A stretch of 64,000 nucleotides of DNA. It comes from an uncultured Gemmatimonadaceae bacterium. GTDB lineage: Bacteria > Gemmatimonadota > Gemmatimonadetes > Gemmatimonadales > Gemmatimonadaceae. The stretch lies in the NCBI GenBank assembly GCA_963822945.1, contig CAWGJO010000021.1, positions 256,001 to 320,000 of the forward strand, written 5' to 3'. Position numbers and translations under genes: made by a program. Each line of letters starts with the position of its first letter. The stretch's first letter is position 1. The notes beneath the pieces were generated by a model. It did no database searches. It had not been told where the DNA came from and saw nothing but the letters and a program-made list of their open reading frames with translations. This document shows, piece by piece, positions 1 through 64,000 of the stretch.

Positions 1-54
1 GAAAAGTACACGGTCTGGGCGCCGACCCTGCTGTTCAGCGTCACGTATCACTGA
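1..54 (+). CDS. 3' end of a gene starting before the window (…EKYTVWAPTLLFSVTYH*)
   Basis: Frame 1 is open with GC-biased codons up to TGA at 52-54; alternating hydrophobic terminal strand. Confidence 0.45.
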   Translation, partial: EKYTVWAPTLLFSVTYH

Positions 55-114
55 CAGGCCTCAGCCCCCGCCGGCTTTCCCCTCGGCCCGAGCGACGCTA
101 CGCTTCGGGCCGTC

Positions 115-1511
115 ATGTCGATCGCGTTCACGCTCAATGGCCGGCACATCGACGCCGACGGCGCCGACCCCCACCAACCACTGCTGCACTTTCTGCGGGC
201 CCGCGGCCTGACGGGCACCAAGGAAGGCTGCGCCGAGGGCGAGTGCGGCGCCTGCGCCGTGGTGCTCGTCACCCGGGACGCCGAAGGCCGCGCGCGCTAC
301 CAGCCGGTCAACAGTTGTCTGCTGTTGCTCGGTTCCGTGGCGGGTCAGGAAGTCTGAGCGTGGAGGGGCTGGCGCGGGACGGCGAGCTCCACCCGGTGCA
401 ACAGACCATGGTGAAGCACGGTGGCTCGCAGTGCGGCTACTGCACGCCGGGCTTCGTGATGAGCTTGTTCGCCGAGTACCACCGGCCCGAGCGAGACGGC
501 TTCGACCTGGAAGCCATTTCCGGCAATCTGTGCCGCTGCACGGGCTACCGCCCGATCCGCGATGCCGCGCAGGGGCTGCGGCCCGGCGCCCGCCGACGAT
601 CCATTTCAAGCGCGTTTGGCGCGGCCAGCTCCCGAGCTGGCCGCGGTGTCGCTCGAAAACGGCAGGAGCTACTTCCGCCCCACCCAGCTCTCCGACGTGT
701 TTCGGCTGCAAGCGGCCCATCCCGAGGCACGCCTCGTCGCCGGTGGCACCGACGTCGTGGTGGACATGAACCAGCGCGGTCGTCCGCTTCGACACGTTGA
801 TCTCCCTCGAGAACGTCGCGGAGCTGCGCACGCCACGGAATGGACGGCCGAGCGCGTGCGCATCGGCGCCGGCGTTCCGCTCAGCGACGTGGAGCGCTTC
901 GTAGCGGGACGCCTGCCGCTCCTGGAGCAGCTGTTCCCGCTGTTTTCCTCCCGCCTGATCCGCAATCGCGCCACCTTCGGCGGCAACCTGGCCACGGCTT
1001 CGCCCATCGGCGACGGCCCACCGGCGCTGCTTGGCCCTGGACGCCGACGTGGAGCTGTCCAGCGCGAGCGGCGCCCGCACCGTGCCCTCGAAGGAGTTCT
1101 TCACGGGCTACCGCAAGACCCGAGCTCGAGGCCGGGGAGGTGCTGAGCGGCATCGTGATCCGGCCTGCCGCTGCCCCAGCATCAGCGCTTCTACAAGGTG
1201 AGCAAGCGCAAGCTGGACGACATCTCCACCGTGGCCGCTGCCTTCGCTCTGTCGATGGCGGCAGCGGAACCGTGGCAAAGCTCAGCTTGGCCTTCGGCGG
1301 CGTGGCGGCCACGCCGGTTCGCGCCAACGAAGCCGAGCAAGCCGTGCTCGGCCAGCGGTGGAACGAGGCCACGGTGGAGCGCGCTGCGGCGGTCTTGGAG
1401 CGCTCCTTTTCGCCCATCGACGACCACCGCGGCAGCGCGGCCTATCGCCGGGCGATGGTCACGCAGCTGTTGCGCAAGTTCTACGCAGAGACTCAGGGAG
1501 GCGCGTCATGA
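115..1511 (+). CDS. xdhA: Xanthine dehydrogenase small subunit (2Fe-2S + FAD), several frameshifts
   Basis: GTKEGCAEGECGAC, GSQCGYCTPGF, SGNLCRCTGYRPI, IRNRATFGGNLATASPIGD, SKRKLDDIS and PIDDHRGSAAYR are spread over consecutive ORFs. Confidence 0.93.
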
Positions 1512-3824
1512 CGGCACTGGGCAGCCGGCATCTCGCACGAGAGCGCCCGCGGCCACGTGACCGGGGACGCTCTTTACACCGACGATCTCGCTCTCCGACA
1601 CCCGGGCACGCTCCACGCCTGGCCAGTCACCGTGCCCCACGCTCACGCGCGCATCACGCGCATCGTCGCCAGCGAAGCGCGGGCGCTGCCTGGGCGTGGT
1701 GCTGGTGCTGGGCGCCGAGAGCGTTCCCGGCGAAAACGAATTGGGCGCTTCGCGCCGCGACGAGCCGCTGTTCCCCTCGGAGGTCATGTACCACGGGCAG
1801 GCCGTGGCCTGGGTCATCGCCGAAACGGAGGAGCAGGCCCGCCAGGCCGCCGCGAAGGTCACGGTGGAAGCCGAGCTTTGCCCGCGATCCTGAGCATCGA
1901 AGACGCCATCGCTCAACAGAGCTTTCTCACCGACGCGCTCACCATTCGGCGCGGGGATCCGGACACCGCGCTGAGCCAGGCACCTCACCGACTGAGCGGC
2001 GAGATCCACATCGGCGGCCAGGAGCACTTCTATCTCGAAGCGCACGCGGCCTTCGCGGTGATGGACGAAACGGGGCACGTCTTGGTGCATTCCAGCACCC
2101 AACACCCGTCCGAAACTCAGGAGATCGTCGCCCGCGTGCTGGGCGTCCCGAAGAACGCCGTCACCGTGCAGTCCCTGCGCATGGGCGGTGCCTTCGGCGG
2201 CAAGGAGGTGCAGGCCAACGGCTTCGCCGCCGTGGCAGCCGTCGCCTGCGCAAAGACCGGACGGCCCGTACGCGTGCGCCTCGACCGCCTGCACGACATG
2301 ACCTTGAGCGGCAAGCGTCACCCGTTCTTGGGTCGGTTCGACGTCGGCTTCGACGACGACGGCAAGCTCAGCGCTGCCAAGTTCGCGCTGTTTGCCGATG
2401 GCGGCTGGAGCTTGGACCTGACCGAGCCCATCGTGTACCGCGCGATGTTTCACGTCGACAATTGCTACAACGTGCCTGCACTGGAAGTCGTGGGCCGCGG
2501 CTGCCGCACGAACAAGACGTCGCAAACCGCATTCCGGGGCTTCGGAGGTCCTCAGGGCATGGTCGTCATCGAAGACGTGCTCGACCGCGTGGCCCGTAGC
2601 CTCGGTTTGCCGCCTCACGAAGTCAGGCACAAGAACTTCTATCGCGAAGGTGACCAGACCCACTACGCGGAGGACGTGCGGGACGCCTCGCGGATAGAGC
2701 GGATCTGGAAAGAGCTGTCCGAAAGCAGCGCCTTCGCCGAGCGGCAGAAGCAGATCGCCGAGTTCAACGCGAACAGCCCGAACACCAAGCGCGGGCTGGC
2801 CATCACGCCGGTGAAGTTCGGCATCTCCTTCACGGCAACCTTCTTCAACCAGGCCGGCGCGCTGGTGCTCGTGTACCAGGACGGAAGCGTGCAGGTGAAC
2901 CACGGCGGCACGGAGATGGGCCAGGGGCTGCACACCAAGGTGATGCAGGTCGCGGCGCACACCCTGGGCGTGCCGCTCGATCGGGTTCGCATGATGCCCA
3001 CGCGCACGGACAAGGTGCCGAACACCTCGGCCACGGCGGCGTCGAGCGGCTCGGATCTCAACGGCGCCGCGGTGAAGCTCGCCTGCGAAGCCATCCGCGA
3101 GCGCCTGGCGGACGTGGCGGCGCTGGAGCTCGGCGGAGCCGCCGCCGACATCGTGTTCGAGGACGGCCAAGTGTTCGCGCGGCAGAGCCCGGGCAAGAAG
3201 CTGAGCTTCGGCGACGTCACGCACCGCGCGTACATGGCGCGCATCCCGCTGTTTTCTTCGGGCTATTACCGCACGCCGGACATCTACTTCGACAAGCAGA
3301 GCGGAACCGGCAAGCCGTTCCACTACTACGCCTACGGCGCCGCGGTGACGGAGGTGGAGGTGGACGGCTTCACCGGGATGTACGAGTTTCGGCGAGTGGA
3401 CATCCTTCACGACGTCGGGGACTCGCTGTCGCCGCTGGTGGATCGCGGCCAGGTCGAGGGCGGTTTCATCCAAGGCTTGGGCTGGCTGACCCTGGAGGAG
3501 CTGGTGTGGGACGCGGAGGGACGCTTTGCCACTCGCGGCGCGTCCACCTACAAGCTTCCGGGTATGGGCGAATGCCCGGTGACGTTCAACGTGAAGCTCC
3601 TGGACCGCGCCGCGGAGCCGACCGTCGTGTACGGCAGCAAAGCCGTGGGCGAGCCGCCCTTGATGTTGGCCATCAGCGCGCGCGAAGCGCTGCGGGAGGC
3701 GGTCGCCGCCTTCGGCGCGGACGGCATCGTGGAGCTGGGCTGCCCGAGCACGCCGGAAGCCGTCTTCTTTGCCATCGAGCGCTTGCGCTCGGGCGGCAAG
3801 GCCGCCAAACGCGCCGCCGAGTAG
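1508..3824 (+). CDS. xdhB: Xanthine dehydrogenase molybdopterin-binding subunit, frameshifts near the 5' end
   Basis: GGQEHFYLE, RMGGAFGGKE, TAFRGFGGPQG, GGTEMGQGLHTK, SKAVGEPP; ATGA overlap with the xdhA stop. Confidence 0.95.
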
Positions 3825-3825
3825 C

Positions 3826-4584
3826 TCAGTAGTCTTCGCAGACGTACACGACTTTGGCGCTGCAAGCGGTCTCGTGCCACGTACCGTCGGCACTCATCTG
3901 CATGCAGTCGTTGGCGTCCTTGCCCGTCGGATCGTTCGGCCCCCAGTTGGTGTACACGCCGCCCACCGGGCTGCCGTTGGCGCCGCCGGTCCAGAACGCC
4001 GTACCGTCCGGCCACTCCCAGCTTCCCTCCGTGGTCCAGTCCGTGGCCCCCAGCCACAGCGCGCCCATGCCGAGGGACGTGGCCGTCGAGCGCAGCCAGT
4101 CGTTTTCCGTGGCATCGTTGGGGCGTGCCGGTTTCATGTTTTGATTGATGCAGTCTTCGGCGGCCAAGCTCAACGTCGTCTGGTTGGCGCAAAACGCATA
4201 CCCGTGGTTGTCGAATTTGTGCCCGACGCACCCGGCGCTGCACACGCCGCCGTTGTCTGCGGTGCCGTCGCAGTCGTCGTCTTCCCCATTGCAAACCTCG
4301 GCGCCGCACGTCGTTCCGCCACTGCCGCCGCCGGCCCCACCGCCGCCGTCCGGAGCGGCGCCCGCCGCTCCGCCAGGAAAGCCGCCGCCGCTGCCCCCCG
4401 AGGGAAAGCCTCCCCCGGCGCCCGCGCCGCCGCTGCCTCCGCCTGCTGCGTCGCCGGCGGCGGCGTCCGTCATTCCCGCTGAGCCACCACTCCCCGGCAG
4501 GTCCCCATCGACCGGCTCGCTCGACGCGCAAGCGCAAGCGACCGAGCTGGCAAAGGCGAGCAGGCAGAGGCGGACAGCCAGCAT
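3826..4584 (-). CDS. Lipoprotein with Gly-rich linker, a MopE-like Cys/Asp repeat and a C-type lectin domain
   Basis: Signal peptide ending ACAC; EVCNGEDDDCDG; LWLGATD..EGSWEW.DG, YTNW, WHETAC, YVCE lectin motifs. Confidence 0.8.
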   Translation of the reverse strand: MLAVRLCLLAFASSVACACASSEPVDGDLPGSGGSAGMTDAAAGDAAGGGSGGAGAGGGFPSGGSGGGFPGGAAGAAPDGGGGAGGGSGGTTCGAEVCNGEDDDCDGTADNGGVCSAGCVGHKFDNHGYAFCANQTTLSLAAEDCINQNMKPARPNDATENDWLRSTATSLGMGALWLGATDWTTEGSWEWPDGTAFWTGGANGSPVGGVYTNWGPNDPTGKDANDCMQMSADGTWHETACSAKVVYVCEDY

Positions 4585-4642
4585 TGGCGAGAGCGTAGCA
4601 CGCACGCCGACGGTGGTAGCCGCACGCGTGATAGGCTCAGGC

Positions 4643-5971
4643 ATGCGACCCGTAGTCTTGGCGAGCATCGTCGCGCTCCCGCTGACGCTGGGCTGCGGCA
4701 GCGACGACGGCAGCGGAAGTGGACCGCCGGCGGGCGGCGCCGCCGGCAGTGCGGGCTCGGCCGCCGGCGGCAACGGTGGCGTCGGCGCCACGGACGCGGG
4801 GTTTCCGTCAGGCGGAGCCGGCGGCAACGCGGGCAGCAGCGGCAACGCGGGCAGCAGCGGCAACGCGGGCAGCAGCGGCAACGCGGGCAGCGGCGGGTCG
4901 GGAGGGGATCCCAACTACACCGCCGACGGCTGCTTCAAATGGACGGAGCAGCTCTCGCTACAAGCTGCCGTCGATCAACACGACTGCGTCGAGGTCCAGC
5001 CCGGAACCTACACCCTGACTCAAACCGTGGCCGTCAAGCCCGGCCACACTCTCCGAGGAGTGAGCGCTGCGCAGTCCATCCTGAAGGCGAGCCAGAGCGC
5101 GTGGACCTTCGGTTGCTGCGACGCCATGATCAGCGACACTCTTCCCGCAACGCCGGAAGCCAACCCTTTCCACGTTCAGAAGCTCACCTTGGACGGCGCG
5201 GGCGTGGCGACCTACAACGTCTGCTGCCGCGGCTATGTGGTGGAAGACTCCGTGCTCGAGAACTCGCGCTGCTCCGCCATCGGCGCCGCGGGCAAGGGCG
5301 TGACGGCGAAGAACAACCAGATGCTCTACAGCGCCCAGCCCACCAACGTGCCGGGCAAGGGCAGCGTGAGCTGCGCGACTGGCGGTTTCGGCGGCGTTGC
5401 CGAAGGCGCCGCCATCTACTCCGAGGCCAAAGCCGCCACTCTTGGCACCGTGATTGACGGCAACACCATCAAGTTCAGCTTCGGACCCGCCATGGACATC
5501 AACGGCGCCTGGGGCGGCGTGTTCACCAACAACCAGGTGTCCGACAACACGGCGTGGGCCGCGGTCAGCCTGTATGGCGCCAGCAACTGGCTGATCCAGG
5601 GCAACACCATCAGCCATCCGGCGACGGAGCCGCCCCAGCCGTACCATCCGTATTGCGCCACCGGCCCGAATGGCGGGCACTCCGCCGGCATCTTCCTGTG
5701 CCAGGACACGGACGCGAACAACCTCGTCGTCAACGGCAACACCATCACCGGCAACAAGACCAGCAGCTTCTACGGCATCCTCAGCGTGGGCGCGGACGAG
5801 GTGAAGGCGTACTGGGCCCCGCGCAACAACACGTTCTCCGGCAACGACGTGTTCGGCAGCAACGTCGGCTGCGCCGACGACTTCAAGCCCGGCCAGTGGC
5901 TCACGGACAAGAACGACTGGACCGGTAACAACTGCCAAGGCTCCCCGAACACGGGCCCCAGCTACTTCTGA
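4643..5971 (+). CDS. Lipoprotein with right-handed parallel beta-helix (pectin lyase-like) domain
   Basis: MRPVVLASIVALPLTLGC lipobox, Gly-rich linker, VQPGTY, repeated I.GNTI/NN.F.GN motifs. Confidence 0.75.
   Translation: MRPVVLASIVALPLTLGCGSDDGSGSGPPAGGAAGSAGSAAGGNGGVGATDAGFPSGGAGGNAGSSGNAGSSGNAGSSGNAGSGGSGGDPNYTADGCFKWTEQLSLQAAVDQHDCVEVQPGTYTLTQTVAVKPGHTLRGVSAAQSILKASQSAWTFGCCDAMISDTLPATPEANPFHVQKLTLDGAGVATYNVCCRGYVVEDSVLENSRCSAIGAAGKGVTAKNNQMLYSAQPTNVPGKGSVSCATGGFGGVAEGAAIYSEAKAATLGTVIDGNTIKFSFGPAMDINGAWGGVFTNNQVSDNTAWAAVSLYGASNWLIQGNTISHPATEPPQPYHPYCATGPNGGHSAGIFLCQDTDANNLVVNGNTITGNKTSSFYGILSVGADEVKAYWAPRNNTFSGNDVFGSNVGCADDFKPGQWLTDKNDWTGNNCQGSPNTGPSYF
4823..4893 (+). repeat. 18-bp tandem repeat (GGCAACGCGGGCAGCAGC, about 4 units) encoding the GNAGSS linker
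   Basis: Directly visible, in frame inside the lipoprotein. Confidence 0.85.
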
Positions 5972-5976
5972 GAACT

Positions 5977-6003
5977 TGTTGGTCCGCCGGGGAAGCGCCG
6001 CGG
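5977..6003. repeat. REP-like 27-bp repeat unit TGTTGGTCCGCCGGGGAAGCGCCGCGG between convergent genes
   Basis: 2 mismatches to the reverse complement of 40145-40171; related unit at 14983-15009; GTCCGC…GCGGAC hairpin. Confidence 0.7.
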
Positions 6004-6007
6004 ACGC

Positions 6008-7207
6008 TCAGAAGTGGTCCTTGGGGGGGCTGCTGCCGAGCGTGACATCGTCGACCAGTACGCGCGCACGCTCGAGGTAGCCCGGCTTCGCCTTGTTGTG
6101 GTCGGGCGTGGGGTGCCAACCCAGTAGCGGGCGGCTGCGGTAGCGTACGGGCCAGGCAGGCTCTTGCCCGAGCCTTTCTTGGGCCAGGGCGATGGCCAGC
6201 GGGCGGAACCAGGTCGACCAGGCGTCGCTCTGGTTGCTGTCGACTCGCAGGGTGCTGAGGCCGCTGTAGACGACCTGACGATGCTTGGCGCGGCGCTGGG
6301 GCGAAGTCCAGCAGTAGCCGCCGTCCGGTCGCCGGCTGGCGCGCAGCGCCGGAAGGGCGCGCGCGAGGGCGTCGCGCACTTCGCGCTCCTGCCTGGAGCC
6401 GTCGGCCTCGAGCTTGGCGAGAATGTCGATGGCGTCCAGGTCCTCGCACGACCCGCCGCCGGGCGCGCTCCACAGTCCGGTGCTCTCTTGCAGCTTCAGT
6501 GTGGAGGCGACGGCGGCGGACTGATGGAAGATGGGCCTGCCCAGGTACTGGTAGAAGCCGTAAACATGAAACGCTCCCGCCATCCCGTTGAACAGGGAGG
6601 CGCCTTGTTGCGTTCCCCAGTAGCCGGTCTTGGGATCCTGACGCTTGTCGAGCCAGTCGAGGACGCGATGGGCGGCCGGCGAGCTCGAACCCTCGGCTTC
6701 AATCAAGAAGTAGAGCAGGAACATCACGTAGTTGCTGGCGAACCAGAAGTCGTCGAAGCCCAACGTCCCCAGCCAAGGCATCACCACCGAATCCGAGGTG
6801 AAGGGCTCGATGAAAGACAAGCGCTGTGGTGGCTCGGCATCCAGCGCGTCGAGCGCATGCAGTGCGAAGTAGGTCTCCTGCCACGACAAATAGGTGGGAG
6901 TGAACTTCCGCAAGTTCAGCACGATACTGTCGCCGTGCTGCGGATCGCGGAACGTTCCGTCGGGCTGCTGGCAGCTGGAGATGGACTCAATCAGCTCCCG
7001 GCGGCGCTGCGCCGGAAGCCCTGGCAGCGCCCCGAGCGTCTCTTGCGCCAGCACTCCAAAGCAGGTTGCCAACAACGTCTTGGGACAGCCCACGGCAAAG
7101 CGATAGCCGCCGTCACACCCGAGCGCCTGCTCCAGGAAGCGTGCGGTGTGTTCCATGTCCGCGCGAGTTTCGCGACGTGGGGCTTCGAGAGTGGCGGCGA
7201 CCTTCAT
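6008..7207 (-). CDS. Prenyltransferase/squalene-oxidase-repeat (alpha/alpha toroid) protein
   Basis: Repeated Q.PDG[TG]F-type motifs: SCQQPDGTF, WLDKRQDPKTGYWG, LKLQESTGLW, SRRPDGGY. Confidence 0.65.
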   Translation of the reverse strand: MKVAATLEAPRRETRADMEHTARFLEQALGCDGGYRFAVGCPKTLLATCFGVLAQETLGALPGLPAQRRRELIESISSCQQPDGTFRDPQHGDSIVLNLRKFTPTYLSWQETYFALHALDALDAEPPQRLSFIEPFTSDSVVMPWLGTLGFDDFWFASNYVMFLLYFLIEAEGSSSPAAHRVLDWLDKRQDPKTGYWGTQQGASLFNGMAGAFHVYGFYQYLGRPIFHQSAAVASTLKLQESTGLWSAPGGGSCEDLDAIDILAKLEADGSRQEREVRDALARALPALRASRRPDGGYCWTSPQRRAKHRQVVYSGLSTLRVDSNQSDAWSTWFRPLAIALAQERLGQEPAWPVRYRSRPLLGWHPTPDHNKAKPGYLERARVLVDDVTLGSSPPKDHF

Positions 7208-7271
7208 GCGCGAATGAACCGTTCGGCTCAAGCGTGCGTCGTGGTCCCTACCGACGCAAGAGCGGCTCGAG

Positions 7272-7291
7272 GTGTAGCAATTTTGCAACAC
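7272..7291. promoter_or_regulatory. Imperfect palindrome (GTGTAGCAA-TT-TTGCAACAC), candidate operator between divergent genes
   Basis: AT-rich inverted repeat in the divergent intergenic region. Confidence 0.4.
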
Positions 7292-7329
7292 TAGCGACCA
7301 GGGCGTTTCCGCACGGATCGACCGTTTCG

Positions 7330-7357
7330 TTGACAGGAAAGTGCCGGGCGCTATAGG
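7330..7357 (+). promoter_or_regulatory. Candidate sigma70 promoter TTGACA-N16-TATAGG
   Basis: Perfect -35 hexamer upstream of the radical SAM gene, which has an AAGGAG RBS. Confidence 0.45.
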
Positions 7358-7407
7358 AACGCGGATTGCACCAGTCCGCGCGGCCGATCGCCCAAGGAGT
7401 GCCCCTG

Positions 7408-8634
7408 ATGAAGGTTCTACTAGTCAACAACGGCGACAGCAACGCGAACTTCTCGACAAACGAACGTCGCTTCCCCATCGGCCTCGGTTACCTGTCGGCG
7501 GTGCTCAAGAAGGAAGGGCACTCGGTGCAGCTCGTCGACCGCTTCGCGGATCGCGGTGCGTGGGTCGACGGTGACGTGAACGAGTTCGACTTCGTCGGCG
7601 TGTACACGAGCACGCCGTGCTACGAGGACGCCCTCGCCGTGGTGGACCTGCTGGAGGACTTCAAAGGCACCGTCGCCTTTGGCGGTCCGCACACCACCGC
7701 GTTCCCCACCACGGTGCCGCCGCGGGTGGACTACGTCGTCCAAGGCGAGGCGGAATACATCATCAACGACCTGGTTCATGGAAAGTTCCCTCGCGGAACT
7801 TTGATCCGAACCCAGCGGATCGAGAACCTGGATGCGATGCCGCGGGCGGATTACGACCTATTTTTGGACAAGCCTCGGGACTACACCTGGGAGATCCCCT
7901 TCACGGACATCAAGCCGATCTACTTGATGAACACCTCGCGGAGCTGCCCCTACACCTGCAGCTTCTGCACGGTTCGTGACATCTGGGGCGTGCTGTGGAC
8001 CTCCCAGAGCGCCGAACGCGTAGTGGACGACATCGAGTACCTGGTCAAGACCTACGACCCGGCCGGCGTCTACTTCCGGGAGGACATCTTCACCGCGAAC
8101 AAGAAGCGCGTAGTCGAGATTTGCGAGCTGATTCTCAAGCGCAACATCAAGATCAATTGGGCTTGCGAGACCCGCGTGGACCTCGGGTCGGAAGAGGCGT
8201 TCATCGAGCTGATGGCTCGAAGCGGATGTCGGGGCATCTACGTCGGCGCTGAGAGCGGTAGCCAGCGGATGCTCGACTTCTACAACAAACAGATCAAGGT
8301 CGAGCAAATTCGCGACACCGTGAAATGGGCCAAAAAGCACGGCATTGTCACGGCCATGTCCTTGATCGTGGACCACCCGAAAGAGACCTGGAAGGACAAG
8401 CTCGATACCTGGAAGCTGGTGAAGACCTCGCGTCCCGAGATCGTGTGGAAGAACCCCTACCGGGACGACGTGACCCGTCACGGCACCACCAAGTTCCCCA
8501 CCTACGATCCCCGCGAGATGATCGAGGTGAAGTTCGAGAACGGCACCTGGCGTGGGCAGAGTGACCGCTTGGTTCCCAGCAAGAGCTTGGTTAAGGGGCA
8601 GCGGGACAGCGACGGCGCTTCCTGTAGTGCCTGA
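7408..8634 (+). CDS. Cobalamin-binding radical SAM protein
   Basis: PIGLGYLSAVLK, FGGPHTT, VVQGEAE, SRSCPYTCSFC (CxxxCxxC), VGAESGSQRML. Confidence 0.92.
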   Translation: MKVLLVNNGDSNANFSTNERRFPIGLGYLSAVLKKEGHSVQLVDRFADRGAWVDGDVNEFDFVGVYTSTPCYEDALAVVDLLEDFKGTVAFGGPHTTAFPTTVPPRVDYVVQGEAEYIINDLVHGKFPRGTLIRTQRIENLDAMPRADYDLFLDKPRDYTWEIPFTDIKPIYLMNTSRSCPYTCSFCTVRDIWGVLWTSQSAERVVDDIEYLVKTYDPAGVYFREDIFTANKKRVVEICELILKRNIKINWACETRVDLGSEEAFIELMARSGCRGIYVGAESGSQRMLDFYNKQIKVEQIRDTVKWAKKHGIVTAMSLIVDHPKETWKDKLDTWKLVKTSRPEIVWKNPYRDDVTRHGTTKFPTYDPREMIEVKFENGTWRGQSDRLVPSKSLVKGQRDSDGASCSA

Positions 8635-8656
8635 CTTGGCAGCGGGCTGAGCCGCA

Positions 8657-9361
8657 GTGCTGGGTCGTCTCGAGCGCTGGCTAGAAGCGCGACTCCTGAA
8701 CCGGACTTTCGAGCGCTGGACGGCGGATCTGCCCATGCGCTCACGCGTCGACACCGTCCTGAGCCTTCGCCCCGAAGACTTGGGGCTGTCCGCCGGAGAG
8801 GACGACGAGCGCGGATTGCCCGGCAATCGCGAGTTCATGGAGTCGGGCTGGTACAAGCACATGCTGTGTCGCTACCTGCTGGCGATGGACTGGTCCGCGG
8901 GCAAACGGGTACTCGACAGTTGTTCCGGCCTGGGCTGGGGTAGCTACTTGGTTGCGGGTGCAGCGCGACAGGTCGTAGGCGTCGATCGCGACGCGGAAGC
9001 GATCGACTTCTGCCGCCGTCGCTGGACCGATGACAACCTGGAGTTCGTGGAAGGCAGCGTGCTTGCCCTGCCCTTCGAGGACGAGAGCTTCGACGTGGTG
9101 ATGTGCATGGAAGCCATCGAGCACTTCAGCGTGGAGGACGGCCGCCGGTATCTGGCGGAACTGCGCCGCGTGTGCCGGCCGGGAGGCGTGCTGGTGGGGA
9201 GCTCCGCCTTCCCGAAGACGCGCACTGCCGCGGACGAGCTGTGCGCCAAGAACGAGTTCCACCTGTACGTGTACACGCGCGCGGAAATGCAGCAATTGCT
9301 GCGACAATTCGGCTCGCCCCGGCGCCTCACCCGCCACTACTTCGCAGCGGAAAAATCCTAG
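8657..9361 (+). CDS. Class I SAM-dependent methyltransferase
   Basis: VLDSCSGLGWGS, LPFEDESFDVV, EAIEH, RVCRPGG. Confidence 0.9.
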   Translation: MLGRLERWLEARLLNRTFERWTADLPMRSRVDTVLSLRPEDLGLSAGEDDERGLPGNREFMESGWYKHMLCRYLLAMDWSAGKRVLDSCSGLGWGSYLVAGAARQVVGVDRDAEAIDFCRRRWTDDNLEFVEGSVLALPFEDESFDVVMCMEAIEHFSVEDGRRYLAELRRVCRPGGVLVGSSAFPKTRTAADELCAKNEFHLYVYTRAEMQQLLRQFGSPRRLTRHYFAAEKS

Positions 9362-10212
9362 CGGCGCGCGGCGCGCGGAAAATCCAGGGACCTGAGCGGA
9401 GCGTAGCGCGGCAGCCCGCGTATGCGGGCCTCGCGCTCCTTCTGCTTCTCCCGTTGGCTGGAGATCAGTGAGCCGCCGTGCAGGTTGTACACGTAGGTTA
9501 CGCGCTCCACGTGGCGGGCGTGGTGACCGGCCAGCTCCAACATCGGAAAGTAGTGAGCCATGTCTACGGAGGACCGGAAGTACTCGCCGGTATCCGGATC
9601 GATCAGGCTTTCGTCCAGCACGTGCTCGAACAACTCCCGGCGGAACGAGTGAAGGTGCGACGAGATCCAGCGATAGTCGCGATAGCTGGCCCGGGCAACC
9701 ACCCGCCTGGGGAGCCGCTCGCTGTTGGCCGACGGGCGCCCGTCGGGAAACCGCCAAGAGTTGTATGTCATCCACAGCTCGCGGTCGCGATACAGCACGT
9801 CGAGGTAGGCCAGCACCCGAGGATCCGGCAACCAGTCATCCCCATCCACCTGCAACACGATGCTTCCTGTCGGTGCTTCGCGGAACCCCGCGGTCAGGTT
9901 TGCGCAGCCGCCGAGGTTCTCCGTGTTCCGGCGGTATTCGACGTTGTCGATCCCGTGGGTGCGAAGGGCATCGCGCACGACGCGTTCGGTGTCGTCACTG
10001 GACGCGTCGTCGATCAGCACATGGCGGTAAAGGTCCTTCGGATAGCGTTGGGAGGCAACGGACCGAATGTGCCGCTCCAGGAAGGGTGCCGCCTGATACG
10101 CCGTCGAGACGATCCAGAAAAAGTGGACCGGCTCTTCGCGGGACAGAGCGAGCTTGGCGTCGGCGACCAGACCCGCCACGGCTCGCTTCAGCTTGCGGAC
10201 CCGCGCCCCCAT
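9358..10212 (-). CDS. Glycosyltransferase family 2
   Basis: IDDASSDDT, VDGDDWL. Confidence 0.88.
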   Translation of the reverse strand: MGARVRKLKRAVAGLVADAKLALSREEPVHFFWIVSTAYQAAPFLERHIRSVASQRYPKDLYRHVLIDDASSDDTERVVRDALRTHGIDNVEYRRNTENLGGCANLTAGFREAPTGSIVLQVDGDDWLPDPRVLAYLDVLYRDRELWMTYNSWRFPDGRPSANSERLPRRVVARASYRDYRWISSHLHSFRRELFEHVLDESLIDPDTGEYFRSSVDMAHYFPMLELAGHHARHVERVTYVYNLHGGSLISSQREKQKEREARIRGLPRYAPLRSLDFPRAARR

Positions 10213-10215
10213 CGC

Positions 10216-11403
10216 CTAGGAGTGCTCGATGCGCACCGGCAGGAAGTTCTTGCCGGTGGAAAACGGCATGCTCGCGACCTCGATGGGCACGCGCCACCAG
10301 AACAGGTGCTCCGTTCGGTTCTTCGCCCAAATCGCGAGCACGATGGTGCCCACGCTGCCGTTGATGGCCACGGCCTCGGTGGTGACGCTGAGCGTGTGCT
10401 TCCCCGGTTTTAGATCCACGTGGGTGCCATAGGCGCGGTTCGTGGCCTGGAAGTACATGTCAGGATCCCGCGAGTCGTAGATGGCGATGTCGATCTCGAT
10501 GTCCTCGTAGGCCTGCGTGCAGGTGTACGGCAGGGTGAACGTGAACGAGCCGCCCGACGGGAGATTGCGGTCCGACAGCTCCACGTTCTCGAACTGGACG
10601 TGGTCCCCGCCGTTCAACAGCCGCTCGATGGCCTCCTCGCCCTCGCCCATGAACAGGCGCGTGTACTCGCGAATGCCGTCGAACACGTTGTCGTAGCGCT
10701 CGAAGTCCCCCTTGTTCAGCAACGCCACCCAGTCCACGAAACTGGCGATGGTGTGCATGTTGTGGGACACGACGATGAAGCTCGTTCCGTTCTTGCGAAA
10801 TCCGACATCTTGCGGAAGCACTTGGTTTGAAAGCCACGATCGCCCACGGCCAGCACTTCGTCCACCAACATGATGTCGGGCCGCGAGTGCACCGCGACGG
10901 CAAAACCCAAACGAACGAACATGCCACTGGAATAGTGTTTCACCGGCGTGTCGATGAATTCCCCAATCTCGGCGAACTCCACGATGCTGTCGAAGCTCTC
11001 GTCCAGCTCCGCTTTGTTCATGCCCAGGATCGCGCCGTTGATGTAGACGTTCTCGCGTCCGGTCAACAGCGGATGAAAGCCTGCGCCCACGGCTATCAGT
11101 GCGCCCACGCGACCGCGCACGTGGATGGCGCCCTTGTCCGGCCAGAATGCCATTCACCATCTTGAGCAGAGTGGTCTTGCCGGAGCCGTTGGGGCCGATC
11201 AACCCGATGCTTTGACCGCGCTCCACTTCGAAGCTGACGTCCCGAACCGCCCAGAACTCTTGCTTGCGCAGCACCTCGGAGCGCGAACGCATTCCGACGG
11301 CGTTGCGCGACAAGTCCTCCAACCCGTACAGCATGGAACGCCGCAGGTCCTTGCAGTACTTCTTGGAGACGTTTTCGACGGCGATTACCAGATCGTCGCG
11401 CAC
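10216..11403 (-). CDS. wzt: Polysaccharide ABC exporter ATPase with C-terminal domain (two frameshifts)
   Basis: [46 protein letters not shown]. Confidence 0.92.
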
Positions 11404-11406
11404 GAG

Positions 11407-12339
11407 TCAGATCCGTTCCGCGATACGGGTTTCCGTCAGGTGGAAACCGACCAGGGCCACCGCAAATACTCCGATTGCGACGGCGGAGGAGATGGCGAAG
11501 CCCATGGGTGTGCTCATGTGGCCCAGCAGGACCAGATCCCGCGGGCCCTGCACCAAGTAGTAGAGCGGGTTGTACTGCGTGATGGTGTCGAGCAGGCGCG
11601 CAAGTTGCGGCGCGTCGGGACCCAGGACCGGCCGGTCGTACAGCACCGGGGTCAGGAGCATCAGGAAGGTGACCACCATACCCAGCATGGTGCCGATGTC
11701 GCGCGCGATGCCATTGAGCAAGGCCAGGTAAAAAGACAGACCCAGCGTGAACAGCGCCATGGGCACCAAGGTAACGGGTGCGAGCAGCAAGCCTGCAGTC
11801 AGCGGCGGCGTGTAGCCCCGGGTTGCGTAGTAGCCGAATAGTATACCGAGCAACAGGAGCACGATCAGGAACGACACCACGGTGCGGCCCATGGACGCGA
11901 TGATCAGCGACTTCTTCGAGAAGTTGATGCGCGAGATCATCTCGCCGCCTTGCACCAGAGAGTTGGCGCCAGCCACCAAGCCTTGTGAAAAGAGCTGCCA
12001 GATGCCGATGCCCAGCACCGCGTACACCGGGTACGGTGCGGCCATCTTGCCTACGGCGACCACTCCGGAGCCCTTGAGCAGGACGAAGGTGCCGACGGTG
12101 ACCAGCGGTACGAACACCACCCAAAACACACCGAGGAGCGACTGTTTGTAGAACGCGAACATGTCGCGTTTGAACAACTGCAGCGTGAGCCAGCGCGTTG
12201 TGAGCAGCTCCACGACGATGTCTTTGACGATGGACAGGTAGCCGTGCCGCACCGAGTTGTCGGGCAGGTAGGTCACGACTTTCTGGGACTCGGCTCGTAG
12301 CTCAGCGCGGGGCAAGGTTCCCTCGGAACGGACGGTCAA
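11407..12339 (-). CDS. wzm: Polysaccharide ABC exporter permease
   Basis: YKQSLLGVFW, RDIG, LTPVLY, YNPL; multiple TM helices; adjacent to wzt. Confidence 0.9.
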   Translation of the reverse strand: MTVRSEGTLPRAELRAESQKVVTYLPDNSVRHGYLSIVKDIVVELLTTRWLTLQLFKRDMFAFYKQSLLGVFWVVFVPLVTVGTFVLLKGSGVVAVGKMAAPYPVYAVLGIGIWQLFSQGLVAGANSLVQGGEMISRINFSKKSLIIASMGRTVVSFLIVLLLLGILFGYYATRGYTPPLTAGLLLAPVTLVPMALFTLGLSFYLALLNGIARDIGTMLGMVVTFLMLLTPVLYDRPVLGPDAPQLARLLDTITQYNPLYYLVQGPRDLVLLGHMSTPMGFAISSAVAIGVFAVALVGFHLTETRIAERI

Positions 12340-12370
12340 GGCGCGCGCGAATTAGCACGCGGCGGGCTCA

Positions 12371-12386
12371 AGCACAACTCGTGCCA
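12371..12386 (-). promoter_or_regulatory. Sigma54 (-24/-12) promoter TGGCACGAGTTGTGCT for wzm-wzt-GT2
   Basis: TGGCACG plus GC with correct GG-N10-GC spacing about 30 nt upstream of wzm. Confidence 0.6.
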
Positions 12387-12537
12387 AACGGGTGCCCGTC
12401 CAATGGCGCGGCGGCGCCACCCGCGGTGATGCCGGCGGACAACAGTGGGCTCGAACCGCCCACGTCCATTGCGACCAACTGCGAGTGAGCGCGAGTTGCG
12501 CGCCGGTCCGAGTTCTGCATAGTTCCCGCTTTGGTTC

Positions 12538-13479
12538 ATGGCAGAATGCGCACATCCGGATGACGAAGGCCAGCTCCAGCGGCCGACATTTTCCATAATC
12601 CTTTGCACGCGCAATCGCGCCAAGCTCCTGAAGAATGCCCTCGAGAGCTTGTTGCGCATCGATTTCCCGCCGGAGGACTTCGAGCTGTGCCTGGTGGACA
12701 ATGGCTCCACCGACGACACCGCCAAAGTGGCGGAGGACTTCGCCCAGAGCGCTCCCTTCGAGGTGCGCTACGTCCTGGAAACGAAAGTGGGTCTGTCGGC
12801 GGCGCGCAACCGCGGCATCCGGGAAGCGCGGGGCCGGTACTTGTTCTTCACCGACGATGATCAGCTCGTGGATCCTGCGGTCTTGCGCGAACATCTCCGG
12901 GTTGCAGAGACCTACGACGCTCGAGCGGTTCAGGGGGCGATTGCCCTGGATTTTCCCGAAGGTCGCCCCGCGTGGCTGCGGGGTCCTCTGGCCGTGATCT
13001 TGGGGCAGACCCGCGACGCGGCCGAGGGGCCGTCTTCCATCGACATGTATGGTGGAAACATGGTTTTCCGCCGCGACATGTTCGATGAGGTGGACGCTTT
13101 TCGCGAGGACCTGGGCAAGGGCGCTGCCGGCTATTCGGAGGACATCGAGATCACTCGGCGGCTGCGCGAGCGCGGAGAGCCGATCGTGTACGCGCCGACG
13201 GCGCGCATCTATCACGTGATCGGTCCGGATCGGTCGTCCGCCAAGTTTTTGCGCGAAAACTCGCTCGAGAAGGGCTACTCGGACGGCCTGATCGCCAAGG
13301 GCAGCCGCGTGCGCCGGATCGCGACGGGCTTGGCGGAGGCGATGTTCCATGGTGCCGTGGCCGTCGTGACGATCCCCAATCGCCACCGCAGCGTCTTGGC
13401 GCAGACGCGCGCCTTGACGCACGTGGGCCGGCTCCTGGGTCTGCTGAAGGCAGCTCGAACGGAGGCGTTCGGGCGATGA
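12538..13479 (+). CDS. Glycosyltransferase family 2
   Basis: SIILCTRNR, VDNGSTDDT, ARNRGI, FTDDD, SEDIE. Confidence 0.92.
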   Translation: MAECAHPDDEGQLQRPTFSIILCTRNRAKLLKNALESLLRIDFPPEDFELCLVDNGSTDDTAKVAEDFAQSAPFEVRYVLETKVGLSAARNRGIREARGRYLFFTDDDQLVDPAVLREHLRVAETYDARAVQGAIALDFPEGRPAWLRGPLAVILGQTRDAAEGPSSIDMYGGNMVFRRDMFDEVDAFREDLGKGAAGYSEDIEITRRLRERGEPIVYAPTARIYHVIGPDRSSAKFLRENSLEKGYSDGLIAKGSRVRRIATGLAEAMFHGAVAVVTIPNRHRSVLAQTRALTHVGRLLGLLKAARTEAFGR

Positions 13480-14420
13480 GGATGGCGGTGCTGGTGACCA
13501 CCTACGGGCGGCGCGACTACCTCCAGCGCTGTCTCGATTCCCTGCTCTCGCAAGAGCGGCTCCCGGACGAGATAGTGATCGTGACGCGCGTAGGAGACGC
13601 GCCCACCGAGGAGTTGGTGGGAGGGCTGTTGCAGAGCTACTCGGGGCCGGTCTCACTGTGTCACGGCCGCGTGGAAGAGCCCGGAGTACTCGCGGCGAAC
13701 CGCGTAGGCATGAAGCTCGTCACCGCCGACACCGTCAGCTTCATCGACGACGACGCGCGAGCTCATCCCGACTGGCTCGCACGCATAGAAAAGTGGTTCG
13801 AGTCGGATCCCACGATCGGTGCGGTGGGCGGGCGCGACATCACCCATACCGACAACGGCATCGTGGCGCATCGCGCGCGCACGGTGGCTCGCATCTACTG
13901 GTACGGACGCATCGTGGGCAACCACGAGAGCATTTACCCGCGTTCGAGTGAAGCGCAGCACCTGAAGGGCGTGAACATGAGCTTTCGGCGGGAGCTGATG
14001 GCGCCTTTCGACGAGCTCATCCTGGGCAACGCGCATCACTACGAAACCGACCTTTGCTTTGCCGTTCGAAACAGCGGCTATCGCATCATCTTCGATGGTC
14101 GCATCCTGGTGGACCACTTCGTGGACGCGCCGCGCCACTTGTCTGGCAATCAGGCGGGAGCCGACGTGAAGCGCAAGTTCTTCATGCATCACAATCGCGT
14201 GTACGTGATGCTGAAGAACCTCGACCCTGGGCGCAGCGGCGCTTTCCTGTTCTACACCTTCGTAATCGACGGCGTTTCGGAGCTCGCGCGGATCGCAGCG
14301 CGTCGCCCCGGGACCAGCCTGGCCATTCTCGGATCCATGTACCGGGGAAAGATCGCCGGCCTCAAGGACTACGCCCGCGCCCGCTGGCGCAAGCGCCGCG
14401 CGAACCCGCGGAACGACTGA
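13476..14420 (+). CDS. Glycosyltransferase family 2
   Basis: VLVTTYGR, FIDDDA, KGVNMSFRRE, YETDLC; ATGA coupling. Confidence 0.9.
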   Translation: MRMAVLVTTYGRRDYLQRCLDSLLSQERLPDEIVIVTRVGDAPTEELVGGLLQSYSGPVSLCHGRVEEPGVLAANRVGMKLVTADTVSFIDDDARAHPDWLARIEKWFESDPTIGAVGGRDITHTDNGIVAHRARTVARIYWYGRIVGNHESIYPRSSEAQHLKGVNMSFRRELMAPFDELILGNAHHYETDLCFAVRNSGYRIIFDGRILVDHFVDAPRHLSGNQAGADVKRKFFMHHNRVYVMLKNLDPGRSGAFLFYTFVIDGVSELARIAARRPGTSLAILGSMYRGKIAGLKDYARARWRKRRANPRND

Positions 14421-14431
14421 CCTGCCGGGCG

Positions 14432-14976
14432 GCAGTGGGCAAGACGGACCGGCCACGGCGCTCTCGGGGGACCCAGGACGGCAGCCCGTCGCGAAAAGAC
14501 AAGCGCGAGGTGTACGAGCGGGACCACGCGCAGTGCGCCTACGTCTCGGAGGACGGCGTGCGCTGCGCGTCCAAAGCGTTTCTTCAGTACGACCATGTCG
14601 AGCCGCGGGCTCTCGGCGGCAGCGGCAAGGCCGACGAGAGCCGGCTGCTCTGCCAGAGAGCACAACTTGCATCACGCAAAACAGGTTTTCGGCCGGGAGC
14701 CCGTGGAGCGAGCGATGGACTTGCGCCAGCGAAAGTCACAGCCAGCCGAACTGGGTCCCGCGGAGCAGAAGCGGCAAAAGCTCCTCGCCGCGCTCATGGC
14801 GCAGGGCTTCAAGAAGGCCGAGAGCAAGCAGGTCGTGGCCAACGTGGCGCGCGACGCGACCTCGTCCATGGAAGAGCTGCTCCGCCGTGCGCTCGCGTTG
14901 CTCGTTCCGGGATGACTTCAGCGCCACCGTCGACGTCGCGCTGGAAAAGCGCACCCACTAAGGTGTGAGGAGAGCC
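14432..14976 (+). mobile_element. 5'-truncated copy of the TIR-bounded HNH element (HNH and C-terminal domain fragment plus downstream TIR 14952-14976)
   Basis: Colinear high identity with the reverse complement of 38521-39069; ends in CACCCACTAAGGTGTGAGGAGAGCC, identical to the downstream end of the full copy. Confidence 0.85.
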
Positions 14977-14982
14977 AGATTT

Positions 14983-15013
14983 TGTTGGTCTTCCGCGAAA
15001 GCGCCACGGACGC
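14983..15013. repeat. REP-like repeat unit adjacent to the element end
   Basis: TGTTGGTCTTCCGCGAAAGCGCCACGGACGC aligns with 5977-6007. Confidence 0.6.
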
Positions 15014-15499
15014 TCAGAAGTAGTCCGTCGGGTCCAAGTCGCGGAACTCGCAGTAGGCCACCAGGTCGGCGCGAATCAGCCGGAGAGCGATGGCGACGGC
15101 CAGCACGTCGTCGAGTTGGCCGATGCCCGGTATGGCGTCGGGGATCAGGTCCGTGGGGCTGATGAAGTACAGCGCCGCCGCCACGGCCACGGCCAGCGTG
15201 TACCAGCGCACCCGCCGATAGCGCCCCGCCCAATAGTCGTCCACCAGATCCAAGAGCAGGCGCACGCGATTGGTGAGCTTCTGCATGCGATCGGGGATCT
15301 CGCGCAGTTTTTCGAACACCATCTGCCGCGATTCGTGCAGCCGGTCGAGCTGACGATGACGGAGATTGCGCGTCGCCCGGCGCAGCACTTCCAGGATGCG
15401 CTTGTCGTCCGTCAGCGGCTCCGACACCGGTGCCGCAGCCGACGGCGGCGCGCTGTCGGCACCATTGGCAGATTCGGCAACATCGGAATGTCCAGCCAT
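15014..15499 (-). CDS. DUF1232 (YkvA-like) protein
   Basis: ALYFISPTDLIPDAIPGIGQLDD signature. Confidence 0.9.
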   Translation of the reverse strand: MAGHSDVAESANGADSAPPSAAAPVSEPLTDDKRILEVLRRATRNLRHRQLDRLHESRQMVFEKLREIPDRMQKLTNRVRLLLDLVDDYWAGRYRRVRWYTLAVAVAAALYFISPTDLIPDAIPGIGQLDDVLAVAIALRLIRADLVAYCEFRDLDPTDYF

Positions 15500-15559
15500 G
15501 AAATTCACCCTACCACCCTGCCCGGGCGAAACAACGGCTGGACGCCCCCAGTCCGGACC

Positions 15560-16589
15560 TCAGAGGCAACCGTCGAGCTGCGCGCCTTCGCGGATCCAGC
15601 GTTGGATCAGGAGCATCCGATCACGTGGGTGCTCGGCGTCCAGACTGATGCCAAGGGGCATGGGCTCCCCCCGCACGAACCACTCGCGCAGCCGCGTGTC
15701 TTCCTTCGGCGGCGGTGGCGGGCACAGCCCATCGGGGCCGAAGCCGACCTGATAGCGCGTCACGCACACCGTCGCCGGCTCAGCGGACGTGCGAAACGAG
15801 TCAGTTTTCCGCAGCAGCTTGTACATCAGATAGCTGTTGTAGGGCCGCCCCGGATCGATGATCGGCATGCTCACGCCGAGGCGCGCCGGGCTCTCGAGCA
15901 CCACGCCAGTCTTGCCGCCGATCTCGGTTTCGTGAGCCGGACGGTCGATCGCGGTCACGACGATCCCCGCCGCGGAGTCGAGCACCAGTCCCATGGGGGG
16001 ACTGCCTTCCGACGAGTGGCACGCCGCGCTCGCGCAGCCACCGTTTTGGGCGGCGAACGCCGCGAGGGCGAGCTCGCAGGTGACGGGCGCCTCGTCTTCG
16101 GGTGGCGGAGGCGGATCCACCTTCGCGGTTCGGAAATCGAACTTCAACGGCACCGGCCCTTCGCCCAGAGGCGCGCCGTCGAAGGCGCGGAAACCAAATG
16201 ACCCGTCGTCCGTGGGAACCACCAGCTCCACGGTGTAGAGCACGCCGGGCAGATACCAGCCGCCGTCGGAGAGACGGAACGAGAGCACCCGTTCCACCAT
16301 GTCGTACTCCGGCTGAAGAAATACGCCGAGGTCCGGGTCGCCGGTGAAGACGTGAAGCGACTGACGGACCGCGGTCTCGGGCAACAGGTAGCGGTCGAAC
16401 CGGATCTGGATCACGGCATCCCGCGGGACACCGCAGTCCGCGGGGCTCGACACGCGTACACTCGGTGCCGGCTTCGGGCTCCGGGTAGATCGCCACCGCG
16501 TGCAGCGGCGGACCCACACCCTCGTCCAGATCTGGCGAACCTTGATCGCAACTCGCCGCCGAGAGGGCGACGGCTGCGAGGAAAATCAG
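15560..16589 (-). CDS. Lipoprotein with Ig-like domain and CX4CH putative heme-c motif (one frameshift, start codon uncertain)
   Basis: IFLAAVALSAASC lipobox; VPRDAVIQIRFDRYLLP; GCASAACH; IDPGRPYNSYLMYKL; terminal IQRWIREGA. Confidence 0.65.
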
Positions 16590-16840
16590 CTCTCGGAGTA
16601 GAGGTTGAGCTGATCGCGGACGGTGTCCTCGGTCACGCCGCTGCGGATGTGCTCCTTGAGGCAGTCCGCGAGCGTGATCAGGAGGTCGTCCACGCCCTTT
16701 TCCTCGATGATCTTCGACAGCAGCCTGCGGGCTTCTTTGCTGTCGTCCTCCCGGAGGAACTCGCGCACCTTCTCGACGGAGATATCTCCCTGAAAATCCA
16801 GGTACATATTTGTCAGAAGATAGCGAACCAGCTCCTTCAA
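16586..16840 (-). CDS. Small acidic helical protein of unknown function (84 aa, MKELVRYLLTN…)
   Basis: TTG start behind a strong AAGGAGG RBS; strongly biased codons; operon position. Confidence 0.8.
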   Translation of the reverse strand: MKELVRYLLTNMYLDFQGDISVEKVREFLREDDSKEARRLLSKIIEEKGVDDLLITLADCLKEHIRSGVTEDTVRDQLNLYSES

Positions 16841-16963
16841 AGGGCGCCTCCTTGGAGTCCGGCAGGCCGTGGCCGGAAGGCCCATGCCTATACCCGCCGG
16901 GCGAACGGTCGCGCAAGCGGATTGCGGCCCTCGCCCCCGTTTTCCTGGTCGGCCGGCGAGCCA

Positions 16964-18328
16964 TCAGCGGCACTCCAGGAGCTGGGGATCGGCAGGATCG
17001 TGGCAAACCAGGCACGGACGGGCGTTTTTGCGCAGTGCCGTACGGCATCGGCTGCGGAAGTCCGACGGATGCGGATTGGTGCCCTGACCCATGAGCCCCC
17101 CGGGCCCTCGGCCCCCGACCCGGGTGCTGGCGTGGCACAGGGCGCAGTCGCGCTCCACGTGGCAGCTGACACAAGCCTCGATGTTGCGCTGTGCCTCCCA
17201 GGCGTGGTGCCCGGCGGTCCTGGGTGGATCGGTCCACACGCTCTTGGGCGGGTGGAAGCGACCGCGACCCGCGAACGCCGCATAGGGGCCGCTCAGGGTG
17301 ACCCCCGCTCTTTGGTGGCACGAGACGCAGAACGACTGAGCGCGGTGGCAGCTCGAGCAACGCGGGCTGTTCTGCCGCGCCGCCGTGGGGTGCATGCTGA
17401 TCCAGTCGTTGGGATGCACCTTGCGCGGACGCACTCGGCCATCGTGGCAGTCGGTGCAGTCCTTCTCGGAGTGACAGCTGCTGCAAAACTGACTGTCGTT
17501 CCCGGCCACCTCTCGATGACGCAGGATCCAATCCGGCCCGTGGCCGGCGTCGTGTAGCCAGCGCGGGGGCACCAGCTTGCCCGAAACGAACGCGGTCTTC
17601 ATCACACCGCCTCGCTCCGTCAGGTGGCAATTGTCACAGGCGCCCCTGGCTTTGCCGGCCGCGGGCCCCGACATCTGGTGGCACGAAAAGCATCCGCGCA
17701 TGCGCGGCATCTGGTCGCGCGTCGCCAGCTCTATGCTGTCCACCTGGCCGTGGCATTGGGCGCACGCGATGTTCCGCGCCAAGTGCGCCGCATGGTTCAT
17801 CTTGAGGTTGGGGGTCGGAAGCACGAGCCGCTCTACCCGGTTGCCCGCCTTGGGGTCGTAGCCCACGTGGCAGAACGCGCACTGACCGATGAGCTCGTCC
17901 GCGTTGGTGGTGACGGCATCCAGATTTCGATGATCGCTGCCGTGGCATGCATCGCAACGCGTGGCGGGGGGCAACAGACGGTCCTTCGACCGCTTGCTGG
18001 TCTTCGCCGCTTCGTGACAGCCGGTACAGGGGATGCCCAACTGGCGCACGTGCTTCTTGTGATTGAAGCGGATGGTGAGGCGCTGCGGCGGGAAAATCCC
18101 GGGGCTCGGGCCACGGCCAGCCTCCGCGCCCGGCGGCCTGTCCACCAAGGGGACCGGCGCGTCGCCGGGCAGCGGTGCCAGGCCATGCACGGAGGCGGCC
18201 GCGACGGACCCGGTCGGCGCCGCGACGGCCGGACCGGGGCGGGCTCGCGCCGGACCGACATCAAAGAAAATGCCGAAACCGAGAGCGGCCACGCAGGCCA
18301 TCAGGAAAAACCAGGTGGAGCGCTTCAT
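16964..18328 (-). CDS. Exported multiheme cytochrome c (13 CxxCH motifs, cytochrome c3/c7-like)
   Basis: Signal peptide; 13 counted CxxCH motifs; FNHKKH and MNHAAH distal-His motifs. Confidence 0.92.
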   Translation of the reverse strand: MKRSTWFFLMACVAALGFGIFFDVGPARARPGPAVAAPTGSVAAASVHGLAPLPGDAPVPLVDRPPGAEAGRGPSPGIFPPQRLTIRFNHKKHVRQLGIPCTGCHEAAKTSKRSKDRLLPPATRCDACHGSDHRNLDAVTTNADELIGQCAFCHVGYDPKAGNRVERLVLPTPNLKMNHAAHLARNIACAQCHGQVDSIELATRDQMPRMRGCFSCHQMSGPAAGKARGACDNCHLTERGGVMKTAFVSGKLVPPRWLHDAGHGPDWILRHREVAGNDSQFCSSCHSEKDCTDCHDGRVRPRKVHPNDWISMHPTAARQNSPRCSSCHRAQSFCVSCHQRAGVTLSGPYAAFAGRGRFHPPKSVWTDPPRTAGHHAWEAQRNIEACVSCHVERDCALCHASTRVGGRGPGGLMGQGTNPHPSDFRSRCRTALRKNARPCLVCHDPADPQLLECR

Positions 18329-19833
18329 TTGAGCACCGTGACGTCGACGGTGGCGAGCACGCGGTAACGCTGGCCCACCAAGCGGTTCATGCTGTGCTCC
18401 CACTCCAGCCCGACACGAGTGCGCGAAAGCGGCGAGTAGCCTCCGCCCAGCACGTAGCTGAAGCTGGTGGCATCTCGCTGCGGGCGCAGCGCATCGCTCC
18501 AGTCGTACAAGGACAGCACCACCATTGCATCGTACAGTCCGTAGTCGAACGCTTGGCGGGTAGTAACGTCGCCGCCCACCCGGTGGCCGCGATCCCCGGT
18601 CTCCCCCGTGCCGCGCAGCTCCACGCTACCCTCCTGCCAGCGATAGCGACCGCCCGCTGTTCCGAGAGCGTCCGCCATCAACCCCGACTCGCTGCGGTCC
18701 GCCGTGCTCGCGTAGGTGTCGGCGTTGCCTTCGGTGCGAAACAGGCGCGCGCCCCCCGACAGCGCCACATCGAAACGCCGTGATGCACGGTACTCGGCCC
18801 GGCCTAGATACGTGGTGGTGGCCTCGTGAGTAAACCAGTTGAAGATGGAGTCCGCGTCGAAGGTCGGAAAGTAGTAGTCGTAGTCCGCACCCACGGTGAG
18901 CTTGTCGGTCGCGTACCAGTCGGCGGCCAGGGCATGCTCGCTGAAGATTTGGTTGTAGAAGTCGTACACGACGCTGCCGCGGACGGCCCCCAGGCTGGCC
19001 GTGGAGAGGCGCGCGGAGTAGCCGATTCGCTCGCTGGAAACGCGATCCCCGCCCACGGTGACGAAGCCGCCGCCGGCGTCCGCAAACGGCGAGACGACGA
19101 CCGTGTCGCGGTTGATCACCTTGCGATAGGAAAGCCGGCCGTGCACCCACGACACGCCGCTGCTCTCGATGGCGAAGCCGTAGGCGGGAGCGAGCTGGGA
19201 TTCCTCCAGGTAGTACGGATATTGACTGGCCTCCAGCTCGCTGCGGTTGCCTCGGTACACGCCGTCGGCGGTGTAGCGCGAGGTCGCGAGCAGAGCGGGT
19301 AGACCCCCGCGTTGCTCGAAGCCTCCGTAGGCCTCCACCTGGAAGTAGGCCGGCGTCGTGATACGCAACAAGCCACCGTCGAAGGACCACCAGCCGAGGG
19401 CATCCGTCGTGTACTGGCGCCCCAGTCGGAATCCGAGCCAGCCGCCCAGATAGCGTTCGCCCTCCAGGTAGGCGTACATCACGTCCACGGGCGAGCGCTC
19501 CAGACCCGGGATGAAGCGCCCCGAGTTGTTCGGGTTCAGCTCCCCACCTTCTTGGCCAAAATCCGAGTCGAGCCGCATGCGCAGCTTGAAGCTCAGCCGC
19601 GGACCGAAGCCGACGCCGTCACCACCGATGTCGTACACCCCGAGGCCCAGGGTCTGGGTGTAGCGACGGCGGCGTACGATGGGATCGCCGTAGGGGCTGG
19701 CGAGGGTGTAGAACTGCGCGTCGGTAGTGGACTGCACCTCTGCTTCCATCGCCCGCGCGCGGGCCGGAGCCAGCACAAAAGCCAGGGTCAAGCAAAGACC
19801 CGCCGCCGCCGTACCTCTGGGCGCGGCCCTCAT
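18325..19833 (-). CDS. Putative outer-membrane beta-barrel protein
   Basis: Signal peptide ending ARARA; Tyr/Gly-rich alternating strands (FRLGRQY, YRVLATVDV); ATGA-coupled to the cytochrome. Confidence 0.7.
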   Translation of the reverse strand: MRAAPRGTAAAGLCLTLAFVLAPARARAMEAEVQSTTDAQFYTLASPYGDPIVRRRRYTQTLGLGVYDIGGDGVGFGPRLSFKLRMRLDSDFGQEGGELNPNNSGRFIPGLERSPVDVMYAYLEGERYLGGWLGFRLGRQYTTDALGWWSFDGGLLRITTPAYFQVEAYGGFEQRGGLPALLATSRYTADGVYRGNRSELEASQYPYYLEESQLAPAYGFAIESSGVSWVHGRLSYRKVINRDTVVVSPFADAGGGFVTVGGDRVSSERIGYSARLSTASLGAVRGSVVYDFYNQIFSEHALAADWYATDKLTVGADYDYYFPTFDADSIFNWFTHEATTTYLGRAEYRASRRFDVALSGGARLFRTEGNADTYASTADRSESGLMADALGTAGGRYRWQEGSVELRGTGETGDRGHRVGGDVTTRQAFDYGLYDAMVVLSLYDWSDALRPQRDATSFSYVLGGGYSPLSRTRVGLEWEHSMNRLVGQRYRVLATVDVTVLK

Positions 19834-19910
19834 CCAACCGTCTCGTCCGCGCCGCCGAGCACGAAAGCGAGGATCGTCGACGCCACGCGGCGCTGTCAAC
19901 TGCGGTCGTG

Positions 19911-20864
19911 TCAGGCGGCGGCGCGGGTGTCGGCGCGCGTCCAGGCGCGAATCGGGTCCAGATCGAAGGCCGCCAGAAAGGGCTCGACCTCCTCCAACGC
20001 CCCGACACGCTTGGCTTCAGCGCCCAGTCTGAGGGCAGCGGCGCGCGCCACCGCCGCGACGAGAGGATGCGGAGCCGCGCTCAGGGCCACGACGTCGGGC
20101 AACACGTCCCGAGCGCCGAGCTCGGCGGCCAGCACGGCCGCGAGCGCCCGCGGGTCCGCCGCTCCGCTGGGCGCATCGCAAATGGCGGCAACGAGCGCAT
20201 CGCGGGTGCGCACGCCGGAGATGGTGCCGCGAGCATGTCGATAGCTCTCGGGAGCGAGGGACAACCGCTCACCCAGCTCCCCCGTCCCGAGCACCCGCCG
20301 CGCCTCGGCGAGCAGACGCTCGAAGGCTGGCTCGAACGGGTCCTCCAGTGCCGTAGTGCCATCCAAGTCCAGGGCGATGGGCAGTGCTGCCTCTCGAGCG
20401 TAGCTCTCCAGGTGGGCCTCCAGACGCTCCAAGCTGACGGCACCGCGCGCGCGACCGAACAGGACGTCGCGCTCCGTTCGGATGGTCACCATGCTCCAGC
20501 GCGTGGATGGGGTCGCGTGATCCATGTCGTGAATGAACTCCACGGCCAGCGAGCGAACCGCAGCCCAGCGCAATACCCGTGGCGTCGGCTCGGAGTGCAC
20601 CAACACGCCCCACGGGACGATGGTCATGCGGTGCGCCGAGCTGCCACGACGCGTGGGCCCCGCTTCGCGCAAGGTCAAGAGCGTCGCGAGCACGCCGGCG
20701 ACCGTCGCGGCACACGCCGTGGAAAGCTCAGCTCCGCCCATGAACACGCCAGCGCCGAACGCGCCGAAGCCGGCTCCCGCAGCCAGGAGACGAACGTCGC
20801 GCGGGGGCGGTGCCGGCTCCAGGCTCACGTAGCGAAAGTCCGGGGGCGGTGCCGAGCGACTCAT
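19911..20864 (-). CDS. Hypothetical membrane protein
   Basis: 317-aa ORF, GGAGA RBS, two N-terminal hydrophobic segments. Confidence 0.65.
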   Translation of the reverse strand: MSRSAPPPDFRYVSLEPAPPPRDVRLLAAGAGFGAFGAGVFMGGAELSTACAATVAGVLATLLTLREAGPTRRGSSAHRMTIVPWGVLVHSEPTPRVLRWAAVRSLAVEFIHDMDHATPSTRWSMVTIRTERDVLFGRARGAVSLERLEAHLESYAREAALPIALDLDGTTALEDPFEPAFERLLAEARRVLGTGELGERLSLAPESYRHARGTISGVRTRDALVAAICDAPSGAADPRALAAVLAAELGARDVLPDVVALSAAPHPLVAAVARAAALRLGAEAKRVGALEEVEPFLAAFDLDPIRAWTRADTRAAA

Positions 20865-20979
20865 CTCCCCTCAGCGTAGCAGCGGAAAACACGTTGCGCT
20901 TGACGAACCCGGGCGCTGGCGATTTCGTAGTGCCGTGCCCATCCAGGGAGCCTCATTATCCGACGTGCTCGGTCGACCG

Positions 20980-22023
20980 ATGCAGGGCGTCGCCCGGATC
21001 GTGCTCGAGCATCATCGGGGTGAGCGCTTTCGCCCCATGGCCATCTTGGAGTTTTCCCTGGGGTTCATCTGCCTCCTGTGCCTGCTGCCGCTGATCATTT
21101 TGATCATGCTGTTCAGCGAGACCGATCTGGAGATCCCCACGGTGCGCGGGCGCTTCTACCAGCGCTGGCACGAGCTCCGGCTTCACCTGTTGGATCCCCC
21201 GGGGCGCGCTGTTTGGGGAACGACGGTGGTGCCCACGTCGGCGGAAGAGGGCCGGGCGACGGTCGCCGCGGTCCTGGCAGCGGCGGAGCGCGAGCAAGTG
21301 GTGGTTCAGGAAGTGCTCGCGGGACCGGTGAACGAGGTTCTGGAGACCTGGTACGGCGGTCGTCCGCTGCTCACGCATCCGGAGCTGCTCAACGAAGAGC
21401 AGTCGATCGCGGTGCTGACGCAGCACGGCGTCCAGGTGGTTCGCGAGCCGGATGCCTTGGTGCTCGTCGACGAAGCCGAGCCCCTGAGCACCGTTCAGCG
21501 CATGCTCGGCTGGCTGATGGCCATCGTGCTCGTACCGTTCGTTCCGCTGCTGCTGCTCATGGAGCAAGGCCGGCGCGCCCTGCGTTTGGCCTGGATGGAC
21601 CTGAGGGGAGGTCCCCCCACCCGTCGCGTGATCAGCGTGCGCGCCGAGACCCTCCGCACCCACAAAGAAAAGGGCCCGGAGCACTGGGACGAGACGGTGA
21701 TCGACGGCCGTGATCTGTTGGGCATCACGTTTTCGCCGACCCTGGGCTACGACCGCGACGTCACACGGCAACCCGCCAGCTTGCGCCTGATCGGGCGGCA
21801 GGGCTCGAGCACGTTGTCCTTGGCCCGGGCGGAGCAGGCCGGACGGGCACTCCGGGACGTGCTCTTGGCAGCCACCCTGCGCCTGCGCGAGGCCCGTCCG
21901 GAGCTGGGCCTGCTGGGCGAGGGGCCGCACCCGACGCGCTGTCCATTCTGCGCTGCGCGCTACGTGATGGCGCCCGGTGCGCGCTGTCCGAGCTGTGGCG
22001 CCCACGCGGGCACCACGCCCTGA
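20980..22023 (+). CDS. Hypothetical membrane protein with C-terminal zinc ribbon
   Basis: Two TM segments; CPFC…CPSC at the C-terminus; start could be 20935. Confidence 0.65.
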   Translation: MQGVARIVLEHHRGERFRPMAILEFSLGFICLLCLLPLIILIMLFSETDLEIPTVRGRFYQRWHELRLHLLDPPGRAVWGTTVVPTSAEEGRATVAAVLAAAEREQVVVQEVLAGPVNEVLETWYGGRPLLTHPELLNEEQSIAVLTQHGVQVVREPDALVLVDEAEPLSTVQRMLGWLMAIVLVPFVPLLLLMEQGRRALRLAWMDLRGGPPTRRVISVRAETLRTHKEKGPEHWDETVIDGRDLLGITFSPTLGYDRDVTRQPASLRLIGRQGSSTLSLARAEQAGRALRDVLLAATLRLREARPELGLLGEGPHPTRCPFCAARYVMAPGARCPSCGAHAGTTP

Positions 22024-22024
22024 G

Positions 22025-23404
22025 TCACGGGAAGATCTCGCGCTCTTCGTAGACCTGTTGCAGCCGCTGCAGCGCGACGACGTAGCACGCCGTACGGTAG
22101 TCGCAGCCGAAGTTGTTCGCCGCATGCACCATGCGGCTGTAGGCCTGGGACATCGCTTCTTGCAGCCGCTGGTCCACCTCGGCCAGGGACCACTGCTCGC
22201 TGCGGCGGTTTTGCACCCACTCGTAGTAGCTCACGGTCACGCCGCCCGCGTTGGCAATCACGTCGGGAAGTACGTCGATGCCGCGTCGCAGCAGCACGGC
22301 TTCCCCTTCCGGCGTGGTGGGCCCGTTGGCACCCTCCGCCACCAGCTTGACCTGCAGCGCCTCGGCCTCCTTGAGGCCAACCTGATTTTCCAGCGCGGCG
22401 GGCGCGAAGATGTCAGCTTGAACCGAGAAGAATTCGTCGCGATCGATTTCCTTGCCGTTCGGGTAGCCGGCAATGCTGCCGTGCTCTTGAACGTAGGACT
22501 GTAGGCGGTGCGCGTTGAAGCCCTCGGGGTTGTACAGGTATCCGGTGTGATCCCCGACGGCGACCAGTGACACACCCAGATGACTGAGCAACACGGCTGC
22601 GTGGGAACCCACGTTGCCGAAGCCCTGCACGATGAGCTTCTTGCCTTCGAGCTCGTAGCCGCCGCGACGGGCCCATTCCACGATGCAGTGCACCAACCCC
22701 TGACCGGTGGCCTTTTCTCGGCCGTAGGTGCCGCCGCTGGTGATCGGCTTGCCGGTGACCACGCCCATCACCGCTTGCTTGCTGACCATGCCGACGGTGT
22801 TCATGTAGGTGTCCATGGCCCAAGCCATGGTCTGAGCGCCGGTCCCCATGTCCGGTGCCGGCACGTCGTAGTCCGGCCCGATGTTGGAGCCCAGGGCGTG
22901 GAAGAAGCGCCGCGTGATGCGCTGCACCTCGCTGCGAGAGACGTTTCGCGGATTGAACTTGATGCCGCCCTTGGCGCCACCGAAGGGCAAGTTCATCAGC
23001 GAGCACTTCCACGTCATCAGCGAGGCGAGCGCCTTGAAGTCGTCCAAGGACGCAGACTCGTGGAAGCGCATGCCGCCCTTGTAGGGTCCCAGGATGTTGG
23101 AGTGCTGGATGCGGTAGCCCTTGAACAGACGAAACTCGCCGCTGTCCATGCGCACCGGGAAGTGAACGATGATCTCGTTCTTCGGCTGACTCAGAATGCG
23201 CGCGATGTAGTCGGGCATCTTGATCAGCCGACAGGCCCGATCCAAGTAACCCTGAACGACCTGGAAGAACTCGTAGCGATCGTCGCCCGCTTGCTCGGTC
23301 GGATCGACGTATGACAGTCGCCCGGGCTCGTGCTGGCCATCGCCCGCGGGAACGTCGTGGTACGGCTCGCTGGTGGAAGCCGGGGGCTCGGTAATGTGCG
23401 TCAT
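22025..23404 (-). CDS. gdhA: Glutamate dehydrogenase (Glu/Leu/Phe/Val dehydrogenase family)
   Basis: GPYKGGMRF, LPFGGAKGG, DVPAPD, VQGFGNVG, EGANGP, NAGGVTVSYYEW. Confidence 0.93.
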   Translation of the reverse strand: MTHITEPPASTSEPYHDVPAGDGQHEPGRLSYVDPTEQAGDDRYEFFQVVQGYLDRACRLIKMPDYIARILSQPKNEIIVHFPVRMDSGEFRLFKGYRIQHSNILGPYKGGMRFHESASLDDFKALASLMTWKCSLMNLPFGGAKGGIKFNPRNVSRSEVQRITRRFFHALGSNIGPDYDVPAPDMGTGAQTMAWAMDTYMNTVGMVSKQAVMGVVTGKPITSGGTYGREKATGQGLVHCIVEWARRGGYELEGKKLIVQGFGNVGSHAAVLLSHLGVSLVAVGDHTGYLYNPEGFNAHRLQSYVQEHGSIAGYPNGKEIDRDEFFSVQADIFAPAALENQVGLKEAEALQVKLVAEGANGPTTPEGEAVLLRRGIDVLPDVIANAGGVTVSYYEWVQNRRSEQWSLAEVDQRLQEAMSQAYSRMVHAANNFGCDYRTACYVVALQRLQQVYEEREIFP

Positions 23405-23502
23405 CGCTGTGCCACTCCCAGTCGTTCTCGGGTCGAGAACGGCAAGTTTTGCCCGGGTTTAGGCACAGCCGCGTTTTTTTGCAACAACGCGTCGCGTCAG
23501 CT

Positions 23503-24322
23503 CTAGCCGCGAAATGCAGTGTACAGATACACCAGCGGAGCGACGATCAGGAGCGCGTCGATGCGATCGAGGATGCCGCCGTGACCGGGAACGATCCAAC
23601 CCGAGTCCTTGATACCCGTTGATCGTTTCAGCAGCGACTCTACCAGGTCGCCCATCTGACCGAGGCTTCCTGCCACGATGGCCAAAGGCACGGCGTGCTC
23701 CAGTGGGATGCTGGGCAGGTACCAGAAGTGGGCCACCACCGCGCCCAGAACCGAGCCGCCCAGCGAGCCGAAGAACCCCTCCCGCGTCTTCTTGGGGCTC
23801 ACCGCCTCGTACAGCTTGGTCTTGCCCAGGAAGCGTCCGGCGAAGTAGCCCCCCGTGTCCCCGAACCAGGCGAAGGTCAGCGTCATCACCACGTAGTGCG
23901 GGCCCGAGGTCACCCTGATCTCGACGCACGAGGGCGATGGTCGTGAGCAGGGCGCCGATGTAAAAAGGCCCCGCCACGTTGGCCATGACGCGTAGCCCCG
24001 CCGAGGGAATTTCCCCCAGTCGCCACAGCGGAAGCAAGACGCCCACGATGGGAACGAGCAGAACGACGGCCAGGAGCTTCTTTGGCTCGTCACTGAAAAA
24101 GTAAACGCCCGCCGATACTCCCACCGTCATGGCAATACCGAGGCCCTGGGCCACGCGATCGCCCGGGTGCGTCATGCCGAACAGCTCCGAAGCGCCCACC
24201 AGACAAGCGCAGGCCACCAAGGTGTACCAACCCCAAACCGGGCCCCAGAACATCAGGGCCAGCAAGAGGGGGACGACGACGATTGCCGTCAGCACCCGCA
24301 CCAGGAGGTTGCTCTTCGCCAA
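23503..24322 (-). CDS. cdsA: Phosphatidate cytidylyltransferase (one frameshift)
   Basis: DTGGYFAG, VSPKKT.EG, GDLVESLLKR, KDSG..VPGHGGILDRID. Confidence 0.93.
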
Positions 24323-24373
24323 GGGCGCCCTGGTTATCAGCCCGCGGGCCGCGCGCCAAGCGCGTCGAGGCGG

Positions 24374-24718
24374 TTACAGGCAGGTATCGTCGTATCCTGG
24401 CGGAGCCACCTGACAGCCGGCAGGGCAAACCTCGCTCGAGGCCAGCGCTCCGCCAGAGCACAGATAGCGCGTGCTCGGATCACCATAGGAGAATTGGCTC
24501 GAGCCGCCGCAGTACCAGCCGCTCGCCTTGCCGGCACACGGGCTGGCGGTGGTGCAAACGTCGTCACTCCCCGGCGGATTGACCTGACAACCGTTGGCGC
24601 ACACTTCGCTGGAAGCGAGTGCGCCGCCGGAGCACAGGTAGCGCGTACTCGCATCGCCATAGGAGAACTGACTCGAGCCGCCGCAGTACCAGCCGCTCGC
24701 TTTGCCGGCACACGGGCT
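24374..24718 (-). repeat. Direct repeat with 174-bp period (two roughly 58-aa Cys-rich modules)
   Basis: Near-identical nucleotide and protein units starting at 24718 and 24544. Confidence 0.85.
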
Positions 24719-26299
24719 CGAGGTGCCCCCGCCGGTGCCGCCGCTGCCACCGCTGCCGCCCGTGCCGCCGGTCCCGCCACCGCTGCCGCCGGTGCCACCG
24801 CCGCTGCCGCCGGTTCCGCCGGTTCCGCCGGTTCCGCCGGTTCCGCCGCTGCCGCTCGCCGAACAGAAGCCGAAGCCGAGATCCGGATAGCCGGAGTACA
24901 CGTCGAAGTCGCCGATGACCCAGTCCAGATTGAACAGCTTCACGTCCGCTTCGGCCAGCGTGTAGTCGATCTTGAGCGGCGGAATGAACAAGCCCAGCTT
25001 GGCGCCCACGCCCATCGCGTAGTTCTGCGTGAGGTTCAGGTTCACGTCGACCTTCGGGATCTCCGAGGTACCGTCGCAAGATTGAGCGGCCGAAGCCTTG
25101 GCCGTCGCCGAGGCGGACACGTAGATGTAGGGCCCGGCAACGCCGTAGAAGATCAGAGAGAAGGTCGGCTTCAGCTTGCAGCTCGCTTCCGCGTCGAGCG
25201 CGCCGGTAACGCTGACCTCATCCGGCTGGATGTCCCAGTTCTTGTCGGCGATGGGTGACCAGCCCTCCTGTCCGTTCTTGTTCAGGTACTTCGCGCCGAT
25301 CTTCAGCGTCGCGCTGGCCTTGGTTCCGGCTTTCGCCGTCACCGTGCCCTTGAACTTCACGCCACAAGACAGCCCCAGATCGAAGTTGAGCGTCGAGACG
25401 ACGGGGATGGGACCGATGGGCGTGGGCACCCACCAGGTGGGCAAGTTGATGGAGTGTGACGCCACCTTCGCGTTGAACTCCGGGATGGGACCGCCGCTCG
25501 CAAACGCCGTGAGCTGGTCGGCAAACGCTTTCTTTTCGGCGGGGGTGGCCTCGCCCAGCGCCGTCTTCCAATCCACGCCAGCGGAAAAACCCGTCTCGAA
25601 CTGAAACTGACTCGATACCTCGGCGTCCCACTGACCTTGAAGGTAGGCCTGAAACTCCTCGAGCTTGCCGTTCTTGATGTCGAACACGAGCCCGGTGTCG
25701 GGCTTGAACGAGAGCTTCCCCTTACCGATGTCGACGGTCGCCTTTGCGTAGAAATTCCCCGTCAGCGGTACGCCCTTCAAGTTGATCTTGATGTCCGGGG
25801 ACTTCACCTCCAACGGGCCGAACTTCAGCCCCGCAAAGTCGATGGTCGGCAAAGCCGTGGCCTTCACCGCCATTGCGTGGCTCGCGGGTGCGGTGGGAGT
25901 GGGCGGTTTCAGCTCCGTCGACTGCCGCCCGTCCACGATCATGTCGGTGACGTAGGCCGGACTCGTGTCGACGATGATCTCGTCGCCCACCACCGACACG
26001 GACTCGACGGTCCGCAGAAAGCCGTCGGGGTTCTGGTTCACGGTGCTGGCCGGCGAGGCGCGATCCCCAACTAGAAGGTCGCCCTTCACTCGCTCCAAGA
26101 TCTCCGAGTGGGTGGCCTTGGGAAAACGCAGGCGGTCCGCTTCGACGATCACGTCGTCCACCGCGGTCACCACGTTGGTGTTCTCCGCAGCGACGACGGG
26201 CCGGTCCTCGTTGCTGGCGACCTCGTCATCCGAGGAGCAACCCCCGGCGACTGCGCCAGCAACGAGCAACCCTGCCAGCCAGCGCCATTTGAAGCTCAT
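24374..26299 (-). CDS. Large lipoprotein: beta-rich core, Gly/Thr linker, two C-terminal Cys-rich repeats
   Basis: AVAGGC lipobox; 641-aa ORF; duplicated SPCAGKASGWYCGGSSQFSYGD module. Confidence 0.8.
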   Translation of the reverse strand: MSFKWRWLAGLLVAGAVAGGCSSDDEVASNEDRPVVAAENTNVVTAVDDVIVEADRLRFPKATHSEILERVKGDLLVGDRASPASTVNQNPDGFLRTVESVSVVGDEIIVDTSPAYVTDMIVDGRQSTELKPPTPTAPASHAMAVKATALPTIDFAGLKFGPLEVKSPDIKINLKGVPLTGNFYAKATVDIGKGKLSFKPDTGLVFDIKNGKLEEFQAYLQGQWDAEVSSQFQFETGFSAGVDWKTALGEATPAEKKAFADQLTAFASGGPIPEFNAKVASHSINLPTWWVPTPIGPIPVVSTLNFDLGLSCGVKFKGTVTAKAGTKASATLKIGAKYLNKNGQEGWSPIADKNWDIQPDEVSVTGALDAEASCKLKPTFSLIFYGVAGPYIYVSASATAKASAAQSCDGTSEIPKVDVNLNLTQNYAMGVGAKLGLFIPPLKIDYTLAEADVKLFNLDWVIGDFDVYSGYPDLGFGFCSASGSGGTGGTGGTGGTGGSGGGTGGSGGGTGGTGGSGGSGGTGGGTSSPCAGKASGWYCGGSSQFSYGDASTRYLCSGGALASSEVCANGCQVNPPGSDDVCTTASPCAGKASGWYCGGSSQFSYGDPSTRYLCSGGALASSEVCPAGCQVAPPGYDDTCL

Positions 26300-26371
26300 G
26301 AGCGGACCTCCCGAGACCTAGCTGACAGCTTACATCGATTTCCACCGGGACCGCTGCTAGCAGGAACGTAC

Positions 26372-26813
26372 GTGATTGATTGGCATCACTTACCCCAGCC
26401 TTTCGAGGAGCTCGACCACACCGCAGACGCGGGGGTTGTCGTGAGAGGTGCGGACGCGGAGCAGGTCCTCGCACGTTTGGTGCTGGCCCTGTCGTCGCTG
26501 CTCACGGCCGGTGGCGCGGTGAAGCCCGATGGAATGCTCCGCGTGCGTGTCGAGCCGGGGGATCGCGCCGCCATGGCCGTGGACGTGTTGCGCGAGCTGC
26601 TCTACCGCTTCGAGGTGGAAGGCATGGTGCCCGAGAGCTGCGCGGTGCTGCGTGCTCGATCCCGAAACCGGGGCCGAGGTGGAAGTGGGCTACGGCCCCT
26701 ATGATCCCGAAGCGCACATCGACGGGCTCACGCTCAAGGCCGTTACGCTGCACGAGGCGCGCTTCGAGCGCGACGGCGACGGCTGGGTGGCGCAAGTCGT
26801 ATTCGACGTGTGA
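26372..26813 (+). CDS. Archease (RtcB activator), one frameshift
   Basis: ELDHTADA, LKAVTLH and terminal VVFDV archease motifs; directly upstream of rtcB. Confidence 0.88.
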
Positions 26814-26821
26814 GGTGCACC

Positions 26822-28283
26822 ATGGCGCTGAAGCTCAGACAGGTCGGTCCCTTCAGCTGGGAGATCCCGCGCGAAGGGCGCATGAGGGTGCCCGGCCGGG
26901 TGTATCTGGCGCCGGCGCAGCTCGAGACCGTGCGCTCGGACAAGGCGCTGGAGCAGGTCGCCAACGTCGCTCATCTGCCGGGCATTCTCGGCTGCCAGCC
27001 TGGCCATGCCGGACATCCACTGGGGCTACGGCTTTCCCATCGGCGGCGTGGCCGCGGTGGACGCGCAGGACGGCGCCGTCTCCCCCGGCGGTGTGGGCTA
27101 CGACATCAACTGCGGTTGTCCGCGTGCTCACCACCACGCTGCACGCGGACGAAGTGCGCCCGCGCATGCACGACATCGTGACGCGCCTGTTCAACGCCAT
27201 CCCCACCGGCGTGGGCTCCAGCAACGCCATCGAGAACGCTGTCCCCCGGCGAGCTTCGCCGGGTGATGAGGCAGGGCGCCGCCTGGGCCATCGAGCGCGG
27301 CTTTGCCGCCGGCAGCGACGACCTGCTCCGTACAGAAGAAGAGGGTTGTTTGTCCGGCGCGGAGCCGAGCGCGGTGAGCGATCGCGCGCTCGGTCGCGGC
27401 GCGGGGCAGCTCGGGACCCTGGGCAGCGGCAACCACTTCCTGGAAGTGCAGCTCGTGGACGAGATCTACGACGCGGAGGCCGCGGCCGCGTTCGGCCTGC
27501 GCCAGGGCGAGGTCACGGTGATGATCCACTCCGGCTCCCGCGGCCTGGGTCACCAGGTGTGCGACGAGACCCTGCACGAGCTGTCTCGGAGCTACGCAGA
27601 GCTTCGGCGCCGACTACGCGGCGCTACCGGATCGCCAGCTCGCCTGCGCGCCGATCGGTTCGGACATCGGGCAGAGCTACCTCGGCGCCATGCAGGCGGC
27701 GGCCAACTTCGCCTGGGCCAATCGCCAGGTGATGACCGGGCTCGCGGTCCGCGCCCTGGCCCACGCCTTGGGCATGGCCGAGAGCGGCGTCGGCGCGCGC
27801 GCTTGCTCTACGACGTGTGCCACAACATCGCGAAGTTCGAGCAGCACGAGGTCGAGCGGTGAGCAGCGGCGCGTGCTGGTGCACCGCAAGGGCGCGACCC
27901 GCGCGTTCGGTCCCGGCGACCCGCGCGTGCCCGAGAGCTACCGCGCCGTGGGGCAGCCGGTGCTGATCCCCGGCGACATGGGCCGCTACTCCTTCGTGCT
28001 CGCCGGCAATGCCGCCGCCATGCGGGAGACGTTCGGCTCCTCCTGCCACGGCGCGGGCCGCGTGCTGTCCCGCAAAGCGGCGCTCAAGAAGGCCAAGGGA
28101 CGCCGCATCGATCGCGAGCTCCGGGAGCGCGGCATCGAAGTGATGAGCAAGGGTTTGCGCACCCTGGCGGAGGAGATGAGCGAAGCCTACAAGGACGTGG
28201 CCGACGTGGTCGACGTCATCGACGGTGCCGGCATATCGCGCAAGGTCGCGCGGCTGGTCCCGCTGGGCGTGATCAAGGGGTGA
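26822..28283 (+). CDS. rtcB: RNA-splicing/repair ligase RtcB (several frameshifts)
   Basis: [72 protein letters not shown]. Confidence 0.95.
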
Positions 28284-28412
28284 TGCGCACGCGGGGTTCC
28301 CGCTAAAAGGGATTCCGGTCGAGCGGACCGACCCAGAAAACGAAATGCGGCGGCGCAGGGACTGACGACTCCTGCGAGCTCGACACGACGGCAAACCTGG
28401 TACCATGGTTTC

Positions 28413-29476
28413 GTGAGGGTGGACCCGGCGGTTTCCGTGCTCGAGGCGTCCTACCGTCTGCTCGACGACGACGAGAGCTGGCTGGCGGGCCTCGGCCACG
28501 CCCTCACGCCGCTTGTCGGAGGGCTCCAGCGTGGTGTGCAGCCTGGTCACCCGCGGGCAGAAGGTGAAGATCGAACGAGCGCGTCACCGTGCCGGCCGAC
28601 CCGGAGCTGGAGGCCTTGACCGCCCGCATCGAACGCATGATTCCCCACGCCCTCCGTCGCAAGATGCATTTGCGGTTCGGATGCGAGAGCGCGTCGGGGT
28701 TCGCGCAGTCGATCGCGGGTCGCTACGCCGACAAGTCGATGCAGCTTCTGTACGGCCGAACGCTGTATCCCCTCGGCTATCGCGACATCTTCAACGTGCA
28801 GGCCGCCGATCCGAACGGTTGGTCCGTCTGGTGCGCGCTCACGACTCGCCAACGGGTGAACATCCATCCCCGCGCCGCCGCGACCTGGCGACGCGCAGCC
28901 GTGCACGTGCTCGCGGGCTTTCGCTTGCGCAACGTGCTGGCCGAGCTGCCCGAGCGGGATCCCTTTGCCGCGGCCGAAGCCGTGCTCGACGTCGACGGCA
29001 AGCTGGCCCACGCCGAAGGCTCCGCGCGCGACGGCGCCCGCCGTGAGGAACTGCGCGAGGCCGTCAAAGCCGTGGACCGCGCGCGCAGTCGCGCCTTACG
29101 CGACAACCCGGAAGAAGCTCTGGAGCTGTGGCGCGCGCTGTTTTCCGGACGCTGGAGCATCGCGGAGGTGTTCGACTCGGACCAGCGCCGCTACTACCTC
29201 GCGTTCGAAAACGAGCCCCAAGCCGTCGAGGACCGGCGGCTCACGCGGCGGGAAGGACAGGTTGCCATGCTCGCCGCCCTGGGCCGGGACGACGCCGCCA
29301 TGGCCTACGAGCTGGGAATTTCCATGGCCACGGTGCGGACCCATCTCGAGCGCGGCCTGCGTAAGCTCGGGCTCCGCTCCCGGCGTCAGCTGATCGGCTT
29401 GTCAGGCTCGCTGTCGGTGGGACCGAGCAGCAAGGCCAAGAGCTCGAGCCGATTGCACACTCCCAGCTTGCGGTAG
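28413..29476 (+). CDS. LuxR-family transcriptional regulator with C-terminal HTH (one frameshift)
   Basis: LTRREGQV…AYELGISMATVRTHLERGLRKLGLRSR. Confidence 0.82.
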
Positions 29477-29685
29477 ATGGACTGAATCTGGTTGCCGACG
29501 GTCCGCACGCTGGTGCAGCGTTGCGCGGCGATGGTCGCGTCAGCCTCGCCATCGAGCAGCATGCGGCACACTTCCTGCTCTGCGGCGGTCAACTCCTGAG
29601 CAGGCTCGACCGCCTGACTGACAACGGCAAAGCGCTGCCCCCGCTGTTCGAAGAAACCGATCCTGCGCTTGGTCGAGTCCGACAC
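29386..29685 (-). CDS. Small stand-alone LuxR-type HTH protein
   Basis: LTAAEQEV…IAAQRCTSVRTVGNQIQSIYRKLGV.NRLEL. Confidence 0.82.
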   Translation of the reverse strand: MSDSTKRRIGFFEQRGQRFAVVSQAVEPAQELTAAEQEVCRMLLDGEADATIAAQRCTSVRTVGNQIQSIYRKLGVCNRLELLALLLGPTDSEPDKPIS

Positions 29686-29739
29686 CCGGCCAATATTACA
29701 CCCCCGTAAGCTCCAGACGCCCGTCGCGTTGTCCTGTCC

Positions 29740-30402
29740 ATGCACCGGCTCCCACTCGCCCTGATGGCCCTGGCCTGCACGCCGACGAAGCCCGTGCCGC
29801 CGGCCGAACCTGTGGTGGTGTCCCCGGCGACCACCACCGCGGCCCCGCTCCCGGCGACGCGCCAGACGAGCTGCGCCGGCGGCGATCTGGACGTCATCGC
29901 GGTGCTCGGCTCGCGGGGTTGCGTGGTGCCGGGCCTGACCGCAGCGGAAGCGCCGCCGCCCGATGCGCGCCTCGCCCTGCGCGTGGACACCGCCAAGGGC
30001 ACCTGTTTCCGCTGTACCGAGCTGAACGTCAGCATCGACAATCCGAGCGCCGAGCCGCTGGACCTATACCTGGCCGTCGACAACGGTCGCTTCTGCGCTG
30101 CTTCGTCGGCGCCCGCGGTGGACGGAGCACTGGGCAGCAGTGTCTGCTCGCTGGTCGCGGGCACCGTGGACGGCCAGCGCGCCGTAGCGCGGCTCGAGAT
30201 CGCACCGCACGGGCGCGCGCGCGTGCTCGGCCTCCACTTCGTGGCGAACGCATTGGAGGAACGGTCGTTTGCCGACGGCAGTGCAACCGGCTGGTTCGAC
30301 GCGCCCTTTCCCCCGGGCAGCTACTCCGTGAACGTGGTCGTTCCCGTCGCCGGCACCCGCGACGCACGAATGGTCGCACCGGTTGTCGTGAACGTCCCCT
30401 GA
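29740..30402 (+). CDS. Hypothetical Cys-containing lipoprotein
   Basis: MHRLPLALMALAC lipobox, Pro/Ala linker. Confidence 0.7.
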   Translation: MHRLPLALMALACTPTKPVPPAEPVVVSPATTTAAPLPATRQTSCAGGDLDVIAVLGSRGCVVPGLTAAEAPPPDARLALRVDTAKGTCFRCTELNVSIDNPSAEPLDLYLAVDNGRFCAASSAPAVDGALGSSVCSLVAGTVDGQRAVARLEIAPHGRARVLGLHFVANALEERSFADGSATGWFDAPFPPGSYSVNVVVPVAGTRDARMVAPVVVNVP

Positions 30403-30494
30403 CACGCGCGAGGACTGGGAGCGGGATCTGCGCAGCGGACGATGCCTTCCGCGCGCGAGGCAGCCGCGGATCACTGCTATCCCACGCGCGCCGC

Positions 30495-30707
30495 TTGCTG
30501 ATTGCCAAGGCAGGCAGGCTCGCCGGAGCGGACTTGGTGTTCCTCGGCGATGCGGCACGGCAGATCGTTCGCTTGCTCGAAGAGCCCGAAGAGCGCGCTC
30601 GACGCGGGGCCGCCGGTCTCGAGCGGGTGCAGCGTTTCGACCGGCGACGGATGGCGAGGGAGTACGCGAGGGTGTGGCGGGAGCTCTCGGCGCGCGCAGC
30701 GCACTGA
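30495..30707 (+). pseudogene. Orphan C-terminal fragment of a GT4 (GT-B) glycosyltransferase
   Basis: IVRLLEEPEERARRGAAGLERVQRFDRRRMAREYARVWREL resembles the GT4 terminal helices; no N-terminal part present. Confidence 0.45.
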
Positions 30708-30803
30708 AATTTGTTCATCAAATACGGCAATTTACAGCCAAATCCCGTATCCGCCTGCGTCCCGGACTTCCGTCGCGGCGAGCTTTGGGGCAGGCAACCT
30801 CCC

Positions 30804-31520
30804 ATGAGCGCCACCTACACCCTGCTTTCGCCCCTGTCGCAGACCGAGATGATCGACTTGGAGCTCGAGTGCGGGCGGGCGCTCGACGCGTGGTTCACGG
30901 AGCATCCCGACGACGACGACGACACGGGGGAGATGGGCGCCATGGGCTCGGTGCCGAGCCTCGCGGAGGCACAGGAAGCGTACGCCAAGCTGAACCTCGA
31001 GCTCGACGAGGCGATCGAGAAGCGTCTCGCAACTTGCCGCTCGGCGTTCACCATCGAGAACCCGGGCGACATCGACACCACCGGCGGCTTGCAGGTCGCG
31101 GTGCTCCAGTATTTGCTCGAGCGCGCCGGCGAGAGCCTGATTCTGCTCAACGATTATCCCTTCGAGACCAACGAGTCTTTGCTGGAGCGGCTGAAGTCGG
31201 TGCCTAGCGTGGAGGGCTTCGGAGAAGAGCCCGCGCCCGCCCCGCGGCGGCGACGCGTGCCGCCGATGGTTTCGGCGGACGGCGAGGCACGCGCCGAGCG
31301 CGTGCTCAGAATCCTCGAGGGTGCGATGAACAACGTGAATCGGGCCATCGACGTGAAGAACGCCCTGCATCGCGTGAGCGAGTCCGCCCGCACCTACGGC
31401 GCACTGCTGCTCGAAGAAGGCGCCATGCCCGACGAGAAGGCGGCGCAGACCCTCGGCTTCGAGCTTGCCGCCCTCACGGAAGCAGCGGACGAGCTGGAAA
31501 AAGCGCTGACGCGCCGCTGA
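30804..31520 (+). CDS. Hypothetical acidic protein
   Basis: Strong coding bias, no recognised motif. Confidence 0.75.
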   Translation: MSATYTLLSPLSQTEMIDLELECGRALDAWFTEHPDDDDDTGEMGAMGSVPSLAEAQEAYAKLNLELDEAIEKRLATCRSAFTIENPGDIDTTGGLQVAVLQYLLERAGESLILLNDYPFETNESLLERLKSVPSVEGFGEEPAPAPRRRRVPPMVSADGEARAERVLRILEGAMNNVNRAIDVKNALHRVSESARTYGALLLEEGAMPDEKAAQTLGFELAALTEAADELEKALTRR

Positions 31521-31524
31521 TTTC

Positions 31525-32331
31525 TCAGCTCTTCTTCTTCCGGATGCGTTCCACGCGCAGCTGGTGGCGATCGTTGAACAGCCGCCGGTACACGAAGAGC
31601 GCCACGCCCATCGAGCCCAGCGAGGTGGACGCTGCCAGCATGAACATCACCACGATCTGATACTTCACGGCGGAAAGCGGGCTCGCGCCCTCCAAGATCT
31701 GCCCCGTCATCATGCCCGGCAGCGACACGATGCCCACGACGGTCATGGAGTTGAGGATTGGGATCATGCCGCGACGCACGGCCTCGGACAGCGGTTCTCG
31801 TGCGGCCTCCCAGCGGGTAGCGCCCAAAGAGAGCTCCATCTCGATGCGGTCTTTGTGCTCGTCCAGCTCCGTGAGCAACGAGTCCATTGCCAGCGACACA
31901 CCGGTGAGTGAGTTGCCGAGCACCATCCCGAGCAGCGGGATGACGTACTGCGCGTGATACCAAGGGCGAACACCGACGATGACGCCGGTGACGGTGAACG
32001 TGGTGGCGAGGCCGGTGATCACGAGCGTGGAGAAGGCACCCAAACCGGCGCCGGCAAAACTGCGACTGGAACGCTGGACGGCGGCGCGCCCCGCAGCGGC
32101 GGTCATCAACAGCAGCACCCCGGCGAGCACCAGCGGCTGCTCGATGCGAAACACCCATTGAAGCACGTAGCCCACGAGCAGCAGCTGAACCACGGTGCGA
32201 ACCGACGCCACGGCCAGCTTGGACTCGAGCTTCAGGCGGAGGACGACGCTCACCAACCCCGCGACGAGCACCAGCGCCGCAGCGACGGACAGTTCGTACG
32301 CCCCGAGGGGGATAGCGCCGCGCTCAGGCAT
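31525..32331 (-). CDS. fetB: UPF0014 ABC permease (FetB/YbbM family)
   Basis: RTVVQLLLVGYVL, IPLLGMVLGNS, VGIVSLPGMMTGQIL, AVKYQI. Confidence 0.92.
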   Translation of the reverse strand: MPERGAIPLGAYELSVAAALVLVAGLVSVVLRLKLESKLAVASVRTVVQLLLVGYVLQWVFRIEQPLVLAGVLLLMTAAAGRAAVQRSSRSFAGAGLGAFSTLVITGLATTFTVTGVIVGVRPWYHAQYVIPLLGMVLGNSLTGVSLAMDSLLTELDEHKDRIEMELSLGATRWEAAREPLSEAVRRGMIPILNSMTVVGIVSLPGMMTGQILEGASPLSAVKYQIVVMFMLAASTSLGSMGVALFVYRRLFNDRHQLRVERIRKKKS

Positions 32332-32965
32332 GATCCAAGACGTCGATCTGGCGCGCGGTCCAACGCCGGGTTTGGGCGGAATCGTGGCTCACGATGATGG
32401 CGGCGAGCTCCCTCTCCCGGGCGCGCCGGCGCACCAGCTCCTCGACCCGCTCGACGGCTTCGGCGTCGAGCGCGCTGGTGGGCTCGTCCAACAGCAGCAC
32501 ATCCGGCGAGATGCTCAGCGCGCGGATCAGGCCCACGCGCTGCTGCTCGCCGACGGACAGCGTACGCGCCTCTTGCTGCAACACGTCTTCAGCGAGTCCC
32601 AGCCGTGTCAGGAGCTCTGCGAGCTCTTTCTCGTCCGGCTCCCCGGCCACGCTCCGGTAGCGGAACGGACGCAGCAGATTGTCGCGCACCGTCCCATCCA
32701 AGAGCACAGCTCGCTGCGCGACGTAGGTCACGCGCCGGCGCCACTCGGGCCAAGGCCAATCGCCTGCTGCTCGTCCCCGAAGCCGGACGCTTCCGCTGTC
32801 CGCGTCCCGGAGCCCGGCGACGGATCTGAGCAGCTCCGTCTTGCCGCTGCCCGAAGGGCCCGTCAGGCCGACCAGCTCGCCGCCCTCCAGGTCCAGCGAC
32901 ACGTCCCGCATGAGAACGCGCCCCGGCACCGAAACGGCAACGGCATCGATCTCGAAGAGCGCCAC
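32324..32965 (-). CDS. fetA: ABC ATP-binding protein (FetA/YbbL-like)
   Basis: GPSGSGKT, LSVGEQQR, LLLDEPTSALD, VSHD; coupled to fetB. Confidence 0.88.
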   Translation of the reverse strand: MALFEIDAVAVSVPGRVLMRDVSLDLEGGELVGLTGPSGSGKTELLRSVAGLRDADSGSVRLRGRAAGDWPWPEWRRRVTYVAQRAVLLDGTVRDNLLRPFRYRSVAGEPDEKELAELLTRLGLAEDVLQQEARTLSVGEQQRVGLIRALSISPDVLLLDEPTSALDAEAVERVEELVRRRARERELAAIIVSHDSAQTRRWTARQIDVLDHA

Positions 32966-33023
32966 GCCACGTGCCTATCACGCGCTCTTTCGGGAGTCAG
33001 CGCGGGGTGATAGCAATCGTCAC

Positions 33024-33716
33024 ATGCGCCATTCGTGGTTCCTACCGCTCGCCATCGTGCTGCTCGGCACGTCCGTGGCCTCGGCGGACGTCATCCCCAG
33101 TGGCCGGAAGAGCGTGCGCCTGTCCATTCGCGTGGATGCTCCTGGGGTTCCAGCCGGCAAAGTGCTGGTCCTCGCCCATACTTTTCGAGGCGCCGATCGC
33201 ATCGTCCCGGGCCAAGTTGCCAAAGTCGACTGGCATCCGATGGGCGGCGCGATGCAACTCGTCGCGGTCGACTCCGGCGCGGCCGACAAGCTCGCAGCGC
33301 TACAGAAGGACATGAATCGCGAGGCCGCCAACGCCATCACCGATGCAGGCGAAAAGTGCGGCAAGCCCTTCCAGGGCGTCCGCACGGTGCCGGACACCAT
33401 GACGGCGGACGAGATCCGTTGGGTCTACCGCGTGAGCTTCTCGCCACAGGGCTGCGCCGCGGACCTGGTGCGCACCGAGTACCTGGCCGAGGACGGCACC
33501 CTGGTGGAGGCGGAGGGGGGCGACGTCCCCGAGACACCGCCCAGCGTTTCGGCCGAGCCCAGCGCTCCCACACCAGCGCCTGCGCCGTCGCAGGCCGCAC
33601 CGCCGCCCGCCAAGAGCGGCTGCGGCGCGTGCACCGCCACGCGCGCGCCGCTTCCCCTCGGCGCTCCCCTGGCGTTGTTCTGCGCGGCTCTGGCCTGGGC
33701 GCTGCGTCGCCGCTGA
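33024..33716 (+). CDS. Secreted protein with MYXO-CTERM-like sorting signal
   Basis: Signal peptide; Pro-rich linker; KSGCGAC, hydrophobic stretch, terminal RRR. Confidence 0.75.
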   Translation: MRHSWFLPLAIVLLGTSVASADVIPSGRKSVRLSIRVDAPGVPAGKVLVLAHTFRGADRIVPGQVAKVDWHPMGGAMQLVAVDSGAADKLAALQKDMNREAANAITDAGEKCGKPFQGVRTVPDTMTADEIRWVYRVSFSPQGCAADLVRTEYLAEDGTLVEAEGGDVPETPPSVSAEPSAPTPAPAPSQAAPPPAKSGCGACTATRAPLPLGAPLALFCAALAWALRRR

Positions 33717-34361
33717 CTACGGTGCCTGCGGAAACGTCGCCACGGCAAGGCTGCCTTGGATGACGCCCGCTTGAAGCTCGTCGACGGGTTGTGCGCTGGC
33801 GGCCACGACGCCGCTCTGAAGGCTGGGCACCAATGCGAACAGCATCGTCGAGAAGGTCGCGTACTCCGGAAAGGGCTGCCAGGTCCCTTTCAGCTCCGGG
33901 CGCGTGGTGGCCGCCAGGATCTGCATGGGCCCGACGGCGCCGCTGTTCACCATCAACCAGGCTTTGGCCGGCAACGTCTCGCTGAACTTCCCGTCCGCCG
34001 TCGAAAATCCGAGAGTCAGCCCCGCGATGGCCACGCGTCGATCCGCGACCTGGTGGCTCTGGGATTCGAACGGCGGATAGCACGTCGCCGCCGGAGCATC
34101 GGGCCACGCGATTGTCACGCTGACGTCCGTGGGATCAACGGGCTGTCCCGACGCCGTGATGTACGCCAGGGTGGAGTCCTGCGCGTCCACCCGCTGGTCC
34201 AAGATCGATTGGCCTGTGAGACCAGCCATCCCCTCGCACGGGTCGCTCAGCGAGGCCAGCTGGTGCCCTCCGAACTTACCGCCGTCCGACGCCGCATCGT
34301 CGCTGCTTCCGCAGGCGATCAGAACCGGGAGCGCGAGGAGGGGCGCCAGGCGTTCGAGCAT
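33717..34361 (-). CDS. Hypothetical lipoprotein
   Basis: LLALPVLIAC lipobox. Confidence 0.7.
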   Translation of the reverse strand: MLERLAPLLALPVLIACGSSDDAASDGGKFGGHQLASLSDPCEGMAGLTGQSILDQRVDAQDSTLAYITASGQPVDPTDVSVTIAWPDAPAATCYPPFESQSHQVADRRVAIAGLTLGFSTADGKFSETLPAKAWLMVNSGAVGPMQILAATTRPELKGTWQPFPEYATFSTMLFALVPSLQSGVVAASAQPVDELQAGVIQGSLAVATFPQAP

Positions 34362-34378
34362 GAACCAGTGTACCAGTC

Positions 34379-35567
34379 TCAACTGAGAAAGCGGCATGCC
34401 CGTCTCACCAGGTCTATCCCCGCGTCCAGGGCCAGGACCTGCTCCTGATTGGATTGCCTCAGCGACAGCGAACGGTCCCGCGCCTCCCGGGCGCCCACCA
34501 CCACGAAGAACGGCACCGCCGCTTCGTGGGCGCGCGCGACACGACGCGCGAGGGAGTCCCTACCTGGGTCCAGGCGTGCCCGCACGGAACATCGCTGGAG
34601 CGCTTCCAGAACTTCTCCAGCGTAGCTCTGCTGCAGCTTCGGAAATCGCAGTCACCACGACCTGGTCCGGCGCGAGCCACGCGGGCAGCACGCCGCCGTG
34701 GTGCTCGAGTAGCACGCCCAGGAAGCGTTCCACGCTGCCGTACAGCGCCCGGTGCAGCATTGCCGGCCGGCGCCGCGCACCTCCCGAGTCCACGTAGTGG
34801 ATGTCGAAGCTCTCGGGCAGCACGAAGTCGAGCTGTATCGTCCCACACTGCCACGCCCGACCGAAGCAATCCCGGAGCGACAGCTCGAGCTTGGGCCCGT
34901 AGAAGGCTCCGGCTCCGGGCTGCTCCGTGTACTCGAGCCCGGCCCTCTCGGCGCTGGACGCCAACAGGGCCTCGGCCCGATCCCAGATCTCATCGGAGCC
35001 GGTGCGCTTCTCCGGCCGGAGTGACAGTGCGACCGCCACGTCGTGAAACCCGAACGCCGCGTAGAGATCGAACAGTCCCCTCAGAAAACGCACGACCTCG
35101 TCCTGGATCTGGTCCGGCGCGCAAAATACGTGGCCGTCGTCCTGGGTGAACTGCCGCAGGCGAAACAGGCCCTGCAGCGTGCCGCTGGGCTCGTCTCGAT
35201 GCACCACGCCGAGCTCGGCAAGCCGCACCGGCAAGTCGCGGAAGGATGCCGCCCGGCGTCGGAAGATCTCCACGTGCCCGGGGCAGCTCACCGGCTTGAG
35301 CGCCGCCTGCTCCGCCTGGAGCACGAACATGCCTTCGGGAAAGCTGTGCCAATGGCCGCTTCGCTCCCAAATCGCCTTCTTCAGGAGCTGCGGTGTGCGC
35401 ACTTCTTCGTAGCCCTGACGCTCCAGCTGCCGGCGCGCGGCCAGCTCCAGCTGTCGAAACAGGGACAAGCCCCGGGCGTGCCAAAACACCATCCCCGGTG
35501 CCTCTTCCTGAAAGTGAAAGAGATCGAGGCGCTTGCCTATTTGCCTGTGGTCGTTGTCGTCGAGCAT
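34379..35567 (-). CDS. thrS: Threonine--tRNA ligase, short form without N-terminal TGS/editing domains (one frameshift near 34630)
   Basis: Starts at DHRQIGKRLDLF; KPVSCPGH, FTQDDGH, GAFYGPK, WQCGTIQLDF, HRALYGSVERF, anticodon domain VVVGARE. Confidence 0.92.
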
Positions 35568-35622
35568 GACTCGGTCCTGTCGTCTGAGGCCGGACCGACG
35601 GAGCTCCTGGTGGCCAAATGCC

Positions 35623-35651
35623 AAAAGCCCCGTCGGTTTCCCGGCGGGGCT
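35623..35651 (-). terminator. Attenuator terminator hairpin upstream of thrS
   Basis: AGCCCCGCCGG-GAAA-CCGACGGGGCT followed by TTT on the minus strand. Confidence 0.8.
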
Positions 35652-35673
35652 GATTTCACGAAGCGTTTGGCCG

Positions 35674-35745
35674 TTACCGCGCGCGCACGAAACCGTTCCC
35701 GCCGAAGCAGGTCGTGGTCGTCGTGGTCGCGGTGGCGCGTTGCAT
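35674..35745 (-). CDS. Thr-rich leader peptide MQRATATTTTTTCFGGNGFVRAR (23 aa)
   Basis: 7 Thr codons (6 consecutive) just upstream of the terminator and thrS; TTGACA at 35784-35779. Confidence 0.85.
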   Translation of the reverse strand: MQRATATTTTTTCFGGNGFVRAR

Positions 35746-35870
35746 TGCGTCGAATTCTTTGCGACATCTGCCCGCGTCTGTCAAGCCGAACCCCGCGATT
35801 TGCCCCGGGATCGTCCCCAAACTTGCGCGGGTGGCCCCCCCTCGGTACACCCGGGCGGTTGCGGAAACCG

Positions 35871-38512
35871 ATGCAGCTCAAGGCCTTCGTCAAGCAGCGC
35901 GCGCCGCTGCTCGCCGTTGCCGCCGGCCTGGGGTTCGGGGTGCGCTGCGCCGCGGAGCGTCCACCGGCGCGATCCCTCGAAGGGCTGGCGACCATGCTCG
36001 GCCATGCTTCGGGTACCGTGGTGGACCCGCGGGACATTCGCTGGGAGCCGAGCCCGGGCTTCCTCTCGGAGACCTTCTTCGGCCGGAAGATATTGTTTCT
36101 TGGTGCCCAGGCCAAGGGCAAGCCGCGGGACGTGTACCGCGCCGCCGTGCGCGTCACGCTGGACGGCAAGCCGATTGGTGTCCGTCAGATCCGAAACCTC
36201 ACGGACACGCCCTTGGGCGACGACGCCGGCCTCGAGGTTCGCGACAACGTCGCGGCCTTCGCCACCGTCGCCTTCGGCAGCATCCAGGGCGTGACACTTC
36301 TCGAGCTTTCGGGCGTCAGGCCCGAGGACCGACCCCGGAGCTCGTTCCAGCGGGCGCTGCAGGCGGTCACGTCGTTCCAGGAGACGGGCAGCTCGGATGG
36401 TGTGGGCCGCACCGACGTAGTGCTGGAGCTACCCGCGAAGCAGGCCAAGCTGGTGCTCGATCCGCCGCTCTTGCGCGTGGAGATCGGAGAGCAGGGGCGC
36501 AGCCTGGTGCTCGACACGCGCACACGCGAAGCTCACCGCCGCCGAGGGCGGCCAGGCCTACGCGGCGCGCGCCGAGGTGCACCGCCAACACGCAAAAGCC
36601 GTTGGTGTTGTGGGGCGTCGACACGGTGCGCGCGGAGGTCGGCCCCGGACCCATCGCCTGGCTGGAGGACAAGGTGTTTGGCGCCAAGGACACCGTCCGG
36701 CGCACGACATTCAAGCTGTTCTCGAACAGCGGGGACAAGAACCAACTGAAGGGTGACACGGGCGCGGACACCGTCGCGCGAGTGCTCGACGCCTCGGAGT
36801 TGAAGGACGGCGACAACTGGCCGCCGCCGCCGATTCCGTCACTGTGGAAAGAGCTGAAGCCCGGCGAAGGCGAGTGGCAACCGGTACAGCTGCCGTTCTT
36901 GCGCCCGTTGCCGGGAACGGATTCCAAGGCCGGCAAAGCACCAGCCTACTTCTACAAGACGTTCATTCGGCCGGACTCGGAACGCCCCTACTCCGAGGTG
37001 ATGCTGATCGCGATGGACATGCGGCAGCTGGAGCTGGGCATGCAGGCGGGCTTCGAGGACCCCAAGCCGCTGGCGGGCCCCCCCGGCGACGGGCGGCTGC
37101 CGCGGGACAAGGACGTGCAGGACCGCATCGTCGCGACGTTCAACGGCGCCTTCAAGACCACCCACGGCAAGTACGGCATGATGGTGAACAAGCGCGTGCT
37201 GTTGCCTCCCGTACCGGGCGCCGCGACGGTGACCGTGACCGACAGCGAGGATGTCGGCCTGGGCAGCTGGCCGCAATCCGAGGACATCCCGGACAACATC
37301 GTCTCTTTCCGCCAAAACCTCGACCCGCTGGTGGAGGACGGCGTGGCCAATCCGACAGGCCGATACATCTGGGGCTGGCAGCTCTCGGGTACCAGCGTGA
37401 TGACCCAGCGCACCGCGCTGTGCGTCACGCCCGGCCGGCCATCTCTACTACGCCTTCGGCTCGGAAATCGACGGGCCCACGCTGGGCAAGGCACTGCGCC
37501 AGGCGGGGTGCTCCTACGGCATGCACCTCGACATGAATCCCGGCCACTGCGGCTTCGTGTTCACCGACATCGTCGACATGCGCGCCAAAGAGTTCAATCT
37601 CAAGAAGGCGCACGAGGACATGAAGCTGGACCCGGGAAGTTCGTGCGCTGGAGCGCCAAGGACTTCTTCTACGTCATGGTTCGCAACCCCGTGCCCAAAG
37701 ACCCGAGCCGCGTGCAGTGGAAGCCCGACGGCGGCACCCAGCCGGCGCCTTCCTGGCTGCCGGGTGTCTTTTCCGCACGGCTGCGCATGGGCAATCTCGA
37801 CGTGGACTTGGAAAGCTTCGAGCCGGGCCGCGTGGAGTGGCGCGTGCGGGCCGGCAGCAAAGAGCCGAGCATGGAAGGCGGCGTGAAGAAGAAGCTCGAG
37901 CTCAGCGGCGACGAGCAGCACAAGGTCATCGCGGCCATCAACCTGGGCCACACCACCGAGGTGACTCGCTACGGGCTGGCTTTCGACGGCAAGCCGGCGC
38001 TGGATCTGCGCAGCGCCTACGCCACCGTGGTGGTGGCTCCCCATCGCGCGCCCAAGCTGTTGCCGCCCGGCTCGCAGCCGGTGCTCAAGATCGACGAGGA
38101 AGCCGTTCAGCTGCCCCTCCTGGCCGAGGACGGCAAGCTCACGGAATACGCCTTGACCCACGGGCCCATGCGCCTGCGCGGCGCCCTGTGCGTGGCGTCG
38201 GGACGCGTGCTGGTCGCCCGCGCACGGCATGACTCCAGCGATTCCCTCGCCGCAGCGCTGCTCCGCACCGGCTGCAAGCGCGTCGTCGAGCTCGACCGCG
38301 GCTCGCAGCACCCCGCGTTCTTGCATCGCGCGGGAACCAACACGCCCCCGCTGGCCGGTTACGAGACGACGGTGCTGTACGCCTTGGGCCACGGCATGGT
38401 TCCCCACGCGTTCCGCTGGAAGGCCGAGGGCGCCGTGCCCAGCACCAAGCCGACCGGCTACGACGTCCCCCACCCGAAGCCGAAGAAGCGAGAGGTCGCG
38501 AAAGCGAACTGA
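35871..38512 (+). CDS. Large exported protein with phosphodiester-glycosidase-like motifs (frameshifts)
   Basis: N-terminal hydrophobic anchor; ATFNGAFK, SFRQNL.PLV.DG, QRTALC, MHLDMN, ELDRGS. Confidence 0.6.
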
Positions 38513-38520
38513 TCATTTTT

Positions 38521-40111
38521 GGCTCTCCTCACACCTTAGTGGGTGCGCTTTTCGAACGCGGCGTCGACGGTGGCGCTGAAATCATCCTGGAACGAGCAAC
38601 GCGAACGCAAGGCGGAGCAGCTCTTCCATGGACAAGGAGGTCTCGTCGCGCGCCACGTTGGCCACGACCTGCTTGCTCTCGGCCTTCTTGAAGCCCGGGC
38701 CAGGAGCGCGGCGAGGAGTTTTTCCCGCTTCTGCTCCACGGGATCCAGCTCGGCTGGCCCCGACTTTCGCTGGCGCAAGTCGATCGCTCGCTCCACGGGC
38801 TCCCGGCCGAAAACCTGTTTTGCGTGATGTAAGTTGTGCTCTCTGACAGAGCAGCCGGCTCTCGTCCGCCTTGCCGCTGCCACCGAGAGCTCGCGCGCTC
38901 GACATGGTCGTACTGAAGGAACGCCTTGGACGTGCAGCGCACTCCGTCCTCCGAAACGAAGGCGCACTGCGCGTCGTCCCGCTCGTACACCTCGCGCTTG
39001 TCTTTTCGCGACGGGCTGCCGTCTTTGGTCCCCCGAGAGCACCGTGTCCGGTCCGTCTTGCCCCACTGCTTGTTCTCGAGCTCGCGGATGAGCGCATCCA
39101 GGGCGCGCTCAATCACGATCTCGAGCTCCCGGCTCACGTGGCTCATCAGATTGCGCGCGTGCTCGAGCTTGTCCCGGAGGCGCGCGCTTGCCGTGAACTG
39201 CACACCGAAGCGCTCCTCGGAAAGCGGCTCGACCTGCGGCCGCGGCCCAGCGGGCGCGCCGTCCAAGCCCAGGTGGCCCTGCTCGCCTTTCGGCGACAGC
39301 GGCTGCACGCAGTCTGGGACGTCCGGCTTCGGGAACCAGCGAGCCAGGATCTCGCGAATTGCCGCCTTCGTCTTTCCCGCGGCTTCCTCCAGGAGTTTCT
39401 CATGGTTTTCCGCCGTCAGGTGAGGCGCGAGGAGCGACAGTCCCGACAGATGCAGCCTGCCGTCGGCCAGCATCTCCAGCACCAGTGGGTACCGGTGCGC
39501 CGAGCGCGTGCCGGAGATGGCGCGATGCGCGGTGCCCTCGCTCATGCCGAAGCCCCGCACGCAGAAGTCGAACATCGACGAATAGCCGCGAAGCAGATGC
39601 AGCTCGCGCGCTTCGATCACCGCGAGGTGCGCCAACAAGAGTGCCGTCGCTTTTCGCCGCTCGCCGTTGGCGGACAGTGCGCTGGTCCAGAGATCGCGAT
39701 CAGAAAGCTGCGTCAGCGTGGCAACCGATTCGTGCAATGACATGAGGTCCTCCCCAGGGTTGTCTCCGGCATATCACGGTGAAATTCGCCCTCGTGAGCG
39801 GCGCGCCAGCGCGCTTTCACGACTGCGAACCCTTCGAAACTCGATTTCGCTTCGGAGCTCCATTCACGTGCGCGTGAGCGCGAACAACGCGCGCCTCCCG
39901 AACGAGCGACGAAATCGAAACGCCGCTCCCGCGACGACCCGTCAAACAAATTCGACAGGGCACGGTCGATTTCGCGCGCCGCTTTCCATGCGCATCAGTC
40001 GACCGGGGCAAGGAAACGATGGTGCGCTCGCACGCCCCACCCCAGGAGCGCGCCACGCACCCGGCCATTGCCACGACCTGTTTGCCCACCCACGAAGATG
40101 TGAGGAGAGCC
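38521..40111 (-). mobile_element. 1591-bp IS-like element with ISL3-like 25-bp TIRs carrying a DUF222-like/HNH gene, no DDE transposase
   Basis: 38521-38545 GGCTCTCCTCACACCTTAGTGGGTG versus reverse complement of 40087-40111 GGCTCTCCTCACATCTTCGTGGGTG (23/25); T-rich flanks; second partial copy at 14432. Confidence 0.8.
38582..39743 (-). CDS. DUF222-like N-terminal domain + HNH endonuclease + RuvA-C-like helical tail (frameshifts)
   Basis: LLAHLAVIEARELHL.RGYSSMFDFC, GRLHLSGL.LLAPHLT.EN; VYERD..QCAF…C…LQYDHV…GG…LLC/REHN; GFKKAE…EELLR.A; GGAGG RBS. Confidence 0.82.
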
Positions 40112-40117
40112 TTTTTT

Positions 40118-40171
40118 TGTTGGTCCGGCGCGACGTCCGTCGGGCCGCGGCGCTTCCGCGGCGAACCAACA
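40118..40171. repeat. Inverted pair of REP-like units (TGTTGGT…ACCAACA)
   Basis: 40145-40171 reverse complement matches 5977-6003 at 25/27; 40118 begins with the same TGTTGGTCCG. Confidence 0.7.
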
Positions 40172-40247
40172 TCCAAACGCCCCGGCTCGCATTCCAAGGA
40201 GCACGGCGGCATCGCGCACCCGAGGGTGATGGCGTAGCCTCGCCGTC

Positions 40248-41279
40248 ATGGAACCGTGGTCCCACGAGTACGCGGGCCGCATCGAGGAGATCGTCTTCGA
40301 GAGCGAGCTATTGAAGGATAACCCTCTAGGCGACCCACACGTCCGGCCGCTGTGGGTCTACTTGCCGCCCGGCTACGACGACACGCCCAGCCAGCGCTAT
40401 CCGGTGGTGTATGCGATCCAGGGGCTCACCGGGCAGCTGGACATGTGGAAGAACCGCTATCCGTTGCGCAAGAACTTCCCGGAGCTCGCCGACCAGCTGT
40501 TCGCGGCAAAGAAGGCGCCGCCCTGCATCGTGGTGTACGTGGATTGCTGGACGCGCCTGGGCGGCAGCCAATTCCTCGACTCCCCAGGCACGGGCGAATA
40601 CCACAGCTATCTGTGCAACGAGGTCGTGCCCTTCGTGGACGACAAGTTCCGCACGCTGCCGAGCGCGGCCCACCGCGGCATCATGGGCAAGTCCAGCGGG
40701 GGCTACGGAGCCATGGTCACGCCCATGCTGCGCCCGGATCTGTTCGGCGGGCTCGCGACCCACGCCGGAGACGCGCTGTTCGAGACCTGCTACCAGCCGG
40801 CGTTCCGCGATGCCGTTCGCGCGCTGCGCGATCATTGCGACGGTAGCTTCGAGGCATTCTGGGCACGGCAGCGCACGTCGACGCCACTGCGCGAGCCGTG
40901 GGAGATGCATCTATTGAACGACTACTGCATGGCTGCTTGCTATTCGGCGGAGGAAGACGGCACGGTCCGGCTTCCCTACGACACGGCCACCGGCCGGATA
41001 ATCCCGGAAATATGGGAGCGTTGGCTGGCGTGGGACCCGGTTCGGATGGTGTCCAAGCATGGGCCTGCGTTGCGCGGCCTGCGCGCCATCTACATCGACG
41101 CCGGCCACCGCGATCAGTACTTCCTGGATCTCGGGGCCGAGGCGTTCCGCCGGGAGCTGGATGCCATTGGCGTGGGCGAGGTGTACTTCGAGTTGTTCGA
41201 CGCGACCCACTCCGCCATCGAGTACCGCTACCCGCTAGCCCTCCGCTATCTGGCCGATCGCCTCAGCCCCGCCCCCTGA
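40248..41279 (+). CDS. Alpha/beta hydrolase, enterochelin-esterase-like
   Basis: VYLPPGYD, GKSSGG nucleophile elbow, YIDAG, terminal H. Confidence 0.88.
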   Translation: MEPWSHEYAGRIEEIVFESELLKDNPLGDPHVRPLWVYLPPGYDDTPSQRYPVVYAIQGLTGQLDMWKNRYPLRKNFPELADQLFAAKKAPPCIVVYVDCWTRLGGSQFLDSPGTGEYHSYLCNEVVPFVDDKFRTLPSAAHRGIMGKSSGGYGAMVTPMLRPDLFGGLATHAGDALFETCYQPAFRDAVRALRDHCDGSFEAFWARQRTSTPLREPWEMHLLNDYCMAACYSAEEDGTVRLPYDTATGRIIPEIWERWLAWDPVRMVSKHGPALRGLRAIYIDAGHRDQYFLDLGAEAFRRELDAIGVGEVYFELFDATHSAIEYRYPLALRYLADRLSPAP

Positions 41280-41362
41280 AAGCGTCCGGACGAAGCCCGC
41301 GAGGCGTCCGGACAAACCGCGGATTTCCCCAAAGAACACCGCAAAAGTCCCGGGATTTGCCC

Positions 41363-41378
41363 TGGCACGGGGACTGCT
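41363..41378 (+). promoter_or_regulatory. Sigma54 (-24/-12) promoter TGGCACGGGGACTGCT
   Basis: GG-N10-GC spacing immediately upstream of the SpoIID-like gene. Confidence 0.55.
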
Positions 41379-41391
41379 TTGGACACTCCCC

Positions 41392-42507
41392 ATGCGCATC
41401 CAATCCCTGCTCGGTCCCCTCGTCCTCGTGGCCCTCGCTTCCGGCTGCTCCGCGGCCACGGGAGACCCGACCGAGACCGGAGAGGGGACCGGACGCGCCG
41501 CCGAGCGAGTCAGCCAGGTCTCCAGCGCCTATTGCAGCATCCAGGTGAGCGGCCACGGGTCCGTGGACATGGAGCTGGACTACCTGCCGCACGTGATCGC
41601 TTGCGAGAACAACGGAGCCGGACTCGAAGCGTTGAAGGCGCAAGCAATCGCTGCGCGCAGCGTGGCCTACTACAACATGGCGACCCAAGGCTCGATCTGC
41701 GATGGCCAAGGGTGCCAGGTCTACAGCTGCAGCAACAAGCCGGGCCCCCTGCACTACCAGGCCGTGGCCGAGACCGCCCAGCAGTACTTGTCCTATTCGA
41801 ACATGCTCACCTACGGCTTCTACGTGGCCGGGGACTCCGGCGTGTCGGGTCCGGCCTGCGTGGATAGCGGCGGCTCCACCACGAAGTGGGTGACTTTCAA
41901 CGACGGAAAGTCCGGCACCAGCGTGACCCAGACGAAGCTCGGCTACGTCGGTCCGCCCGGCTTCGGCCAGAACCGCGGGTGCATGAGCCAGTACGGAGCG
42001 CGCTGCCTGGAGGACAACGGCCACAACTACGTGGGCATCCTGCGCTTTTACTACGGCAACGACATCAACGTGATCACCGCTCCCGGCAACTGCGACGTTC
42101 CGACCGTGGATCCCGGCACGCCCACGCCGACGCCGGACCCGACGCCCGAGCCCACTCCGGAACCCACGCCGGATCCGGGCGGCACGCCTCCGGCGCCGAG
42201 CGCCGGCTCCTGTCAGGGATTGTGCGGCAGCCCCAACGCGGCGCCCGGCTCGAGCCCTAGCTGCTACTGCGACGACCAGTGCACCGGCTACGGCGACTGC
42301 TGCCAGGATTTCACCGCGGCCTGCGGCTCGACACCGCCCGCACCGCCGCCGGAACCGACCCCCGCGCCCTCGCCCAGTGGCGGAAGCTGCATGGGTCAGT
42401 GCTGGAGCTCGACCCCCGCGGCCGGCTCGAGCCCCGCTTGCTACTGTGACGCGTCTTGCATCGGTTTCGGCGACTGCTGCGCCGACTTCGTGCCCGCCTG
42501 CCTGTGA
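41392..42507 (+). CDS. Lipoprotein with SpoIID/LytB domain, PT linker and two somatomedin-B-like Cys domains
   Basis: LASGC lipobox; DYLPHVIACE…EALKAQAIAARS, MSQYGA, ILRFYY; two SC.G.C…CYCD..C…GDCC.DF…C modules. Confidence 0.82.
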   Translation: MRIQSLLGPLVLVALASGCSAATGDPTETGEGTGRAAERVSQVSSAYCSIQVSGHGSVDMELDYLPHVIACENNGAGLEALKAQAIAARSVAYYNMATQGSICDGQGCQVYSCSNKPGPLHYQAVAETAQQYLSYSNMLTYGFYVAGDSGVSGPACVDSGGSTTKWVTFNDGKSGTSVTQTKLGYVGPPGFGQNRGCMSQYGARCLEDNGHNYVGILRFYYGNDINVITAPGNCDVPTVDPGTPTPTPDPTPEPTPEPTPDPGGTPPAPSAGSCQGLCGSPNAAPGSSPSCYCDDQCTGYGDCCQDFTAACGSTPPAPPPEPTPAPSPSGGSCMGQCWSSTPAAGSSPACYCDASCIGFGDCCADFVPACL

Positions 42508-42513
42508 CAGTCG

Positions 42514-44822
42514 CTAGCGGCCGAGCGCCTCGGCGCGGTTGACGATGCGCGGCGTCAGGAAGATGACGAGCTCCCCACGGCTGTCGCTCGCGCGACGCCG
42601 CTGGAAGAGCAGCCCGATCAGCGGAATGTCTCCGAAGAACGGCACCTGGTCGTAGGTTGCGACCGGTGTTGCGTGTGAAGATACCGCCGATCACCGCGGT
42701 GTGACCGTCCATCACCAACAGGTCCGTTTCCGCCTCACGCTTGAGGATGGTCGGATCGCCGCGAGGTGACGTCTGGTTGAAGTCCGGCTCGTCGCGATTG
42801 ATCTTCACCTTCATGCTGATGCTGCCGTCCGCCGTCACGTGCGGCTTCACGAGCAGCTGCAGCTTCGCTTCCTGGAAGGTCGTCTGCACGCCCTGAGCAC
42901 TGATCTGTGAGAACGGGATCAAGGTGCCCTGGCTGATTCGCGCCTGTTGGTTGTCCATCGTCAGGATGCGCGGGCTGGACAGAATCCGCAGCATGCCGCT
43001 GGACTCCGCCGCTGACAGGCGAACCGCCAGGTTGATGGTGTTGTCGATGGACCCGAAGGAAAGCCCGATGGCGCCGCCTTGTCCGGTACCGACCGTGGCG
43101 GGCAGGTTGACCGCGAAGTTCGGATTGGGAACCGAGTTGGAGAACGGCGACAGACCCGCAGTGGGCGTGTTCGAGTCGCTGGCACCACCTACCAGACCAA
43201 CGGAGTTCGGAAACACCAGGCCCGTCGAGTTGCCCGTGGCACCAGAGAAGGTGGCGTCACCGCCCCACTGAATGCCGACGTCGCGCAGATAGCGGCTCGT
43301 AGCCTCCACGATGCGCGCTTCGACGAGCACCTGCGGTGTCTGAGTGTCCAGGGACCGCGTTAGCTCTTCGATCTGGTTCAGGTTGCCAGCGACGTCGCGC
43401 ACGATCATCACGTTGGTGCGCTCGTCTACCGCGATGGTCCCGCGTTCGACTGAGCAGATCCTTGGCTCGCGCTTGGATGTCCCCGGCGTTGGCGTAGCTC
43501 ACCGGAATGAGCCGCGTCTCGATGGGAGCGAGCTGCATTTCCTGCTTGCGCCGCGCAATGGCCATCTCGCGCTCTTTCTCCAGATCGGAGAGCGGTGCCA
43601 CGCGGATCATGTTGCCCTGGCGCACCATGCCCAGGCCTTTGGCTTGAAGCACCACGTCCAAAGCCTGATCCCAGGGCACGTTGCGCATGCGAATCGTGAC
43701 GCTGCCCGACACGTTGTCGGCGGTGACGATGTTCACTCGACCGACGTCCGCGAGCAGCCGGAGCACGTTGTGAACGTCAGCGTCCTTCAGGTCCAAATCG
43801 ACACGGCGGCCCGTGTAGCGTCCGCGCGCCTGACCCAGGATCCCAGGGCTGACGGCGGCGGCTTCGTCGCCCGCCGTTCGCTCCACGGCGCCTTCGGCAT
43901 AGCCGTCGTGAACCTTGGGAATGTCGGCGAATTCCGGCTCCACGTAGACCGTGCGCGTCTTGCGCGCGACGCCTCCATCGCGAGCCACGCCAGTCACGCT
44001 GGAAGGCAGCGCGCCGGGCTTGTAGAACGACCAAACCAGGCTGTTGCCGCGCTTGGCGACGTGATTTTCCGACTCGCCGGCCTCGACCTCGATCACCACC
44101 TCGTCGCTGGAGCCATCGGGCGCGTAGCTGGACACCGCGTTGATGGTTCCGCCAAACGCCGTGGCATCCAGAGTACGCGTCAGGGCCTTGGGCAAGCTGG
44201 CGCCGTCCAGCACCAGGCGCGCACGGTTCTTCCCGCTCTTGCCCAGCCGATAGCGCACGCCCTGCGACAGGTCGATCACGACGTCGTCCTGACCCGCCTT
44301 GTGCTCGAAGCGCACGTCGGAGACCCGCGCCACCCCGGTGGGGGCCTCGGGCTCCGCCGCTTTCAGCGTGATGGGCTTCTTCTCGTCCAGCACGCCGAGC
44401 TTGCCGGGCTTGAAGACCACGACCAGCTTGGTGCCTCGCACGCTGACCGAGTACTTTGCGTCCTTCAGCAACGTGACGAGCACACGGGTCGTCTTGGACC
44501 CGGCGTTGTCGAAGGTCTGGGCGAGCACGCCGCCGATCACGCCGGCGTGCTTGGTAACCGCTCCGGGTGCCCCACGGATGTCCGCATCCGGCACGTCGAT
44601 GATGAGCCGCTTGCGTTGCTTGTCCAAGCGCGCGGAGAACGTGGGCGCCGCGGTGAAACTCACAATCACCTGAGCGGCCCCGGTATTTCCCGTGGGCGCG
44701 ACTTGAATTCGAGTCGCATGCCTCGAGGCGCTACCAGCCGCTTCGGCGCGGCTGGGCGTCAGGATGGCAAGCGCCAGGCCCAGAGAGAGGGCGCTGGTAA
44801 GACGGGGCGAAGTCCACCTCAT
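42514..44822 (-). CDS. pilQ: Type IV pilus secretin with AMIN domains (frameshifts)
   Basis: DLDLKDADV, NVPWDQALD, PQVLVEARIVE, SSPRILT.DN, TAVIGGIF, VPFFGDIPLIGLLF, FLTPRIV. Confidence 0.95.
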
Positions 44823-45005
44823 GGTCAGGCTCCGATCAACGGAATGGCCGATAAAACGCTGTTCAATGGTTCTGCGACCATTCGACGCGAAATCCTAACT
44901 GGTGTGGCCCATCACGAACAAATTCCGAGCCTTTCGTGACGACGCTTAGTTAAGTGGCGGTCCGCGAGCACACCCTCGCCAGCGCAGGTACGCCGCGCGC
45001 GACGC

Positions 45006-45608
45006 TCACTCGCCGTCGACGACGGTGCCTTCGGGGCGCAGTGGAATGACGCGTGTCGCGCTGGGAACGTCAGGGTTCTTCGGATCTTCACGCACGAGAA
45101 CGATGTCCCCGTCGCGGATGCGGTCTACTCGCCAGTTAATCTCGTAAGAAGCTCCCGAGCCCGTCCCCGCTTGAACCACCTCGGGCCGACCGATGTACTG
45201 GCCACGCTGAACGACATGGCCCTTGCCGGTCGGATCCACCAGCATCGCCTTGGCGGGGTGGATACCGGTGACGATGCCGATGAGCTTGAGCTCGTCGACG
45301 TTGTACTGATCCAGCAACACCTCGCGCTGCGACTTCACCTTGCCGCGGGCCTCGTCGACGAAGGTGTTCGCATAGGACCGAAACGGGTCTCGGCTTCGCT
45401 CGTTCTCCGCGAATTCTGCCTCTTGAAAGTCGATCTTGGGGGGCGTGACGGCGCCATCTCCGGCGCCGCCGTCCACCGCTGCCACGGCCTTGGCGGATCC
45501 AGCAGGCCCACCACCGCCGCTGGTTGGCTTGGCGATCTCTTCGGCGCAAGCCGTGACGGATACGGCAAAAATACCGAGAAAAGCGGCCCGAAGCCAGAGC
45601 GCGCTCAC
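45006..45608 (-). CDS. pilP: Type IV pilus lipoprotein PilP
   Basis: SVTAC lipobox, RDPF, LDQYNVDELKLIGI, AMLVDPTGKGH. Confidence 0.9.
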   Translation of the reverse strand: MSALWLRAAFLGIFAVSVTACAEEIAKPTSGGGGPAGSAKAVAAVDGGAGDGAVTPPKIDFQEAEFAENERSRDPFRSYANTFVDEARGKVKSQREVLLDQYNVDELKLIGIVTGIHPAKAMLVDPTGKGHVVQRGQYIGRPEVVQAGTGSGASYEINWRVDRIRDGDIVLVREDPKNPDVPSATRVIPLRPEGTVVDGE

Positions 45609-46228
45609 TTCTTGGGCCCTCCCGGCTGCTGTCGCTGGTCGCGTTTGTCCACCTTGCCCTTGCCTTCTTCCAAGGCGCGGAATGCCGTAGCTAGCACCTC
45701 GACCTTCACGTCCACCTCGTCGCCTTCGGGCTTGGGGTCCGTGATCGAGATGTTCTCCATGTTGATGATGCGGTCCAACTGCCCCACCCCGTAGAAGAAC
45801 TTGGCGACCTGGTGAAAGCGGCCCGTTAGCTCGAGCTTCATGGGGACACGGGCGTAGAACTGCTCGGGGATCTCTTCTTGCGGCGTCCAAGCGGAAAGGC
45901 TCACGCCACTCACGTTTGCGACGGACTGAAGTGAGCTCAAGAACGACGGGTACTCGGTCGTGGCCGGCAAGATCTTCTGGAGCTCACGCTGACGCTGCTG
46001 CCGGTCCGTGAGCTCGGCGAGATCCTTTTGGTAGGCGAACTCGTTCTTGCGCGCCTCGGCGAGATCGCCGCGAAGCTGGCGTTCGCGTCCTTGCGCTGCC
46101 TTGATGCTGCTGGCGAGGTCACCGTAGAACACGACGAAGTAGGCCACGCCGACCAACACCAAGAGGCCGGCGCCGATGCCGAGCTTGGCCAGCAGGGGCA
46201 GGCGGGCGAGGCTGGATTCCTTGGCCAT
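45605..46228 (-). CDS. pilO: Type IV pilus assembly protein PilO
   Basis: N-terminal TM, coiled coil, FYARVP, G.FHQV..FF, RIIN. Confidence 0.92.
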   Translation of the reverse strand: MAKESSLARLPLLAKLGIGAGLLVLVGVAYFVVFYGDLASSIKAAQGRERQLRGDLAEARKNEFAYQKDLAELTDRQQRQRELQKILPATTEYPSFLSSLQSVANVSGVSLSAWTPQEEIPEQFYARVPMKLELTGRFHQVAKFFYGVGQLDRIINMENISITDPKPEGDEVDVKVEVLATAFRALEEGKGKVDKRDQRQQPGGPKK

Positions 46229-46866
46229 CAGTACCTCACCTGGGCTTCCAGCTGGAAACGTACGACTTCCAGGCCGGAGTCCTTGTCCTTCTCCGTTTTG
46301 GCCGGGAGCAGCCGCACGTCGAAGAAGTAGCTGGACAGATTCATCCGCCGCGCGAGCTCGCTGACGTCCTCGCCGTCGCGTGCGACGCCTTCGAGGCGCA
46401 CGTTTCGCTGCTGCTCCACGAATCTAGTGAGCCACAGTCGGCGCGCGTCCCATCCCGGGTTGTAAACCGCCAGTGGGTTCTCTTTGCGGATTTGGGCCAG
46501 ACGATCCGGGTCCACGCTGGGCCCCCGTCCCGGCGTGAGTATCCGGGCGAGCTCGAGCATCACTGCCGTAGGACCAGTGCGGGCGCTCTGCAGCTTGGCG
46601 ATGGCATCTTCCCGAGCACGGAGCTGCTCCAGCTGCTCCTTGACCCTCGCGTGGTTGGCTACCGCGCGCTTGGACGTCTCGATCTGGTTGGTCAGCTCCG
46701 CGTTCTTGCGGTTCTGATCCTTGAGCTCTTCGCTCTTGATGCCGTGGAACACGAACAAGCCACCGGCCTCGAAGATGAAGAGCACCAGAACCACGACCAG
46801 CCACATCTGGCTGGCTTCGGTTCGCTCAGCCCGCTTCTTCTGCGGGAGTAGATTGATTCTGATCAC
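46228..46866 (-). CDS. pilN: Type IV pilus assembly protein PilN
   Basis: MIRINLLP motif, TM, coiled coil. Confidence 0.92.
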   Translation of the reverse strand: MIRINLLPQKKRAERTEASQMWLVVVLVLFIFEAGGLFVFHGIKSEELKDQNRKNAELTNQIETSKRAVANHARVKEQLEQLRAREDAIAKLQSARTGPTAVMLELARILTPGRGPSVDPDRLAQIRKENPLAVYNPGWDARRLWLTRFVEQQRNVRLEGVARDGEDVSELARRMNLSSYFFDVRLLPAKTEKDKDSGLEVVRFQLEAQVRY

Positions 46867-47940
46867 GCCCGGCTCTCCTTTTCCTTACGGAGCGAGAGCC
46901 CCAGGGCGACGCCGAGCTGAGCCGCACGGCTCTGCAGCACGTTGGCCGCCACTTCCTTGGCGTCCACGATGATGCGTTCCACCGGGGACCAGACCTCGGT
47001 AGGAACGCGAGCCCTGCGCTCGACTGCTTGGGCCAGGCTGCGACAAATTCGCGGTGCCGCCCGTCACGAAAATTCGGGTAATTTCTGCTTCCCCGCTGGT
47101 AGCCATGAAGAAGTCCAGACTGCGCTGGATTTCGGCGGCAATCGCGTCGGAAACGGACTCGATGATCTGCACGACTTGCTGCGGCACCATGCCGGCGCGA
47201 TACGGGTCGTTGGGATCTGCGGGCCCCCCGCACTTGTACGCTTCGGCTTGCTCGAAGGGCACACCGAGCTGCTTCTGGATTTCGTCGGTTATGACGTTGC
47301 CACCGTTGGCGATTTCCCGCGTGAACGCACTCACGCCACCGGCGATGATGTTCAGCGACGCCAGGCTGGCACCCACGTTGATCAATGCGATGGTGTTGTC
47401 CGGCGGCAAGCCGCGGGAGAACTCGAACAAGTTCTGCACCGTGAAAGCGTCGATATCGCAGACCACGGGCTTGAGCCGCGCGTCGCGGGCGAGCTGCGCG
47501 TAGTCGTTGATCTGATCGCGCTTTGCCGCGACCAGGAGCAGGTCCATCTGGCTCGCCTCGGGGCGCCGCCTGAGAACCTGGTAGTCCACCTGCACGTCCT
47601 TGATGTCGAACGGAATGTGCTGCTCGGCTTCCCAGTGAATCTGCTCGTCCAGCTCCGCCTGAGTCATCATCGGCACGGTGATCTTGCGGATGATGACGCT
47701 CTGGCCGGAAACGCTGATGGCGCATTCCTTCTGCCGGATCTTGGAGTCGTGAAACACGCGCTGAAGCGTCTCGATGACATTCGAGGCGTCCATCACCTGA
47801 CCATCCACGATGGTCTGCGGGGCGAGCGGGGCAAAACCGAGGCGCAGAAGGCTGGGCCCTTTCCGGGTCTCCTTCAGCTGGCAGACCTTGATCGAGCTCG
47901 TCCCGATATCGACCCCGACCAGATTCTTCCCTTCGCCCAT
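46863..47940 (-). CDS. pilM: Type IV pilus assembly protein PilM (frameshifts near 3' end)
   Basis: VGVDIGTSSIK, EAEQHIPF, INVGAS, FTREI..GG, EIQRSLDFF, VTGG. Confidence 0.95.
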
Positions 47941-48169
47941 TTCGCCTCGATGGCCGCGGGTGTCCCGGGACCCGGGGTCCCAAACACTCCTTTGGAGATT
48001 ACCGGGACAAACTTTGGCACTGTCGGAGTAAAGACGCCAAAAAAGCGGGACTGGATTGCACCGTTAATGTCCGGGCAGCCACCCCGGCCCTGCCCCGCCG
48101 ACATCATCCTCCGCTTTTTTGGGCTTTCGGCCGAGGCGTGTAAGAGCTATCCGCCGAAGGCTCGACCCG

Positions 48170-49171
48170 ATGCCCAGACTGGCGCCCGTCCTGCTACTGA
48201 CCCTGATGTCCGCCCTAGCTGCGCCCAGTGCGCTGGCAAAGGCGAAGCATGAAAAGCCCACGGCAGTGCGCACGCACGTCGTGTACCCGGGGCAGACGCT
48301 CGGGATGATCGCCAAGCGCTATCGCATCAGCGTGGACGCTCTGTGCCGCGCCAACGGCATCCGGCAAAAGAGCCCGATCCGCCCGAAGCAGAAGCTGGCA
48401 ATCCCCCCGCCAGACGACAAAGACGGCAGCCAAACGGCCGAGAAGCTGGCGAAGGCCGAGCACGCCACCAAGACTCACCGAGGCAAGAAGGCTGACAAAG
48501 CCGGGAAAGCCGAGCCGGCCACCAAGCCGGCCAGCTTGCACTTGTCGCCCAAGAAGGCGAAGCGGACCAAGAAGGAAAAGGACCCCTACGCCCGCCGCCC
48601 CCGCCGGCGTGGGTACCTGGACCTGACCAGCTTCAGCGGAAAGTGGCGCGGGTACGCCGTGCGCAAGGGCAAGGTCACCAATCAGGCGCGAGCTGGATTC
48701 GATCGCGTGCTGGCCTCCTGGCGCACTGGGCAGCGGGAGCACATCCACGAGCGGCTGATCCGCATGCTCACCAAGGTCAGCGACCATTTTGGCGGCCGCC
48801 CGATCAAGGTGATCAGCGGCTACAGGCCGTACCGGCCCACCCAGTACACCCCCCATTCCCGCCACAACGCGGGCCATGCCGTCGACTTCCACATTCCGGG
48901 CGTACCCAACGAGGTCGTCCGCGACTACTGCCGCTCTCTGCCCAAGGTCGGCGTGGGCTACTACCCGAACTCCACCTTCATCCACATGGACGTGCGGGAG
49001 CTGCGCACCTACTGGATCGACTACTCCGGCCCCGGCGAAGCGCCGCGCTACGCCAACTCGAAGGGGCAGGATCCTGCGCTGTCATCCAAGAAGGCGCCGG
49101 AGCACGACGACGGCGACGACGACAAGCACGACGGCCCGGCCCAAGGCACCAAACCGGGCAACGACGGCTAA
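48170..49171 (+). CDS. LysM + DUF882/peptidase M15 family protein
   Basis: HVV.PGQTL..IAKRY LysM; VISGYR, SRHNAGHAVDF, GVGYYPNSTFIHMDVR. Confidence 0.88.
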   Translation: MPRLAPVLLLTLMSALAAPSALAKAKHEKPTAVRTHVVYPGQTLGMIAKRYRISVDALCRANGIRQKSPIRPKQKLAIPPPDDKDGSQTAEKLAKAEHATKTHRGKKADKAGKAEPATKPASLHLSPKKAKRTKKEKDPYARRPRRRGYLDLTSFSGKWRGYAVRKGKVTNQARAGFDRVLASWRTGQREHIHERLIRMLTKVSDHFGGRPIKVISGYRPYRPTQYTPHSRHNAGHAVDFHIPGVPNEVVRDYCRSLPKVGVGYYPNSTFIHMDVRELRTYWIDYSGPGEAPRYANSKGQDPALSSKKAPEHDDGDDDKHDGPAQGTKPGNDG

Positions 49172-49513
49172 GCCTTCACGCGCTTGCGCTTGATGACGCG
49201 CTCCGGCTCTGCTCGCACGATGGCATTCGTCTCGGCGTCGCGGTACCGAACCTGACACGTGAGCTTGCCGCCGGGGGCGAACAGGCTGGCAGCATCGTCG
49301 TACATGTAGCGAATCTCCCTGCGCAGCCCTTCTTTGGCGGCTGTTTCCGCTTCTGGAGAGTCCTCGTCCGTGCGCCACTTGCCGATGTGGGGCGGCAGCG
49401 CCTCCAGCTTGCCCAGCCGCTGCTCGGCGAACCCGGGCACCTCGCGCAACATCAACCCCAGGTACAGGGCCACGGCCAGCCACCGCCAAGATCACCAAGA
49501 ACGCAACGAGCAC
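49168..49513 (-). CDS. Small hypothetical membrane-anchored protein (one frameshift)
   Basis: Hydrophobic N-terminus joined to ORF 49168..49473. Confidence 0.55.
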
Positions 49514-49552
49514 GGCGGGAGACTACGACTTTTCGCCGGCGTTTTCCAGGGC

Positions 49553-50175
49553 TCAGTTGCACTGGGCCTGCGCCTGAGCCTCCCAGTTGTCCGAGCACGT
49601 GCCCGCCACCACGAATTGTTTGCCGGCACCGCTCCCGATGGTGCAGGTGCACGTCATCGAGCCGGGCTCCACCTGGCATTCCGCAGCCCAATTGACGTAT
49701 TTGCCCACGCAGCTCGCACTGCAGCTGGTCGCCGAACCGCCGCCGCTGCAGCTCGGCAGGCAGGATTCCAACGCGCTCATGAGTGGCTTGCATGCGGGCG
49801 GCGCAACTGGATCGCCACTCTGGTCACAGACCATCCCCTCCGCCAGCAAGCACTGGAGTGCCTGCCGAAGCTCGAGGGTGCACTGGGCCAGTTCGAGCCT
49901 CGGCGACGCTTTCGGTCACCTGAGCGTTGCAATCGGTGAGAGCGCAGGGCAGCGCTTCCACTTGTTTGCACAGCGCGTCGATCTTGGAAGGGATGTCGCC
50001 CCCGGACCCGCCGCTGCCAACCGCTCCCCCTCCGCCACCGCCACCGGCTCCGCCATTCCCGCCGGTCGCTGTGCCACCGGCCGCAGCCCCCGGCGCCGCC
50101 CTCCGCTTTGCCCCCACAGGCGGTCAACACGAGCGCGGCGAGGAGCGCGCCAAAGCCCAATCGCTGCTTCCCCAT
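49553..50175 (-). CDS. Cys-rich lipoprotein (frameshifts)
   Basis: LVLTACGG lipobox, Gly linker, many Cys across three ORF pieces. Confidence 0.6.
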
Positions 50176-50232
50176 CGCGGGGATTTTCCCACTGGACTGT
50201 CGCGGTAACCAGACAATCCGCATAATCCGGCG

Positions 50233-51098
50233 ATGGCGGCAGGAAAAAGATGGCTGGGCGCAGCCAAAGAAGTCACCCGAGATGCTTTCAGGATGTTCTC
50301 GGAGCGCGGCGCACGCTTGCTCAGCGGCTCGATCGCCTTCTACGCCCTGGTCTCCGTGGTTCCCATTCTGGTCATCGCGCTACGCGTGGCAGGCTCCTTC
50401 GTGAACGACGCGGCGGCCGCCTCCGCGCTGCGCTCCGATCTCTCGCGCTGGGTCGGCGCAACGGGGCGCAAACACGGTGCTGTCGCTGGTGTCGACGGCC
50501 CAGCACCACACGGGCTCCAGCTGGTCTGGCGCGCTGAGCGCTGTGGTGCTGGTCTACGCGTCGACCCGGCTCTTTTCGCAGCTGACCCGCGCGCTGGACA
50601 TGCTGTGGCAAGTCGAGACGCCCGGCTCGAAGCACGGGCGTCTGGGCGACGGTGCGAAGCCAGCTCGTGCGCCGCTCCTTGGCTTTCGTCATGGTACTCG
50701 GCGATCGGGTTGCTCTTGGTCGGCGACACGCTGTTGCACATGGGTTTCGCCGCATCGCGCCAGATCGGAGGTTGAACGCGACTGAGGTCTCCAGGGCGCT
50801 GGAGGCGACGGTATCGCTTTCAGTAGCCGTCGCCCTGTTCTCTCTCATGTTCCGCCTACTGCCGCAGGCGAAGGTCACCCTGGGCGACGCTCTGCTCGGC
50901 GGCGCCGTCACCGCGCTGCTCTTCACCGTCGGCTCCTTGGCCATAACCGCCTACGTGACGCGCAGGGACGTGTCCCTGTACGGGGCCGCCAGCAGCATCG
51001 TCATGTTGCTGATGTGGGTGAACTACAGCGCGCATGTCTTCTTCTTGGGTGCATCATTCACCTGCGCTCACGCTCGCAGGCGCGGCAGCCTGCGCTGA
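50233..51098 (+). CDS. YihY/BrkB family inner membrane protein (frameshifts)
   Basis: SIAFYALVSVVP, YGAASSIVMLLMWVNYSA.VFFLGA. Confidence 0.85.
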
Positions 51099-51166
51099 GC
51101 CGCTCCTGGCTTTTGCAGGGCGGCGGCGGGTTGACCTCGGACGGCCGCGCACCATCCACTAGCGAG

Positions 51167-53089
51167 ATGACGTCGAGCAACGACGAATCCCGAGCAGTTG
51201 CCCTCGGGCTCTTGCGCGAGCAATTTCCGACCCCGGACTCGGTAACGGCCGAGATCGCCCAGCCTCGAGGGAGAGCTTCGGCTTCCCAAGCCGACGGTTC
51301 ACGTGCTGAGCGACGTTCACGGCGAGTTCGAGAAGCTCCGGCACGTCATAAACAACGCCTCCGGCTCGCTGCGCCCCTGGTGGAGCAGCACGTTCGCCGA
51401 TCGACTTTCCGCCGAGGATCTTCGAGAGCTTCTTACGCTGGTCTTCTATCCCAGCGAGACATTGGAGCGGATCGAGGCCTCAGCTTCCGGACTCCGCGGC
51501 ACGCGCTCGACGCTTCGAAACCCGACTACGCGAGCTACTGGAGCTGGTAAGCAGGTTGGCTCGGGCACGCCCGTTCGATCACGTCCGGAGCGTATTTCCG
51601 AGCGAGTACCAGAAGTCTGCTGGAGGACCTCGTGTTCGAGCCCTCGCTCCGAATATCGAAAGCAATACGTCGATGGGGTCATCGACGCATTGACCACCCA
51701 AGGCCGCGCGGCACACTTGCTGCGCATCGTGGCGCGCGTTCTGCGTAACCTCAGTGTGGACGAGATCGCCATCGCCGGTGACTGCTACGACCGCGGGCCC
51801 GCGGCGACATGGTGGTCGACTACCTCTCTCAGCAACCCAACGTGCGCATCACCTGGGGAAATCACGACGTCGCTTGGATTGGCGCGGCGTCTCGGCCACC
51901 GCTCGTTGATCGCTCACGTGCTCAGAATCTCACTCAGATACGGGCGCACCGCTCAGCTCGAAGAGGGCTACGGAATAACGCTATTGCCTCTCGAAGCCCT
52001 GGCGGACGAAGTCTACGGGGACGACCCGGCCGAATGCTTTGCGTCCCGGGGAAGCGGATTGCGCCCCGGCGTACCCTGGCGCGAATGCAGAAGGCCGCGG
52101 CGATTTTGCAATTCAAGCTGGAGGGCCGGGTCATCGCGGAATAACCCCGCCTTTCGACATGGATGAGCGCCGCTTGTTGCACCACATGGACCTGGGCGCG
52201 AAGAACGGTGGCGATCGACGGCCGGCGAATGGCGCTCAGGGACACGCATTTCCCGACCCTCGACATGCGCGATCCTTATGCGCTGACCGAGGCCGAATCC
52301 GCCTGCATCGAGCGCATTCGGCGCTCGTTCATGGCCAGCCAGCGCCTGTGGAATCACGTCCGCTTCCTGGTGGACCGAGGCAGCATGTACCTGGTCCGAG
52401 ACCAGCACTTGATCTTCCACGGCTGCGTGCCGGTGAATGACGCCGGTGAGCCGCTCTCCCTGATCGTCGACGGTTCTCCCCGGCGCGGACGCGCTTTGTT
52501 CGAGGCGCTGGAAGCAGTGGTGGCCCGAGCCGTGGAGCACCCGAGCCAGCCCGACCTCGACCTGCTCTTCTACTTGTGGTGCGGCCCCCGTTCGCCCCTG
52601 TTCGGCAAAGACAAGATCACCACCTTCGAACGAGACCTGGTCGCAGACGAAAAGAGCCACGTCGAGCTCAAAAACCCCTACTTCCGCTTGATCAACGAGA
52701 AGGACTTTTGCAGACGCATCCTCGACGATTTCGGCGTGAGCCCCGAGCTTGGGATGATCGTCAACGGTCACGTTCCCGTGAAAGTCGAAGCAGGTGAAAG
52801 CCCACTCAAGCGGAGCGGCATGGCGGTGACGATCGATGGCGCGTTCTCGGAAGCCTACGGTGACCATGGCTATACACTCGTGCTGGACGCCCACGGGACT
52901 CGCTTGGCGTTGCACCATCACTTCGAGTCGGTCGCCCTCGCGGTGGAACAAGGCATCGACATCATTCCCGCGGTTTCGGAGCTCCGGAACTTCGCGCCCC
53001 CTCGCACGCTCGGAGACACGGAGCAGGGCCAGCTCTTTCGAAGCCGAATCGCTCTGTTGGCGAGGCTGTCCGATCGCCACGGCAGCTAG
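51167..53089 (+). CDS. fbp: Fructose-1,6-bisphosphatase class 3 (frameshifts)
   Basis: LSDVHGEF, GDCYDRGP, ITWGNHD, LEEGYGI, IFHGCVP, FGKDKITTFER, NGHVPVK, IDGAFSEAY. Confidence 0.9.
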
Positions 53090-53122
53090 TCGCCGGGCCT
53101 CCACCGTGACACTCTTCGGGAC

Positions 53123-54131
53123 GTGAAGCGTCTACTATTGGTCGGCAACCCGACCGCGCAGAGCGGCAAGAACAGTGAGCGCATCGAGGCGGCTCGCAAG
53201 CTCTTCCGCGAGTGTGGCGTCAAGGCCGAGCTGTTTTCCACGCTGCCCGGTGGCGCCACCATCGCCGCCCTCAGCCAACATCTGGACGAGAGCGGCGACG
53301 GCACCGTGGTCAGCATGGGAGGCGACGGGACATTTCCGCGAGGTGGCGGCGGGGATCCTGGGCTCGCGTCGAGCGGCGGATATCGCCATGGGCATGCTGC
53401 CAACCGGCACTGCCAACGACCAGGGCAAGAGCTTTGGCCTGTCCGCAACGCCGGAGGCGCTGGCGGACAACGTGGACGTCGTGTGCGCCGGCAAGGAAAC
53501 CAAGCTGGATGCCGGCGTTCTGTGCAACGTGGCAGCAGACGGCTCACTCCACGAGCGCACACTGTTCTTCGACTCCGCCGGTTGGGGCCTGTCAGCACGG
53601 GTGCTTTCCGTGCGAAACCAGGATCGGGAAACGGTGGCCGCGCTCGGCCCGCTGAAAGAAATCTACCGGGACCAACTGGTCTACGCGGGGGCGCTGCTCC
53701 GAACATTCCTGGAATCTCAGATCATCAGCGACAAGTTCTCTGCACAGATCACGGTCGACGGCGAGCCTCACTCGTTTTCTGGTCTCACGGATCTCGTGAT
53801 CAAGGGCACCCGCGTCTATGGCGGAGCCTGGGTCTTCGACCAAAGCAGCCGCCACGACGACGGACAGTTCGAGCTGATCGTGTTTCGAGGCAAGCGGGAG
53901 TGGGTCAGCAAGGCCATCGTGGATCTGGACGGCAATCCCATCACGGAGGAGATGCTCAACGAGATCGGCGTCGAGCACTCCAAGCCCATTCGCGGCCGGA
54001 GCTTCGATCTCCGGCTGGCACCCGAAGGCGAGGTAGAGATCTTCGCCCAATTGGACGGCGAGGAGCACGCTCCGAGCCCCCACGTCCGCGTGGATGTGAA
54101 CGCCCGCGCGCTTCGCCTGATCGTTCCTTAG
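53123..54131 (+). CDS. Diacylglycerol kinase family protein (one frameshift)
   Basis: GNPTAQSG, GGDGTF, LPTGTAND, DDGQFE, QLDGE. Confidence 0.88.
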
Positions 54132-54715
54132 TTACAGAGCGAGCTCGCCCAGTGGTTGCTCGCTTCGGTACACGTGAAGCCGACCGCTAGGTAGCAGCAC
54201 TGGATGTCGCCCGGCGTGTTGCAGCTGGTGTTCACCAGGGGCGCGACCGCAGGGCAACATTCGCGGGCCTGCAAGGTCTTCCACACGTACGCCCCACCCG
54301 ATCCCCCCGGGACGCAGCGCATGGGCTTTTCGGGCGCGTGCCCATAGCAGCAGGCCAGCCCCTGCTGAGTGCAACCCGAATCTTCTCCAGGCTTTTCCTG
54401 CGGGCAGCCGGTGGCACCGGCGGCCCCGTCCACGCTGGCGTCGCCGGTCTGCCCCCCGTTGCCTCCCGGCCCACCGCCGGCGCCGGATGCGCCGGCGCCG
54501 CCAGCACCGCCACCACCCGTCGCGCCGGCGCCGCCGGCACCGCCCGTGGCGGTCGTGCCTCCGCTAGCGCCGCCGCCTGCGGCGCCGCCGGTCGCAACGG
54601 CACCCGCCCCCGCCGCGCCACCGGAGTGCGACGAGAACTCGTCACCCGAACCGCAACCGGCCACCCATACCGTCATGGCCCACGCCGAAAGACCTGCGAG
54701 CACCCGCCGCCTCAT
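54128..54715 (-). CDS. Cys-rich lipoprotein
   Basis: WVAGC lipobox, Gly/Ala linker, two CP…P….C…..CCY modules. Confidence 0.7.
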   Translation of the reverse strand: MRRRVLAGLSAWAMTVWVAGCGSGDEFSSHSGGAAGAGAVATGGAAGGGASGGTTATGGAGGAGATGGGGAGGAGASGAGGGPGGNGGQTGDASVDGAAGATGCPQEKPGEDSGCTQQGLACCYGHAPEKPMRCVPGGSGGAYVWKTLQARECCPAVAPLVNTSCNTPGDIQCCYLAVGFTCTEASNHWASSLCN

Positions 54716-54921
54716 GATCGTACAGTCTAACCCAGCCTCTCGGTACGGTCCTACTGGAATGGGGGCGCACGGCATGCGCGGGCGCAATTGCCGCGCGCAG
54801 CTCGTGCGTGGCGAGATGCAACGTTGCGCCCTCCGCTGGCTTTTGACCGCGACCTTCCGTTGCGTACGCCTTTTGCATTCAAAAGGGCGTTTTTCTCGCT
54901 CGTTGAACGGAGGAGCACACC

Positions 54922-56229
54922 ATGTTCGGTCGTCCCAAGCCCGAGGTGCTGATTGCTGGCGCCGGTCCCGTGGGATTGTTTGCCGCCCTATGGCTGGCGA
55001 AGCGCGGGATTCGTATCCGTATCGTCGACGAGGAGTGGCGCGGTTCGACGCACAGCTACGCGCTGGCCCTGCACCCGCGCACCCTCGAGCTCTTGGACGA
55101 GGTCGGCCTCGTCGACCAGGTGCTGGCCGGTGCCCGTCGCATCAACCGCGTCGGGCTGTACGACGGCGCCGAACGTCGAGCCCAGCTCGACTTCTCCACC
55201 CTGCAGACCAAGTTCCCATTCTTGGCGATCATGCCGCAGGCGAGCTTCGAGAAGCTCCTGGAGGAGGCCCTCGGCAAAGAAGGCGTGGAGGTGGAATGGG
55301 CCCATCGCCTCGCCCGCATCACCCCCCAAGACAACGCCGTCGCCGTCACCATCGACACTCTGGAGCACGACTCCCTCGGTTATGCCGTCGCACACACGGA
55401 AACCATCGTGGAGCGTTCCCAGAAGCTGGACGTTCCGTTCGTGATCGGTGCCGATGGTCACGACTCGGTGGTTCGCACTCAGCTTCGGATCAAGTTCGAC
55501 GCCGTCCGTGACGCCGACGAATTCGCAGTTTTCGAGTTCGATGCCGAGGGCGACGTGCCCGACGAGGTCTGCGTCGTGATGGACCAGGGCACCACCAACG
55601 TGCTCTGGCCCATGACCGACAACCGCTACCGCTGGAGCTTCCAGCTCACGGACTTCCGTGCGCCCGGCAACTCGCGGGAAAAGGACCGGCTGCTCATGGT
55701 GGTGGGCAATCGACGCTTCCCGAAGCTGGACCCCGACTACCTGCACAGGATGATCCGCGAGCGCGCACCGTGGTTCACCGCGGAGGTCGACAAGATCCAC
55801 TGGCGCATGGCCGTCAAGTTCGAGCAACGGCTGGCGCGCAGCTTTGGCAGTGATCGCATTTGGCTCGCGGGCGACGCCGCCCACATGACGGGGCCAGTCG
55901 GCGGCCAGAGCATGAACGTTGGACTGCGCGAAGCCGCGCAACTCGCGGAGATCTTGGGCGGCAACCTGCGCGGAAGCTCGTCGAGGGACGCGCTGGCGGC
56001 CTACGGCAGTCAGCGGCAAAACGAGTGGCAGCAACTGCTCGGCGTCGGCGGGCCGCATCTGGCAACCGTAGGCGACGTGTCGCCCTGGATCTCGGATCGC
56101 ATCGACCGCATCGTGCCCTGCATTCCGGCTTCGGGCGTGCATCTCGCTCAGCTCGTCCGGCAGCTGGGCCTGGAACCCAAGGTCGCCCCGCTCGCGTCGG
56201 TTCGCCCGCCGCCCCAGAAGCACGCCTAG
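54922..56229 (+). CDS. FAD-dependent monooxygenase (PheA/TfdB-like)
   Basis: IAGAGPVGL, IGADGHDSVVR, LAGDAAH…P.GGQSMNVG. Confidence 0.9.
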   Translation: MFGRPKPEVLIAGAGPVGLFAALWLAKRGIRIRIVDEEWRGSTHSYALALHPRTLELLDEVGLVDQVLAGARRINRVGLYDGAERRAQLDFSTLQTKFPFLAIMPQASFEKLLEEALGKEGVEVEWAHRLARITPQDNAVAVTIDTLEHDSLGYAVAHTETIVERSQKLDVPFVIGADGHDSVVRTQLRIKFDAVRDADEFAVFEFDAEGDVPDEVCVVMDQGTTNVLWPMTDNRYRWSFQLTDFRAPGNSREKDRLLMVVGNRRFPKLDPDYLHRMIRERAPWFTAEVDKIHWRMAVKFEQRLARSFGSDRIWLAGDAAHMTGPVGGQSMNVGLREAAQLAEILGGNLRGSSSRDALAAYGSQRQNEWQQLLGVGGPHLATVGDVSPWISDRIDRIVPCIPASGVHLAQLVRQLGLEPKVAPLASVRPPPQKHA

Positions 56230-56241
56230 CGGGGTAGCCCG

Positions 56242-58917
<2,676 letters not shown>

Positions 58918-59049
58918 CGACGCCTCGAAAGCGCCATCATCCTTCACTTCCGTTCGCCTTCCCACCGGCTTCTTGTCGGTTCATCGCGAACAGCCCGCGG
59001 GACGTCCTCGAGACTAGCGCGCGATGGACCGACCCCCTGCTGCCGGGGC

Positions 59050-60874
59050 TCAGGCTTCGTGGCTGGAGCGATTGAGACGGCGATCCAGGTCGAAAGCAGC
59101 GCTGATCAACGCCAAATGCGTGAAGGCCTGCGGGAAGTTGCCGAGGTGCTCGCCGGCCGCCCCCAGCTGCTCCGCATACAGTCCGACGTGGTTCGCGTAG
59201 CCCAGCATCTTCTCGAAGTAGAAGCGCGCTTTCGGCCAGATTGCCCGCCCGCGACAGGCACTCCACGTACCAGAAGCTGCAGATGGAGAACGTGCCTTCT
59301 TCCCCGTGCAGGCCGTCGGAGGCCGCTTCGCCCACCCGGTAGCGGTAAACCAGCGAGTCCTCTACCAGGTCACGCCGGATGGCGCGCATGGTGCTGAGCC
59401 AGCGGGGATCCGACGGGCTGATGAAGCGCATCAGCGGCATGGTCAAGCTCGCCGCGTCGAGAGTCTTGCTGCCCATGAACTGGACGAAGGCTCCCAGCTC
59501 GGAGTCGAAGAAGTCACTGTGGATCTGCCGGTGGATCGCGTCACGAGCTTTGAGCCAGCGGTCGAAGGGTGACGGCAAGCGAGCGCTTGTGCGCCAGACG
59601 CATTGCGCGGTCCAGCGCCACCCAGCACATCAGACGCGAGTACAGGAAGTGTTGGCGGCCGCCGCGAACTTCCCAGACGCCCTCGTCGGGCTGGTTCCAG
59701 TTTTCGCACACCCAGTTCACCAGGCGCGTCACGTCTTTCCAGGCGTCGTAGTGGATCGGATCGCCGTACTTGTCGTACAGGTAGATGGAATCCATCAGCT
59801 CGCCGTAGATGTCGAGCTGGAGCTGATCGTACGCCCCGTTTCCGATGCGCACCGGCGACGAGCCACGGTATCCCTCGAAGTGAGTCGAGGCTCTCCTCCG
59901 TCAGGTGCCGGCGACCGTCCAAGCCGTACATGATTTGCAGCGCGCCGCCGTCGGTCAGCTCGCCGGTGCGCTCTTCCAGCCAGCCCATGAAACTGGCGGC
60001 CTCGTCGGTGAATCCCAGGCGCAGCAGAGCGTACAGCGTGAACGAAGCGTCGCGGATCCAGGTGTAGCGGTAGTCCCAGTTGCGCACGCCGCCGATTTCT
60101 TCCGGCAGGCCGAAAGTGGGCGCGGCGACCAGAGAACCGTACTTCTGCGAGGTCATCAGCTTGAGCACGAGACGCGGAGCGGTTGACCATCTCCCGCCAG
60201 CGCCCCTTGTACTGAGAACGACCGATCCAGTTGCGCCAGAAGCTGGAGGTCATCTTGAACGCCTCCGCGACGTAGTCAGGACGCCGCGGACGGCGACGGC
60301 TCGCCGGGCACGACCTCTTCCAGCACCCAAGGCGAAGATTCCGCCGGTCCTCAGCTTGAACTCGGCCACCGCCGCGCCGTTCTCGATGCGCACGGGCACG
60401 GGCGTGCGCAGACGCAGAACCGTCTTGTCCGGGCCTTCGGAGGCGAATATCACCTCCCCCTTCTTGGTTTCGACCTTGTGCGACGCTCGGCCGTAGTCGA
60501 AGCCTGGGATCGCAGACCATGCGGAACGCAACCTCGCCGCGCACCGTCTTGGCGCGCCGAACGAGGTTGTGCGCCCAGCCCACTTCCTCCACAGGCATGA
60601 AGTCGCTGACCTCGGCCACGCCCTCTTCGGAAAGGAAGCGGGAGAGAAGGATGTTGGTGTCCGGCAGGTACATCTGCTTCTGCTTTGCGCCTTCCAGCAC
60701 CGGCGCGAGCTGAAAGCGCCCGCCTTTCTCGCGATCGAGCAGCGCCCCGAACACGGTCGGCGAGTCGAACTCGGGGAAGCACATGAAATCGATCGACCCA
60801 TCCATGCCCACCAGGGCCACGGTGTGCAGATCTCCGATGACGCCGTAGTTCTCGATCGGCTGGTAGCCCTGCAT
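59050..60874 (-). CDS. Glycoside hydrolase family 15 (trehalase/glucoamylase-like; frameshifts)
   Basis: [58 protein letters not shown]. Confidence 0.9.
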
Positions 60875-61153
60875 CGTTCGACTCTCTCCAGGTTGACGGG
60901 ACACTCGCCCCCAAGTGTGAAGGTCGTATGAAATTGGCCGCTTCGTCCACCGTCAATCCGTTGCATCTTGCAGCGGGGGTCCTTGCTGCTCGCGTGCACA
61001 GTGCTCGCCCGCGCGGTCGCGTGTTACCGAGAAGGCGGGGCCCGAACGCGCCGCGCCGGGCCCGGGATGCTCCGTGGAGCACCGCCTGAAGGGGATTCGA
61101 TGTGTCCGAGATGTCGGACGCATGGCTCGCGCAGAAGACACCAAAGGAACGAC

Positions 61154-62605
61154 ATGGGCTCAATCGACAGTTTGGAACCGAGCGTATTCGTAATCTTCGG
61201 CGGCACCGGCGACCTCGCGCGTCGCAAGCTGCTGCCCGCCCTCGCACGTCACTTCGAGCAGGGCACGTTGAAAGGACGGTGCGCGGTCGTAGGCGTCTCG
61301 CCGGACACGTCGGTGACCGACGATTCCTATCGCGACCTGTCTTTGAAAGCGCTGTCGGACGCCGGGCTCGACAAGAGCGCGGTCGAGCTCTTGAACGACA
61401 GCCTCTATTTCCAGAGCATCGGCAAGGGCACGAAGGACGACTACCAGAGCCTGGCCAAGCGGTTGGACGAGATTCGGAAGAAGCACGACCTTCCCCAGAA
61501 CTACGCGTTCTATTTGGCGCTACCACCGGGCGCGGTGCCGGGGGTGGTGGAAGGTCTCGATGGCGCAGGCCTCAGCAAGCCGCAAGGTTGGTCGCGACTG
61601 GTCGTCGAAAAGCCCTTCGGCAGAGATCTCGCGTCGGCCAAGAAGCTCAACGCGCTGCTCCACGAGCATTTCAGAGAAGATCAGATCTACCGCATCGATC
61701 ACTATCTCGGGAAAGAGACGGTGCAAAACTTGTTGGTGTTCCGTTTCGCGAATGCCATTTTCGAATCACTGTGGAACCGTGAGCGCGTTCAAAGCGTGGA
61801 AATCCACGTGGCCGAAGATCTCGGCGTGGGCACCCGCGCCGGCTACTACGACAAGAGCGGCGCCACGCGGGACATGCTGCAAAACCATCTGACCCAGCTG
61901 CTGACGCTGGTCGCGATGGAGGTTCCGACCTCCTTCGAGGCGGACGCGATTCGACACGAAAAGATCAAGGTGCTCAAATCCGTGGCCCCCATCGAATGCG
62001 ACCGCGTAGTTCGAGGCCAGTACGCCGCGGGGCAGGTGGACGGCCGCAATGTGCCCGGCTATCGCGACGAGGCCGGCATCGACGACGATTCGCAGACGGA
62101 TACGTTCGTGGCGCTGGAGGTGTTCGTGAACACCTGGCGCTGGAAGGGAGTACCGTTTTACCTGCGGACCGGCAAACGCATGAAGCGGCGCTCGACGCAG
62201 ATCATCGTGCGCTTCAACGACGTGCCCGTCAGCTTGTTCCAGTCCAAGGGCCTGGCTCTCGACACGGCGGACATCTTGGTGCTCACCCTGCAGCCCGACG
62301 AAGGGTTCAGCCTGCACTTCGACGTCAAGGAGCCCGGCGAGCCCTTCCGACTCAAGCGCATCCCGCTCGCGTTCCGCTACAAGGACGAATTCAAAGACAT
62401 GCCGGAGGCGTACGAGACGTTGCTGCTCGACGTGCTCGAAGGCGACCAGACGCTGTTCGTACACGCCGACGAGGTGGAAGAGTCGTGGCGCGTGTACACA
62501 CCCCTGATCGAAAGCCCGCCGCCTTTGCACCCCTACCCCGCGGGCTGCTGGGGACCGAAGGAAGCCGAACACCTCCGGGTTCCGGAGGGGGATCTGTGGC
62601 GCTGA
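61154..62605 (+). CDS. zwf: Glucose-6-phosphate 1-dehydrogenase
   Basis: GGTGDLARRKL, EKPFG, RIDHYLGKETVQN, WKGVPFYLRTGK. Confidence 0.96.
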   Translation: MGSIDSLEPSVFVIFGGTGDLARRKLLPALARHFEQGTLKGRCAVVGVSPDTSVTDDSYRDLSLKALSDAGLDKSAVELLNDSLYFQSIGKGTKDDYQSLAKRLDEIRKKHDLPQNYAFYLALPPGAVPGVVEGLDGAGLSKPQGWSRLVVEKPFGRDLASAKKLNALLHEHFREDQIYRIDHYLGKETVQNLLVFRFANAIFESLWNRERVQSVEIHVAEDLGVGTRAGYYDKSGATRDMLQNHLTQLLTLVAMEVPTSFEADAIRHEKIKVLKSVAPIECDRVVRGQYAAGQVDGRNVPGYRDEAGIDDDSQTDTFVALEVFVNTWRWKGVPFYLRTGKRMKRRSTQIIVRFNDVPVSLFQSKGLALDTADILVLTLQPDEGFSLHFDVKEPGEPFRLKRIPLAFRYKDEFKDMPEAYETLLLDVLEGDQTLFVHADEVEESWRVYTPLIESPPPLHPYPAGCWGPKEAEHLRVPEGDLWR

Positions 62606-63336
62606 GCGCCGATGCTACGCCCACCGTGCGCCTCGAGGCCGACGGGGAAGCCGTGGCGCGGGCAGCTCTAGAGCACGTGATCGAAGCCGCCACCGCCGCC
62701 GCGCAGGAGCGCGGCACGTTCCGTATCGCGCTGGCCGGCGGCAGCACTCCGCGACGACTGTACCAGTTGCTCGCCTCGCCGGAAGCATCGGGCCGCATCG
62801 ATTGGAGCCGCTGGCAGATCTTCTTCGGCGACGAGCGAGCCGTGCCTCCGGATCACGAGAAGAGCAACTACCGAATGGCTCGCGAGGCGTTCCTCGACAA
62901 CGTGCCCATCGCCGCCGACAACGTTCATCGCATCCACGGCGAGCTGCCTCGCGAACAAGCGGCTCGCGCCTATGCCGAAACGCTCGGCACCGAGCCGCTG
63001 GACCTGGTGCTCCTGGGCATGGGTGACGACGGACACACCGCCAGCTTGTTCCCCGGCTCGCCCGCGCTGGAGGAAAAGGAGCGCGCCGTTGTCACCAGCG
63101 AGAGCCCGGTACCACCGCGGGAGCGCGTATCCCTCTCGCTGCCGACCATCGATGCCGCGCGTGCGGTGCTCTTCCTGGTCACCGGTGCGGGCAAGGCGGA
63201 CCGCCTCGCCCAAATGTTGGGCGAACGAAAGAGCGGCGCGCCGAAGCTCCCCTCGGCCCGCATCGCCCCCAAGAGCGGGGAGCTTTTTCTGTACGTGGAC
63301 GAAGCTGCCGCACGACACATGGAGCAGACCTCATGA
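62596..63336 (+). CDS. pgl: 6-phosphogluconolactonase
   Basis: [35 protein letters not shown]. Confidence 0.94.
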
Positions 63337-64000
63337 GCCTCACCCAGTCTCCCGCCTACAAGGCCCTCGAAGCCCACTATCGCGACGTATCCGCTCTCGA
63401 GCTGCGCGCGCTGTTCAGCAAGAACCCCAAGCGTTTCGAGGAGATGTCTCTGGAGCACGAGGGCGTTTTCTTCGACTACTCCAAGCACCGCGTCACCGCG
63501 GAAACTCTCCGCCTGCTGGTCGACCTCGCCGAGCAGGCCGAGCTGAGCGCGTTCATCGAACGCATGTTCAAGGGTGACAAAATCAACGTCACCGAAGGCC
63601 GCGCAGTGCTGCACACGGCGCTCCGCAATCGCTCGAACACCCCGGTGTTGGTGGACGGCAAGGACGTGATGCCGGACGTGAACGCGGTGCTCACCAAGAT
63701 GCGCCGCTTCACCGAGTCGCTGCACTCGGGCACTTGGCGCGGCCACACAGGCAAGGCCATCACGGACATCGTCAACATCGGCATCGGCGGCTCGGATCTC
63801 GGACCGTTGATGGTCTCCGAGGCGCTGCGTCCGTATTGGAAGCCGGGTATGCGCGCACACTTCGTCTCCAACGTGGATGGCACCCATCTGGCCGAAACGT
63901 TGAAGACCGTCAGCCCGGAAACGACGCTGTTCACGGTAGCGAGCAAAACCTTCACGACACAGGAGACGCTCACCAACGCCAAGTCCGCGCGCAAGTGGCT
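63333..64000 (+). CDS. pgi: Glucose-6-phosphate isomerase (runs off the window end)
   Basis: [49 protein letters not shown]. Confidence 0.96.

Follow-up and report, generated by a model that had tools for sequence, protein, structure and literature searches.

A transposase-less element with ISL3-type ends carries an HNH nuclease gene whose relatives lie within the ends of unrelated insertion sequences

The window (the whole stretch of 64,000 nucleotides analysed here, on contig C21 of genome bin G000) contains a 1591-bp element bounded by terminal inverted repeats that start with GGCTCT (38521–38545 and 40087–40111) and are identical at 23 of 25 positions. By chance about 0.003 such repeat pairs, no more than 2 kb apart, would be expected in the whole window, and the coordinates and identity of the repeats given in the earlier note were reproduced. 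That note had described a nuclease gene as the only gene inside, with no open reading frame for a DDE transposase. Pfam found no transposase domain in the element's three long frames, as claimed, but the nuclease gene itself is frameshifted, with single-base indels relative to its relatives at 38696, 38842 and 38896, so that the tail of the HNH domain and the RuvA_C module land in other frames; the only Pfam match on the three frames was RuvA_C (E 5.9e-6), outside the 404-aa frame. Since a secretin gene on the same contig (PilQ-like, window positions 42311–44822) is likewise split over two frames, the indels may be long-read errors. A threonyl-tRNA-synthetase-like frame at 34560–35624 also looks short, which fits assembly indel errors.

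Features of the element and its surroundings (positions in the window)
Feature	Position	Strand	Basis or remark
Non-autonomous element, ISL3-type ends and HNH cassette, 1591 bp	38521..40111	-	Repeats, depth steps, empty-site-like joint
Right (downstream) terminal repeat	38521..38545	+	Contains a stop codon in register with the stop of the L243 transposase
Gene for a DUF222-related/HNH/RuvA-domain-III protein, ~386 aa, frameshifted	38582..39743	-	Intact relatives 383–390 aa
RuvA C-terminal (domain III)-like module	38594..38695	-	Pfam RuvA_C E 5.9e-6; predicted RuvB docking
HNH nuclease domain, approximate, spans two indels	38807..39008	-	Conserved residues, Pfam, structure comparison
N-terminal helical domain, weakly ParB/KorB/Spo0J-like, putatively DNA-binding	39324..39743	-	Structure model of P0004
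Conserved non-coding core with TTGAC-like and TGRTAT motifs	39771..39945	-	Kept with the HNH gene whatever the ends
ISL3 leader motif GCGCAYGG, contains the MRMES ATG	39986..39993	-	97–131 nt from the left end in 5/7 sequences
Left (upstream) terminal repeat	40087..40111	-	25/25 with the left end of the ISL3 transposase element L098
Target: REP-like palindromic repeat of GCGCCGGACCAACAA type, at its T-rich edge; outside the element	40112..40171	+	Motif matches
Truncated second copy, 3' 545 bp, right terminal repeat only	14432..14976	+	92.5% identity over 550 columns

The boundaries of the element recur in other data. In four unrelated public runs, with no RNA run among those listed as carrying the sequence, the summed contig depth was higher inside the repeats than outside, and in run X3 it was 51.5 inside versus 2.7 outside at the left end and 11.4 versus 1.0 at the right end, where a loose end of the same run shows another flank. 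One contig of run X4 carries an empty-site-like joint (38515>40112) at a depth of 3.1, with unknown letters between the flanks, and a metagenome contig (L097) has the element's left end in a different flank. The earlier note had also reported a second copy 24 kb away; the same right end is present there, but the copy consists only of the 3' 545 bp and has one end. At a third site (L016; C21:195326-195383) a lone ISL3-type end occurs with no HNH gene, and about 58 bp of interior at that site resemble the element's right end. The region 38521 to 40111 is thus a real, non-autonomous, ISL3-ended mobile element.

In order to establish where the ends came from, the exact end pattern was scanned for in metagenome contigs, where it matched two loci (L097 and L098), and in genome and viral contigs, where it matched none. 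L098 is a 1.5-kb metagenome contig that covers a left half only; its left-end 25-mer is identical (25/25) to the upstream repeat of the element, and its transposase has the domains Zn_ribbon_ISL3 (zf-ISL3), HTH_Tnp_ISL3 and the start of DDE_Tnp_ISL3. Allowing two mismatches or fewer, the end pattern was found in 15 of the 401 genomes of the order to which genome G148 belongs, and several of these loci are ISL3 elements. One of them (L243) is a complete ISL3 of 1406 bp, whose score exceeds the NCBIfam cut-off for ISL3 and whose 8-bp duplication is perfect; its ends agree with those of our element at 19–21 of 25 positions; L243 and L260 are both complete ISL3s with the same end type and 8-bp duplications. 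An 8-bp target duplication is the rule for the ISL3 family. It was present in two of the five complete ISL3s examined and absent from the flanks of 38521 to 40111, which are homopolymer-rich (TCATTTTT versus TTTTTTTG). No ISL3 transposase was found in G000 or in G148, and the ISL3s of G149 and G151 do not have these ends; G000 is 88% complete and chimeric at C21, so that the absence from this bin carries less weight.

The suggestion that a short frame ending FEKRTH-stop and an MRMES start are vestiges of a lost transposase fared less well. The stop of the RTH-stop frame does share its register within the repeat with that of the L243 transposase (FNH-stop), but when the 5' and 3' segments were compared by BLASTX with 120 ISL3 transposases the best E values were 0.95 and 0.29, and vestiges at the protein level were rejected; the MRMES ATG falls in the ISL3 leader motif GCGCAYGG and is not the start of a transposase. 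The motif itself is probably a remnant of the left end of the donor ISL3. The wider claim, that the element is a non-autonomous ISL3 derivative with a nuclease as cargo, is supported by the identical end of L098, by the complete ISL3s L243 and L260, and by the 8-bp duplication of a relative in G148 (L175). Compared with the ISL3 family (NCBIfam NF033550; Pfam PF01610) the element is alike in its repeats of about 25 bp starting with GGCTCT, in its AT-rich flanks, in its size (1.4–1.8 kb) and in the 8-bp duplications seen in its relatives; it differs in having neither a DDE transposase nor a detectable coding remnant of one, and in that insertions cluster beside a REP-like repeat. Because its own transposase is missing, the element stands outside the ISL3 family proper.

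The window is most likely, judging by composition and protein relatives, a Polyangiaceae-like segment misjoined into another bin. The tetranucleotide composition of C21 switches near 140–145 kb, whilst all 32 other contigs longer than 15 kb score like the rest of G000, and among named proteins the nearest relatives belong to Polyangiaceae and Myxococcales. DNA matches in 60 relatives of G000 were at chance level only (E 1e-4 or worse), because with this switch the kinship of the bin does not cover the window. The REP-like motif matches C21 at 15 places, all beyond 120 kb, and nowhere in the other 3.69 Mb; within the window, REP-like palindromic repeats of the GCGCCGGACCAACAA type occur at 5971–6026, 14977–15032 and 40112–40171. 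The motif also adjoins many ISL3-type ends in G148 and occurs beside ends in the public runs, and the frequency with which ISL3-type ends lie directly beside REP-like repeats suggests a targeted ISL3 subgroup.

The protein encoded within the element had been described as DUF222-like with HNH and RuvA-C-like parts. The HNH and RuvA_C assignments were borne out; the DUF222 link, for its part, comes from one of 68 homologues (E 1.7e-4) and from a match, with a score of 0.94, to an Atlas cluster of which 12% of the members carry DUF222, the element's own protein having no Pfam match to DUF222 (PF02720). Among the same 68 homologues Pfam identified RuvA_C in 45 and HNH in 34, and the residues C260, C270, H280, C299 and H302 are invariant in all 68 rows; intact relatives retain DH, HN and the zinc cysteines. 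Structural comparisons were made with a model (pLDDT 88.6) of an intact relative, P0004, which is 93% identical, and all of its Z scores were below 8. The N-terminus gave middling scores (Z 6.9, 6.5 and 6.0 to 6s6h, 8qa8 and 1r71), the HNH domain matched that of phage GVE2 (Z 7.5, rmsd 3.4, 75 residues aligned) and McrA (Z 7.2), and the C-terminal module matched RuvA domain III (Z 7.1, rmsd 1.2, 48 residues aligned); a Foldseek search of the model against the PDB returned nothing at E 0.001 or better. From its secondary structure, a strand-helix-helix segment after the N-terminal domain is predicted to be a ribbon-helix-helix. From 41 retrieved proteins with 80% identity or more to P0004, 15 of full length were read, and all 15 retain the HNH and cysteine motifs as well as the RuvA_C tail. 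About ten more distant HNH relatives in G149 (for example L219–L228) have open frames of 540–760 aa, in which a long insert separates the N-terminal from the HNH parts.

The C-terminal module of the HNH protein is predicted to dock RuvB. When the RuvA_C module of a relative from G148 was modelled with the RuvB of the same genome, the complex score was 0.78, compared with 0.00 for the best of three controls, a mark that solved complexes reach in 116 of 157 cases and mismatches in 2 of 215. The predicted contacts agree to at least 94%, the partner has a pLDDT of 90, and the RuvB model resembles solved RuvA–RuvB complexes (1ixs, 7pbp). As such complexes have already been solved, the prediction speaks for likeness of the interface and not for binding, and the predictor may owe the score to having learned those complexes.

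Upstream of the gene, about 230 bp are homologous across relatives with different types of end. Twenty rows, taken from the window and three other genomes and chosen by the downstream motif, all have the two leader motifs at a spacing of 168–170 bp, and mean column identity in the leader is 66%. The leader was also searched for a guide RNA: the 20 rows gave no consensus pairs, the z score for structure was −0.58, Rfam had no leader match near a gathering score, and neither a 3- nor a 10.5-bp periodicity was detected, many rows having stops in all frames and no frame being conserved. The leader is likely to be promoter or operator DNA, and the constant spacing of its motifs, given that it has no RNA structure, suggests that protein and DNA are arranged there in a fixed way. 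The 3' tail of the element is only 60 bp long and differs between clades.

The same gene family was then followed beyond ISL3-type ends. G148 holds 69 matches to the HNH protein, of which 30 loci were examined. One clade there, about 58% identical to the main clade A, has ISL3-type ends; it includes a complete ISL3-ended HNH element (L175, 1805 bp) whose 8-bp duplication is perfect, although a perfect 8-mer was found at only two (L175 and L161) of the seven paired ISL3-type ends examined in this genome. In clade A, 18 of 22 near-full-length copies have TA and IS630-like ends on both sides, and these ends are identical at 17–24 of 27 nt to those of two autonomous IS630 copies in G148, so the genome harbours an autonomous IS630 beside the IS630-ended sister clade. 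IS630-ended derivatives of 709 and 725 bp occur at separate sites without the HNH frame, and the gene is therefore dispensable in cis for movement. Between two IS630 copies of the same genome (L184:3250-3770) lie three direct repeats of about 150 bp with short variable spacers. A third type of end was met in G064, where four of the five loci examined share one left-end type. A 3-bp flank is a signature of IS5/IS1031-like elements, and an assignment of the G064 ends to these was dropped when NCBIfam identified IS1182 remnants. The IS1182 transposase remnants inside the G064 ends grade from both termini (L193, L194) through a scrap (L196) to none (L195), and in loci of G165 IS1182 remnants adjoin the HNH gene.

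A quick tree of 45 rows joins the ISL3-ended clade that includes our element to the IS630-ended one (SH-aLRT 96) and places the other ISL3-ended clade elsewhere, so that acquisition of ends must have happened on more than one occasion. Four of the 22 clade-A copies are nested in ISL3-ended elements and a fifth lies inside a related HNH gene, which provides a plain route for swapping ends. Many distant homologues have no recognisable IS ends. Among 80 distant loci none had a best inverted repeat starting with GGCTCT, in a scan that needs an exact 8-nt seed and therefore misses imperfect ends and yields no IS-bounded fraction. The ends of other copies had been proposed as the touchstone for an ISL3 origin: this result refutes ISL3 ends as a trait of the whole HNH family, whilst the ISL3 origin of the present copy stands. 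Other lineages show direct repeats of 33–114 bp, palindromes or nothing clear; HNH relatives L190, L191, L206 and L215 in G149 are flanked by direct repeats of about 105 bp and not by IS ends, and L056, L076 and L094 likewise have direct repeats in place of IS ends (33–114 bp in a MAG of the Acidobacteriota). A free-standing homing endonuclease acting at one fixed homologous site was rejected, the copies occupying unrelated flanks.

The reading frame has been maintained among the relatives. Over 105 pairs of the 15 intact G148 copies dN/dS was 0.18 (0.25 in the HNH domain), compared with 0.70–1.00 in neutral simulations; this comparison, of intact copies only and from a genome other than that of the element, shows purifying selection on the HNH frame in those relatives. 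The copies also recombine, a PHI-like test on 250 sites in 20 copies giving p 0.001. Eight copies in G148 (L144–L151) share a frame-breaking insertion of about 150 bp near codon 60, and for several of them the nearest neighbours are intact copies. Over 143 columns the insertion differs by 1.2% among seven copies whilst the leaders of the same copies differ by 12.4%, a uniformity across diverged leaders that argues for copy-to-copy gene conversion. Seven insertion-broken copies nonetheless had a dN/dS of 0.23, which weakens the argument from selection: the low ratios may reflect older selection spread by conversion and not a benefit to each copy. In a related gene, the IS630-ended copy L134 has inserted at roughly the codon where L144–L151 carry their insertion.

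Taken together, we consider it likely that this is a transposase-less element of the mobile-insertion-cassette type, moved in trans, with a portable core that may promote its own persistence, and the parts of this explanation differ in strength. The ends derive from an ISL3 insertion sequence, as the comparison with L098 and L243 shows. Movement by an ISL3 DDE transposase supplied in trans, with insertion beside REP-like repeats and an 8-bp duplication, is very probable on the present comparisons. In the relatives, the gene and its leader of about 230 bp make up a portable core, which has come to carry ends from at least three unrelated IS families, presumably by landing inside an IS followed by erosion of the transposase or of the inner ends. 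Since its relatives sit within the ends of two other unrelated IS families, the HNH gene resembles a hitchhiker that recurs and is actively maintained, its frame under purifying selection and its copies recombining, as seen in the relatives. In the last step the N-terminal domains would bind DNA, the HNH domain would nick or cut it, and the mimic of RuvA domain III would engage the host RuvB, with recombinational repair then restoring or copying the cassette. That the nuclease and the RuvB module favour the cassette's own persistence in this way is a tentative proposal, to which we give rather less than even weight. More speculative still, and on balance doubtful, is the broader reading of the HNH family as a protein-guided 'guardian' or parasite of DDE insertion sequences, in which nicking or cutting of DNA and hijacking of RuvB through the domain-III mimic would drive copy-to-copy conversion and restoration at donor sites and thereby secure inheritance; on the same doubtful footing, the family would be transposase-independent and would capture ends from one unrelated IS family after another (ISL3, IS630, IS1182).

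Three other explanations were weighed against this one. Two unrelated ISL3 remnants might flank a resident HNH gene, or the whole arrangement might be an artefact of a chimeric, error-prone contig, as the composition shift of C21 near 140–145 kb, the frameshifts in other genes and the lack of a clean duplication at this copy would allow; the same junction of end and interior, however, is found elsewhere in independent data (L097, the second copy and runs X1–X4) and one contig joins both flanks without the element, leaving this explanation largely refuted already and scarcely credible. A second alternative takes up the earlier note's option that the HNH protein mobilises the element. The protein would move the core by a non-DDE route, such as nick-initiated recombination or homing into repeats and ISs, and the IS ends would be the remains of landing sites. 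The constancy of the gene-plus-leader core amid varying flanks, the lineages with direct repeats of 33–114 bp or palindromes in place of IS ends, and the copy-to-copy conversion indicated by the insertion (1.2% over 143 columns, against 12.4% for the leaders) all favour such a route. Wherever ends are clear, though, they carry the signature of an IS family (8 bp for ISL3, TA for IS630) at many unrelated sites, and the HNH-less derivatives show the same signature, of the kind that a DDE transposase leaves. As each end type keeps the target signature of its own IS family, the HNH protein probably does not act as the transposase; the occurrence of the same gene family with IS630 ends in G148 and IS1182 ends in G064, together with the HNH-less derivatives, speaks against the note's option, and we regard mobilisation by the protein as improbable.

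The remaining alternative accepts the same ISL3-mobilised cassette and makes the protein irrelevant to inheritance, the gene serving the host (in defence or damage response) or acting in an addiction-like manner, with the nesting due to chance. The HNH-less derivatives and the eight insertion-broken copies at separate sites are what it would lead one to expect, as are the many distant homologues lacking recognisable IS ends, and the HNH domain resembles McrA-type restriction nucleases (Z 7.2) about as well as homing-type ones. Against it, more than 20 diverged copies (69 matches in G148) would be superfluous for a gene of benefit to the host, no antitoxin-like second gene lies within the element, and the capture of ISL3, IS630 and IS1182 ends, with 4 of 22 copies nested in the rare ISL3-ended elements, suggests a link to mobility. 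It is unlikely, although less so than mobilisation by the HNH protein.

Among described systems those nearest to the element include mobile insertion cassettes, MITEs and transporter ISs, which have IS ends and no transposase of their own and for which mobilisation in trans is expected (PMC3129680, PMC3281130). As far as the accessible text of these papers describes such cassettes, the element is alike in combining IS ends with a passenger gene and no transposase of its own, and unlike in that the passenger is one conserved nuclease cassette, which recurs within the ends of at least three unrelated IS families, can number more than 20 copies in a genome and shows purifying selection in relatives. 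The REP13E12/DUF222-HNH repeats of Mycobacterium, in the part of the source available (PMC10589994), share with it a multicopy gene whose product has an HNH domain at the C-terminus and is DUF222-related at the N-terminus; the element differs in its distant DUF222 link (1/68), its additional RuvA_C module and its explicit IS ends. The nearest functional precedent is TnpB/IscB of IS200/IS605 and IS607, an accessory nuclease carried mostly on non-autonomous elements that favours retention through cleavage of the empty donor site, according to the accessible portion of the report (bioRxiv 10.1101/2023.03.14.532601). The element differs from these in its DDE-type ends, its RuvA-domain-III module and the absence of any structured RNA in our searches. 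The HNH protein scored 21.5 bits against the NCBIfam IscB cut-off of 175, in the HNH region only, with no TnpB family listed, and Pfam gave no RuvC-type family among the 68 homologues. The analogy drawn in the earlier note thus survives loosely, weakened by the lack of a structured RNA and favoured by purifying selection on the gene. No published description of this HNH family on IS ends was found in a search that left subscription journals and supplements outside its reach.

Multicopy DUF222/HNH genes are common, and we know of no explanation so far for their spread. The present data offer a concrete route, in which the gene rides on the ends of any DDE insertion sequence that happens to be present, with intermediates visible in G064. 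The role of the protein is now testable, given a cognate ISL3 end, one genome that carries a cognate IS630, a leader of fixed spacing and a predicted RuvB interface. If the nuclease does not bias inheritance, the element is an unusual but ordinary passenger cassette; if it does, the retention principle of TnpB/IscB would extend to DDE transposons without a guide RNA, and the element would be a case of a mobile element co-opting RuvB. On the broader guardian-or-parasite reading, if it held, the HNH family would stand beside TnpB/IscB as a counterpart that works without RNA, and the spread of multicopy DUF222/HNH genes would be accounted for.
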